Origin: a virus
Taxonomy: Duplodnaviria; Heunggongvirae; Uroviricota; Caudoviricetes
Direction: 5' to 3' (one strand)
DNA length: 28,988 bases
Virus record (IMG/VR): IMGVR_UViG_2778261696_000006
Shown here: positions 1 to 28,988 of the stretch, in pieces
Position numbering within the stretch: the first letter of the stretch is position 1
Layout of the letters: every line of letters begins with the position of its first letter
Notes under the pieces: generated by a model
What the model was told of the DNA's origin: nothing
Databases searched by the model: none
What the model saw: the letters and a program-made list of their open reading frames with translations, nothing else
Position numbers and translations under genes: made by a program

Positions 1-17
1 AACACGAGCAAACAGAC

Positions 18-46
18 AAAAAAAGGGCCAGCCAATTGGCCAGCCC
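18..46 (-). terminator. Putative rho-independent terminator downstream of int
   Basis: On minus-strand RNA GGGCUGGCC-AAUU-GGCUGGCCC forms a 9-bp stem (two G-U pairs) followed by a U7 run; on the plus strand the stem has two mismatches and no U-tract. Confidence 0.45.
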
Positions 47-172
47 TTCTTAACAGGATGTCGCTTAAGCGAAATCTTAGTTAAGACGCTCCTATTAACA
101 CCCCACAGCGAACAAACACTTACCATATAAAACAACTAGTTAAAGTAATTTTTAATGCAGTGAATTGCAGTG

Positions 173-1222
173 TTATGCAACCTCTGCCGCCACATTGTCG
201 CCAACATACAGCGATAACGGATTGAGGGTTACAGCTTGTTCAAGGTGGTCAGGAGCAAAGTGCGCATACTTCATTGTTTCTCGAATATTGGCATGTCCGA
301 GAATTTTCTGCAGCACCAGTATATTCCCTCCGTTCATCATAAAATGCGCACCAAAAGTATGACGCAAAACGTGCGTCTTCTGCCCTTCCGTCAATTCAAT
401 ATTCGTTAGTTTGAGCATCTTTTTAAACTCCTGATAGCAGGGTTTAAACATTCTGCCTTGACGTACGGACAACTCGTCGTACAGCCATTTAGGAATAGGA
501 ACTGTGCGATTCTTCTTACCTTTGGTTTTGGTGAACGTTAGTTTATATGGAGAAAGTTGAGGTCGGGTCAATCTCTCCGCTTCCCCCCATCGAGCGCCGG
601 TTGCAAGGCACACCTTAACAATCATGGTGAGGTCTTCTTTGCCGTATTGCTCGCAGGCTCGAAACAGCTCCGGGAGCTGAGACAAAGTTAGCCAGGACAT
701 TTCTTTCTCAGCTTCTTTGAATACTCGGATCCCATCAAGTGGATTGGGTAGGCTCCACTCCCCTAACCGGCGGAGCTCATTAAACACTGCTTCTAGGTAT
801 TGTTGTTCGCGATTGACGGTTATAGGTTTGGCGATCCATTTCGAGGGGTCTTTATGATAACCATTGTCTATTTCACCACGTAATCGACGGTCACGATAAT
901 GAGCCCAGTCTTTCGCGGTAAGGCGAGATGCAATCGGGTCGCCAAGTCCATTACATACGATTTGAAGCTTTGCAAACCTCGACTTACTGGCGACTAACGC
1001 TTGACCGTGCAAATTGTGCCAAAGCTGAATAATCTCGCTTAAGCGTCGGCGGTCTTCTTTCTTGCCGAGCCACGGCTTATCTTCACTCTCGCTTTTGGTA
1101 AATGCTTCAAATGCCTCGGCCTCACCTTTGGTATTGAACTGCCGACGTATACGCCGTCCTTCTCGACCATTTGGATAGAGTTCACACAACCATTTTCCAC
1201 TTTTTTGTTTACTTACAGTCAT
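173..1222 (-). CDS. int: Phage integrase, tyrosine recombinase (P2/186 Int family)
   Basis: 349-aa ORF with ATG start; C-terminal HVLRHTF...MKYAH catalytic motifs typical of tyrosine recombinases; position at prophage end next to repressor. Confidence 0.9.
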   Translation of the reverse strand: MTVSKQKSGKWLCELYPNGREGRRIRRQFNTKGEAEAFEAFTKSESEDKPWLGKKEDRRRLSEIIQLWHNLHGQALVASKSRFAKLQIVCNGLGDPIASRLTAKDWAHYRDRRLRGEIDNGYHKDPSKWIAKPITVNREQQYLEAVFNELRRLGEWSLPNPLDGIRVFKEAEKEMSWLTLSQLPELFRACEQYGKEDLTMIVKVCLATGARWGEAERLTRPQLSPYKLTFTKTKGKKNRTVPIPKWLYDELSVRQGRMFKPCYQEFKKMLKLTNIELTEGQKTHVLRHTFGAHFMMNGGNILVLQKILGHANIRETMKYAHFAPDHLEQAVTLNPLSLYVGDNVAAEVA

Positions 1223-1246
1223 TGCGATACCGAGGCTAAAAGAAAA

Positions 1247-1585
1247 TTAATTACAAAGGGCTGTAGCGGCATCAATCACCGGTGAAATTGAAATTTTAAC
1301 GCCGTCATACTCAGGGTCATCCTTCCATACGTCATCTAAGTTAGACCCCTCCAGCTTTCCTGATTTAACAGCATCTACCGCCATGCCATTCAGAGGATAT
1401 CTATCATCAGTTTTGATGTCATACACAAAAGCATAAGCACGGTTAACACATGATACCTTTGCCTTTTCAAAGGTTAGAGGCCACTTGTCACCATATGCAG
1501 CGCCGTCTATCTCTTTAAACTTCTCAGCGGCTATGGCTGAGGAAGAAAGTGCAATGCAGACTATCGCAAATATAAACTTTTTCAT
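1247..1585 (-). CDS. Small secreted/periplasmic protein of unknown function (moron between cI and int)
   Basis: 112-aa ORF, N-terminal signal peptide MKKFIFAIVCIALSSSAIAAE, two Cys in mature part, strong RBS AAGGAG 6 nt upstream of ATG; resembles small YebY/DUF2511-type periplasmic proteins from memory only. Confidence 0.6.
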   Translation of the reverse strand: MKKFIFAIVCIALSSSAIAAEKFKEIDGAAYGDKWPLTFEKAKVSCVNRAYAFVYDIKTDDRYPLNGMAVDAVKSGKLEGSNLDDVWKDDPEYDGVKISISPVIDAATALCN

Positions 1586-1594
1586 TACTGCTCC

Positions 1595-2440
1595 TTAAAC
1601 ATGCTTTTCCAAAGTAAAAATAACCGCACCTGATGGTGTGATATCTGAAATATTACATTCAAACTCAGCAGACTTATTTGATAACCTGACCTTTCCGCCT
1701 GGCAACCTGATTACGTCAAAAACATCGAGTGCGCCATCAATACCAATAAGCCAGCGACCATTTCCTATCTTCGAGTTAGAACTATCAACAAGCCAAGATG
1801 TGCTCACACCATCAATAAACACTAAATCATCAGTATTTGATGGAACCATAGATATATCAGGAGTCCAGCGTCCGATATCTTTGAGTTCGCCCGCCTCGAG
1901 GCGGCACTTTCTAATCGTTAAAGCATTTGCCGGTTCACCATCATTACTGTTACGCATCTGGCCTTTTCCGGTTGATAACCATTCTAACGATACGCCAGTA
2001 TCAAGGGCGCAAGTGACAACCACGTCACCGGGGAAAAAATCGCGTCTAACCCAAGTGCTTATAGTGCCGGAAGATATACCTAATAAATCTCCAAGCTCTT
2101 TTTGCAGAGTAAAACCATACGCATCGAGAATCCGACGCAGAACCGCCCTCCCTCCATTTGCCATGATTTCATCATAGAGTTGCTTACCTTTAAGCTTAGT
2201 TTTCACCACTTCAAATCTTGCATTTGCAAGCTCACCATTAATTAGCCATCGCAGGTCAGCTCCAGTATCAAGAGCACACTCAACGAAAACGTTGCTAGGG
2301 ATTACGTTTCTAGCAAGCCAGCTACTCACGTTGTTTGCATGTATGCCAAGCCTTTCGGCTAGTTCCTTTTGCTGCTTAAAGCCGTATGCAGAAAGGACAC
2401 GTTCCAATGCGGCAGACGCATTAACATCATTTTTAGACAT
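1595..2440 (-). CDS. cI: 186-type CI immunity repressor with tandemly duplicated N-terminal HTH domain
   Basis: Track ORF 1595-2629 trimmed to internal ATG at 2440 (MSKNDVNA...); two copies of motif AYGF-QKEL-LGI...W...CALDTG-L-WL-G, C-terminal region resembles 186 CI C-terminal domain (...LPGGKV...FEC...). Confidence 0.75.
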   Translation of the reverse strand: MSKNDVNASAALERVLSAYGFKQQKELAERLGIHANNVSSWLARNVIPSNVFVECALDTGADLRWLINGELANARFEVVKTKLKGKQLYDEIMANGGRAVLRRILDAYGFTLQKELGDLLGISSGTISTWVRRDFFPGDVVVTCALDTGVSLEWLSTGKGQMRNSNDGEPANALTIRKCRLEAGELKDIGRWTPDISMVPSNTDDLVFIDGVSTSWLVDSSNSKIGNGRWLIGIDGALDVFDVIRLPGGKVRLSNKSAEFECNISDITPSGAVIFTLEKHV

Positions 2441-2461
2441 ATAACACCAACAAGAATTTTG

Positions 2462-2490
2462 TTTACAACCAAAATTTAGCGATCTATATT
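2462..2490 (+). promoter_or_regulatory. Putative rightward lytic promoter (pR-like): -35 TTTACA, 17-bp spacer, -10 TATATT
   Basis: Sigma70-like hexamers in the 113-bp cI/apl intergenic region, flanked by ACACC/GGTGT inverted half-sites (2444-2448, 2491-2495, 2511-2515). Confidence 0.4.
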
Positions 2491-2543
2491 GGTGTTCACC
2501 GACCAAGATGCACACCACTGCACTACATTTCAAACAACAGGAG

Positions 2544-2572
2544 ATAATGCGATATGTCAGATGCAAAATCAA
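2544..2572 (-). promoter_or_regulatory. Putative leftward lysogenic promoter (pL-like), convergent with pR
   Basis: On minus strand TTGATT (2567-2572) -17 bp- CATTAT (2544-2549); would give face-to-face transcription with the pR candidate as described for 186. Confidence 0.25.
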
Positions 2573-2925
2573 TCTCGACGCACGACTCGCAAAACTCACA
2601 AAATCAAACTGTGCTGCTAGATCCAACACAGTTTGATGCCATCGTTACCGCCATGCTGCCAGCTCTACAGACAATGATTCGCTCCGCTATGTCAGACACG
2701 ATGACTGTGAAAGACTTCGCCGCTACTCGCGGTGTTAGCGAGCGTCTGGTCTGGCAATGGCTCGATGAGGGAGTCCTTCTCAAAGCTCCGACCAAAGACT
2801 TTTCCAACAAAGAGGAAGCTGCTAAACGAAGCCGAACCCTCGTAAATGTAAAAGCATGGCGCGATAAGCTGACTCAACAAGCGATTGATTGTCGCTACAT
2901 CGACCAGCGCACCGCTCTTAACTGA
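2554..2925 (+). CDS. Apl/Cox-like HTH protein (putative excisionase and switch regulator); start uncertain
   Basis: 123-aa ORF, RBS AGGAG 9 nt upstream, HTH-like segment TVKDFAATRGVSERLVWQWLDEGVL; first gene of rightward early operon, position equivalent to 186 apl / P2 cox. Confidence 0.5.
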   Translation: MSDAKSISTHDSQNSQNQTVLLDPTQFDAIVTAMLPALQTMIRSAMSDTMTVKDFAATRGVSERLVWQWLDEGVLLKAPTKDFSNKEEAAKRSRTLVNVKAWRDKLTQQAIDCRYIDQRTALN

Positions 2926-2957
2926 ATTTGATTATGCAAGTTAGAGGGAATTTAACC

Positions 2958-3467
2958 ATGTTTGATTTTCAGGTTTCCAAACATCCCCACTATGACGAAG
3001 CATGCCGCATTTTCGCACAGCGTCACAACATGGCGAAGCTGGCCGAGCGTGCAGGTATGAACGTTCAAACGTTACGTAACAAGCTCAACCCGGAACAGCC
3101 TCACCAGTTCACGCCGCCTGAATTGTGGCTGCTGACTGACCTGACCGAAGACTCAACCCTCATTGATGGTTTTTTAGCGCAGATTCACTGCCTACCATGC
3201 GTGCCGGTTAATGAGTTGGCTAAAGACAAATTGCAGTCTTATGTCATGCGCGCAATGCGTGAACTCGGCGAACTGGCGAGCGGCGCGGTATCTGATGAAC
3301 GTCTGACCACTGCCCGTAAGCACAACATGATTGAAAGCGTTAACTCCGGCATTCGCATGTTGTCATTGTCGGCTCTGGCGCTGCATGCACGTCTGCAGAC
3401 TAATCCAGCTATGTCGAGCGTGGTCGATACCATGAGCGGTATTGGCGCATCGTTTGGTCTGATTTGA
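2958..3467 (+). CDS. cII: 186-type CII regulatory protein
   Basis: Track ORF trimmed to ATG at 2958 (MFDFQVSKHPHYDEACR...), matches remembered 186 CII N-terminus and length (169 aa); RBS AGAGGGA upstream. Confidence 0.8.
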   Translation: MFDFQVSKHPHYDEACRIFAQRHNMAKLAERAGMNVQTLRNKLNPEQPHQFTPPELWLLTDLTEDSTLIDGFLAQIHCLPCVPVNELAKDKLQSYVMRAMRELGELASGAVSDERLTTARKHNMIESVNSGIRMLSLSALALHARLQTNPAMSSVVDTMSGIGASFGLI

Positions 3468-3468
3468 G

Positions 3469-3675
3469 GTGCGTATGCTGAAAAGTGAACCGTCATTCGC
3501 ATCTCTGCTCGTTAAGCAAAGCCCCGGCATGCACTACGGCCACGGCTGGATCGCAGGTAAGGACGGCAAGCGCTGGCACCCGAGCCACTCGCAGGCTGAT
3601 TTACTGGCTGGCCTCTCTACTCAAAAGCGGGGGGGATCATGGCTATCGAAGCTGTTTCCGCGACTGTTCCGCTAA
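3469..3675 (+). CDS. Fil-like small protein (possible host cell-division inhibitor); start GTG 3469 or ATG 3475
   Basis: 68-aa ORF directly following cII stop (translational coupling), motif SPGMHYGHGWIAGKDGKRW; position equals 186 fil. Confidence 0.45.
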   Translation: MRMLKSEPSFASLLVKQSPGMHYGHGWIAGKDGKRWHPSHSQADLLAGLSTQKRGGSWLSKLFPRLFR

Positions 3676-3977
3676 AAGCGGGTGAACGTCTGGCCGGTCT
3701 CAATCATGTTGCCGAATTGCGCGCGAGATATTGGGGCGATAGCTGGAAAGAGGTTGAACGTTTTGTCGATGATATGCGCAATAAACGTGACCCACAATTT
3801 GAAGAAAATAATCGGGCGCTGGCCGCTATTTTCTTTCTGGCAAAAATACCGGCGGCTCGTCATGAACTCGAATTAAGTGAGCTGACTACTGACGAGAAAA
3901 AGGCGCTTATTACAGCGATGAATCATTTTCGTGCAGTAGTGAGCTTATTTCCCAAACGGCTAACCATGCCGAATTAA
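3639..3977 (+). CDS. Hypothetical early protein (position of 186 dhr-region genes)
   Basis: 112-aa ORF with ATG and G-rich RBS, overlaps preceding gene by 37 nt in another frame. Confidence 0.5.
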   Translation: MAIEAVSATVPLKAGERLAGLNHVAELRARYWGDSWKEVERFVDDMRNKRDPQFEENNRALAAIFFLAKIPAARHELELSELTTDEKKALITAMNHFRAVVSLFPKRLTMPN

Positions 3978-4044
3978 TCCAAACAGAAATTTAATGGCGT
4001 AAACCCGCCGGGCATCTTATTGCCCGAAATCAGGAGAGTTAATT

Positions 4045-4272
4045 ATGCGTAATACCGAAATCCGTAGTTTTAACACTGATAGCGATGCGCTGGCCGTATT
4101 GCTGACCGATGCAAAAAAAGAAGAGCGTAAAGACCGCGCGCTCGCTGTTTCCATCCGCCTTGAGGCGCTGGCTATCCATATTACCAGAGAGGGAATGAGC
4201 GGCACCGAAGCTGCCGAACTGCTGCGCCGTGAAGCAACCCGCTTTGAGAATGAATCACAGGAGCTGCACTAA
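4045..4272 (+). CDS. Hypothetical small early protein
   Basis: 75-aa ORF, RBS AGGAG 8 nt upstream of ATG, TAATG overlap with next gene. Confidence 0.55.
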   Translation: MRNTEIRSFNTDSDALAVLLTDAKKEERKDRALAVSIRLEALAIHITREGMSGTEAAELLRREATRFENESQELH

Positions 4273-4493
4273 TGGCCGACGCAATGGATTTAGCACAACT
4301 GCGCGAGCAGGAAGACCGCGAACGCCACATCAGCAACGCACGCACCCGTATCGCTGCACCTTCCCGTTTTCTTTGCGATGAATGTGACGCACCAATCCCG
4401 GAAGCTCGCCGCATTGCGATTCCGGGCGTGGCTTTTTGCGTAACCTGCCAGCAAATCGCAGAGCTAAAAAACAAACACTATCGGGGGGTATAA
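4272..4493 (+). CDS. TraR/DksA-family C4 zinc-finger protein
   Basis: 73 aa with C-x2-C-x17-C-x2-C (CDEC...CVTC) characteristic of TraR/DksA-type zinc fingers; lies immediately upstream of replication gene. Confidence 0.7.
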   Translation: MADAMDLAQLREQEDRERHISNARTRIAAPSRFLCDECDAPIPEARRIAIPGVAFCVTCQQIAELKNKHYRGV

Positions 4494-4494
4494 A

Positions 4495-6717
4495 TTGGCT
4501 GTTCAATTCGCTTATCCGTGGAACGTTCCACGGTCGGCAATCTCCAGCCCATACCTTACTTATGCGCAACAGCATCGCCGCGACCGTATGTTCGCGGCTT
4601 TGCTGCATGCAAAAAAGGTGCTTTCTCTCCAGCCCGACTGCGTGCGGTTAGATGTTTATCGCACTGCTGCGGTGCTGGAGCAAAATCAGGGTAGTCAACG
4701 AGCCAATGCATTTTTAATCAGCTTCTGCAAAAAGGCATTGCCGCGTCTTGAACTGGTCGCAAAAAAATACGAATGCGCTGGTATCAACAGCAAGGTATCA
4801 ACCGCTGTTTTTGGAAGTCATTTTGATACTCAGCAAATGCAATATCTGTCGTCACGCATGGTTAATATGGTCGCCCGATATAACCGTCTCCCGGACATGT
4901 CGCGCGCTGATGTTGACCTGTTGGCCGCTGATATTGCTAATTTCATTCGTGGTGAACTTGCCAACATTAATGACCACGGATTCGGCGAGCTTAAAACGCT
5001 GTACACCTGGTATATTCGTGCTGGCTTTATTTCCCTCCAATTTAACGTTATCCCACCACATTGGGAGCGGGTTGAAAAAAAATATGTCGGTGCGGATGAA
5101 ATCGCACCGGCTATCGCCAAAATGTTTAACGATGGGTGGTGGCGCGGTCGTTTGCGCCGTGTTGCAGCTACGTGGCGCGAACACCTGCAAATTGCAGTCG
5201 GCAACGTCAGTAAGAAAAAAAACACTTACGCGAGTAAAAACTGCGTGACTGACTGGCGTGAACAAAAGCGCCGCACTCGTGAATTTCTCAAAGGTCTGGA
5301 TCTCGAAGACGAAGACGGCAACCGTATCAGCCTGATTGAAAAATATGATGGCTCAGTTGCTAACCCTGCGATTCGCCGCTGTGAGCTCATGACCCGCATT
5401 CGTGGGTTTGAAAACATCTGTAATGAGCTCGGTTATGTCGGTGAGTTTTACACTCTAACCGCGCCGTCAAAATATCACGCCACGACTAAAGCCGGTTACC
5501 GTAACAGCAAATGGAGCGGTGCCAGCCCGGCTGACACGCAAAACTATCTAACCGGTATCTGGGCGCGTATCCGTGCCAAACTACATCGGGAAGATGTCCG
5601 TATTTTCGGTATTCGTGTCGCCGAGCCTCATCACGACGGCACTCCACACTGGCACATGCTGATGTTCATGCTGCCGGAAGATGTTGAATATGTTCGCTCC
5701 ATCGTCCGTAAATACGCATGGAAAGAAGACCGCCACGAACTGAAAAGCGATAAATCCAAAAAAGCACGTTTCCACGCCGAGTCCATTGACCCGGAGAAAG
5801 GCAGTGCAACCGGCTATGTTGCTAAATACATCTCAAAAAATATCGACGGTTATGCTCTCGATGGTGAAACCGATGATGAAAGCGGTGAGCTGCTGAAAGA
5901 GACAGCCCCCGCCGTTTCAGCATGGGCTGCGCGCTGGCACATCCGTCAGTTTCAGTTTATTGGTGGTGCGCCGGTGACGGTTTACCGTGAGTTGCGTCGC
6001 CTCGCTGATACCGAAACCGCGCGCGGTCTGAGCGTTGAGTTTGCCGCCGTCCATGATGCCGCCGACGCTGGTGACTGGGCTGGTTATGTTAATGCTCAGG
6101 GTGGGCCGTTTGTCCGTCGCGATGATTTACAGGTGCGCACACTGTATGAACCGCGTACCGAGCTTAATCAGTACGGTGAGGAAACGGTATGTATTAAGGG
6201 GGTCTACGATTCCTCCATAGGTGCAGGGAGTCCGATTTTAACCCGGCTCACTCAGTGGAAGATTGTTCCGAAGCGTGCTGTTGATTTGGCCGTTGACCTT
6301 CAGGACGGCAAAGCCGTCCCTCGGAGTTCTGTCAATAACTGTACGGGAAGCGAAAGCGATCCACCGATACTGGATTTAACAAAACCACTGAGTCGGCGTG
6401 AAAGACGAGAATTGACCAACCGACTCAGGAAGCAAAAGCCAGCAGCACGGCGAAAACTCATCCACGGAACGGATGAGCAAAACGCAGCTATAGCTAAAAC
6501 TATCGACGAGATACATCTGACAACCGGCATTAATATCAGCCGGGGCGAAGCCCTGCACCTGATGGCCGGTGGTAAAAGTTGTTTTGATGGTAAATGGCTA
6601 CGCGGAACGGCCAAAGGAGAAATATTTTCCGCAGCACCATCGCATGAGGCTAAAGCTCGGAAAATCCTTAATCGTGTTGCGGCGATGGCTGAAGCATCAA
6701 AACCAATACATGAGTAA
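4495..6717 (+). CDS. A: Replication initiation protein A (rolling-circle HUH endonuclease); start is TTG 4495 or a downstream ATG
   Basis: 740-aa ORF containing HUH motif (TPHWHMLMF) and catalytic tyrosine motif YVAKYISKNIDGYALDG as in P2/186 gpA. Confidence 0.9.
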   Translation: MAVQFAYPWNVPRSAISSPYLTYAQQHRRDRMFAALLHAKKVLSLQPDCVRLDVYRTAAVLEQNQGSQRANAFLISFCKKALPRLELVAKKYECAGINSKVSTAVFGSHFDTQQMQYLSSRMVNMVARYNRLPDMSRADVDLLAADIANFIRGELANINDHGFGELKTLYTWYIRAGFISLQFNVIPPHWERVEKKYVGADEIAPAIAKMFNDGWWRGRLRRVAATWREHLQIAVGNVSKKKNTYASKNCVTDWREQKRRTREFLKGLDLEDEDGNRISLIEKYDGSVANPAIRRCELMTRIRGFENICNELGYVGEFYTLTAPSKYHATTKAGYRNSKWSGASPADTQNYLTGIWARIRAKLHREDVRIFGIRVAEPHHDGTPHWHMLMFMLPEDVEYVRSIVRKYAWKEDRHELKSDKSKKARFHAESIDPEKGSATGYVAKYISKNIDGYALDGETDDESGELLKETAPAVSAWAARWHIRQFQFIGGAPVTVYRELRRLADTETARGLSVEFAAVHDAADAGDWAGYVNAQGGPFVRRDDLQVRTLYEPRTELNQYGEETVCIKGVYDSSIGAGSPILTRLTQWKIVPKRAVDLAVDLQDGKAVPRSSVNNCTGSESDPPILDLTKPLSRRERRELTNRLRKQKPAARRKLIHGTDEQNAAIAKTIDEIHLTTGINISRGEALHLMAGGKSCFDGKWLRGTAKGEIFSAAPSHEAKARKILNRVAAMAEASKPIHE

Positions 6718-6777
6718 TTCATATCCATATCATGCACATACAGCAATCGCTCTATTCGTTTTTTTTCTTCCCATCTT

Positions 6778-6811
6778 TTGCCAATACGTGCTACTGTATA
6801 AATATACAGTA
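6778..6811 (+). promoter_or_regulatory. SOS-regulated promoter: -35 TTGCCA (6778-6783) with LexA box TACTGTATAAATATACAGTA (6792-6811)
   Basis: Perfect 9-bp dyad arms CTGT-N8-ACAG matching LexA consensus, overlapping the -10 region 20 nt upstream of ATG 6831. Confidence 0.75.
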
Positions 6812-6830
6812 ACCCTGTGGGAGGGATTTC

Positions 6831-7013
6831 ATGGTTGGCGAACATTTCAGCCGAACGCAGCAAAAGTGGGCTTGTGTGCAATTTATTGCCGAGGTATCTC
6901 TGATTGCAAACTGCAAGCCATCAGACTTAAAGCTCGCGCTCACTCTCATTGCAGACCTAGCAAACAGCGAAAATAACGAAACCGAAGATGATAATTTTTA
7001 TAAGGCTGATTAG
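6831..7013 (+). CDS. LexA-controlled small protein, candidate Tum-type antirepressor
   Basis: 60-aa ORF with RBS GGGAGGG, immediately downstream of LexA box; positional analogy to the 186 p95/tum operon; no sequence-level confirmation possible here. Confidence 0.4.
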   Translation: MVGEHFSRTQQKWACVQFIAEVSLIANCKPSDLKLALTLIADLANSENNETEDDNFYKAD

Positions 7014-7016
7014 ATT

Positions 7017-7247
7017 ATGAGAATCAATATCACGTTGGATAAAGAGCAAAAATTAGGGCAACAGATCATTGATGCTTTTCAGAATGAAATAACACATCGA
7101 GTACAATGCGTTTTTCCTGCAACAAAAGTTAACGTTAAGAAAGGGTCAATGACTGGTGTAGAGGCTATCGGATTCGATAAAGAGGCGGACAGAGAAACAT
7201 TAGGCAGCATATTACAAGAGATTTGGGAAGACGATAGCTGGCGTTAA
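7017..7247 (+). CDS. dinI: DinI-family protein
   Basis: 76 aa, MRINITLDKEQ...LQEIWEDDSW resembles DinI family (MRIEV...ILQETWE); second gene of the LexA-box operon. Confidence 0.75.
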   Translation: MRINITLDKEQKLGQQIIDAFQNEITHRVQCVFPATKVNVKKGSMTGVEAIGFDKEADRETLGSILQEIWEDDSWR

Positions 7248-7265
7248 ACAGAATAACCGTGCTGG

Positions 7266-7329
7266 CGCAAAAACTAGCTTTTTGCGTCGGCGGGGTTGAG
7301 TAACGAGCCCACGAGGCTTAAGTCCTGCC
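7266..7329 (+). repeat. Structured repeat copy R1 (hairpin plus GGCGGGGTTGA...AACGAGC...ACGAGGC...CCTGCC)
   Basis: Hairpin CGCAAAAA-CTAGC-TTTTTGCG followed by conserved GC-rich core; about 80 percent identical to copy at 7672-7733. Confidence 0.6.
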
Positions 7330-7446
7330 TTTCAAAATTTCTCAATGTGCTATTGATGACACCCCCATGATTAATGAGGCATGACCTGAGATGGTTTTAT
7401 AGTGGCGTTTTGACGGCACTGATTAAAATTCATTGAGGGTGATAAT

Positions 7447-7656
7447 ATGCATCGACTACCAGGTGAAATTCCGCAGCACAAAACTAAATGCATCAAACTG
7501 ATGGCCATCGTTCATCGTCTGCAGCAGATAATGGTCAATGAGAATTTGACACCCGCCGAGCTGGTCGGGTGTGCCGAAATAGTCAGGGATAATTACGGCA
7601 AGCTGGATAGCATCAGCAAGCCGACACATTACTCACCGCCACCACGTCGACCATAG
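7447..7656 (+). CDS. Orphan 69-aa protein flanked by R1/R2 repeats
   Basis: ATG with RBS GAGG about 8 nt upstream; no recognisable motif; lies in the A-to-cos accessory interval. Confidence 0.45.
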   Translation: MHRLPGEIPQHKTKCIKLMAIVHRLQQIMVNENLTPAELVGCAEIVRDNYGKLDSISKPTHYSPPPRRP

Positions 7657-7671
7657 ATAACGCCGCCGGAG

Positions 7672-7733
7672 CTGAAACTCGCTTTCAGGTCTGGCGGGGT
7701 TGAACAACGAGCTACGCGAGGCGTTAGCCCGCC
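7672..7733 (+). repeat. Structured repeat copy R2 (hairpin plus GGCGGGGTTGA...AACGAGC...ACGCGAGGC...CCCGCC)
   Basis: Hairpin CTGAAA-CTCGC-TTTCAG then conserved core; outer GGCGGG/CCCGCC can pair (R1 keeps pairing via a G-U). Confidence 0.6.
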
Positions 7734-7938
7734 CCGTAGAGACCGCTCCAAACCGTCGCACTGAATGCCGGTTTTTTTATGTTATTTTCCCGCGATTTCC
7801 CCGTTTTTTAGCCGTGCATGCATCAGGTGCATGGTTTTGCATGCGTCAGTCTTGCCCCTTCTGTCCGTGCGCCGCCAGAGCTGGCGCGGATCCAGAGTTG
7901 TCATGCAACTGCATTAAAACCGACCCATAAAGCGGGCA

Positions 7939-7957
7939 GGCGTGGCGGGGAAAGCAT
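7939..7957 (+). other. cos: cos cohesive-end site (19-nt, 186-type)
   Basis: GGCGTGGCGGGGAAAGCAT matches the remembered 186 cohesive end (P2: GGCGAGGCGGGGAAAGCAC); the following sequence TGCGCGCCAGCGGTGGTGCG...CGTCGTGACGGCGCT resembles the P2 left end as I recall it; location between A-side accessory genes and 3' end of Q. Confidence 0.65.
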
Positions 7958-8161
7958 TGCGCGCCAGCGGTGGTGCGTATTATTAAAAATTATCGTCTGA
8001 GAACGTCGTGACGGCGCTGTAGTGGCCGGGTGTGATCGTGGGCGCGTGGTGCGTCTGTGGCGTGGTGCTAAAGGATGGGATCAGTTGCACAATTTTACGG
8101 TTTCGCTTTGGCTAATATCCATATTGAGACTTTATGTTCCCCACAACAGTTGGAGGCTTTA

Positions 8162-8386
8162 ATGGATAACTATCATATTACAAAAGATGGCGATAAGTGG
8201 AAGTTGCAAAAAGAGGGCAATGATCGCCCTAGCAAGACCGCGACCACAAAGGCCGAGCTGATTAAAACAACATCTGAGTTTATGTCGAACAAAACAGGCT
8301 CGGTCAAAATTCACAAGGAAGATGGGAAAATTCAGGAAGAACGCACTTATCAGAGAAAAGATGATCCTAAAAAGTCTAAAGGCTAA
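8162..8386 (+). CDS. DUF2188-like small protein (moron between cos and portal gene)
   Basis: 74 aa, RBS GGAGG 5 nt upstream of ATG; motif YHITKDGDKWKLQKEG...KAELIKTTSEF...VKIHKEDGKIQEERTY resembles DUF2188 family from memory. Confidence 0.55.
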   Translation: MDNYHITKDGDKWKLQKEGNDRPSKTATTKAELIKTTSEFMSNKTGSVKIHKEDGKIQEERTYQRKDDPKKSKG

Positions 8387-8392
8387 CATAGC

Positions 8393-8415
8393 AAAAGCCG
8401 CCAAAATGGCGGCTT
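8393..8415. terminator. Stem-loop between convergent genes (possible bidirectional terminator)
   Basis: AAGCCGCC-AAAAT-GGCGGCTT 8-bp stem between DUF2188-like gene (+) and Q (-); no strong U-tract on either strand. Confidence 0.35.
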
Positions 8416-8424
8416 AAAAGGTGA

Positions 8425-9471
8425 TTATTCCGGGTTGTCGAGTGTGTACTCTTTGAACCTGATGACCTCCATACCGAGCCAGTCGTTTACCTCCCTGAAC
8501 CTATCCTGCAGGGGTGACAGCTCATTACGCACAAATACCTTTGCCACCTTCTCAACGTCACCGAGTGAACCGATATTCTCGGGCTTGCCGCCCATGAGCT
8601 GGAACGGCACGCGGTGCGCGTCCATCAGGTCGGCGGCGCTGGCTTTCTTAATGTTGAAAAAGTCATCCTTTGTGGCGACCTCGCTCAGTGGCACGATTTT
8701 GATGCCGTCCGGTTTTCCGCCGGGGGCGTAGAAAAACAGGTTCTTAAAGTTGCCGAGTCCCTTCGAGTTACGCATCGCCTCGCGCAGCGATTCGACGTCG
8801 GTCGCACTTTGCGCCGGGTCAGTCACATACATGATGTAGCCTGCGTGCGCGCCGTTCTGATAATACTTGCGGCGGAACAGCGTCGCGGATTCATTCAGCC
8901 AAGCGGAATTAAGCGCGCTGAGATATTCCGGCAGACCGTAAATCTCCTGATTAATGTCGGGCTCCAGCAGGTGAAACACGGTATCAGGCGCGAACTCGTG
9001 CGGCTGGGTGAAGTTTTCCACAAACCAGAAAATCGAATCGTCGACTCCGCGTCGGGTGTATTTGGCTGGCGAGGCCAGCAGTTTGATTAACTGGCCGGTG
9101 ACGCTGTGGCGCTGCTCAAGAAAGGCGTTACCGAATACCAGATAATCGAGCGCAAAGCGGCTGAAATCCTGACGGGATAACAACGGGTGCGGAATGTAGG
9201 TGCTCGCGAGCACGTTACGCTTAACATAAATTGGCGAGCTGTGATGCACGGCAGAGCGCAGGCTCTTTGCCAGCCCTGAGAAGCTGACCGGCGGCTCGTA
9301 CCATTTGCCGTTACTGATGCACTCGACGTAATCCAGAATGTCGCGCTTATCGAGTACCGGCACCGGCTCGCCGAAGGTGAACGCTGTCGTTTTTGGCGGT
9401 GCGCTGGCGGTCAGTTGTTGTGGTTTGCTGGCCTTTTGTGCGTTGGCTTTACGGGATTTTTGTTTACCCAT
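8425..9471 (-). CDS. Q: Portal protein (P2 gpQ)
   Basis: 348 aa, size and position match P2 Q; stop/start overlap with P upstream on same strand. Confidence 0.9.
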   Translation of the reverse strand: MGKQKSRKANAQKASKPQQLTASAPPKTTAFTFGEPVPVLDKRDILDYVECISNGKWYEPPVSFSGLAKSLRSAVHHSSPIYVKRNVLASTYIPHPLLSRQDFSRFALDYLVFGNAFLEQRHSVTGQLIKLLASPAKYTRRGVDDSIFWFVENFTQPHEFAPDTVFHLLEPDINQEIYGLPEYLSALNSAWLNESATLFRRKYYQNGAHAGYIMYVTDPAQSATDVESLREAMRNSKGLGNFKNLFFYAPGGKPDGIKIVPLSEVATKDDFFNIKKASAADLMDAHRVPFQLMGGKPENIGSLGDVEKVAKVFVRNELSPLQDRFREVNDWLGMEVIRFKEYTLDNPE

Positions 9472-9472
9472 T

Positions 9473-11242
9473 TTAGTTGAACTCCAGAATAGATTTAGGC
9501 TGCATGCCGCTACCGGCAGAAAGCGGTTCGTTTAACAGGGCGTGCATGGTCGCCCATGCGATATCGGCGTGGCTGGCTTCCTCGGTGCGGCTGGCCTCAT
9601 AGGTAGCGCTGCGCCCGCTGCTGGTCATGGTTTTGCGGATGGACATAAACGACTGCGTGACGTCGGTTGCTCCGGCGTCGTACTCCAGACAGCCACGGCG
9701 AATGGTGTCTTTCGCCTTGAGTACCATTGCGGTTTTCATTTCAGGTGTGTAACGGATGCCGCGTGCCGCCGGGTAAAATGAGCGCACCAGCTGGAACACG
9801 CCGAGACCGAGGCCGGTTGCGTCAATGCCGATGTATTCGACGTTGTATTTCTCGGTCAGCTTGCGGATGCCCTCTGCCTGTGCTGCAAAATCCATACCCT
9901 TCCACTGGTGGCGCTCCAGCATGCGGAACTTGCCACCAGAGACCACCGGCGGCGCGAGCACGACGCACCCGGCACTGTCGCCGGTGTGTGACGGGTCGTA
10001 GCCTATCCAGACAGGACGAGAGCCGAACGGATGGTCGGCGAACGGGGCAAAGTCCTCCCATTCCTCCATCACATCGACCATGCAGCGCTGCAGCTCCTCG
10101 AACGGGAATACCGACGCTTTATCGTCGACAAACTCGCACATAAACAGGTTCTTAAAGTCCTCATCACTGTTTTCGCGTTTGAGCTGGTCGAGGTCGAACA
10201 GGGTGCAGCCACCCGCAAGGGCGTCCTCAATGGTGACAATCTGCCGCCACTGGCCATCGTCGCAGAGCTGGCCACCGGCGAGCGCGCTGTGACTGATGTC
10301 GATTTCGATGCGGTCGGCAATCCGGCTGCGCCCCTTGTTGAACAGCTCGCCAGACCAGAAGGGGTAAGCGCCGTGCGCCAGCGTGGAAGGTGTCGAAAAA
10401 TAGGTCGAGCGCAGGTGCTTTTGCGAGGCCATGCCCGAGGCGACTTTGCGCAGTTTCTGAAAATTCGGGATCCAGAATATTTCATCGACATACAGATCGC
10501 CGTTATGGCTCTGCGCGGTGTTGGAATTGGTACCGAGAAAAATCAGTTTTGCGCCGTTGTTACCGATGACAATCGGGTCGCCAGTCAGGTCAACGTCGAC
10601 CAGTCGCGCAAACTGGATGATGTATTCGCGGAACACGTAAGCCTGCGTTTTACTGGCTGATAAAAATATCTGGTTATGGCCGGTTTTGAGTGCGCGCAGC
10701 AGTGCCTCGCGGGAGAAATAGAATGTCGCGCCAATCTGGCGGGATTTGAGAATGTCACGAATACGGTGCTCCAGTCCTGCGCGGTACCACTGCAACTGGT
10801 ACTCGAAAGACTGGTCGAAAAATAATTCCTCTAGTTTATCGATAGCCTCGTCGCTGAAAAAATTCTTTTTCGGCTTTTTGCGCTCCCCTTTGTTGCGGTT
10901 GGCGACGTTGGGGTTAAGGTCGGCTTCGTTGCCGGTCTGGCTGTAGCGGTTGACTCGCGCCAACCGTTCAATCTGCCGTCCGAGCAGGTCAATCTCTTTG
11001 AAATCACCCCCTGTCTTTTGCGGCTTGGCGATGAGCTGAATCAGCCTAGCCTCAAGGCTGCTTTCAACGCGGGAAATCGGCGCGATGCCGTCCCAGCCGT
11101 CGCGCTGCTTCCAGCTCTGCACGGTCGGGCGCTTGACCTGCAGCATTTCGGCAATCTGTGGCACGGAAAAACCCTGCCAGTAAAGCAGCGATGCCTGCCG
11201 TCGCGGGTCATGCAACAAGGTTGTATCGGTGGAAATGGTCAT
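9473..11242 (-). CDS. P: Terminase large (ATPase) subunit (P2 gpP)
   Basis: 589 aa, P2 P-like size and position, divergent from O. Confidence 0.9.
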   Translation of the reverse strand: MTISTDTTLLHDPRRQASLLYWQGFSVPQIAEMLQVKRPTVQSWKQRDGWDGIAPISRVESSLEARLIQLIAKPQKTGGDFKEIDLLGRQIERLARVNRYSQTGNEADLNPNVANRNKGERKKPKKNFFSDEAIDKLEELFFDQSFEYQLQWYRAGLEHRIRDILKSRQIGATFYFSREALLRALKTGHNQIFLSASKTQAYVFREYIIQFARLVDVDLTGDPIVIGNNGAKLIFLGTNSNTAQSHNGDLYVDEIFWIPNFQKLRKVASGMASQKHLRSTYFSTPSTLAHGAYPFWSGELFNKGRSRIADRIEIDISHSALAGGQLCDDGQWRQIVTIEDALAGGCTLFDLDQLKRENSDEDFKNLFMCEFVDDKASVFPFEELQRCMVDVMEEWEDFAPFADHPFGSRPVWIGYDPSHTGDSAGCVVLAPPVVSGGKFRMLERHQWKGMDFAAQAEGIRKLTEKYNVEYIGIDATGLGLGVFQLVRSFYPAARGIRYTPEMKTAMVLKAKDTIRRGCLEYDAGATDVTQSFMSIRKTMTSSGRSATYEASRTEEASHADIAWATMHALLNEPLSAGSGMQPKSILEFN

Positions 11243-11407
11243 TGATGCCTCGCCGTAGTGGATTCAGGGCAAGGCTACTTAATGGCCGTCAGTGATTCGC
11301 TAAGGTGCTGTTGTGTGGGCGGTTGTCCAGTCGTCATTGGTGGTCTGGCGTGTCCTGAGTCTGGAAACTGGCGGTGACCAGTAACCTCAACCTCAGGACT
11401 CCTGACA
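11243..11407. promoter_or_regulatory. Divergent late promoter region (P-Q leftward, O-N-M-L rightward)
   Basis: 165-bp intergenic region between divergent late operons as in P2; no strict TGT-N12-ACA activator motif found by eye. Confidence 0.4.
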
Positions 11408-12262
11408 ATGGCAAAAAAAGTCTCAAAATTCTTTCGCATCGGTGTCGAGGGTGACACCTGCGACGGCCGCATTATCAGCGGCAACGATATTCAGGAAATG
11501 GCCGAATCGTTTGACCCTCGCGTCTACGGTTGCCGCATTAACCTTGAGCATATTCGCGGTCTCTTTCCTGATGGCGACTTCAAACGCTTAGGCGATGTGG
11601 TTGAACTGAAAGCTGAAATAATTGACGACGATTCTGCGCTTAACGGCAAATGGGCGTTGTTCGCCAGAATCACCCCAACCGACGACCTGATTGCGATGAA
11701 TAAAAAATTGCAGAAGGTCTACACCTCAATGGAAATTCAGCCGAATTTTGCCAATACCGGCAAATGCTACCTCGTCGGCCTTGCTGTCACCGATGACCCG
11801 GCGAGCCTCGGCACTGAATACCTCGAATTCTGCCGCAACGCGAAGCACAACCCTCTGCAGCGCTTTAAGGCCAACCATGAAAACGTCTTTTCCGCTGCCA
11901 CGCTGGCCGAATTGGAATTTGAAGACGTTCCCGATACGGTGCTAAACAGCCTGGCAGATAAGGTGAAAGCCATTTTCAGCCGTAAGCAGGTCAGCGACGA
12001 TGCGCGCCTGAATGATGTGCATGAAGCGGTGACCACCGTCAGCGAGCATGTGCAGACCAACCTCACTGCGCAGGATAAGCGTCTTTCCGCTATGGAAGCC
12101 GCGCTTACCACCTTTAAACAGGAACTGACCGGCAAGATTGAAGAAACCAGCCAGGCATTTTCCGCCCTGAAAGCCACCCTCGACAAAACCGAAAGTTTCA
12201 GCCAGCCGCGACGCACGAAAGCCAGCGGCGGCGGTGGCGATGAGCTGCTGACCGACTGCTGA
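11408..12262 (+). CDS. O: Capsid scaffolding protein (P2 gpO)
   Basis: 284 aa, P2 O size and position. Confidence 0.9.
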   Translation: MAKKVSKFFRIGVEGDTCDGRIISGNDIQEMAESFDPRVYGCRINLEHIRGLFPDGDFKRLGDVVELKAEIIDDDSALNGKWALFARITPTDDLIAMNKKLQKVYTSMEIQPNFANTGKCYLVGLAVTDDPASLGTEYLEFCRNAKHNPLQRFKANHENVFSAATLAELEFEDVPDTVLNSLADKVKAIFSRKQVSDDARLNDVHEAVTTVSEHVQTNLTAQDKRLSAMEAALTTFKQELTGKIEETSQAFSALKATLDKTESFSQPRRTKASGGGGDELLTDC

Positions 12263-12338
12263 TAAACCGCAGACCAGAAACCGGGCGGTAACTCCGCCCG
12301 ATGCAGTGACTAACCGATAAATTCAAACAGGAAATACT

Positions 12339-13406
12339 ATGCGCCCGGAAACCCGTTTTAAGTTCAATGCCTATCTGACCCGCGTCGCTGAGCTGAACGG
12401 CATCAGCACTGATGACGTCAGTAAAAAATTCACCGTCGAGCCGTCCGTCACGCAAACGCTGATGAACAAAGTGCAGGAGTCATCCGCGTTTCTGCAGACG
12501 ATTAACATTCTGCCGGTCGCAGAAATGAAGGGTGAGAAAATCGGCGTCGGTGTGACCGGTACTATCGCCAGCACGACCGACACCTCGGGCGATGATGAGC
12601 GTAAGACCGCAGACTTCACCGCGCTTGAGTCCAACAAGTACGAGTGCGACCAGATTAACTTTGACTTCCATCTGAAATATAAAACCCTCGACCTGTGGGC
12701 GCGTTTTCAGGACTTTCAGCGCCGCATCCGTGACGCCATTGTTAAGCGTCAGGCGCTCGATTTCATCATGGCCGGTTTTAACGGTACCACCCGCGCCGCC
12801 ACCTCTGACCGCACCAAAAATCCGATGCTGCAGGATGTAGCCGTCGGCTGGCTGCAGAAATACCGCAACGAAGCCCCGACGCGTGTGATGAGCAATATCA
12901 CCGATGCTGACGGTAAGGTCGTTTCGGCAGTGATTCGCGTCGGTAAAAACGGCGACTATGAGAACCTCGACGCGCTGGTGATGGATGCTACCAACAACCT
13001 GATTGACGAGGTTTATCAGGATGACCCGAAACTCGTTGCCATCGTTGGCCGTAAGCTGCTGGCCGACAAATATTTCCCGCTGGTGAACAAGCCGCAAGAA
13101 AACAGCGAAGCGCTCGCGGCAGATATCATCATCAGCCAGAAGCGAATCGGCAACCTGCCTGCTGTGCGTGTACCGTACTTCCCGGCGAATGCCGTGTTAG
13201 TGACAACGCTGGAAAACCTCTCTATCTATTTCATGGATGAGAGCCACCGCCGCAGCATTGATGAAAACCCGAAAAAAGACCGCGTGGAAAACTACGAGTC
13301 AATGAATATCGACTATGTGGTCGAGGCGTATGCCGCCGGGTGTCTGCTGGAAAACATCACCCTGGGCGATTTCACCGCACCTGCAGCACCGGAAAGCGGA
13401 GAGTAA
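12339..13406 (+). CDS. N: Major capsid protein (P2 gpN)
   Basis: 355 aa, P2 N size and position, RBS AGGAAA. Confidence 0.9.
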   Translation: MRPETRFKFNAYLTRVAELNGISTDDVSKKFTVEPSVTQTLMNKVQESSAFLQTINILPVAEMKGEKIGVGVTGTIASTTDTSGDDERKTADFTALESNKYECDQINFDFHLKYKTLDLWARFQDFQRRIRDAIVKRQALDFIMAGFNGTTRAATSDRTKNPMLQDVAVGWLQKYRNEAPTRVMSNITDADGKVVSAVIRVGKNGDYENLDALVMDATNNLIDEVYQDDPKLVAIVGRKLLADKYFPLVNKPQENSEALAADIIISQKRIGNLPAVRVPYFPANAVLVTTLENLSIYFMDESHRRSIDENPKKDRVENYESMNIDYVVEAYAAGCLLENITLGDFTAPAAPESGE

Positions 13407-13410
13407 GCCC

Positions 13411-14160
13411 ATGACGAGCCCCGCACAGCGTCACATGATGCGGGTCTCGGCCTCTCAAGCCGCGCAGCGGGAACAAGCCCCGCTGCGCCATGCAACCGCC
13501 TACGAGCAGATGCTGGTAAAGCTGGCCGATGACCGCCGCACGTTGAAAACCATCCGTTCAAACGAACTGAAAGCCGCGAAAAAGCGTGAGCTGCTGCCGT
13601 TCTATGCGCCGTGGGTCGCCGGTGTGCTGGCTGATGGCCGTGGTGCGCAGGATGACATTCTGATGACCGTCATGCTGTGGCGTCTCGATGCCGGTGATAT
13701 CGCTGGCGCGCTGGAAATTGCGCCATACGCGCTGAAGTACGGCCTCACCTCTGACTATCGCCGCACGACACCTTACATGCTGATTGAGGAGGTGGCGCTT
13801 GCCGCGCTGCGCCTGCGCGATGCCGGTGAGCCTGTCGACCTCGCATTACTGCTGACCACCCTTAGCCTGACCGACGGCGCTGACGTTCCCGATATGGTGC
13901 GCGCTCGACTGCATAAGGTGACCGGTCTAACCCTGCGCGATGCCGGTCAGAGCGCCGAAGCGCTGGCACAGTTTCAGCGCGCGATGCAGCTCGACCGCAA
14001 TGCCGGTGTGCGCAAAGAGATTGAGCGACTGGAGCGCGCATTGAAGCCAAAGCCAGAGGCAGCATCCCGTAAAACGACTAAACCGCGCACGCGCAAACCT
14101 GCCAACAAACCGGCGGCAAAGCGCGGGCGTCCACCAAAGGCGGTAAAAACCGCCGGTTAA
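13411..14160 (+). CDS. M: Terminase small (endonuclease) subunit (P2 gpM)
   Basis: Track ORF trimmed to ATG 13411 (MTSPAQRHMMRVSA...), matches remembered P2 M N-terminus. Confidence 0.9.
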   Translation: MTSPAQRHMMRVSASQAAQREQAPLRHATAYEQMLVKLADDRRTLKTIRSNELKAAKKRELLPFYAPWVAGVLADGRGAQDDILMTVMLWRLDAGDIAGALEIAPYALKYGLTSDYRRTTPYMLIEEVALAALRLRDAGEPVDLALLLTTLSLTDGADVPDMVRARLHKVTGLTLRDAGQSAEALAQFQRAMQLDRNAGVRKEIERLERALKPKPEAASRKTTKPRTRKPANKPAAKRGRPPKAVKTAG

Positions 14161-14253
14161 CTGAACGCTCCCCGAGCCGGGCGGCACGCCGGTCAAAGCG
14201 GGTTTTGACCCTGACGGCGACCGGCGTCCACCGCCCAACCTAATGAGGTTGTC

Positions 14254-14763
14254 ATGACGACAGTAATACTGAATCAGCCCGACGAACCGCAGGACGTACC
14301 GGGCGTGGTGATTCCCGCACCGGAGACGGGCGACGCAGTGATTAAAAACACGTTCTTTTTCCCTGATGTGGATCCGAAGCGGGTGCGCGAACTGATGCGC
14401 CTTGAGCAGACGGTTTCCGATGCGCGCCTGCGCAACGCCATCAAGACCGGTATAGCGGAAACCAATGCGGAGCTTTACGACTACCGGCTGCGCCAGATTG
14501 CCGCAGGGTTTAAGACACTGGCCGACGTGCCTGACGCCGAGGAAATCGACGGCGAGAATGTGCGCGTTTTCCACTACCTCAGCGCCGTGACGGCGATGGC
14601 GACCGCCACCCTGTATGAGCGTTATCGCGGGGTTGAGGCCACCGGCAAGGGTGACAAAAAAGCCGACAGCGTCGAAACCACCATTGATGACCTGTGGCGG
14701 GATATGCGCTGGTCGGTCTCGCGCCTGCAGGATAAGCCGCGCTGCATCGTGGGTCAGCTCTGA
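14254..14763 (+). CDS. L: Head completion/stabilization protein (P2 gpL)
   Basis: 169 aa, P2 L size and position. Confidence 0.85.
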   Translation: MTTVILNQPDEPQDVPGVVIPAPETGDAVIKNTFFFPDVDPKRVRELMRLEQTVSDARLRNAIKTGIAETNAELYDYRLRQIAAGFKTLADVPDAEEIDGENVRVFHYLSAVTAMATATLYERYRGVEATGKGDKKADSVETTIDDLWRDMRWSVSRLQDKPRCIVGQL

Positions 14764-14966
14764 TGAAAGTCTACGCGATGCAGGGCGACACCATCGACGC
14801 GCTTTGCGCCCGGTATTACGGGCGCACTGAGGGCGTGGTCGAGGCGGTGCTGCAGGCTAATCCCGGTCTGTCTGAGCTGGGCGTCATTCTGCCGCATGGC
14901 ACGGCAATTGACCTGCCCGACGTGGCATCGTCACCCGTAACAGAAACTATCAACCTTTGGGAGTAA
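14763..14966 (+). CDS. X: Tail protein X (P2 gpX)
   Basis: 67 aa, P2 X size and position, ATGA overlap with L. Confidence 0.85.
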   Translation: MKVYAMQGDTIDALCARYYGRTEGVVEAVLQANPGLSELGVILPHGTAIDLPDVASSPVTETINLWE

Positions 14967-14969
14967 ACC

Positions 14970-15266
14970 ATGACAGAAGGGGAAAAAGGCGTCCTGTCAC
15001 TGTTTGTGATTGGCGTGATGATTGTTGTCGGAAAAGTGCTGGCGGGTGGTGAGCCCATTACCCCGCGCCTGTTTATCGGCCGCATGCTGCTCGGCGGTTT
15101 TGTTTCAATGGTCGCCGGTGTTGTTCTGGTGCAGTTTCCAGATATGTCACTGCCTGCCGTTTGTGGGATTGGATCCATGCTCGGCATTGCAGGTTATCAG
15201 GTGGTGGAAATCGCCATTCAGCGCCGCTTTAAGTCACAACAGGGGGATAGCGATGCCGGTCATTAA
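14970..15266 (+). CDS. Y: Holin (P2 gpY)
   Basis: 98 aa with hydrophobic transmembrane segments and charged C-terminus; precedes endolysin. Confidence 0.8.
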   Translation: MTEGEKGVLSLFVIGVMIVVGKVLAGGEPITPRLFIGRMLLGGFVSMVAGVVLVQFPDMSLPAVCGIGSMLGIAGYQVVEIAIQRRFKSQQGDSDAGH

Positions 15267-15750
15267 TACTCACCAGAATATCGCCGCGTTTCTGGACATG
15301 CTGGCCTATTCCGAAGGGACGGCGATGCATCCGCTGACGAAAAATCGTGGTTACGACGTCATTGTCACTGGCATTGATGGCAAGCCGGAAATTTTCACCG
15401 ACTACACCGACCACCCTTTCGCACATGGCAGACCAGCGAAAGTGTTTAATCGACGCGGCGAAAAATCCACGGCATCAGGGCGTTACCAGCAGCTTTATCT
15501 CTACTGGCCGCACTATCAGAAACAGCTCGCATTGCCTGATTTCAGCCCGTTGTCGCAGGACAAACTTGCGATTCAGTTAATCCGGGAGCGCGGTGCCATT
15601 GAGGATATTAAAGCGGGGCGTATTGAGCGAGCAATTTCACGTTGCCGCAATATATGGGCGTCGCTGCCGGGTGCAGGTTACGGCCAGCGTGAGCACAGCC
15701 TCGACAAACTGGTCACTGTGTGGCGCACGGCTGGCGGGGTGATGGCATGA
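15253..15750 (+). CDS. K: Endolysin, lysozyme (P2 gpK)
   Basis: Track ORF trimmed to ATG 15253 (MPVINTHQ...), 165 aa as P2 K; RBS GGGGGA. Confidence 0.85.
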   Translation: MPVINTHQNIAAFLDMLAYSEGTAMHPLTKNRGYDVIVTGIDGKPEIFTDYTDHPFAHGRPAKVFNRRGEKSTASGRYQQLYLYWPHYQKQLALPDFSPLSQDKLAIQLIRERGAIEDIKAGRIERAISRCRNIWASLPGAGYGQREHSLDKLVTVWRTAGGVMA

Positions 15751-16160
15751 AAATCCTGATAACGCTGCTGGTGCTGGCCGTGCTCGGGCTGCTGTGGTTG
15801 CGCCATGAGAACGGCAATTTATCCCGCTCCTTTGAGACGGCAAACCGCGTCGCAAGCGAACAAAAGACGACGATTGGCATGCTGAAAAATCAGCTCAGTG
15901 TTGCCGGTCAGCTTGCCAGACGTAATGAATCTGCGCAGGTGGCACTGCGTGAACAGCTCGCAAAGGCCAGCGAGGAAGCCAGCCGCCGCGAGCAATCAAT
16001 AACGAGGTTACTTAATGAAAATGAAGCCTTTCGCCGCTGGTATAACGCTGCTTTACCTGATGTTGTGCGTCGGTTGCACATCCGCACCGCCTGCGCCAGC
16101 GCCGGTGATTGTGGTCAACGGATGCCCGAGAGTGAGCCTTTGCCCGATGCCGGGAAGTGA
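15747..16160 (+). CDS. lysB: Rz-like i-spanin (P2 LysB-like)
   Basis: Start ATG 15747 overlapping K stop; single N-terminal TM segment then charged, probably coiled-coil, periplasmic domain. Confidence 0.7.
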   Translation: MKILITLLVLAVLGLLWLRHENGNLSRSFETANRVASEQKTTIGMLKNQLSVAGQLARRNESAQVALREQLAKASEEASRREQSITRLLNENEAFRRWYNAALPDVVRRLHIRTACASAGDCGQRMPESEPLPDAGK

Positions 16161-16305
16161 CCCGAAAACCAATGGTGACCTGAGCGCAGATATCCGCCGC
16201 CTTGAGGGCGCGCTGATCGCCTGCGCGCTACAGGTCAAAACCGTCAAACACTGTCAGGATGAACTCGATGCAGAAGCACAAAAGCCTGCGCAAAGCGCTG
16301 ATTAA
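16015..16305 (+). CDS. lysC: Rz1-like o-spanin lipoprotein (P2 LysC-like), overlapping lysB in another frame
   Basis: Signal peptide ending LCVGC followed by Pro-rich segment (SAPPAPAPV); embedded in and extending past the i-spanin gene. Confidence 0.6.
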   Translation: MKMKPFAAGITLLYLMLCVGCTSAPPAPAPVIVVNGCPRVSLCPMPGSDPKTNGDLSADIRRLEGALIACALQVKTVKHCQDELDAEAQKPAQSAD

Positions 16306-16735
16306 CGCCGTGCCGCAGCTCCGAAACAACCCCGATATGCTGCGCCTTTTTGCCGACAACGGCCATACCGATTCCAGACTGGCGAGCTCGCTGTCGTTTG
16401 AAAAGGTGTACGTGCTTAACGTGGTGGTGACCGACTTCACCGGTGACCTTGATTTGATATTCGTGCCGGTGCAGGCGTGGCTGCGTGAACATCAGCCGGA
16501 CATTATGACCACCGACGACGGGCGGGAAAAAGGATTCACCTGGATTATTGATATCAATAACGACGATTCGCTCGATATCAGTATCAGCCTGAGGCTCACC
16601 GAGCGCACGCTCGTCAAAGAGGTCGAAGGCGCGCTGCATGTCAGCTATGCCCCTGAGCCGCCGCTGCCTGAGCCGGTGACGCGCCCGGTCGAGCTGTACG
16701 TTAACGGCGAACTGGTGAGTAAGTGGGATGAGTGA
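16268..16735 (+). CDS. R: Tail completion protein R (P2 gpR); alternative start ATG 16259
   Basis: 155 aa from 16268, matches remembered P2 R length and sequence (…DIMTTD…ELYINGELVSKWDE). Confidence 0.85.
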   Translation: MQKHKSLRKALINAVPQLRNNPDMLRLFADNGHTDSRLASSLSFEKVYVLNVVVTDFTGDLDLIFVPVQAWLREHQPDIMTTDDGREKGFTWIIDINNDDSLDISISLRLTERTLVKEVEGALHVSYAPEPPLPEPVTRPVELYVNGELVSKWDE

Positions 16736-17177
16736 GTTAACTGCACTGCAGGAACGCCTTGCCGGTCTGATTGCCAGCCTGTCACCGGCGGCGCGTCGGC
16801 AAATGGCGGCTGAGATTGCGAAAAAGCTGCGTACCAGTCAGCAACAGCGTATCAAGCGCCAGCAGGCACCAGACGGCACCCCGTATGCGGCACGAAAGCG
16901 CCAGCCGGTGAGGAGCAAGAAAGGTCGGATTAAACGTGAAATGTTCGCCAAACTGCGCACCAGTCGCTTTATGAAAGCCAAAGGCAGCGACAGTGCGGCG
17001 GTGGTGGAGTTTACCGGCAAGGTGCAGCGCATGGCGCGGGTGCATCAGTACGGGCTCAAAGACAGACCAAACCGCAACAGCCGGGATGTACAGTACGAGG
17101 CGCGCCCGTTACTCGGTTTCACCCGCGACGATGAGCAGATGATTGAAGACGTCATTATCAGGCATCTCGGCAAATAA
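16728..17177 (+). CDS. S: Tail completion protein S (P2 gpS)
   Basis: 149 aa, P2 S size and position. Confidence 0.85.
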   Translation: MSELTALQERLAGLIASLSPAARRQMAAEIAKKLRTSQQQRIKRQQAPDGTPYAARKRQPVRSKKGRIKREMFAKLRTSRFMKAKGSDSAAVVEFTGKVQRMARVHQYGLKDRPNRNSRDVQYEARPLLGFTRDDEQMIEDVIIRHLGK

Positions 17178-17245
17178 ATATTGTGTGAACCACCACCGAA
17201 GCCGCGCGAATTGGCGCGACTCCAGACCAGAGGCATCCTTGCACT

Positions 17246-17881
17246 ATGAATACGTTATCCACGATACAGGAGCTCGCGCGCGCGATTCGCAACCTCATCC
17301 GCTCAGGTGTGGTGACTGAGGTTGATACCGTGCAGGGGCTGTGCCGCGTACAAAGCGGCGGGATCCAGACTACATGGCTGAACTGGCTGACCACCCGCGC
17401 CGGTCGTTCGCGGACGTGGTGGGCTCCCTCGGTCGGTGAGCAGGTTCTGCTGCTGGCAATCGGTGGCGAGCTTGATACCGCTTTCGTGCTGCCTGGAATT
17501 TTCTCCGACGATAACCCCGCCCCCTCTGCCTCGGCGGATGCGTGGCAGGTGGTTTTCCCTGATGGTGCGGTCATTGAGTACGAGCCCGAGACCAGTGCGC
17601 TGACGGTCAGCGGCATCAAAACGGCCGACGTGACGGCATCGGGATCCATCACCGCAACCGTGCCGCTGGTACTGGTGAAAGCCTCAACCAGTATCACCCT
17701 CGACACCCCCGAGGTGATTTGCACCAACAAGCTGACGACAGCGACGCTTGAGGTGCAAAAGGGCGGAACGATGAAAGGCAACATCGAGCATACAGGCGGG
17801 TCACTGTCATCTAATGGCAAGGTGCTCCACACCCATAAACACCCCGGCGACAGCGGCGGGCAAACGGGGGCTCCGTTATGA
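17246..17881 (+). CDS. V: Baseplate spike/assembly protein V (P2 gpV)
   Basis: 211 aa, P2 V size and position. Confidence 0.85.
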   Translation: MNTLSTIQELARAIRNLIRSGVVTEVDTVQGLCRVQSGGIQTTWLNWLTTRAGRSRTWWAPSVGEQVLLLAIGGELDTAFVLPGIFSDDNPAPSASADAWQVVFPDGAVIEYEPETSALTVSGIKTADVTASGSITATVPLVLVKASTSITLDTPEVICTNKLTTATLEVQKGGTMKGNIEHTGGSLSSNGKVLHTHKHPGDSGGQTGAPL

Positions 17882-18225
17882 CGGCGCGCTATCAGGGTAT
17901 GAACCGAAATACCGGCCTCGGCATCAGCGACACTGAGCACATCAGCCAGAGCATGCGCGACATACTGCTGACGCCGGTCGGCTCGCGGGTAATGCGCCGT
18001 GAATATGGCTCGCTTCTGTCGGCGCTGATTGATATGCCGCAAAACCCGGCACTCAGGCTGCAAATTATGGTGGCGTGCTATTCGGCTATCCAGAAGTGGG
18101 AGCCGCGCATCAGGCTTACCGCCATCAGCTTTGAGACCGGCGACGCTGGCGAAATGTATGTCGATATTACCGGGATGCGCACCGATACCGGTGCGTCAGT
18201 TTCAACCACTGTTTCACTGAGTTAA
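17878..18225 (+). CDS. W: Baseplate protein W (P2 gpW)
   Basis: 115 aa, P2 W size and position, overlapping stop/start with V. Confidence 0.85.
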   Translation: MTARYQGMNRNTGLGISDTEHISQSMRDILLTPVGSRVMRREYGSLLSALIDMPQNPALRLQIMVACYSAIQKWEPRIRLTAISFETGDAGEMYVDITGMRTDTGASVSTTVSLS

Positions 18226-18231
18226 ATCACT

Positions 18232-19140
18232 ATGGCAACCGTTGACCTGAGTCAGTTACCCGTTCCCGATGTGGTTGAGGAACTGGACTATGAAACCATC
18301 CTTGCGGAACGCAAAGCGACGCTGATATCGCTCTATCCAGAAGACCAGCAGGACGCTGTCGCCCGCGTGCTCGCGCTGGAGTCCGACCCGATTGTTAAGT
18401 TGCTGCAGGAAAACGCCTACCGTGAAGTTATCTGGCGTCAGCGGGTGAACGAAGCCGCGCAGGCGGTGACGCTGGCCTACTCCGCCGGTAACGACCTCGA
18501 CGTCGTAGCCGGGAACAATAATACCGAACGCCTGACCATCACCCCGGCGGATGACACCACCATCCCGCCGACACCTGCCGTTATGGAGTCTGATACCGAC
18601 CTGCGACTGCGCACGCAACAGGCGTTTGAGGGATTGAGCGTGGCGGGTCCGGTCGGTGCATATGAGTATCACGGTCGCAGCGCCGACGGGCGGGTCGCTG
18701 ACGTTTCGGTCGCCAGCCCGTCGCCAGCCTGCGTGACGATTACCGTGCTATCGCGTGAGGGTGACGGCACTGCCAGCCCTGAGCTACTGGCGATTGTTGA
18801 TAAAGCGCTGAACGCCGAAGATGTGCGCCCGGTGGCTGACCGGGTGACCGTCCAGTCAGCCGAGATTGTGCCGTACCAGATTGACGCGACGATCTACGTT
18901 TACCCCGGCCCCGAATCTGAACCCATCAGGCAGGCGTCAGAGCAGAAGCTGCAGAGCTACATCAGCGCGCAGCACCGCCTCGGGCGTGATATCCGTCTGT
19001 CAGCCATTTATGCGGCGCTGCATGTTGAGGGGGTGCAGCGTGTCGAGCTGACATCACCGCAGGCCGACATAGTGCTGAGTAAGTCGCAGGCGTCGAACTG
19101 TACCGAGTACCAGATAACTATCGGGGGCTCGGATGAATGA
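18232..19140 (+). CDS. J: Baseplate assembly protein J (P2 gpJ)
   Basis: 302 aa, P2 J size and position. Confidence 0.85.
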   Translation: MATVDLSQLPVPDVVEELDYETILAERKATLISLYPEDQQDAVARVLALESDPIVKLLQENAYREVIWRQRVNEAAQAVTLAYSAGNDLDVVAGNNNTERLTITPADDTTIPPTPAVMESDTDLRLRTQQAFEGLSVAGPVGAYEYHGRSADGRVADVSVASPSPACVTITVLSREGDGTASPELLAIVDKALNAEDVRPVADRVTVQSAEIVPYQIDATIYVYPGPESEPIRQASEQKLQSYISAQHRLGRDIRLSAIYAALHVEGVQRVELTSPQADIVLSKSQASNCTEYQITIGGSDE

Positions 19141-19741
19141 CCGGCTATTACCCGTTGGCTCGTCGCCGCTGGAAGTCGCCGCCGCCGCTGCGTTCTCTGA
19201 GATTCAGCGCGTGCCGGTACCGCTGCGCACCCTGTGGAACTGGCGCACCTGCCCGGTAAAGCTGCTGCCGTATCTGGCGTGGGCGCTGTCGGTCGACAGA
19301 TGGGATGAGAAATGGCCGGAGGCGACAAAGCGCAGCGTCTGCGCGTCCTCGTTTTTCGTCCATCAGCACAAAGGCACCATCAGCGCATTGCGTCGGGTCG
19401 TCGAGCCGCTCGGCTTTCTGATTGAGGTGCGCGAGTGGTGGCAACTCGACGAGGAGCCAGGCACATTCCGCCTCGTTGTTGGCGTCCTCGACAGCGGCAT
19501 CACTGACGAAATGTATCAGGAGCTTGAGCGCCTGATTGAAGACGCCAAACCGGCAAGTCGCCACCTGACCGGGCTGGCTATCAGTCTGAGCTCGACCGGC
19601 GAACTGTATGTCGGCGCGGGATGCTATCACGGCGACGCGCTGACTGTTTACCCCTACACCCCCGAGGAGATTGTCGTCGGCGGTGAATATTACCCGGCCT
19701 CGGCCATCCATTTGATTGATAACCTGAGAGTGAACGCATGA
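19133..19741 (+). CDS. I: Baseplate/tail protein I (P2 gpI)
   Basis: 202 aa, overlaps J end and H start as in P2. Confidence 0.8.
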   Translation: MNDRLLPVGSSPLEVAAAAAFSEIQRVPVPLRTLWNWRTCPVKLLPYLAWALSVDRWDEKWPEATKRSVCASSFFVHQHKGTISALRRVVEPLGFLIEVREWWQLDEEPGTFRLVVGVLDSGITDEMYQELERLIEDAKPASRHLTGLAISLSSTGELYVGAGCYHGDALTVYPYTPEEIVVGGEYYPASAIHLIDNLRVNA

Positions 19742-20856
19742 CCGCAAAATATTTTGCCATTCTGACCAATCAGGGCGCGGCGCGGCTGGCGAACGCGGCG
19801 GCACTCGGTACCAAACTCAACCTGACGCAGATGGCCGTCGGTGATGCGAATGGTACGTTGCCGACCCCTGACCCGTCGCAGACGAAGCTCATTAACCAGA
19901 AACGCATCGCGCCGCTGAACCTGCTGACCGTTGACCCGGCCAATACCAGTCAGATTATCGCGGAACAGATTATTCCCGAGAATGAAGGTGGTTTCTGGAT
20001 CCGCGAGATTGGTCTCTATGACGATGATGGTATTCTGATTGCCGTGGCGAACTGTCCGGAGACCTACAAGCCACAACTGCAGGAGGGAAGCGGTCGCACG
20101 CAGACCATTCGCATGATTCTGGTTGTGTCGAGCACATCGGCAATCACCCTGAAAATCGACCCGGCAGTCGTGCTGGCAACGCGCCAGTATGTCGACGACA
20201 AGATTATCGAGGTGAAAGGATATGCTGATGACCTGATGAAAAAACATGTTGAGGCCGCCAATCCACACAAGCAGTACCCGTTAATCGCTAATGCTCTGAA
20301 AGAAATGGTTGACGCGGGACTGGCCGGCGACGTTCTTAAAAACCTTGGTTTGGGAGAAGGTTCAGCATTACCGGTTGGTGTGCCTGTTCCGTGGCCTTCA
20401 GCTACACCACCGACAGGCTGGTTGAAATGCAATGGTGCAGCTTTTTCTTCTGAAGAATACCCGGAACTGGCAAAGGCTTACCCGACAAATAAATTGCCTG
20501 ATTTACGCGGTGAGTTTATTCGTGGCTGGGATGATGGACGCGGTGTGGATACGGGGAGGGCAATATTATCATCTCAGGGCGATGCCATACGTAATATCTA
20601 TGGTGAGTTCAAGACTGTAAACGCCGAAAATTATTCAATATGGGAATCAGTAGACTCTTTTAAGGGGGCAGTGGTGCCTTTGAACCCCTCAACGGACAAT
20701 AGTTATTTCTCCATAATCAATAGTATGTTGACACAAAGAACAGATAGCTCTGTTTACCCAACAGTGATTGGCCTTGATGCTTCAAGAATTGTTCCAACTG
20801 CAAACGAAAACCGTCCACGAAATATTGCATTTAACTTTATCGTGAGGGCTGCATAA
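19738..20856 (+). CDS. H: Tail fibre protein H, current-orientation variant (constant N-terminus plus variable C-terminus)
   Basis: 372 aa; crossover site inside the gene at 20333-20358 (codes ...VLKNLGLGEG...); C-terminal part carries a phage tail-collar-like motif (PVGVPVPWPSATPPTGWLKCNGAAFSSEEYPELA...LPDLRGEFIRGWDDGRGVD). Confidence 0.85.
   Translation: MTAKYFAILTNQGAARLANAAALGTKLNLTQMAVGDANGTLPTPDPSQTKLINQKRIAPLNLLTVDPANTSQIIAEQIIPENEGGFWIREIGLYDDDGILIAVANCPETYKPQLQEGSGRTQTIRMILVVSSTSAITLKIDPAVVLATRQYVDDKIIEVKGYADDLMKKHVEAANPHKQYPLIANALKEMVDAGLAGDVLKNLGLGEGSALPVGVPVPWPSATPPTGWLKCNGAAFSSEEYPELAKAYPTNKLPDLRGEFIRGWDDGRGVDTGRAILSSQGDAIRNIYGEFKTVNAENYSIWESVDSFKGAVVPLNPSTDNSYFSIINSMLTQRTDSSVYPTVIGLDASRIVPTANENRPRNIAFNFIVRAA
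20333..20358 (+). repeat. Gin/Hin-family recombination site (left), TTCTTAAAAACC-TT-GGTTTGGGAGAA
   Basis: 26-bp site matching the hix/gix/cix consensus TTnTCnnAAACC-nn-GGTTTnnnAnAA; inverted relative to the site at 22202-22227. Confidence 0.75.
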
Positions 20857-21458
20857 TGGATAACGCTGTATTAAATAGCGAGCTTATTGCCACGAAGGCG
20901 GGGAATATTACCGTCTATAGCTATGATGGTGAAACTCGGGAATATATTTCCACTTCAAATGAATATCTTGCCGTTGGTGTTGGTATCCCGGCATATTCCT
21001 GTCTGGATGAACCTGGTATACATAAGGCGGGTTATGCAATCTGCCGTTCGGCAGATTTAAACTCATGGGAATATGTGCCAGACCATCGCGGTGAAATCGT
21101 CTATAACACCGAAACGGGAGACACCAAAGAAATCACAACTCCGGGTGATTACCCCGAAAATACAACCACTATCGCCCCATTAACGCCATACGATAAATGG
21201 GATGGTGAGAAATGGGTGACCGATACTGAGGCACAGCATCGCGCCGCAGTAGACGCGGCAGAAGCACAGCGTCAGTCACTGATTGATACTGCAATGGCTT
21301 CCATTAGTCTGATTCAACTGAAATTACAGGCCGGGCGGAAACTGACGCAGGCAGAAACAACCCGGCTTAACGCTGTGCTGGATTACATTGACGCGGTGAC
21401 GGCAACAGATACCAGCACCGCGCCGGATGTCATCTGGCCTGAACTGCCGGAGGCGTAG
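20856..21458 (+). CDS. G: Tail fibre assembly protein (P2 gpG / Tfa)
   Basis: 200 aa, immediately follows H; C-terminus ...[10 protein letters not shown] typical of Tfa proteins. Confidence 0.8.
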
Positions 21459-21849
21459 GCCATTCAATATCGAGTGCTGTTGAAGTATTAATACGCATCA
21501 ATAGCACTCGATATTTTTTCCATGCCAGTAACAGTTTCGTTTCATCATCTGTTGCCATACCTAAATCAACCGCATCCTGAAGCGGAGCTATTACATTCGT
21601 TGCCTCTGCTATCAGTGCAGATTTCTTTTCATCATTTATTAAGGCTAATTGTTCTGGTGTTGGAGAAGGACGGTCAACAATGACAGGGTGACCGTTCTCA
21701 CCACAGGTAATCATTTTTGTTACACTCTGTGAGTTAATCAGTGTTTTCCACTCTGATTCCGAGATTTCCACTGCATCATCAGGAATATTGGTGCCGTGAA
21801 ATTCAGTCGAATAAAATCCGTTTGTCGATGCAGAATAAAAATATGACAT
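21430..21849 (-). CDS. Alternative tail fibre assembly protein (Tfa'), inverted orientation
   Basis: Track ORF trimmed to ATG 21849 ([13 protein letters not shown]..., the usual Tfa N-terminus); 3' end overlaps G convergently by 29 bp; C-terminus ...DIEWPTPP. Confidence 0.75.
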
Positions 21850-21853
21850 TTCG

Positions 21854-22210
21854 TTAATATCCCATTGCAATGTAATACGCATCAGAAGATGCACCATATC
21901 CTGAACCGGGCGACACAGTAATACTAAATCCAGTGTTCTGGACATTTGTCGCCGATACAGTCGGCTGCCCTGACGCGCCAGTAACGTTCAATGTAACTGT
22001 GACAGCAAGGACTCTTGAGAATGTCATCGGGAACGTCATCCCGTATGTTGAAGATACATTAGGGGAGCCATTCAACTGACCGCACTGTAAAATTAATCCA
22101 GACGGAAATTTTTGCGCAGCAGCCGTTGCGGTATTACTTGACGCGAACAGGCTCATATCAGGTATCTGATTCGCCCCTGTACCTACATTCCTTTTAGCTG
22201 CTTCTCCCAA
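21854..22210 (-). CDS. Alternative tail fibre C-terminal segment (H'), lacks own start; expressed only after inversion
   Basis: Open frame reads through the right crossover site as ...GLGEAAKRN..., in register with GLGE at the left site in H; first codon in track is TTG, not a real start. Confidence 0.65.
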
Positions 22211-22227
22211 ACCAACCTTTTAGAAAA
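22202..22227 (+). repeat. Gin/Hin-family recombination site (right), TTCTCCCAAACC-AA-CCTTTTAGAAAA
   Basis: Inner half-site plus core identical to reverse complement of left site (14/14); outer half-site deviates (CC where the half-site consensus has GG). Confidence 0.65.
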
Positions 22228-22281
22228 TGCAGATATTCCGTTCAGCTGGCATGATCCCGACTTTTTACCGGGTTATTTCTC

Positions 22282-22564
22282 ATGTTTATCGGTTATGTAC
22301 GTGTATCAACAAATGACCAGAACACCGCATTACAGCGAAATGAACTGGAGTGCGCAGGATGTGAGCTGATTTTCGAAGATAAAATCAGCGGCAAAACATC
22401 AGACTGGCCGGGGCTAAAGAGGTCACTCAGAACCTTGTCAGAGGGCGATACGCTTGTGGTCTGGAAACTGGATCGCCTCGGGTATCTCAACGCTATACAA
22501 AAAATTTCCCGCATCCGTTGCTGATGTCTCAATGTGTCAGACATCGCCCAACACTGACAAATAG
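22282..22564 (+). pseudogene. Serine DNA invertase (Gin/Hin/Pin/Cin family) remnant with internal deletion
   Basis: N-terminal 66 codons intact (MFIGYVRVSTNDQNT...VVWKLDRLG, catalytic Ser present) then frame breaks; a different frame encodes ...STLYKKFPA, which I recall as the extreme C-terminus of Gin; roughly 110 codons of catalytic and HTH domains missing. Confidence 0.75.
22524..22544 (+). promoter_or_regulatory. Candidate late-promoter activator site upstream of FI (ATGTCT-N9-AGACAT dyad)
   Basis: Perfect 6-bp inverted repeat centred about 89 bp upstream of FI ATG; P2 late promoters carry a TGT-N12-ACA-like dyad near -55, spacing here is N13. Confidence 0.3.
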
Positions 22565-22622
22565 CCCCTCAACAGACCAGCCAGGACAATAACACTTGCC
22601 CACTAACCACGGAGTTAACCGG

Positions 22623-23801
22623 ATGAGTGATTTTCACCACGGCGTGCAGGTGCTTGAGATTAACGACGGCACCCGCGTCATTTCCACTGTTGCAACCGCA
22701 ATCGTCGGCATGGTCTGTACAGCCAGCGATGCGGATGCGGCAACCTTTCCCCTCAACGAGCCGGTACTGATTACCAATGTGCAAAGCGCCATTGCGAAAG
22801 CCGGTAAAAAAGGCACGCTGGCCGCGTCCCTGCAGGCCATCGCCGACCAGTCAAAACCTGTCACAGTTGTCGTGCGCGTGGACGAAGGTACCGGCGACGA
22901 CGCCGAAGCGCAGACAATTTCCAATATCATCGGCGGAACGGATGAGAACGGTAAATACACCGGCATTAAAGCGCTGTTGACTGCCGAAGCGGTCACCGGC
23001 GTCAAGCCGCGCATTCTCGGCGTGCCGGGGCTGGACACCAAAGAAGTGGCGGTTGCACTGGCGTCGGTCTGTATTAGCCTGCGCGCGTTTGGTTACATCA
23101 GCGCATGGGGATGCAAGACCATTTCCGAAGCAATGGCCTATCGCGAGAATTTCAGCCAGCGCGAGCTGATGGTCATCTGGCCTGATTTCCTTGCATGGGA
23201 TACCACCACAAACGCCACCGCACCGGCATACGCAACTGCGCGCGCACTCGGCCTGCGTGCCTATATCGACCAGACCGTCGGCTGGCATAAAACCCTGTCT
23301 AACGTCGGCGTGCAGGGTGTCACCGGCATCAGTGCGTCAGTGTTTTGGGATTTGCAGGCATCTGGCACCGATGCTGACCTGCTCAACGAGGCCGGGGTCA
23401 CGACGCTGGTGCGCAAAGATGGTTTCCGCTTTTGGGGTAACCGCACCTGCTCTGATGACCCGCTTTTCCTGTTTGAGAACTACACCCGCACCGCGCAGGT
23501 GCTGGCCGACACGATGGCCGAGGCTCACATGTGGGCGGTCGATAAGCCCATTACCGCATCGCTCATCCGTGACATTGTCGACGGCATTAATGCCAAATTC
23601 CGCGAGCTGAAATCAAATGGCTACATCGTGGACGGTGAATGCTGGTTCGACGAGGAATCGAATGACAAGGAAACCCTCAAGGCCGGGAAACTGTATATCG
23701 ACTACGACTATACGCCGGTTCCACCACTGGAAAGCCTGACCCTGCGCCAGCGTATCACCGATAAATATCTGGTGAATCTGGCCGAATCGGTCAACAGCTA
23801 A
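22623..23801 (+). CDS. FI: Tail sheath protein (P2 gpFI)
   Basis: Track ORF trimmed to ATG 22623 (MSDFHHGVQVLEINDGTRV...), matches remembered P2 FI; RBS GGAG. Confidence 0.9.
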   Translation: MSDFHHGVQVLEINDGTRVISTVATAIVGMVCTASDADAATFPLNEPVLITNVQSAIAKAGKKGTLAASLQAIADQSKPVTVVVRVDEGTGDDAEAQTISNIIGGTDENGKYTGIKALLTAEAVTGVKPRILGVPGLDTKEVAVALASVCISLRAFGYISAWGCKTISEAMAYRENFSQRELMVIWPDFLAWDTTTNATAPAYATARALGLRAYIDQTVGWHKTLSNVGVQGVTGISASVFWDLQASGTDADLLNEAGVTTLVRKDGFRFWGNRTCSDDPLFLFENYTRTAQVLADTMAEAHMWAVDKPITASLIRDIVDGINAKFRELKSNGYIVDGECWFDEESNDKETLKAGKLYIDYDYTPVPPLESLTLRQRITDKYLVNLAESVNS

Positions 23802-23816
23802 GGAGCCTGAAACAAC

Positions 23817-24335
23817 ATGGCACTACCCCGCAAACTCAAATATCTGAACATGTTTAACGACGGCCTTAGCTACATGGGCGTTGTTGAATCCGTGACGCTG
23901 CCGAAGCTGACCCGCAAACTCGAAAACTATCGCGGCGGTGGCATGAATGGCGCGGCGGCGATTGACCTCGGTCTCGACGATGATGCGTTAACCGTCGAAT
24001 GGTCTGTCGGTGGCCTGCCTGATGTGGCGCTGTGGGCGCAGTACGCCGCGCCGGGTGCTGACGCTGTGCCGTTGCGTTTTGCTGGCTCTTACCAACGTGA
24101 CGACACTGGCGAAATCGTGGCGGTCGAGGTGGTCATGCGTGGCCGTCATAAAGAAATCGACGGCGGCGAGAATAAGCAGGGTGAAAACACCTCGACCAAA
24201 CTGTCGACCGTATGCACCTATTACCGCCTCACGATTGATGGTAGCGACGTCATCGAAATCGATACCGTCAACATGGTTGAGAAGGTGAACGGCGTCGACC
24301 GTCTGGAACAGCACCGCCGCGCAATCGGGCTGTAA
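23817..24335 (+). CDS. FII: Tail tube protein (P2 gpFII)
   Basis: 172 aa, RBS AAGGAG, P2 FII size and position. Confidence 0.9.
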   Translation: MALPRKLKYLNMFNDGLSYMGVVESVTLPKLTRKLENYRGGGMNGAAAIDLGLDDDALTVEWSVGGLPDVALWAQYAAPGADAVPLRFAGSYQRDDTGEIVAVEVVMRGRHKEIDGGENKQGENTSTKLSTVCTYYRLTIDGSDVIEIDTVNMVEKVNGVDRLEQHRRAIGL

Positions 24336-24398
24336 TTCCCTGATCGGTCAGCACTGCTGGCCGGTTATTAATCCCCATTCAGAGCAGAGAAAAACATC

Positions 24399-24734
24399 AT
24401 GGCAAAAGCACCACGTAAAACCGCTGAATTTGTTGATATGGCTGGCAATGAAATTGACACCGTAAACCCGAACGTCGTGACCCTCGACAAGCCGATTAAG
24501 CGCGCCGGTCAGACGATTGATAAAGTCACACTGATTGAGCCGAACGCCGGTACCCTGCGCGGTGTCAGTCTGGCAGCGGTGGCGCAGTCCGAAGTCGATG
24601 CGCTGATTAAGGTATTGCCACGCATGACCTACCCCGCGCTTACGGCGCAGGAGCTTACCGCAATGAACCTGCCCGATATGCTGTCGCTGGCCGCTAAGGT
24701 GATTGGTTTTTTGTCACCGGCTTCGGCGGAGTAG
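24399..24734 (+). CDS. E: Tail assembly chaperone E (P2 gpE)
   Basis: 111 aa, between tail tube and tape measure genes. Confidence 0.85.
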   Translation: MAKAPRKTAEFVDMAGNEIDTVNPNVVTLDKPIKRAGQTIDKVTLIEPNAGTLRGVSLAAVAQSEVDALIKVLPRMTYPALTAQELTAMNLPDMLSLAAKVIGFLSPASAE

Positions 24735-24886
24735 ATTTCCCGCCCGACCTGTCGACCGATGACCTGATGGCGGATATCGCGGTGATATTCCACTGGCCGC
24801 TATCAGAGCTCTATTCCCTGAGCCTGACCGAGCTCATCACATGGCGCGAAAAGGCGCTGCAGCGTAGCGGACACCACAATGAGTAA
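24399..24886 (+). CDS. Tail assembly chaperone E+E' produced by programmed -1 frameshift at T TTT TTG (24707-24713)
   Basis: Slippery heptamer in E frame (ggT TTT TTG); -1 frame continues ...DLMADIAVIFHWPLSELYSLSLTELITWREKALQRSGHHNE and stops at 24884-24886, overlapping T start. Confidence 0.75.
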
Positions 24887-27323
24887 TAACCTGAGACTTG
24901 AGGTTTTGCTGAAAGCGGTCGACCAGGCGACCCGACCGCTTAAATCCATCCAGACCGCGAGTAAAACCCTGTCGGGCGATATTCGCGACACACAAAAAGG
25001 GCTGCGTGACCTGAACGGGCAGGCCGCGAAAATCGACGGCTTTCGCAAAACCAGCGCTCAACTGGCCGTAACCGGCCAGTCGCTGGAGAAGGCAAAGCGC
25101 GAGGCTGAAGCGCTTGCCACGCAATTCAAAAATACTGAGCGCCCGACGCGAGCGCAGGCACAGGTGCTCGAATCCGCAAAACGTGCCGCCGAGGGGCTGC
25201 AGGTTAAATACAACAGCCTCACCGAGTCGGTTAAACGCCAGCAACGCGAGCTAGGTGCCGCCGGTATCAATACCCGCAATCTGGCAAACGATGAGCGGGG
25301 GCTTAAAACACGCATCAGCGAGACGACGGCGCAGCTCAACCGGCAGCGCGAAGCATTGGCGAAGGTCAGCGCACAGCAGGCGCACCTAAACCGAGTGAAA
25401 GAGCGATATAAATCGGGTAAGGAACTTGCCGGTAACATGGCCGCTGCAGGTGCTGCCGGGGTCGGTATTGCGACAGCGGGAACGATGGCCGGGGTTAAAT
25501 TGCTGATGCCCGGTTATGACTTTGCGCAAAAAAACTCCGAGCTGCAAGCTGTGCTCGGGGTCGATAAGCAGTCACCAGAAATGGAGGCGCTACGCAAACA
25601 GGCACGCCAGCTCGGTGACAATACAGCCGCTTCTGCTGATGATGCAGCCAGTGCGCAGATTATTATCGCCAAAGGGGGCGGCGATGCGGCAGCCATTCAG
25701 GCGACGACACCGGTCACCCTCAATATGGCGCTTGCCAACCGTCGCACGATGGAAGAAAACGCCGCATTACTGATGGGGATGCGCTCTGCGTTTCAGCTTT
25801 CCAATGACAAGGTGGCGCACATTGGCGACGTTCTGTCGACGGTGATGAATAAAACTGCTGCCGATTTCGACGGGCTGAGCGATGCGCTGACATACGCCGC
25901 GCCGGTGGCGAAAAATGCCGGTGTCAGCATTGAAGAAACTGCCGCAATGGTGGGCGCCCTGCATGACGCCAAAATCACCGGCTCGATGGCCGGCACCGGG
26001 AGCCGTGCGGTTTTAAGCCGCCTGCAGGCTCCGACCGGTAAAGCGTGGGATGCGCTTAAGGAGCTGGGTGTCAAAACTTCCGACAGTAAAGGCAACACGC
26101 GCCCGATTTTTACCATCCTCAAAGAAATACAAGCCAGCTTTAAGCGCAACAACCTCGGTACAGGTCAAAAAGCCGAGTATATGAAAACGATATTCGGCGA
26201 GGAAGCCAGTTCCGCTGCAAGTGTGTTAATGGCCGCAGCGGCCAGTGGAAAACTGGATGAACTGACCAAGATAATTAAGGATTCTGACGGTAAAACCGAG
26301 GAATTGGTTAAGGTCATGCAGGATAACTTAGGTGGCGACTTCAAAGAGTTTCAATCCGCTTATGAGGCCGTCGGTACCGACCTCTACGACCAGCAAGATA
26401 GCTCATTGCGTCAGCTAACTCAGACAGCAACACGGTATGTGCTAAAGCTTGATGGCTGGATCAAAGACAACAAGGAGTTAGCGGAAACTATCGGCATCAT
26501 CGCCGGTGGTGCGCTGGCGCTGATTGGTATCATCGGCGGCATTGGTCTCGTTGCGTGGCCGGTTGTCATGGGGATTAATGCCATTATCGCCGCTGCTGGC
26601 GTGCTGGGTACGGTCTTTACTGTCGTCGGTAGTGCCATTGCGACAGCGCTCGGTGCGATTACCTGGCCGATAGTGGCCGTCGGTGCGGCGATTGTGGCGG
26701 GGGCGCTACTCATCCGTAAATATTGGGAGCCCATCAGCGCATTTTTCTCGGGAGTGATTGAGGGCATCATGAGTGCCTTTGCCCCAGTCGGGGAAATGTT
26801 CGCTCCACTGGCTCCCATTTTTGATGGTCTCGGCGAGAAACTGCGCGGCGTCTGGCAGTGGTTTAAAGACCTGATAGCACCGGTTAAGGCCACGCAGGAA
26901 ACGCTTGATAGCTGCAAAAATGTCGGCGTCATATTTGGTCAGGCACTGGCCTCTGCCTTGATGGCTCCGCTCAATGTTTTTAACAAGCTGCGCAGCGGTG
27001 TCGACTGGCTTCTCGAAAAGCTCGGCATCATCAACAAAGAGTCGGACAGCCTCGACCAGACCGCCGCCAAAACCAATGCCGCCACACAGGGTAATTCCTA
27101 CATCCCGGCAACCAGCACATATGGCGGCTATCAGGCTTATCAGCCAGTTACCGCACCGGCGGGGCGCTCTTACATTGACCAGAGCAAAAGCGAATACAAC
27201 ATCAATCTGCCGGGAGGTGTTGCGCCGGGGCATCAGCTTGACAGACAACTACGCGACACGCTCGAACAGATTGAGCGCGATAAACGCGCCCGCCAGCGTG
27301 CCAACATGACCCACGACTATTGA
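24879..27323 (+). CDS. T: Tail tape measure protein (P2 gpT)
   Basis: 814 aa, low-complexity Ala/Gly-rich central region, P2 T size and position. Confidence 0.9.
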   Translation: MSNNLRLEVLLKAVDQATRPLKSIQTASKTLSGDIRDTQKGLRDLNGQAAKIDGFRKTSAQLAVTGQSLEKAKREAEALATQFKNTERPTRAQAQVLESAKRAAEGLQVKYNSLTESVKRQQRELGAAGINTRNLANDERGLKTRISETTAQLNRQREALAKVSAQQAHLNRVKERYKSGKELAGNMAAAGAAGVGIATAGTMAGVKLLMPGYDFAQKNSELQAVLGVDKQSPEMEALRKQARQLGDNTAASADDAASAQIIIAKGGGDAAAIQATTPVTLNMALANRRTMEENAALLMGMRSAFQLSNDKVAHIGDVLSTVMNKTAADFDGLSDALTYAAPVAKNAGVSIEETAAMVGALHDAKITGSMAGTGSRAVLSRLQAPTGKAWDALKELGVKTSDSKGNTRPIFTILKEIQASFKRNNLGTGQKAEYMKTIFGEEASSAASVLMAAAASGKLDELTKIIKDSDGKTEELVKVMQDNLGGDFKEFQSAYEAVGTDLYDQQDSSLRQLTQTATRYVLKLDGWIKDNKELAETIGIIAGGALALIGIIGGIGLVAWPVVMGINAIIAAAGVLGTVFTVVGSAIATALGAITWPIVAVGAAIVAGALLIRKYWEPISAFFSGVIEGIMSAFAPVGEMFAPLAPIFDGLGEKLRGVWQWFKDLIAPVKATQETLDSCKNVGVIFGQALASALMAPLNVFNKLRSGVDWLLEKLGIINKESDSLDQTAAKTNAATQGNSYIPATSTYGGYQAYQPVTAPAGRSYIDQSKSEYNINLPGGVAPGHQLDRQLRDTLEQIERDKRARQRANMTHDY

Positions 27324-27336
27324 GGGGGATTAAACG

Positions 27337-27822
27337 ATGATGCTTGCTCTCGGAATGTTTGTGTTTGAACTTCGCACCCTGCCTTACCAGTCGATGCAGC
27401 ATTCGAAAGATTATCGCTGGGTGTCCAATGACCGGGTGGGTAAACCACCTGCCTATCAGTTTCTTGGCGAGGGAGAAAATTCTATACAGCTTGCTGGTAC
27501 GCTATACCCCGCTATCACTGGCGGTTGGATCTCACTTAAGGCTGTAGAGGTGATGGCCAATGAAGGCAGAGCGTGGCCGTTGATAGAGGGAACCGGAAAT
27601 ATCCTCGGGGTGTATATCGTCGATAAAGTATCGACTACACGCACCGAGTTTTTCAGTGATGGTGCGGCCAGAAAGATTGATTTCACGCTTTCGCTAAAAC
27701 GGGTTGATGAATCGCTGACAGAGATGTTTGGTGACCTGAATAAACAGGCCAGTGAGCTTCTCGGCTCTGCCGGTAATTTGACAGATAAACTGCAGGGTAT
27801 GCCCGGAGGTTTCACTGCATGA
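27337..27822 (+). CDS. U: Tail protein U (P2 gpU)
   Basis: 161 aa, P2 U size and position. Confidence 0.85.
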   Translation: MMLALGMFVFELRTLPYQSMQHSKDYRWVSNDRVGKPPAYQFLGEGENSIQLAGTLYPAITGGWISLKAVEVMANEGRAWPLIEGTGNILGVYIVDKVSTTRTEFFSDGAARKIDFTLSLKRVDESLTEMFGDLNKQASELLGSAGNLTDKLQGMPGGFTA

Positions 27823-28988
27823 TAACGGGGATGGCAATTGACGCCGGTGCCAGCCTTGCACCGGCTTTTATGCTGACGCTGAACAGTCAGGACATTACCA
27901 GCAACTTCAGCGACCGGCTGATTTCTCTCACCATGACGGACAATAGGGGCTTTGAAGCTGACCAGCTCGACATTGAGCTCGATGACACCGATGGGAAAGT
28001 CGAGTTACCCCTGCGCGGGGCAGTGCTGACGTTGTGGCTTGGCTGGCAGGGTTCGGCGCTGCTGAATAAGGGGGATTTTACGGTCGATGAGATTGAGCAC
28101 CGGGGGGCTCCTGATACCCTGACCATCCGGGCGCGCAGCGCGGACTTTCGCGGCACGCTAAATTCCAGGCGTGAAGAGTCATGGCACGACACCACCATCG
28201 GCGAACTGGTCAGTACCATCGCAAAGCGCAACAAACTGACGGCCAGCATTGCGGAATCGCTGAAAAAAATCCCGGTACCGCATATCGACCAGTCGCAGGA
28301 ATCCGACGCGGTATTTTTGAGTCGACTGGCTGACCGCAACGGGGCAACGGTATCGGTGAAGGCAGGGAAACTGTTGTTTCTGAAAGCCGGTAGTGCGATG
28401 ACGGCCAGCGGCAAACCCGTCCCGCAAATGACGCTGACCCGCAGTGATGGTGACCGTCATCAGTTTGCCATTGCCGACCGTGGGGCTTATACCGGCGTCA
28501 CTGCTAAATGGTTGCACACCAAAGACCCGAAGCCACAAAAGCAGAAAGTAACGCTGAAACGCAAGCCAAAAGAGAAGCACCTGCGCGCACTGGAACACCC
28601 AAAAGCAAAGCCGGTCAGCAAAAAGACAAAGGTCAAAAAAGAACAGGAAGCACGTGAGGGTGAGTACATGGCCGGTGAAGCCGATAACGTGCTGGCGCTG
28701 ACGACGGTCTATGCCTCAAAGGCACAGGCGATGCGCGCCGCTCAGGCTAAGTGGGATAAACTGCAGCGAGGCGTTGCGGAGTTTTCAATCACACTGGCGC
28801 TAGGGCGAGCGGATTTATTTCCTGAGACGCCTGTACGCGTGTCAGGCTTTAAGCGCGTCATAGACGAGCAGGCATGGTTAATCAGCAAGGTGACCCACAA
28901 CCTCAATAATAACGGTTTCACGACGGGCTTAGAGCTTGAGGTTAAACTCTCCGATGTGGAGTACAGCTCAGAAGAAAATGAGGAGTGA
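27819..28988 (+). CDS. D: Tail protein D (P2 gpD), complete; stop at window end
   Basis: 389 aa, overlapping start with U stop, P2 D size and position. Confidence 0.85.
   Translation: MITGMAIDAGASLAPAFMLTLNSQDITSNFSDRLISLTMTDNRGFEADQLDIELDDTDGKVELPLRGAVLTLWLGWQGSALLNKGDFTVDEIEHRGAPDTLTIRARSADFRGTLNSRREESWHDTTIGELVSTIAKRNKLTASIAESLKKIPVPHIDQSQESDAVFLSRLADRNGATVSVKAGKLLFLKAGSAMTASGKPVPQMTLTRSDGDRHQFAIADRGAYTGVTAKWLHTKDPKPQKQKVTLKRKPKEKHLRALEHPKAKPVSKKTKVKKEQEAREGEYMAGEADNVLALTTVYASKAQAMRAAQAKWDKLQRGVAEFSITLALGRADLFPETPVRVSGFKRVIDEQAWLISKVTHNLNNNGFTTGLELEVKLSDVEYSSEENEE

Follow-up and report, generated by a model that had tools for sequence, protein, structure and literature searches.

Can a tail-fibre switch go on operating once the gene of its own recombinase has been lost, and where would the enzyme then come from? 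The question is posed by the fibre locus of a 28,988-bp stretch of viral DNA (hereafter the window), in which two recombination sites bracket alternative fibre tips and the neighbouring invertase gene is a deletion remnant. We conclude, with a probability of roughly 0.8, that this is a Pin-type tail-fibre switch, akin to the P segment of the e14 element, which has a dead invertase of its own and is flipped through a recombinase acting in trans.

The window has the P2-type order of late genes, V-W-J-I-H-(tfa)-FI-FII-E-T-U-D, together with a capsid and terminase module of the P2 type, and its Pfam matches include Baseplate_J, Tail_P2_I and sheath domains. It is 100% identical to DNA of Escherichia coli EC15 and EC18. 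The whole prophage sits between rplS and yfiB, and its genes, as called by PGAP, include CI, CII, Fil and integrase. The host element is apparently a complete P2/186-like (Peduoviridae) prophage of E. coli, and the lineage is also known as a phage record, vB_EcoM-613R3.

The invertible segment and its sites

The features of the segment are as follows.

19738..20346, + strand: constant N-terminal part of H, 203 codons up to the crossover core; Pfam PF12571 Phage_tail_fib at residues 1-150, E 1.2e-62
20333-20358, no strand: left site (pixL-like), TTCTTAAAAACC TT GGTTTGGGAGAA, core at 20345-20346
20347..20856, + strand: variable tip A of H, collar-type receptor-binding module; Pfam Collar PF07484, E 4e-15
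20856..21458, + strand: tfa, TfaE-like tail-fibre assembly chaperone for tip A, 200 aa; Pfam Caudo_TAP PF02413, E 2e-32
21466..21515, no strand: hairpin between the convergent chaperone genes, inverted repeat I6 with 18-nt arms, 94% complementary
21430..21882, - strand: tfa', inverted, chaperone for tip B; Pfam Caudo_TAP PF02413, E 3e-31; 'tail fiber assembly protein' in PGAP
21854..22213, - strand: tip B (H'), gp53-like fibre tip; Pfam Gp53-like_C PF21882, E 1.3e-14; phrog_1396 tail fibre, E 6e-34
22202-22227, no strand: right site (pixR-like), TTCTCCCAAACC AA CCTTTTAGAAAA, core at 22214-22215, outer half starting with CC

A preliminary description of this DNA had recognized a Gin/Hin-type invertible tail-fibre segment of about 1.87 kb between two inverted 26-bp sites. 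Its coordinates are exact, the distance from core to core being 1,871 bp, and all four of the constituents that it listed (the C-terminus of H, tfa, an inverted tfa' and an inverted H') have Pfam matches. Assignment to the Gin/Hin (Din) family is borne out by the similarity of the sites to those of e14 and by natural inversions (see below). The segment is also more AT-rich than its surroundings, as had been suspected, its GC content being 0.458, whereas the left flank has 0.591 and the right one 0.572; it looks like a horizontally exchanged module.

In each site, a 2-bp core is flanked by two half-sites of 12 bp that are imperfectly symmetric. The inner half-sites and the core are identical, exactly as previously read, and the orientation is inverted: the reverse complement of the right site is TTTTCTAAAAGG TT GGTTTGGGAGAA, so that the AA of the right core on the + strand becomes the TT of the left core, an agreement that religation of the exchanged ends requires. 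The two sites contain a perfect inverted repeat of 15 nt (20345-20359 / 22201-22215). A scan with the hix-type consensus at a threshold of at least 17/24 matches finds only these two 26-mers in the window, compared with a mean of 0.03 such sites in mononucleotide shuffles of it. The proposed comparison with experimentally defined gix, hix and cix sites aligns the pair with Din-family sites, of which pix are the closest: the reverse complement of the left site matches the published pixL at 23/26 positions, and the right site matches the published pixR equally well, at 23/26. The two sites are orthologues of e14 pixL and pixR.

The right outer half-site had been described as degenerate. The CC is indeed present and is the sole deviation adjoining the core, where most Din-family sites have GG, but its supposed peculiarity has to be given up: among functional published sites, pixR and mix have CG and nix has CC at this position, and the outer half of hixR, likewise a functional site, deviates in the same way, with GG where the consensus has CC (Table 3, PMC3241671). 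The CC was also found in 10/10 loci of the lineage fetched outside the EC15/EC18/EC12 clone, which include members of three further groups with both orientations. It is a tolerated natural variant and no block to recombination.

In the orientation given, tip A is fused to the constant part and H has 372 aa. Tip A matches a 'Short tail fiber' (9cuy_c, E 2.7e-24) and T4 gp37 (2xgf, E 4.5e-16) in PDB and shares 58% amino-acid identity with the C-terminus of e14 StfE, while the tfa product is 89.5% identical to e14 TfaE. Tip B returned no match in a search of solved structures; the search of both tips for receptor-binding domains that had been recommended nevertheless identifies each as a tail-fibre tip, through Collar in tip A and Gp53-like_C in H'. 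The frames of H and H' both read GLGE across the core, and in-silico inversion at the core yields an in-frame H of 322 aa, the alternative fibre that had been foreseen. Tip B itself is a start-less reading frame, expressed solely after inversion, as H of 322 aa. Its chaperone tfa' (150 aa in PGAP, 139 aa with the ATG at 21849 as start) is silent in the orientation given. The hairpin between the chaperone genes, which as RNA folds with -30.3 kcal/mol (z = -7.9) and has a T-run behind it on the + strand, is probably a terminator; no hits were obtained when the window was scanned with Rfam and for tRNAs. The layout is that of S/U-S'/U', two in-frame fibre C-termini, each with its own assembly chaperone.

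The invertase remnant and the putative enhancer

Two further features lie to the right of the segment.

22282..22524, + strand: remnant of a Din-type DNA invertase gene, with 67 native codons (22282-22482), a deletion of ~315 nt and an out-of-frame tail
22300..22371, no strand: equivalent of the Fis-dependent recombinational enhancer, gene nt 19-90, inside the remnant and 85 bp from the right core

A complete serine recombinase gene, of ~185-195 aa with a catalytic domain, helix E and a C-terminal HTH, is not found next to the segment. Alignment of the remnant with pinE, gin and the gene of KC618326 places the deletion junction at ~22483/22484; the match to Pfam Resolvase (PF00239) covers profile positions 2-76 of 145 only, most of the catalytic domain, helix E and the DNA-binding domain are gone, and PGAP calls a pseudogene 'missing C-terminus'. 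The prophage's own invertase gene is dead, because the internal deletion leaves no more than the 67 native codons, and a switch with such a remnant cannot be autonomous. The deletion in the recombinase gene at 22282-22524 had been overlooked in the preliminary description. KC618326, from a P2-like phage, was rejected as a reference for the intact invertase, its gene being frameshifted, with 164 aa and no HTH. Among 5,426 complete E. coli genomes, 35 share the deletion junction; the deletion, being one and the same in all 35, predates them.

Din invertases require a Fis-bound enhancer, normally ~100 bp from one of the sites (PMC3798978; PMC4513852). In the P1 record the Cin enhancer is annotated at cin nt 19-90; the equivalent interval of the remnant is 82% identical to it, with the end blocks GTATCAACAAATGA and GCGCAGGATGTGAGC conserved. 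This interval is invariant across 9 copies of the lineage; all 35 copies stem from one deletion event, so its 'retention' is no independent replicate. From its conservation we infer that the putative enhancer in the remnant is functional.

Inversion among sister genomes and the probable source of the recombinase

When the window is inverted in silico, it agrees with the DNA of EC12, a sister strain isolated in the same hospital, without a mismatch (0 over 8,877 bp), and when EC12 is compared with EC15 along 48,001 bp, comprising the prophage and its host flanks, all differences fall inside the segment. The constant part of H is unchanged in either orientation; in EC12 tip B is fused to it in an annotated CDS of 969 nt, so that both fusions exist as annotated CDS across the two strains. 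After in-silico inversion, there are likewise 0 mismatches between CH423 and CH425 (7,199 bp) and between 5283 and 2779 (7,472 bp). E1535 and E1739 have opposite orientations and an inner half-site SNP which moves with the segment, placing the crossover within a 10-nt interval that contains the core. Taken together, the four pairs (EC15-EC18/EC12, CH423/CH425, 5283/2779, E1535/E1739) show 0-3 mismatches after in-silico inversion at the core and map the crossover to 10-15 nt around it. In a further group, strains 222, 103 and 5283 have one orientation, and FDAARGOS_1280, 2779, 98210, 98192 and 98224 the other. Both orientations, with exchange at the sites, are found in four groups of near-identical genomes, and these comparisons indicate that the segment flips in nature, between clone-mates. 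Since the invertase of the prophage itself is dead and the switch yet operates in nature, another prophage most likely supplies the recombinase in trans.

Candidate genes were counted with a query made of 24 copies of the 60-nt deletion junction plus a probe, by which the 35 chromosomes of the lineage rank at the top; the number of places per record then gives the number of loci matched by the probe, as counts without coordinates. The N-terminal Din-type probe has one extra locus each in EC15 and EC18 and two in EC12. Counts with a helix-E/HTH probe are equal in all three strains, and the N-terminal and C-terminal matches probably belong to one gene. The extra locus of EC15 is pinE-like at the megablast level, as known from probe counts, which do not imply an intact gene. 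Its assignment to an e14 element at icd turned out to be wrong, as iraM and icd are adjacent in EC15 and e14 is absent from its usual site. A probe of gene nt 205-515 produced a spurious extra locus in nearly all genomes, which we attribute to a near-universal pinH pseudogene fragment (cross-match to the probe was seen in K-12); when the probe was cut to nt 286-515, the extra count disappeared.

The pinR and pinQ genes (38% amino-acid identity) are too diverged for Din-type DNA probes, and hence were sought separately. By these searches the Houston/Boston group shows no Din-type locus and a single PinQ/R-type one, a PinQ/R-type gene is the sole candidate in the ST131-like group, and the same is true of eight genomes with both orientations, which have no Din-type gene on the chromosome. 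That a gene of this type could act on such sites is suggested by one paper (PMC12529663). No PinE-like invertase was found in the plasmids of 2779/5283, searched over the first 50 kb of one IncI1 and two IncF plasmids; these parts contain just Tn3-family resolvase genes, one intact and one truncated. On the chromosomes of AST217 and ESBLEC_MG48 neither a Din-type nor a PinQ/R-type gene is detectable, and there the segment may be locked.

Four other accounts of the two orientations have to be weighed. The orientation might be set at lysogenisation, if the segment flipped during phage growth in invertase-carrying hosts and sister strains were lysogenised separately. The existence of a phage record for the lineage and the complete appearance of the prophage fit this account, which would also cover flips in genomes without a Din-type gene. 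We nevertheless consider it improbable: EC12 and EC15 share the insertion site of the prophage and, host flanks included, show zero differences over 48 kb, CH423/CH425 and 5283/2779 behave likewise, separate acquisition by already immune clone-mates is less parsimonious, and an invertase in trans would still be required.

Marginally weaker again is the case for general homologous recombination, or template switching, between the short inverted repeats, with no site-specific invertase involved. A perfect repeat is at hand, the mapped crossover interval does not allow the core to be told from the remainder of the identical block, and the Houston/Boston group is without a Din-type gene. In E. coli, however, RecA-dependent exchange usually needs roughly 23-27 bp, which is more than the 15 nt available; moreover, the repeats are bona fide pix sites by their 23/26 matches to pixL and pixR, the same event recurs in four groups, and at least one Pin-type gene is present in each group that shows flips.

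It is very unlikely that the locus is a frozen relic, its sites mere fossils and its orientation fixed since the invertase was lost. The truncation of the gene speaks for such a relic, as do AST217 and ESBLEC_MG48, with no detectable candidate gene and a possibly locked segment; yet the deletion is older than the 35 genomes, four near-identical groups among which differ by exact inversion at the sites, and for EC15/EC12 the idea is already contradicted. Least credible of all are assembly artefacts, for although assemblers can mis-orient segments between long inverted repeats, the repeats here (15-21 nt) are far below read or k-mer length and the differences are exact, at the expected sites and present in assemblies of five independent sources (Hangzhou, Islamabad, Houston, Boston and an Argentina/Bangladesh pair).

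Under the preferred reading of a Pin-type switch driven in trans, the 1,871-bp segment would be flipped by a serine DNA invertase that binds both 26-bp pix-like sites, cuts at their central TT/AA dinucleotide and lets the strands rotate. The constant part of H, with its 203 residues, would thereby be joined in frame to one of two tips, the collar-type tip being made with the TfaE-like chaperone and the gp53-like tip with the short one, and phage particles would come in two adsorption specificities, with a presumed effect on host range. The surviving first 201 nt of the invertase gene would provide the equivalent of the cis-required Fis-dependent enhancer. The recombinase would come from another prophage, the candidate enzymes being the product of the pinE-like gene in EC15 and of the PinQ/R-type gene in the ST131-like group.

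A more far-reaching proposal, to which we give somewhat less than even odds, is that this P2/186-like lineage has outsourced its invertase while keeping the sites and the enhancer-bearing stump. The stump would then be maintained as a cis-acting enhancer and not be a decaying pseudogene, and switching, as well as its rate, would be set by the PinE-like or PinQ/R-like recombinase of the host's other prophages. If so, fibre switching would be a host-dependent trait, coupled across prophages.

Systems of this kind are known, and this one stands apart only modestly, by being orphaned yet active; invertible tail-fibre segments have their place in textbooks, so that little is gained from the segment as such. 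Of possible use is a natural case of a switch without its own recombinase that still flips between clone-mates, along with 35 sequenced genomes that allow cross-talk between prophage invertases to be studied and, in those apparently without any candidate enzyme, possible natural locked controls. It also carries two warnings for annotation: an 'incomplete recombinase' beside a tail-fibre gene does not imply a dead switch, and the H protein of such prophages may differ among otherwise identical isolates.

Comparison with known systems

In its working the segment resembles a Din-family switch, although it is neither complete nor autonomous. With the G segment of Mu (Gin) and the C segment of P1 (Cin) it shares alternative in-frame fibre C-termini (S/S'), each with a chaperone of its own (U/U'), a pair of 26-bp sites and, inside the 5' end of the invertase gene, an enhancer, which in the window is putative. 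Gin and Cin, in contrast, are intact and adjoin their segments, which are larger (3.0 and 4.2 kb), and gix and cix are more distant from the sites of the window (17-20/26).

In the H segment of Salmonella, the outer half of the functional hixR deviates beside the core as the right site does here, but Hin flips a promoter and not a coding tip. Fin of the Fels-2 prophage supports flipping of the H segment in the absence of Hin (PMC4122451), which is a parallel in that the invertase of a P2-like prophage can serve the sites of another element in trans. The roles are reversed, however: there a chromosomal switch borrows a phage enzyme, whereas the window would hold a phage switch that borrows its enzyme from elsewhere.

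In cultures of enteropathogenic E. coli (EPEC), invertible segments of P2-like prophages were seen to flip, according to the relevant part of one report (PMC4272514). The E2348/69 loci treated there (Goldberg et al. 2014) are similar to ours in that P2-like prophages have invertase-driven alternative fibre C-termini, with both forms in one culture; unlike ours, they are described, in that part of the report, as an invertase plus inverted repeats, with no mention of a defective invertase.

Closest is the P segment of e14 in E. coli K-12, served by Pin. The inner half-site and core are identical, the similarity of sites, TfaE and StfE tip is as given above, and the order is the same: constant part of the fibre, tip and tfa, inverted tfa' and tip', invertase gene. 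The repeats at which PinE and PinQ drive inversion, TTGGTTTGGGAGAAGG / CCTTCTCCCAAACCAA, are the same as in the window (PMC12529663). The differences are that e14 is a remnant and the present element a complete P2/186-like myovirus prophage, that the second cassette of the window is gp53-like, that its invertase gene is a deletion remnant, and that its right outer half starts with CC where pixR has CG.

PinQ of the Qin prophage inverts the e14 P segment in trans (Kirigo et al. 2025, PMC12529663), so that a recombinase of one prophage inverts the tail-fibre segment of another at the same repeats, as proposed here; our case complements this recent report. The e14 segment becomes locked when pinE is deleted and, with it, the enhancer region (PMC12529663), and this would be consistent with a need in cis for the 5' part of the gene, the part retained in the window. 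The two cases differ in that e14 retains its own PinE and in that the outcome there is host defence against phage T2 by the chimeric fibre protein of a cryptic prophage.

The invertible segment and its recombination sites

Two urine isolates from Hangzhou, E. coli EC15 and EC18, carry the window in their chromosomes at 100% identity, the prophage being inserted between rplS and yfiB. The window contains genes for an integrase, CI, CII, Fil, replication, capsid and lysis, with the tail genes in P2 order, and apparently covers a complete P2/186-like prophage. Positions 1-28988 correspond to EC15 1467338-1496325 and take in practically all of the prophage, gene D through integrase; an ogr-like regulator gene lies just beyond the window edge. 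The early region seems to be 186-like, not P2-like, to judge by its genes for CI, CII, Fil and a DinI-like protein. The tail-fibre gene H runs into a segment of 1,871 bp, core to core, with the following features:

20333-20358: left site, TTCTTAAAAACC TT GGTTTGGGAGAA
within the segment, + strand: end of H, collar tip (Collar, PF07484, E 4e-15)
within the segment, + strand: tail-fibre assembly gene tfa, 200 aa (PF02413, E 2e-32)
21466-21515: hairpin, -30.3 kcal/mol, z = -7.9
within the segment, - strand: inverted second assembly gene tfa' (PF02413, E 3e-31)
within the segment, - strand: inverted, start-less fibre tip H' (Gp53-like_C, PF21882, E 1e-14)
22202-22227: right site, TTCTCCCAAACC AA CCTTTTAGAAAA (reverse complement TTTTCTAAAAGG TT GGTTTGGGAGAA)

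Every detail that the preliminary description had observed in the segment and its sites was confirmed. The two 26-bp sites are inverted, the core and inner half-sites have the same sequence in both, and CC in the right outer half is the sole difference adjoining the core. A repeat finder reports the pair as an inverted repeat of 21 nt, 90% complementary, and a scan of the window for at least 17 of 24 matches to the hix-type consensus returned just these two 26-mers, the mean at that threshold being 0.03 sites in mononucleotide shuffles of the window. A weak Din-site lookalike at 26162-26187 (16/24 matches), within the tape-measure gene, is probably a chance occurrence. We compared both sites, in common notation, with the experimentally defined Din-family sites in Table 3 of PMC3241671. 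The left site agrees with pixL, and the right site with pixR, at 23/26 positions each, these being the Pin sites of the e14 P segment of E. coli K-12; the core AA and inner half TTCTCCCAAACC do not differ from either pix site. The right outer half had been thought degenerate on account of its CC, a view that does not hold, because the same position varies among functional sites, with CG in pixR and mix and CC in nix, and hixR has GG in place of consensus CC in its outer half (PMC3241671); moreover, CC is found in 10 of 10 loci fetched, from outside the EC15/EC18/EC12 clone, from genomes with the invertase deletion described below. The right half-site is a normal variant.

As proposed earlier, inversion would yield an alternative in-frame fibre: GLGE spans the core in both reading frames, and in-silico inversion at the core leaves H open at 322 aa, versus 372 aa as given. 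The segment is also AT-richer than its surroundings (GC 0.458, versus 0.59 and 0.57 in the flanks). Both tips are genuine fibre modules, judged by sequence matches. Among solved structures, the collar tip is matched by the fibres 9cuy_c 'Short tail fiber' (E 2.7e-24) and T4 gp37 (E 4.5e-16); it shares 58% identity with the StfE tip of e14, and its chaperone is 89.5% identical to TfaE of e14. The gp53-like tip has hits in PHROG tail-fibre families (E 6e-34), and at the DNA level the Shigella phages SfIV and SfI have fibre genes 95-97% identical to it.

The hairpin, with a stem of 18 nt, stands at the segment centre, exactly between the convergent chaperone genes, and only on the + strand does a T-run come after it. 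Termination of the H-tfa transcript at this hairpin may be more efficient in one orientation than in the other. A 23-nt inverted repeat, 87% complementary, pairs 21927-21949 in the silent H' tip with 22309-22331 in the enhancer-equivalent part of the invertase remnant, and may be due to chance. The same orphaned backbone occurs with no fewer than five different cassette pairs, H ranging from 318 to 372 aa (fetched loci L004-L006 and L010-L016), and a group of genomes from Houston and Boston has two gp53-like tips; evidently, the phages swap cassettes while the sites and the invertase stump stay constant.

The invertase remnant and inversion in natural isolates

Beside the right site, an ORF at 22282-22524 (+ strand) contains 67 invertase codons, up to KLDRLG, followed by 13 unrelated ones, and its match to Pfam Resolvase goes no further than position 76 of the 145-position profile. 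Aligned with e14 pinE, Mu gin and a related P2-like phage, the gene shows an internal deletion of about 315 nt, with the junction at approximately 22483/22484, which took out helix E, the remainder of the catalytic domain and almost the entire DNA-binding domain; some 40 nt of the 3' end are still present, out of frame. PGAP annotates the remnant as an incomplete pseudogene, and its protein cannot act as a recombinase. The same junction is found in 35 of 5,426 complete E. coli genomes, in every case on the chromosome, and in phage record vB_EcoM-613R3; some copies have an extra frameshift (4-nt insertion or 1-nt deletion). In the related P2-like phage used in the alignment, the 'phage DNA invertase' (KC618326.1, 4436-5071) is also frameshifted, at 164 aa and without the HTH. 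Around the right site of that phage, a 16-nt insertion has produced a 26-bp inverted repeat free of mismatches, behind which a residual pixR-like outer half remains; this may go back to an exchange of cassettes or sites.

The segment nevertheless inverts. EC12, from the same hospital as EC15 and EC18, has the same prophage at the same insertion site, matches the in-silico inverted window over 8,877 bp with 0 mismatches, and differs from EC15 over 48,001 bp of prophage and host flanks only within the segment; its annotated H, a gene of 969 nt, agrees with the prediction. CH425 matches in-silico inverted CH423 (Islamabad) with 0 mismatches in 7,199 bp, CH458 having the CH423 layout, and after in-silico inversion 5283 and 2779 (Houston) show 0 mismatches in 7,472 bp. 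Strands read against the deletion-junction search place 222, 103 and 5283 in one orientation and FDAARGOS_1280, 2779, 98210, 98192 and 98224 in the other. E1535 and E1739 are in opposite orientations and differ at 3 further positions elsewhere. An inner half-site SNP (GGTTTGGGAGAA versus GGTTTGGGGGAA) has travelled with the segment and the outer CC has kept its place, which confines the crossover to a 10-nt interval containing the core.

Exact and recurrent inversions between otherwise identical genomes make it unlikely that the segment is a frozen relic, and the same evidence renders improbable separate lysogenisation by phages of either orientation, RecA-type recombination at a repeat of 15 nt, and assembly error. 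Since the deletion is common to all flipped genomes, it is older than the inversions, which thus took place without the prophage's own enzyme. The segment is a working Pin-type invertible tail-fibre switch of known kind; the real peculiarity is its orphaned state, the prophage's invertase gene being reduced to a stump with an enhancer equivalent.

The stump as a putative enhancer

Din invertases require in cis an enhancer bound by Fis, which as a rule lies some 100 bp away from one of the sites (PMC3798978; PMC4513852). The Gin enhancer is within the invertase gene, as Kahmann et al. 1985 state in their title (a reference of PMC4513852), and in the P1 record an enhancer feature spans nt 19-90 of cin. 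The equivalent stretch, 22300-22371, belongs to the retained 201 nt, at a distance of 85 bp from the right core, and is 82% identical to the cin enhancer, versus 63% over nt 91-201, with conserved end blocks GTATCAACAAATGA and GCGCAGGATGTGAGC. Nine lineage copies, all from one event, show 0 differences in nt 1-100 of the gene and 5 downstream, including both frameshifts; given this small sample of single origin, the argument that the stump may serve as the cis enhancer rests mainly on the known requirement and the observed flips.

Candidate recombinases acting in trans

Inversion probably depends on recombinases of other prophages. Loci were counted with a query of 24 copies of the 60-nt deletion junction plus a probe, which ranks the 35 lineage chromosomes first; the places matched by the probe in each record are counted as loci, without coordinates.

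Loci matched per chromosome, excluding the remnant itself. The Houston/Boston group comprises 222, 103, 5283, 2779, 98210, 98192, 98224 and FDAARGOS_1280 (n=8).
Genomes	Din-type 5' probe	Helix E + HTH probe	PinQ/R probe
EC15, EC18	1	1	0
EC12	2	2	0
CH423, CH425, CH458	1	1	2
E1535	3	2	1
E1739	4	2	1
Houston/Boston group	0	0	1
AST217, ESBLEC_MG48	0	0	0

At least one candidate enzyme is present in every group with flips. The extra locus of EC15 is pinE-like in a search with full-length pinE; e14 was looked for at icd in EC15 and is absent there. In the Houston/Boston group the PinQ/R-type gene is the sole chromosomal candidate, plasmids having been covered in part. EC12 (NZ_CP060933.1, inverted segment) has one Din-type locus more than its clone-mates EC15 and EC18, and its chromosome exceeds theirs by 26 kb; a further element with an invertase may have been acquired. 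The chromosomes of AST217 (NZ_AP043630.1) and ESBLEC_MG48 (NZ_CM132639.1) have no Din-type or PinQ/R-type locus by the helix E/HTH and PinQ/R probes and carry the same orphaned switch, which makes them candidate naturally locked controls.

A first probe, taken from the middle of Din-type invertase genes, gave one locus too many in nearly every genome (about 85% of E. coli genomes), attributed to the near-universal pinH pseudogene fragment (b2648; 13066-13305 in the fetched K-12 locus L021), which matches PinE residues 38-94 and cross-matches the probe in K-12. This fragment can inflate counts of 'invertase genes'.

Three reports support action in trans. In the absence of Hin, inversion of H is supported by Fin, which comes from the P2-like prophage Fels-2 (PMC4122451), and invertible loci of P2-like prophages were observed to flip in EPEC cultures (PMC4272514). 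PinQ, whose identity to PinE is 38%, is reported to act in trans on the P segment of e14, which it inverts at repeats TTGGTTTGGGAGAAGG and CCTTCTCCCAAACCAA (PMC12529663); these are the same repeats as those found here.

Follow-up and report, generated by a model that had tools for sequence, protein, structure and literature searches.

The locus described here raises the question of whether a tail-fibre switch is locked in one orientation once the DNA invertase beside it has been destroyed. The DNA analysed, hereafter the window, is a stretch of 28,988 nucleotides from the IMG/VR virus record IMGVR_UViG_2778261696_000006. It is 100% identical to positions 1467338-1496325 (reverse strand) of the E. 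coli EC15 chromosome (NZ_CP060919.1), and also to E. coli EC18. In both strains the window is a complete-looking 186-like prophage located between rplS and yfiB, with genes for an integrase, CI, CII, Fil, a DinI-like protein and a replication endonuclease as well as head, lysis and tail genes. A previous examination of the window, made from its sequence only, had concluded that the switch was probably locked. The features that bear on this question are listed below in their order along the window.

19738-20856, plus strand: tail-fibre gene H, 372 aa in the present orientation, with Pfam domains Phage_tail_fib (residues 1-150) and Collar (residues 214-261); WP_100729192.1 in EC15.
20333-20358, no strand assigned: left 26-bp crossover site, TTCTTAAAAACC TT GGTTTGGGAGAA; the inverted-repeat arm spans 20339-20359, and the breakpoint in the isolate EC12 is here.
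20856-21458, plus strand: tfa, assembly gene of tip 1, in the expressed orientation; Pfam Caudo_TAP, E=2.4e-32.
21430-21882, minus strand: tfa', assembly gene of tip 2, in the silent orientation; Caudo_TAP, E=4.9e-31; WP_199775210.1 in EC15.
21854-22215, minus strand: alternative fibre tip 2; Pfam Gp53-like_C, E=1.2e-14; without promoter or N-terminus in this orientation.
22202-22227, no strand assigned: right 26-bp crossover site, TTCTCCCAAACC AA CCTTTTAGAAAA.
22282-22482, plus strand: invertase remnant, codons 1-67; Ser9 is kept, Arg42 is changed to Trp, and the part ends in LDRLG.
22303-22374, no strand assigned: putative recombinational enhancer region; it contains two candidate Fis cores, 22303-22317 and 22352-22366.
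22481-22564, plus strand: 3' remnant of the invertase gene, out of frame; GISTLYKKFPAS... followed by a stop codon, corresponding to the last part of the recognition helix together with the C-terminal tail.
22623-23801, plus strand: tail sheath gene FI, the downstream neighbour; the order invertase then sheath is also found in intact P2-like prophages.

The invertible segment is about 1.87 kb long and contains two fibre tips and two assembly genes. This content had been recognized in the sequence-only reading, and the domain matches (Collar, a gp53-like C-terminal domain and two Caudo_TAP domains) bear it out. The constant part of H extends to about position 20345, whereas its variable tip 1 belongs to the segment. 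Thus alternative C-termini and their assembly genes are within the segment and the constant N-terminus is outside it. The EC15 annotation treats tip 2 as partial. EC12 has tip 2 joined to the constant part of H as a complete gene of 969 nt, and the other tfa gene, the counterpart of WP_199775210.1, follows on the expressed strand. The fusion genes of both isolates are intact, that of EC15 measuring 1119 nt. Inspection of the segment also revealed an 18-nt inverted repeat at 21466-21515 (94% complementary, 14-nt loop) exactly between the convergent tfa genes; it probably terminates transcription in both directions.

The open reading frame at 22282-22524 (plus strand) encodes 80 residues. It starts with MFIGYVRVSTNDQNT...VVWKLDRLG, continues with 13 out-of-frame residues and stops at 22522-22524. 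Residues 3-67 matched the Pfam Resolvase family (PF00239, E=6.9e-19) over profile positions 2-76 of 145 only, and residues 1-68 aligned with residues 1-68 of Mu Gin (4m6f/3uj3) at E~1e-29. The catalytic serine of the family (Ser9/10 in a YxRVST motif) is present in the sequence GYVRVSTNDQ, and codons 1-67 are intact. The catalytic domain is incomplete, lacking the second arginine of DRLGR and helix E. A Pfam search of the remnant gave no match to HTH_7; what is left of the C-terminal HTH is the last ~12 residues of the recognition helix, encoded in the other frame. That second frame, one base off, reads GISTLYKKFPASVADVSMCQTSPNTDK and a stop codon at 22481-22564. It matched residues 170-182 of PinE (VGVSTLYKRFPAG; E=3e-5, pairwise) and residues 172-182 of Gin (LSTLYKKHPAK), and there was a weak match of this short query to the recognition helix of Hin (IGVSTLYRYFPASS, 1hcr; E=2).

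We mapped the deletion by aligning the remnant with intact homologues; those of P2-like prophages of E. coli AQ15/W and MEI148 encode invertases of 197 aa. The endpoints were taken from an affine global alignment; MAFFT misplaced the gap. Nucleotides 1-199 of the remnant correspond to nucleotides 1-199 of the intact genes, and nucleotides from 200 onward correspond to intact nucleotides from 511 onward, intact nucleotides 200-510 being missing. A single deletion of 311 nt, or 103 codons plus 2 nt (about codons 68-170), thus shifted the frame. The junction is inside GGGT at 22480-22483, with GG microhomology, and the sequence lost encodes the second DRLGR arginine, helix E and HTH helices 1-2. 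These results agree with the sequence-only reading in that one internal deletion spared the N-terminus with its catalytic serine, put the remainder out of frame and eliminated the catalytic core and most of the DNA-binding domain. Its estimate of about 110 codons was close to the measured length, and STLYKKFPA, which it had taken for the last residues of Gin, is indeed a Gin motif but corresponds to residues 174-182 of 193 rather than to the very end. The remnant is a pseudogene derived from the Gin/Pin family and no functional member of it.

The deletion is old. Its junction (CTCGGGTATCTCAACGC) was found in every remnant examined. When 5,426 E. coli genomes were probed with the N-terminal 201 nt, 35 complete chromosomes proved to carry the remnant allele (identity of at least 97%), and so does one PHASTER-predicted prophage record, vB_EcoM-613R3. 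The sequence-only reading had allowed for a full-length frame that would emerge after correction of a sequencing error; because the same junction is present in 35 complete chromosomes, we rule against such an error. We dropped vB_EcoM-613R3 as proof of viable virions in the lineage, as its source paper shows a PHASTER-predicted prophage. Prophages that share the deletion differ from the window by up to ~5%. Codon 22405-22407 is TGG (Trp), and this R42W change is found in all remnant alleles, the residue being Arg in all intact homologues. Arg42 is the conserved arginine of the SDRPGLK motif and is equivalent to Arg45 of gamma-delta resolvase. R42W is a second inactivating change common to the whole remnant lineage. 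Later lesions include a 4-nt duplication in one sub-lineage and a 1-nt deletion in another.

The invertase gene of E. coli JX21CE33 was considered as a closer intact relative. It is the best N-terminal match (90.5% over the N-terminal 200 nt) but is itself frameshifted, and it was used as a DNA guide only. It belongs to a different tail module, the next gene being a reverse-strand tail gene and not a sheath gene. The remnant-bearing prophages of strain 222, AST217 and CH423 have tip and tfa cassettes that differ from those at 20360-22200 of the window, and tfa genes of 396, 441, 444, 453, 594 and 603 nt occur among the remnant-bearing prophages. As varied cassettes accompany the same dead invertase, cassette exchange went on in the lineage.

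The segment is bounded by two inverted 26-bp sites with matching central dinucleotides (TT and AA). The window contains exactly two copies of the crossover 14-mer TTCTCCCAAACCAA, one per strand, with 0.01 copies expected by chance. Comparison with the inverted repeat sequence of the e14 P segment (PMC12529663) showed that the e14 pix sites have exactly the same inner half-sites and core (TTGGTTTGGGAGAAGG and CCTTCTCCCAAACCAA).

Comparison of clonal isolates showed that the segment has inverted. EC12, EC15 and EC18 are from one hospital collection and carry the same prophage at the same site; EC15 and EC18 share the orientation of the window, and EC12 is flipped. Over the 49,001 bp that we compared between EC12 and EC15, comprising the prophage and chromosomal flanks of 12 kb and 8 kb, the sole difference was one block of 1841 nt. 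This block (window 20360-22200) is the exact reverse complement in EC12, with 0 mismatches, and the 47 kb outside the segment showed zero differences. EC12 and EC15 are one clone, because a second prophage split by IS26 is common to both. A further case was found in CH423 and CH425 from Islamabad (chromosomes of 4,740,904 and 4,740,899 bp), which differ by an exact inversion of 1837 nt with identical flanks and show zero other differences in the approximately 8.5 kb compared. The remnant in both of these strains has the shared 311-nt deletion and an extra 1-nt deletion that causes a frameshift. Genome comparison therefore indicates inversion by exchange at the sites, both orientations being seen in two clonal sets only, by comparison of assemblies. 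AST217 was rejected as a further flip: its cassettes are different, it shares the sub-allele with the 4-nt duplication, and other sequence abuts the right site.

The position of the exchange can be narrowed further. The two repeat arms have a CC/GG mismatch (20343-4 and 22216-7) that stays in place in EC12; therefore, exchange occurred at or inside the central TT/AA dinucleotide. The central dinucleotide is the place at which enzymes of the Gin family cut. We considered the possibility that RecA-dependent homologous recombination between the short inverted repeats inverted the segment without any site-specific recombinase. The arms share 15 identical nt (TTGGTTTGGGAGAAG), and the two mechanisms are indistinguishable from sequence alone. 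Nevertheless, 15 nt is far below the length required for efficient RecA recombination, the exchange is exactly at the Gin-family cutting place in sites identical to the e14 pix core, the chromosome contains an intact invertase of the cognate type (see below), and the same precise event was found in two independent clones. We therefore regard the RecA route as very unlikely.

An assembly artefact could also produce a difference in orientation, and the corresponding segment of the second prophage is in fact garbled in the EC12 assembly (145 mismatches and 41 gaps). However, a 21-nt repeat is too short to make an assembler invert 1.8 kb, the block is a perfect reverse complement with clean junctions, and the outcome was the same in the unrelated project that yielded CH423 and CH425. 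Moreover, an assembler that chose one state from a mixed culture would itself prove flipping. An artefact is thus most unlikely.

Nor is the remnant a credible source of the activity. Its promoter region, start codon and catalytic Ser9 are kept, and frameshifting, for example, might append the C-terminal 27 residues to residues 1-67. The resulting protein would be without half of the catalytic domain, the second catalytic arginine, helix E (the dimer/tetramer interface) and HTH helices 1-2, and would have Trp in place of Arg42. In addition, CH423 and CH425 flip despite the extra frameshift that truncates the N-terminal part. The chance that the remnant is still active is practically negligible.

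No functional invertase is next to the segment, and other Gin-family invertases were sought elsewhere in the host, as the sequence-only reading had suggested. An intact gene of 594 nt at 4941247-4941840 of EC15, identical in EC12, encodes WP_010835463.1 (197 aa). This protein has a complete Resolvase domain (profile positions 2-144) and HTH_7, and it aligns with residues 1-182 of Gin (E=6.6e-95). The gene is in the tail module of the second P2-like prophage, the one split by IS26, 3.4 Mb from the remnant. It adjoins an invertible segment of its own, whose right site, TTCTCCCAAACC AA CGTTTATGAAAA, has the same inner half-site as the window; the outer half-sites differ between the two prophages (TTTTCTAAAAGG versus TTTTCATAAACG). 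We assume that WP_010835463.1 recognizes the window sites efficiently.

Invertase paralogues at chromosomal loci of the 5,426 E. coli genomes were counted with two probes, the N-terminal 201 nt and a chimera of the remnant with the deleted 311 nt in reverse complement. Further chromosomal loci, each with N-terminus and core, numbered one in EC15, one in EC18, two in EC12, and one each in CH423, CH425 and CH458. Eight genomes (222, 103, FDAARGOS_1280, 2779, 5283, 98210, 98192 and 98224) had no other invertase-like chromosomal locus and all had one orientation, a pattern that would weakly fit a switch frozen only where a helper is absent; these genomes are mutually related and not statistically independent, and the count covers chromosomes only.

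If the switch were locked, the two orientations would represent an old polymorphism that predated the death of the invertase, or separate acquisitions of phages that had been frozen differently. The invertase is certainly dead, and the uniform orientation in the eight genomes without another invertase-like locus is what a locked switch would give. Yet the 47 kb outside the segment, 20 kb of it chromosomal, is free of differences between EC12 and EC15, which also share the IS26-split prophage, whereas the deletion is common to prophages that have diverged by up to ~5%. CH423 and CH425 differ in orientation although both hold the deletion and the later 1-nt frameshift. Because the deletion is common to diverged prophages and the clonal pairs are otherwise identical where compared, the flips occurred long after the invertase was lost. 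We consider a locked switch unlikely. The exact inversions between EC12 and EC15/EC18 and between CH423 and CH425 contradict this part of the sequence-only reading, and in the window's own clone the switch is not frozen. A locked switch could still hold in hosts without any Gin-family invertase.

We favour the interpretation, with a probability of roughly 80%, that the resident invertase is dead and that the segment is still inverted by a Gin-family invertase supplied in trans, since the crossover sites and, as we infer, the enhancer have survived. Such complementation by a Pin/Fin-type enzyme from elsewhere in the host had been entered as a caveat in the sequence-only reading, and it is the reading favoured by the occurrence of both orientations together with an intact paralogue. 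According to this model, a single 311-nt deletion destroyed the invertase once, in an ancestor of the whole prophage lineage. Decay of the remnant then went on, with R42W now in every copy and additional frameshifts in some sub-lineages. What outlived the enzyme in cis are both crossover sites and a putative Fis-dependent enhancer in the first ~100 nt of the gene. The obvious candidate for the helper in EC15, EC18 and EC12 would be WP_010835463.1 of the IS26-disrupted P2-like prophage. The enzyme that flips the segment, the function of the enhancer and the rate of inversion are the parts of the model that we infer.

Wild-type invertases require a Fis-bound enhancer in cis, and the enhancers of Gin, Cin and Hin are inside the 5' end of the invertase gene, as described in the literature of 1985-89. 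In the remnant, a scan identified a Fis-like 15-mer at 22303-22317; a second, at 22352-22366, was read by eye and had missed the A/T filter of the scan. The candidate Fis cores lie where pinE, the invertase genes of P2 type and the remnant show the strongest DNA conservation, a conservation that is confounded with protein coding. A literature search for the exact positions of Fis sites in gin, cin and pin found nothing usable. The Hin enhancer is 65 bp long and 99 bp from hix (PMC3798978), and the putative enhancer region has a similar position and spacing and is inside the retained 199 nt. The 5' part of the remnant may carry a Fis-dependent enhancer.

Among the closest known systems is the e14 P segment with PinE of E. 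coli K-12. Its layout is the same: a constant head, two tips and two tfa genes arranged as convergent pairs, and an invertase gene immediately beyond the right site. In the window, tfa and tip 1, which amount to half of the segment, are ~91% identical in DNA to the tfaE/stfE region, and the N-terminus of the remnant is 79% identical to PinE. Inversion of the P segment by recombinases of other prophages is documented: PinQ/PinR and PinE all invert it, and PinE inverts the Mu G and Salmonella H segments as well (PMC12529663). The two systems differ in that the resident invertase of the window is a deletion remnant, which would leave inversion wholly dependent on an outside enzyme. In addition, e14 is a cryptic lambdoid remnant whereas the window is a complete-looking 186-like prophage, and the outer half-sites are different.

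The G segment of Mu with Gin and the C segment of P1 with Cin are likewise host-range switches of tail-fibre tips that are operated by a serine invertase at 26-bp sites. Unlike the invertase of the window, both of these enzymes are intact and each works in cis on the phage that encodes it, and the segment contents are unrelated except for the tfa family. In Salmonella, the H segment is also inverted by Fin, which the P2-like prophage Fels-2 encodes (cited in PMC12529663 and in PMC4272514, ref. 43); this resembles the arrangement proposed here in that the invertase of a P2-like prophage works in trans on a distant chromosomal segment. Hin and Fin differ from it in being both intact and redundant, and their target is a flagellin promoter and no fibre gene. 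Finally, P2-like switches with an intact invertase (E. coli W/AQ15 and MEI148; prophages of EPEC, PMC4272514) share the order H, tfa, tfa', tip', invertase, sheath, and their invertase genes have 80-83% DNA identity to the remnant. Phase variation of such P2-like tail-fibre loci has been measured in culture (PMC4272514). These prophages encode a 197-aa invertase, whereas the lineage of the window has lost nucleotides 200-510 of the gene. The window system is a Gin/Pin-type tail-fibre switch in its sites, its segment contents and its inversion, but has no resident enzyme. Enzymes of the Gin/Pin family are known to complement one another in trans, and the present case would be one of ordinary cross-complementation.

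It is possible, and we put it forward tentatively, that the prophages with the deletion constitute an orphan-switch lineage in which the invertase was lost, the sites and the 5' 199 nt were kept for the enhancer, and switching runs on the borrowed invertase of a co-resident prophage. If so, switching would operate in poly-lysogens such as EC15, the segment would be frozen where the host has no Gin-family enzyme, for example in the group of strain 222, and phage host range would be controlled by a dependency of one prophage on another. More generally, a pseudogenised invertase beside an invertible segment does not mean that the segment is fixed, because Gin-family enzymes of other prophages recognize the same sites. 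Predictions of receptor or host range for P2/186-like prophages should not take the orientation in one assembly as stable if the strain has any Gin-family invertase. The lineage of ~35 genomes, with hosts that do and do not have a helper invertase, is a natural test set for how far phase variation depends on the enzyme of another prophage; apart from this value, the remnant is an ordinary decaying gene in a known system.

Other invertase-related loci were noted in these strains. In EC15, e14 is absent at icd and there is no prophage at ssrA, where only a 168-nt pinH-like fragment was found. This fragment (1451131-1451298, family codons ~44-94) is between ypjC and ypjA and was missed by both probes; it is another dead invertase, too short to matter. 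EC12 is ~30 kb longer than EC15 after icd (past 3.07 Mb) and has one extra match each to P2-like DNA, the invertase N-terminus and the invertase core. These matches suggest that EC12, the flipped isolate, has a third P2-like prophage with another invertase.

In EC15 and EC12 the second prophage is in two halves ~15 kb apart across the record origin, each ending at IS26 beside a truncated rhaS. The arrangement resembles the outcome of an inversion mediated by IS26 with a break in the H tail-fibre gene; the invertase and the tail genes from the sheath gene to D are still intact. The differences between EC12 and EC15 in this prophage's invertible segment are all within the segment, and PGAP annotated frameshifts and internal stops there in EC12. 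The garbled EC12 segment may be a consensus to which reads of both orientations contributed, a hint, if so, that the segment inverts actively in that culture. The left crossover site of the second prophage is TTGGTTTAGGAGAA in EC15 and TTGGTTTGGGAGAA in EC12, a single-base difference between clonal isolates.
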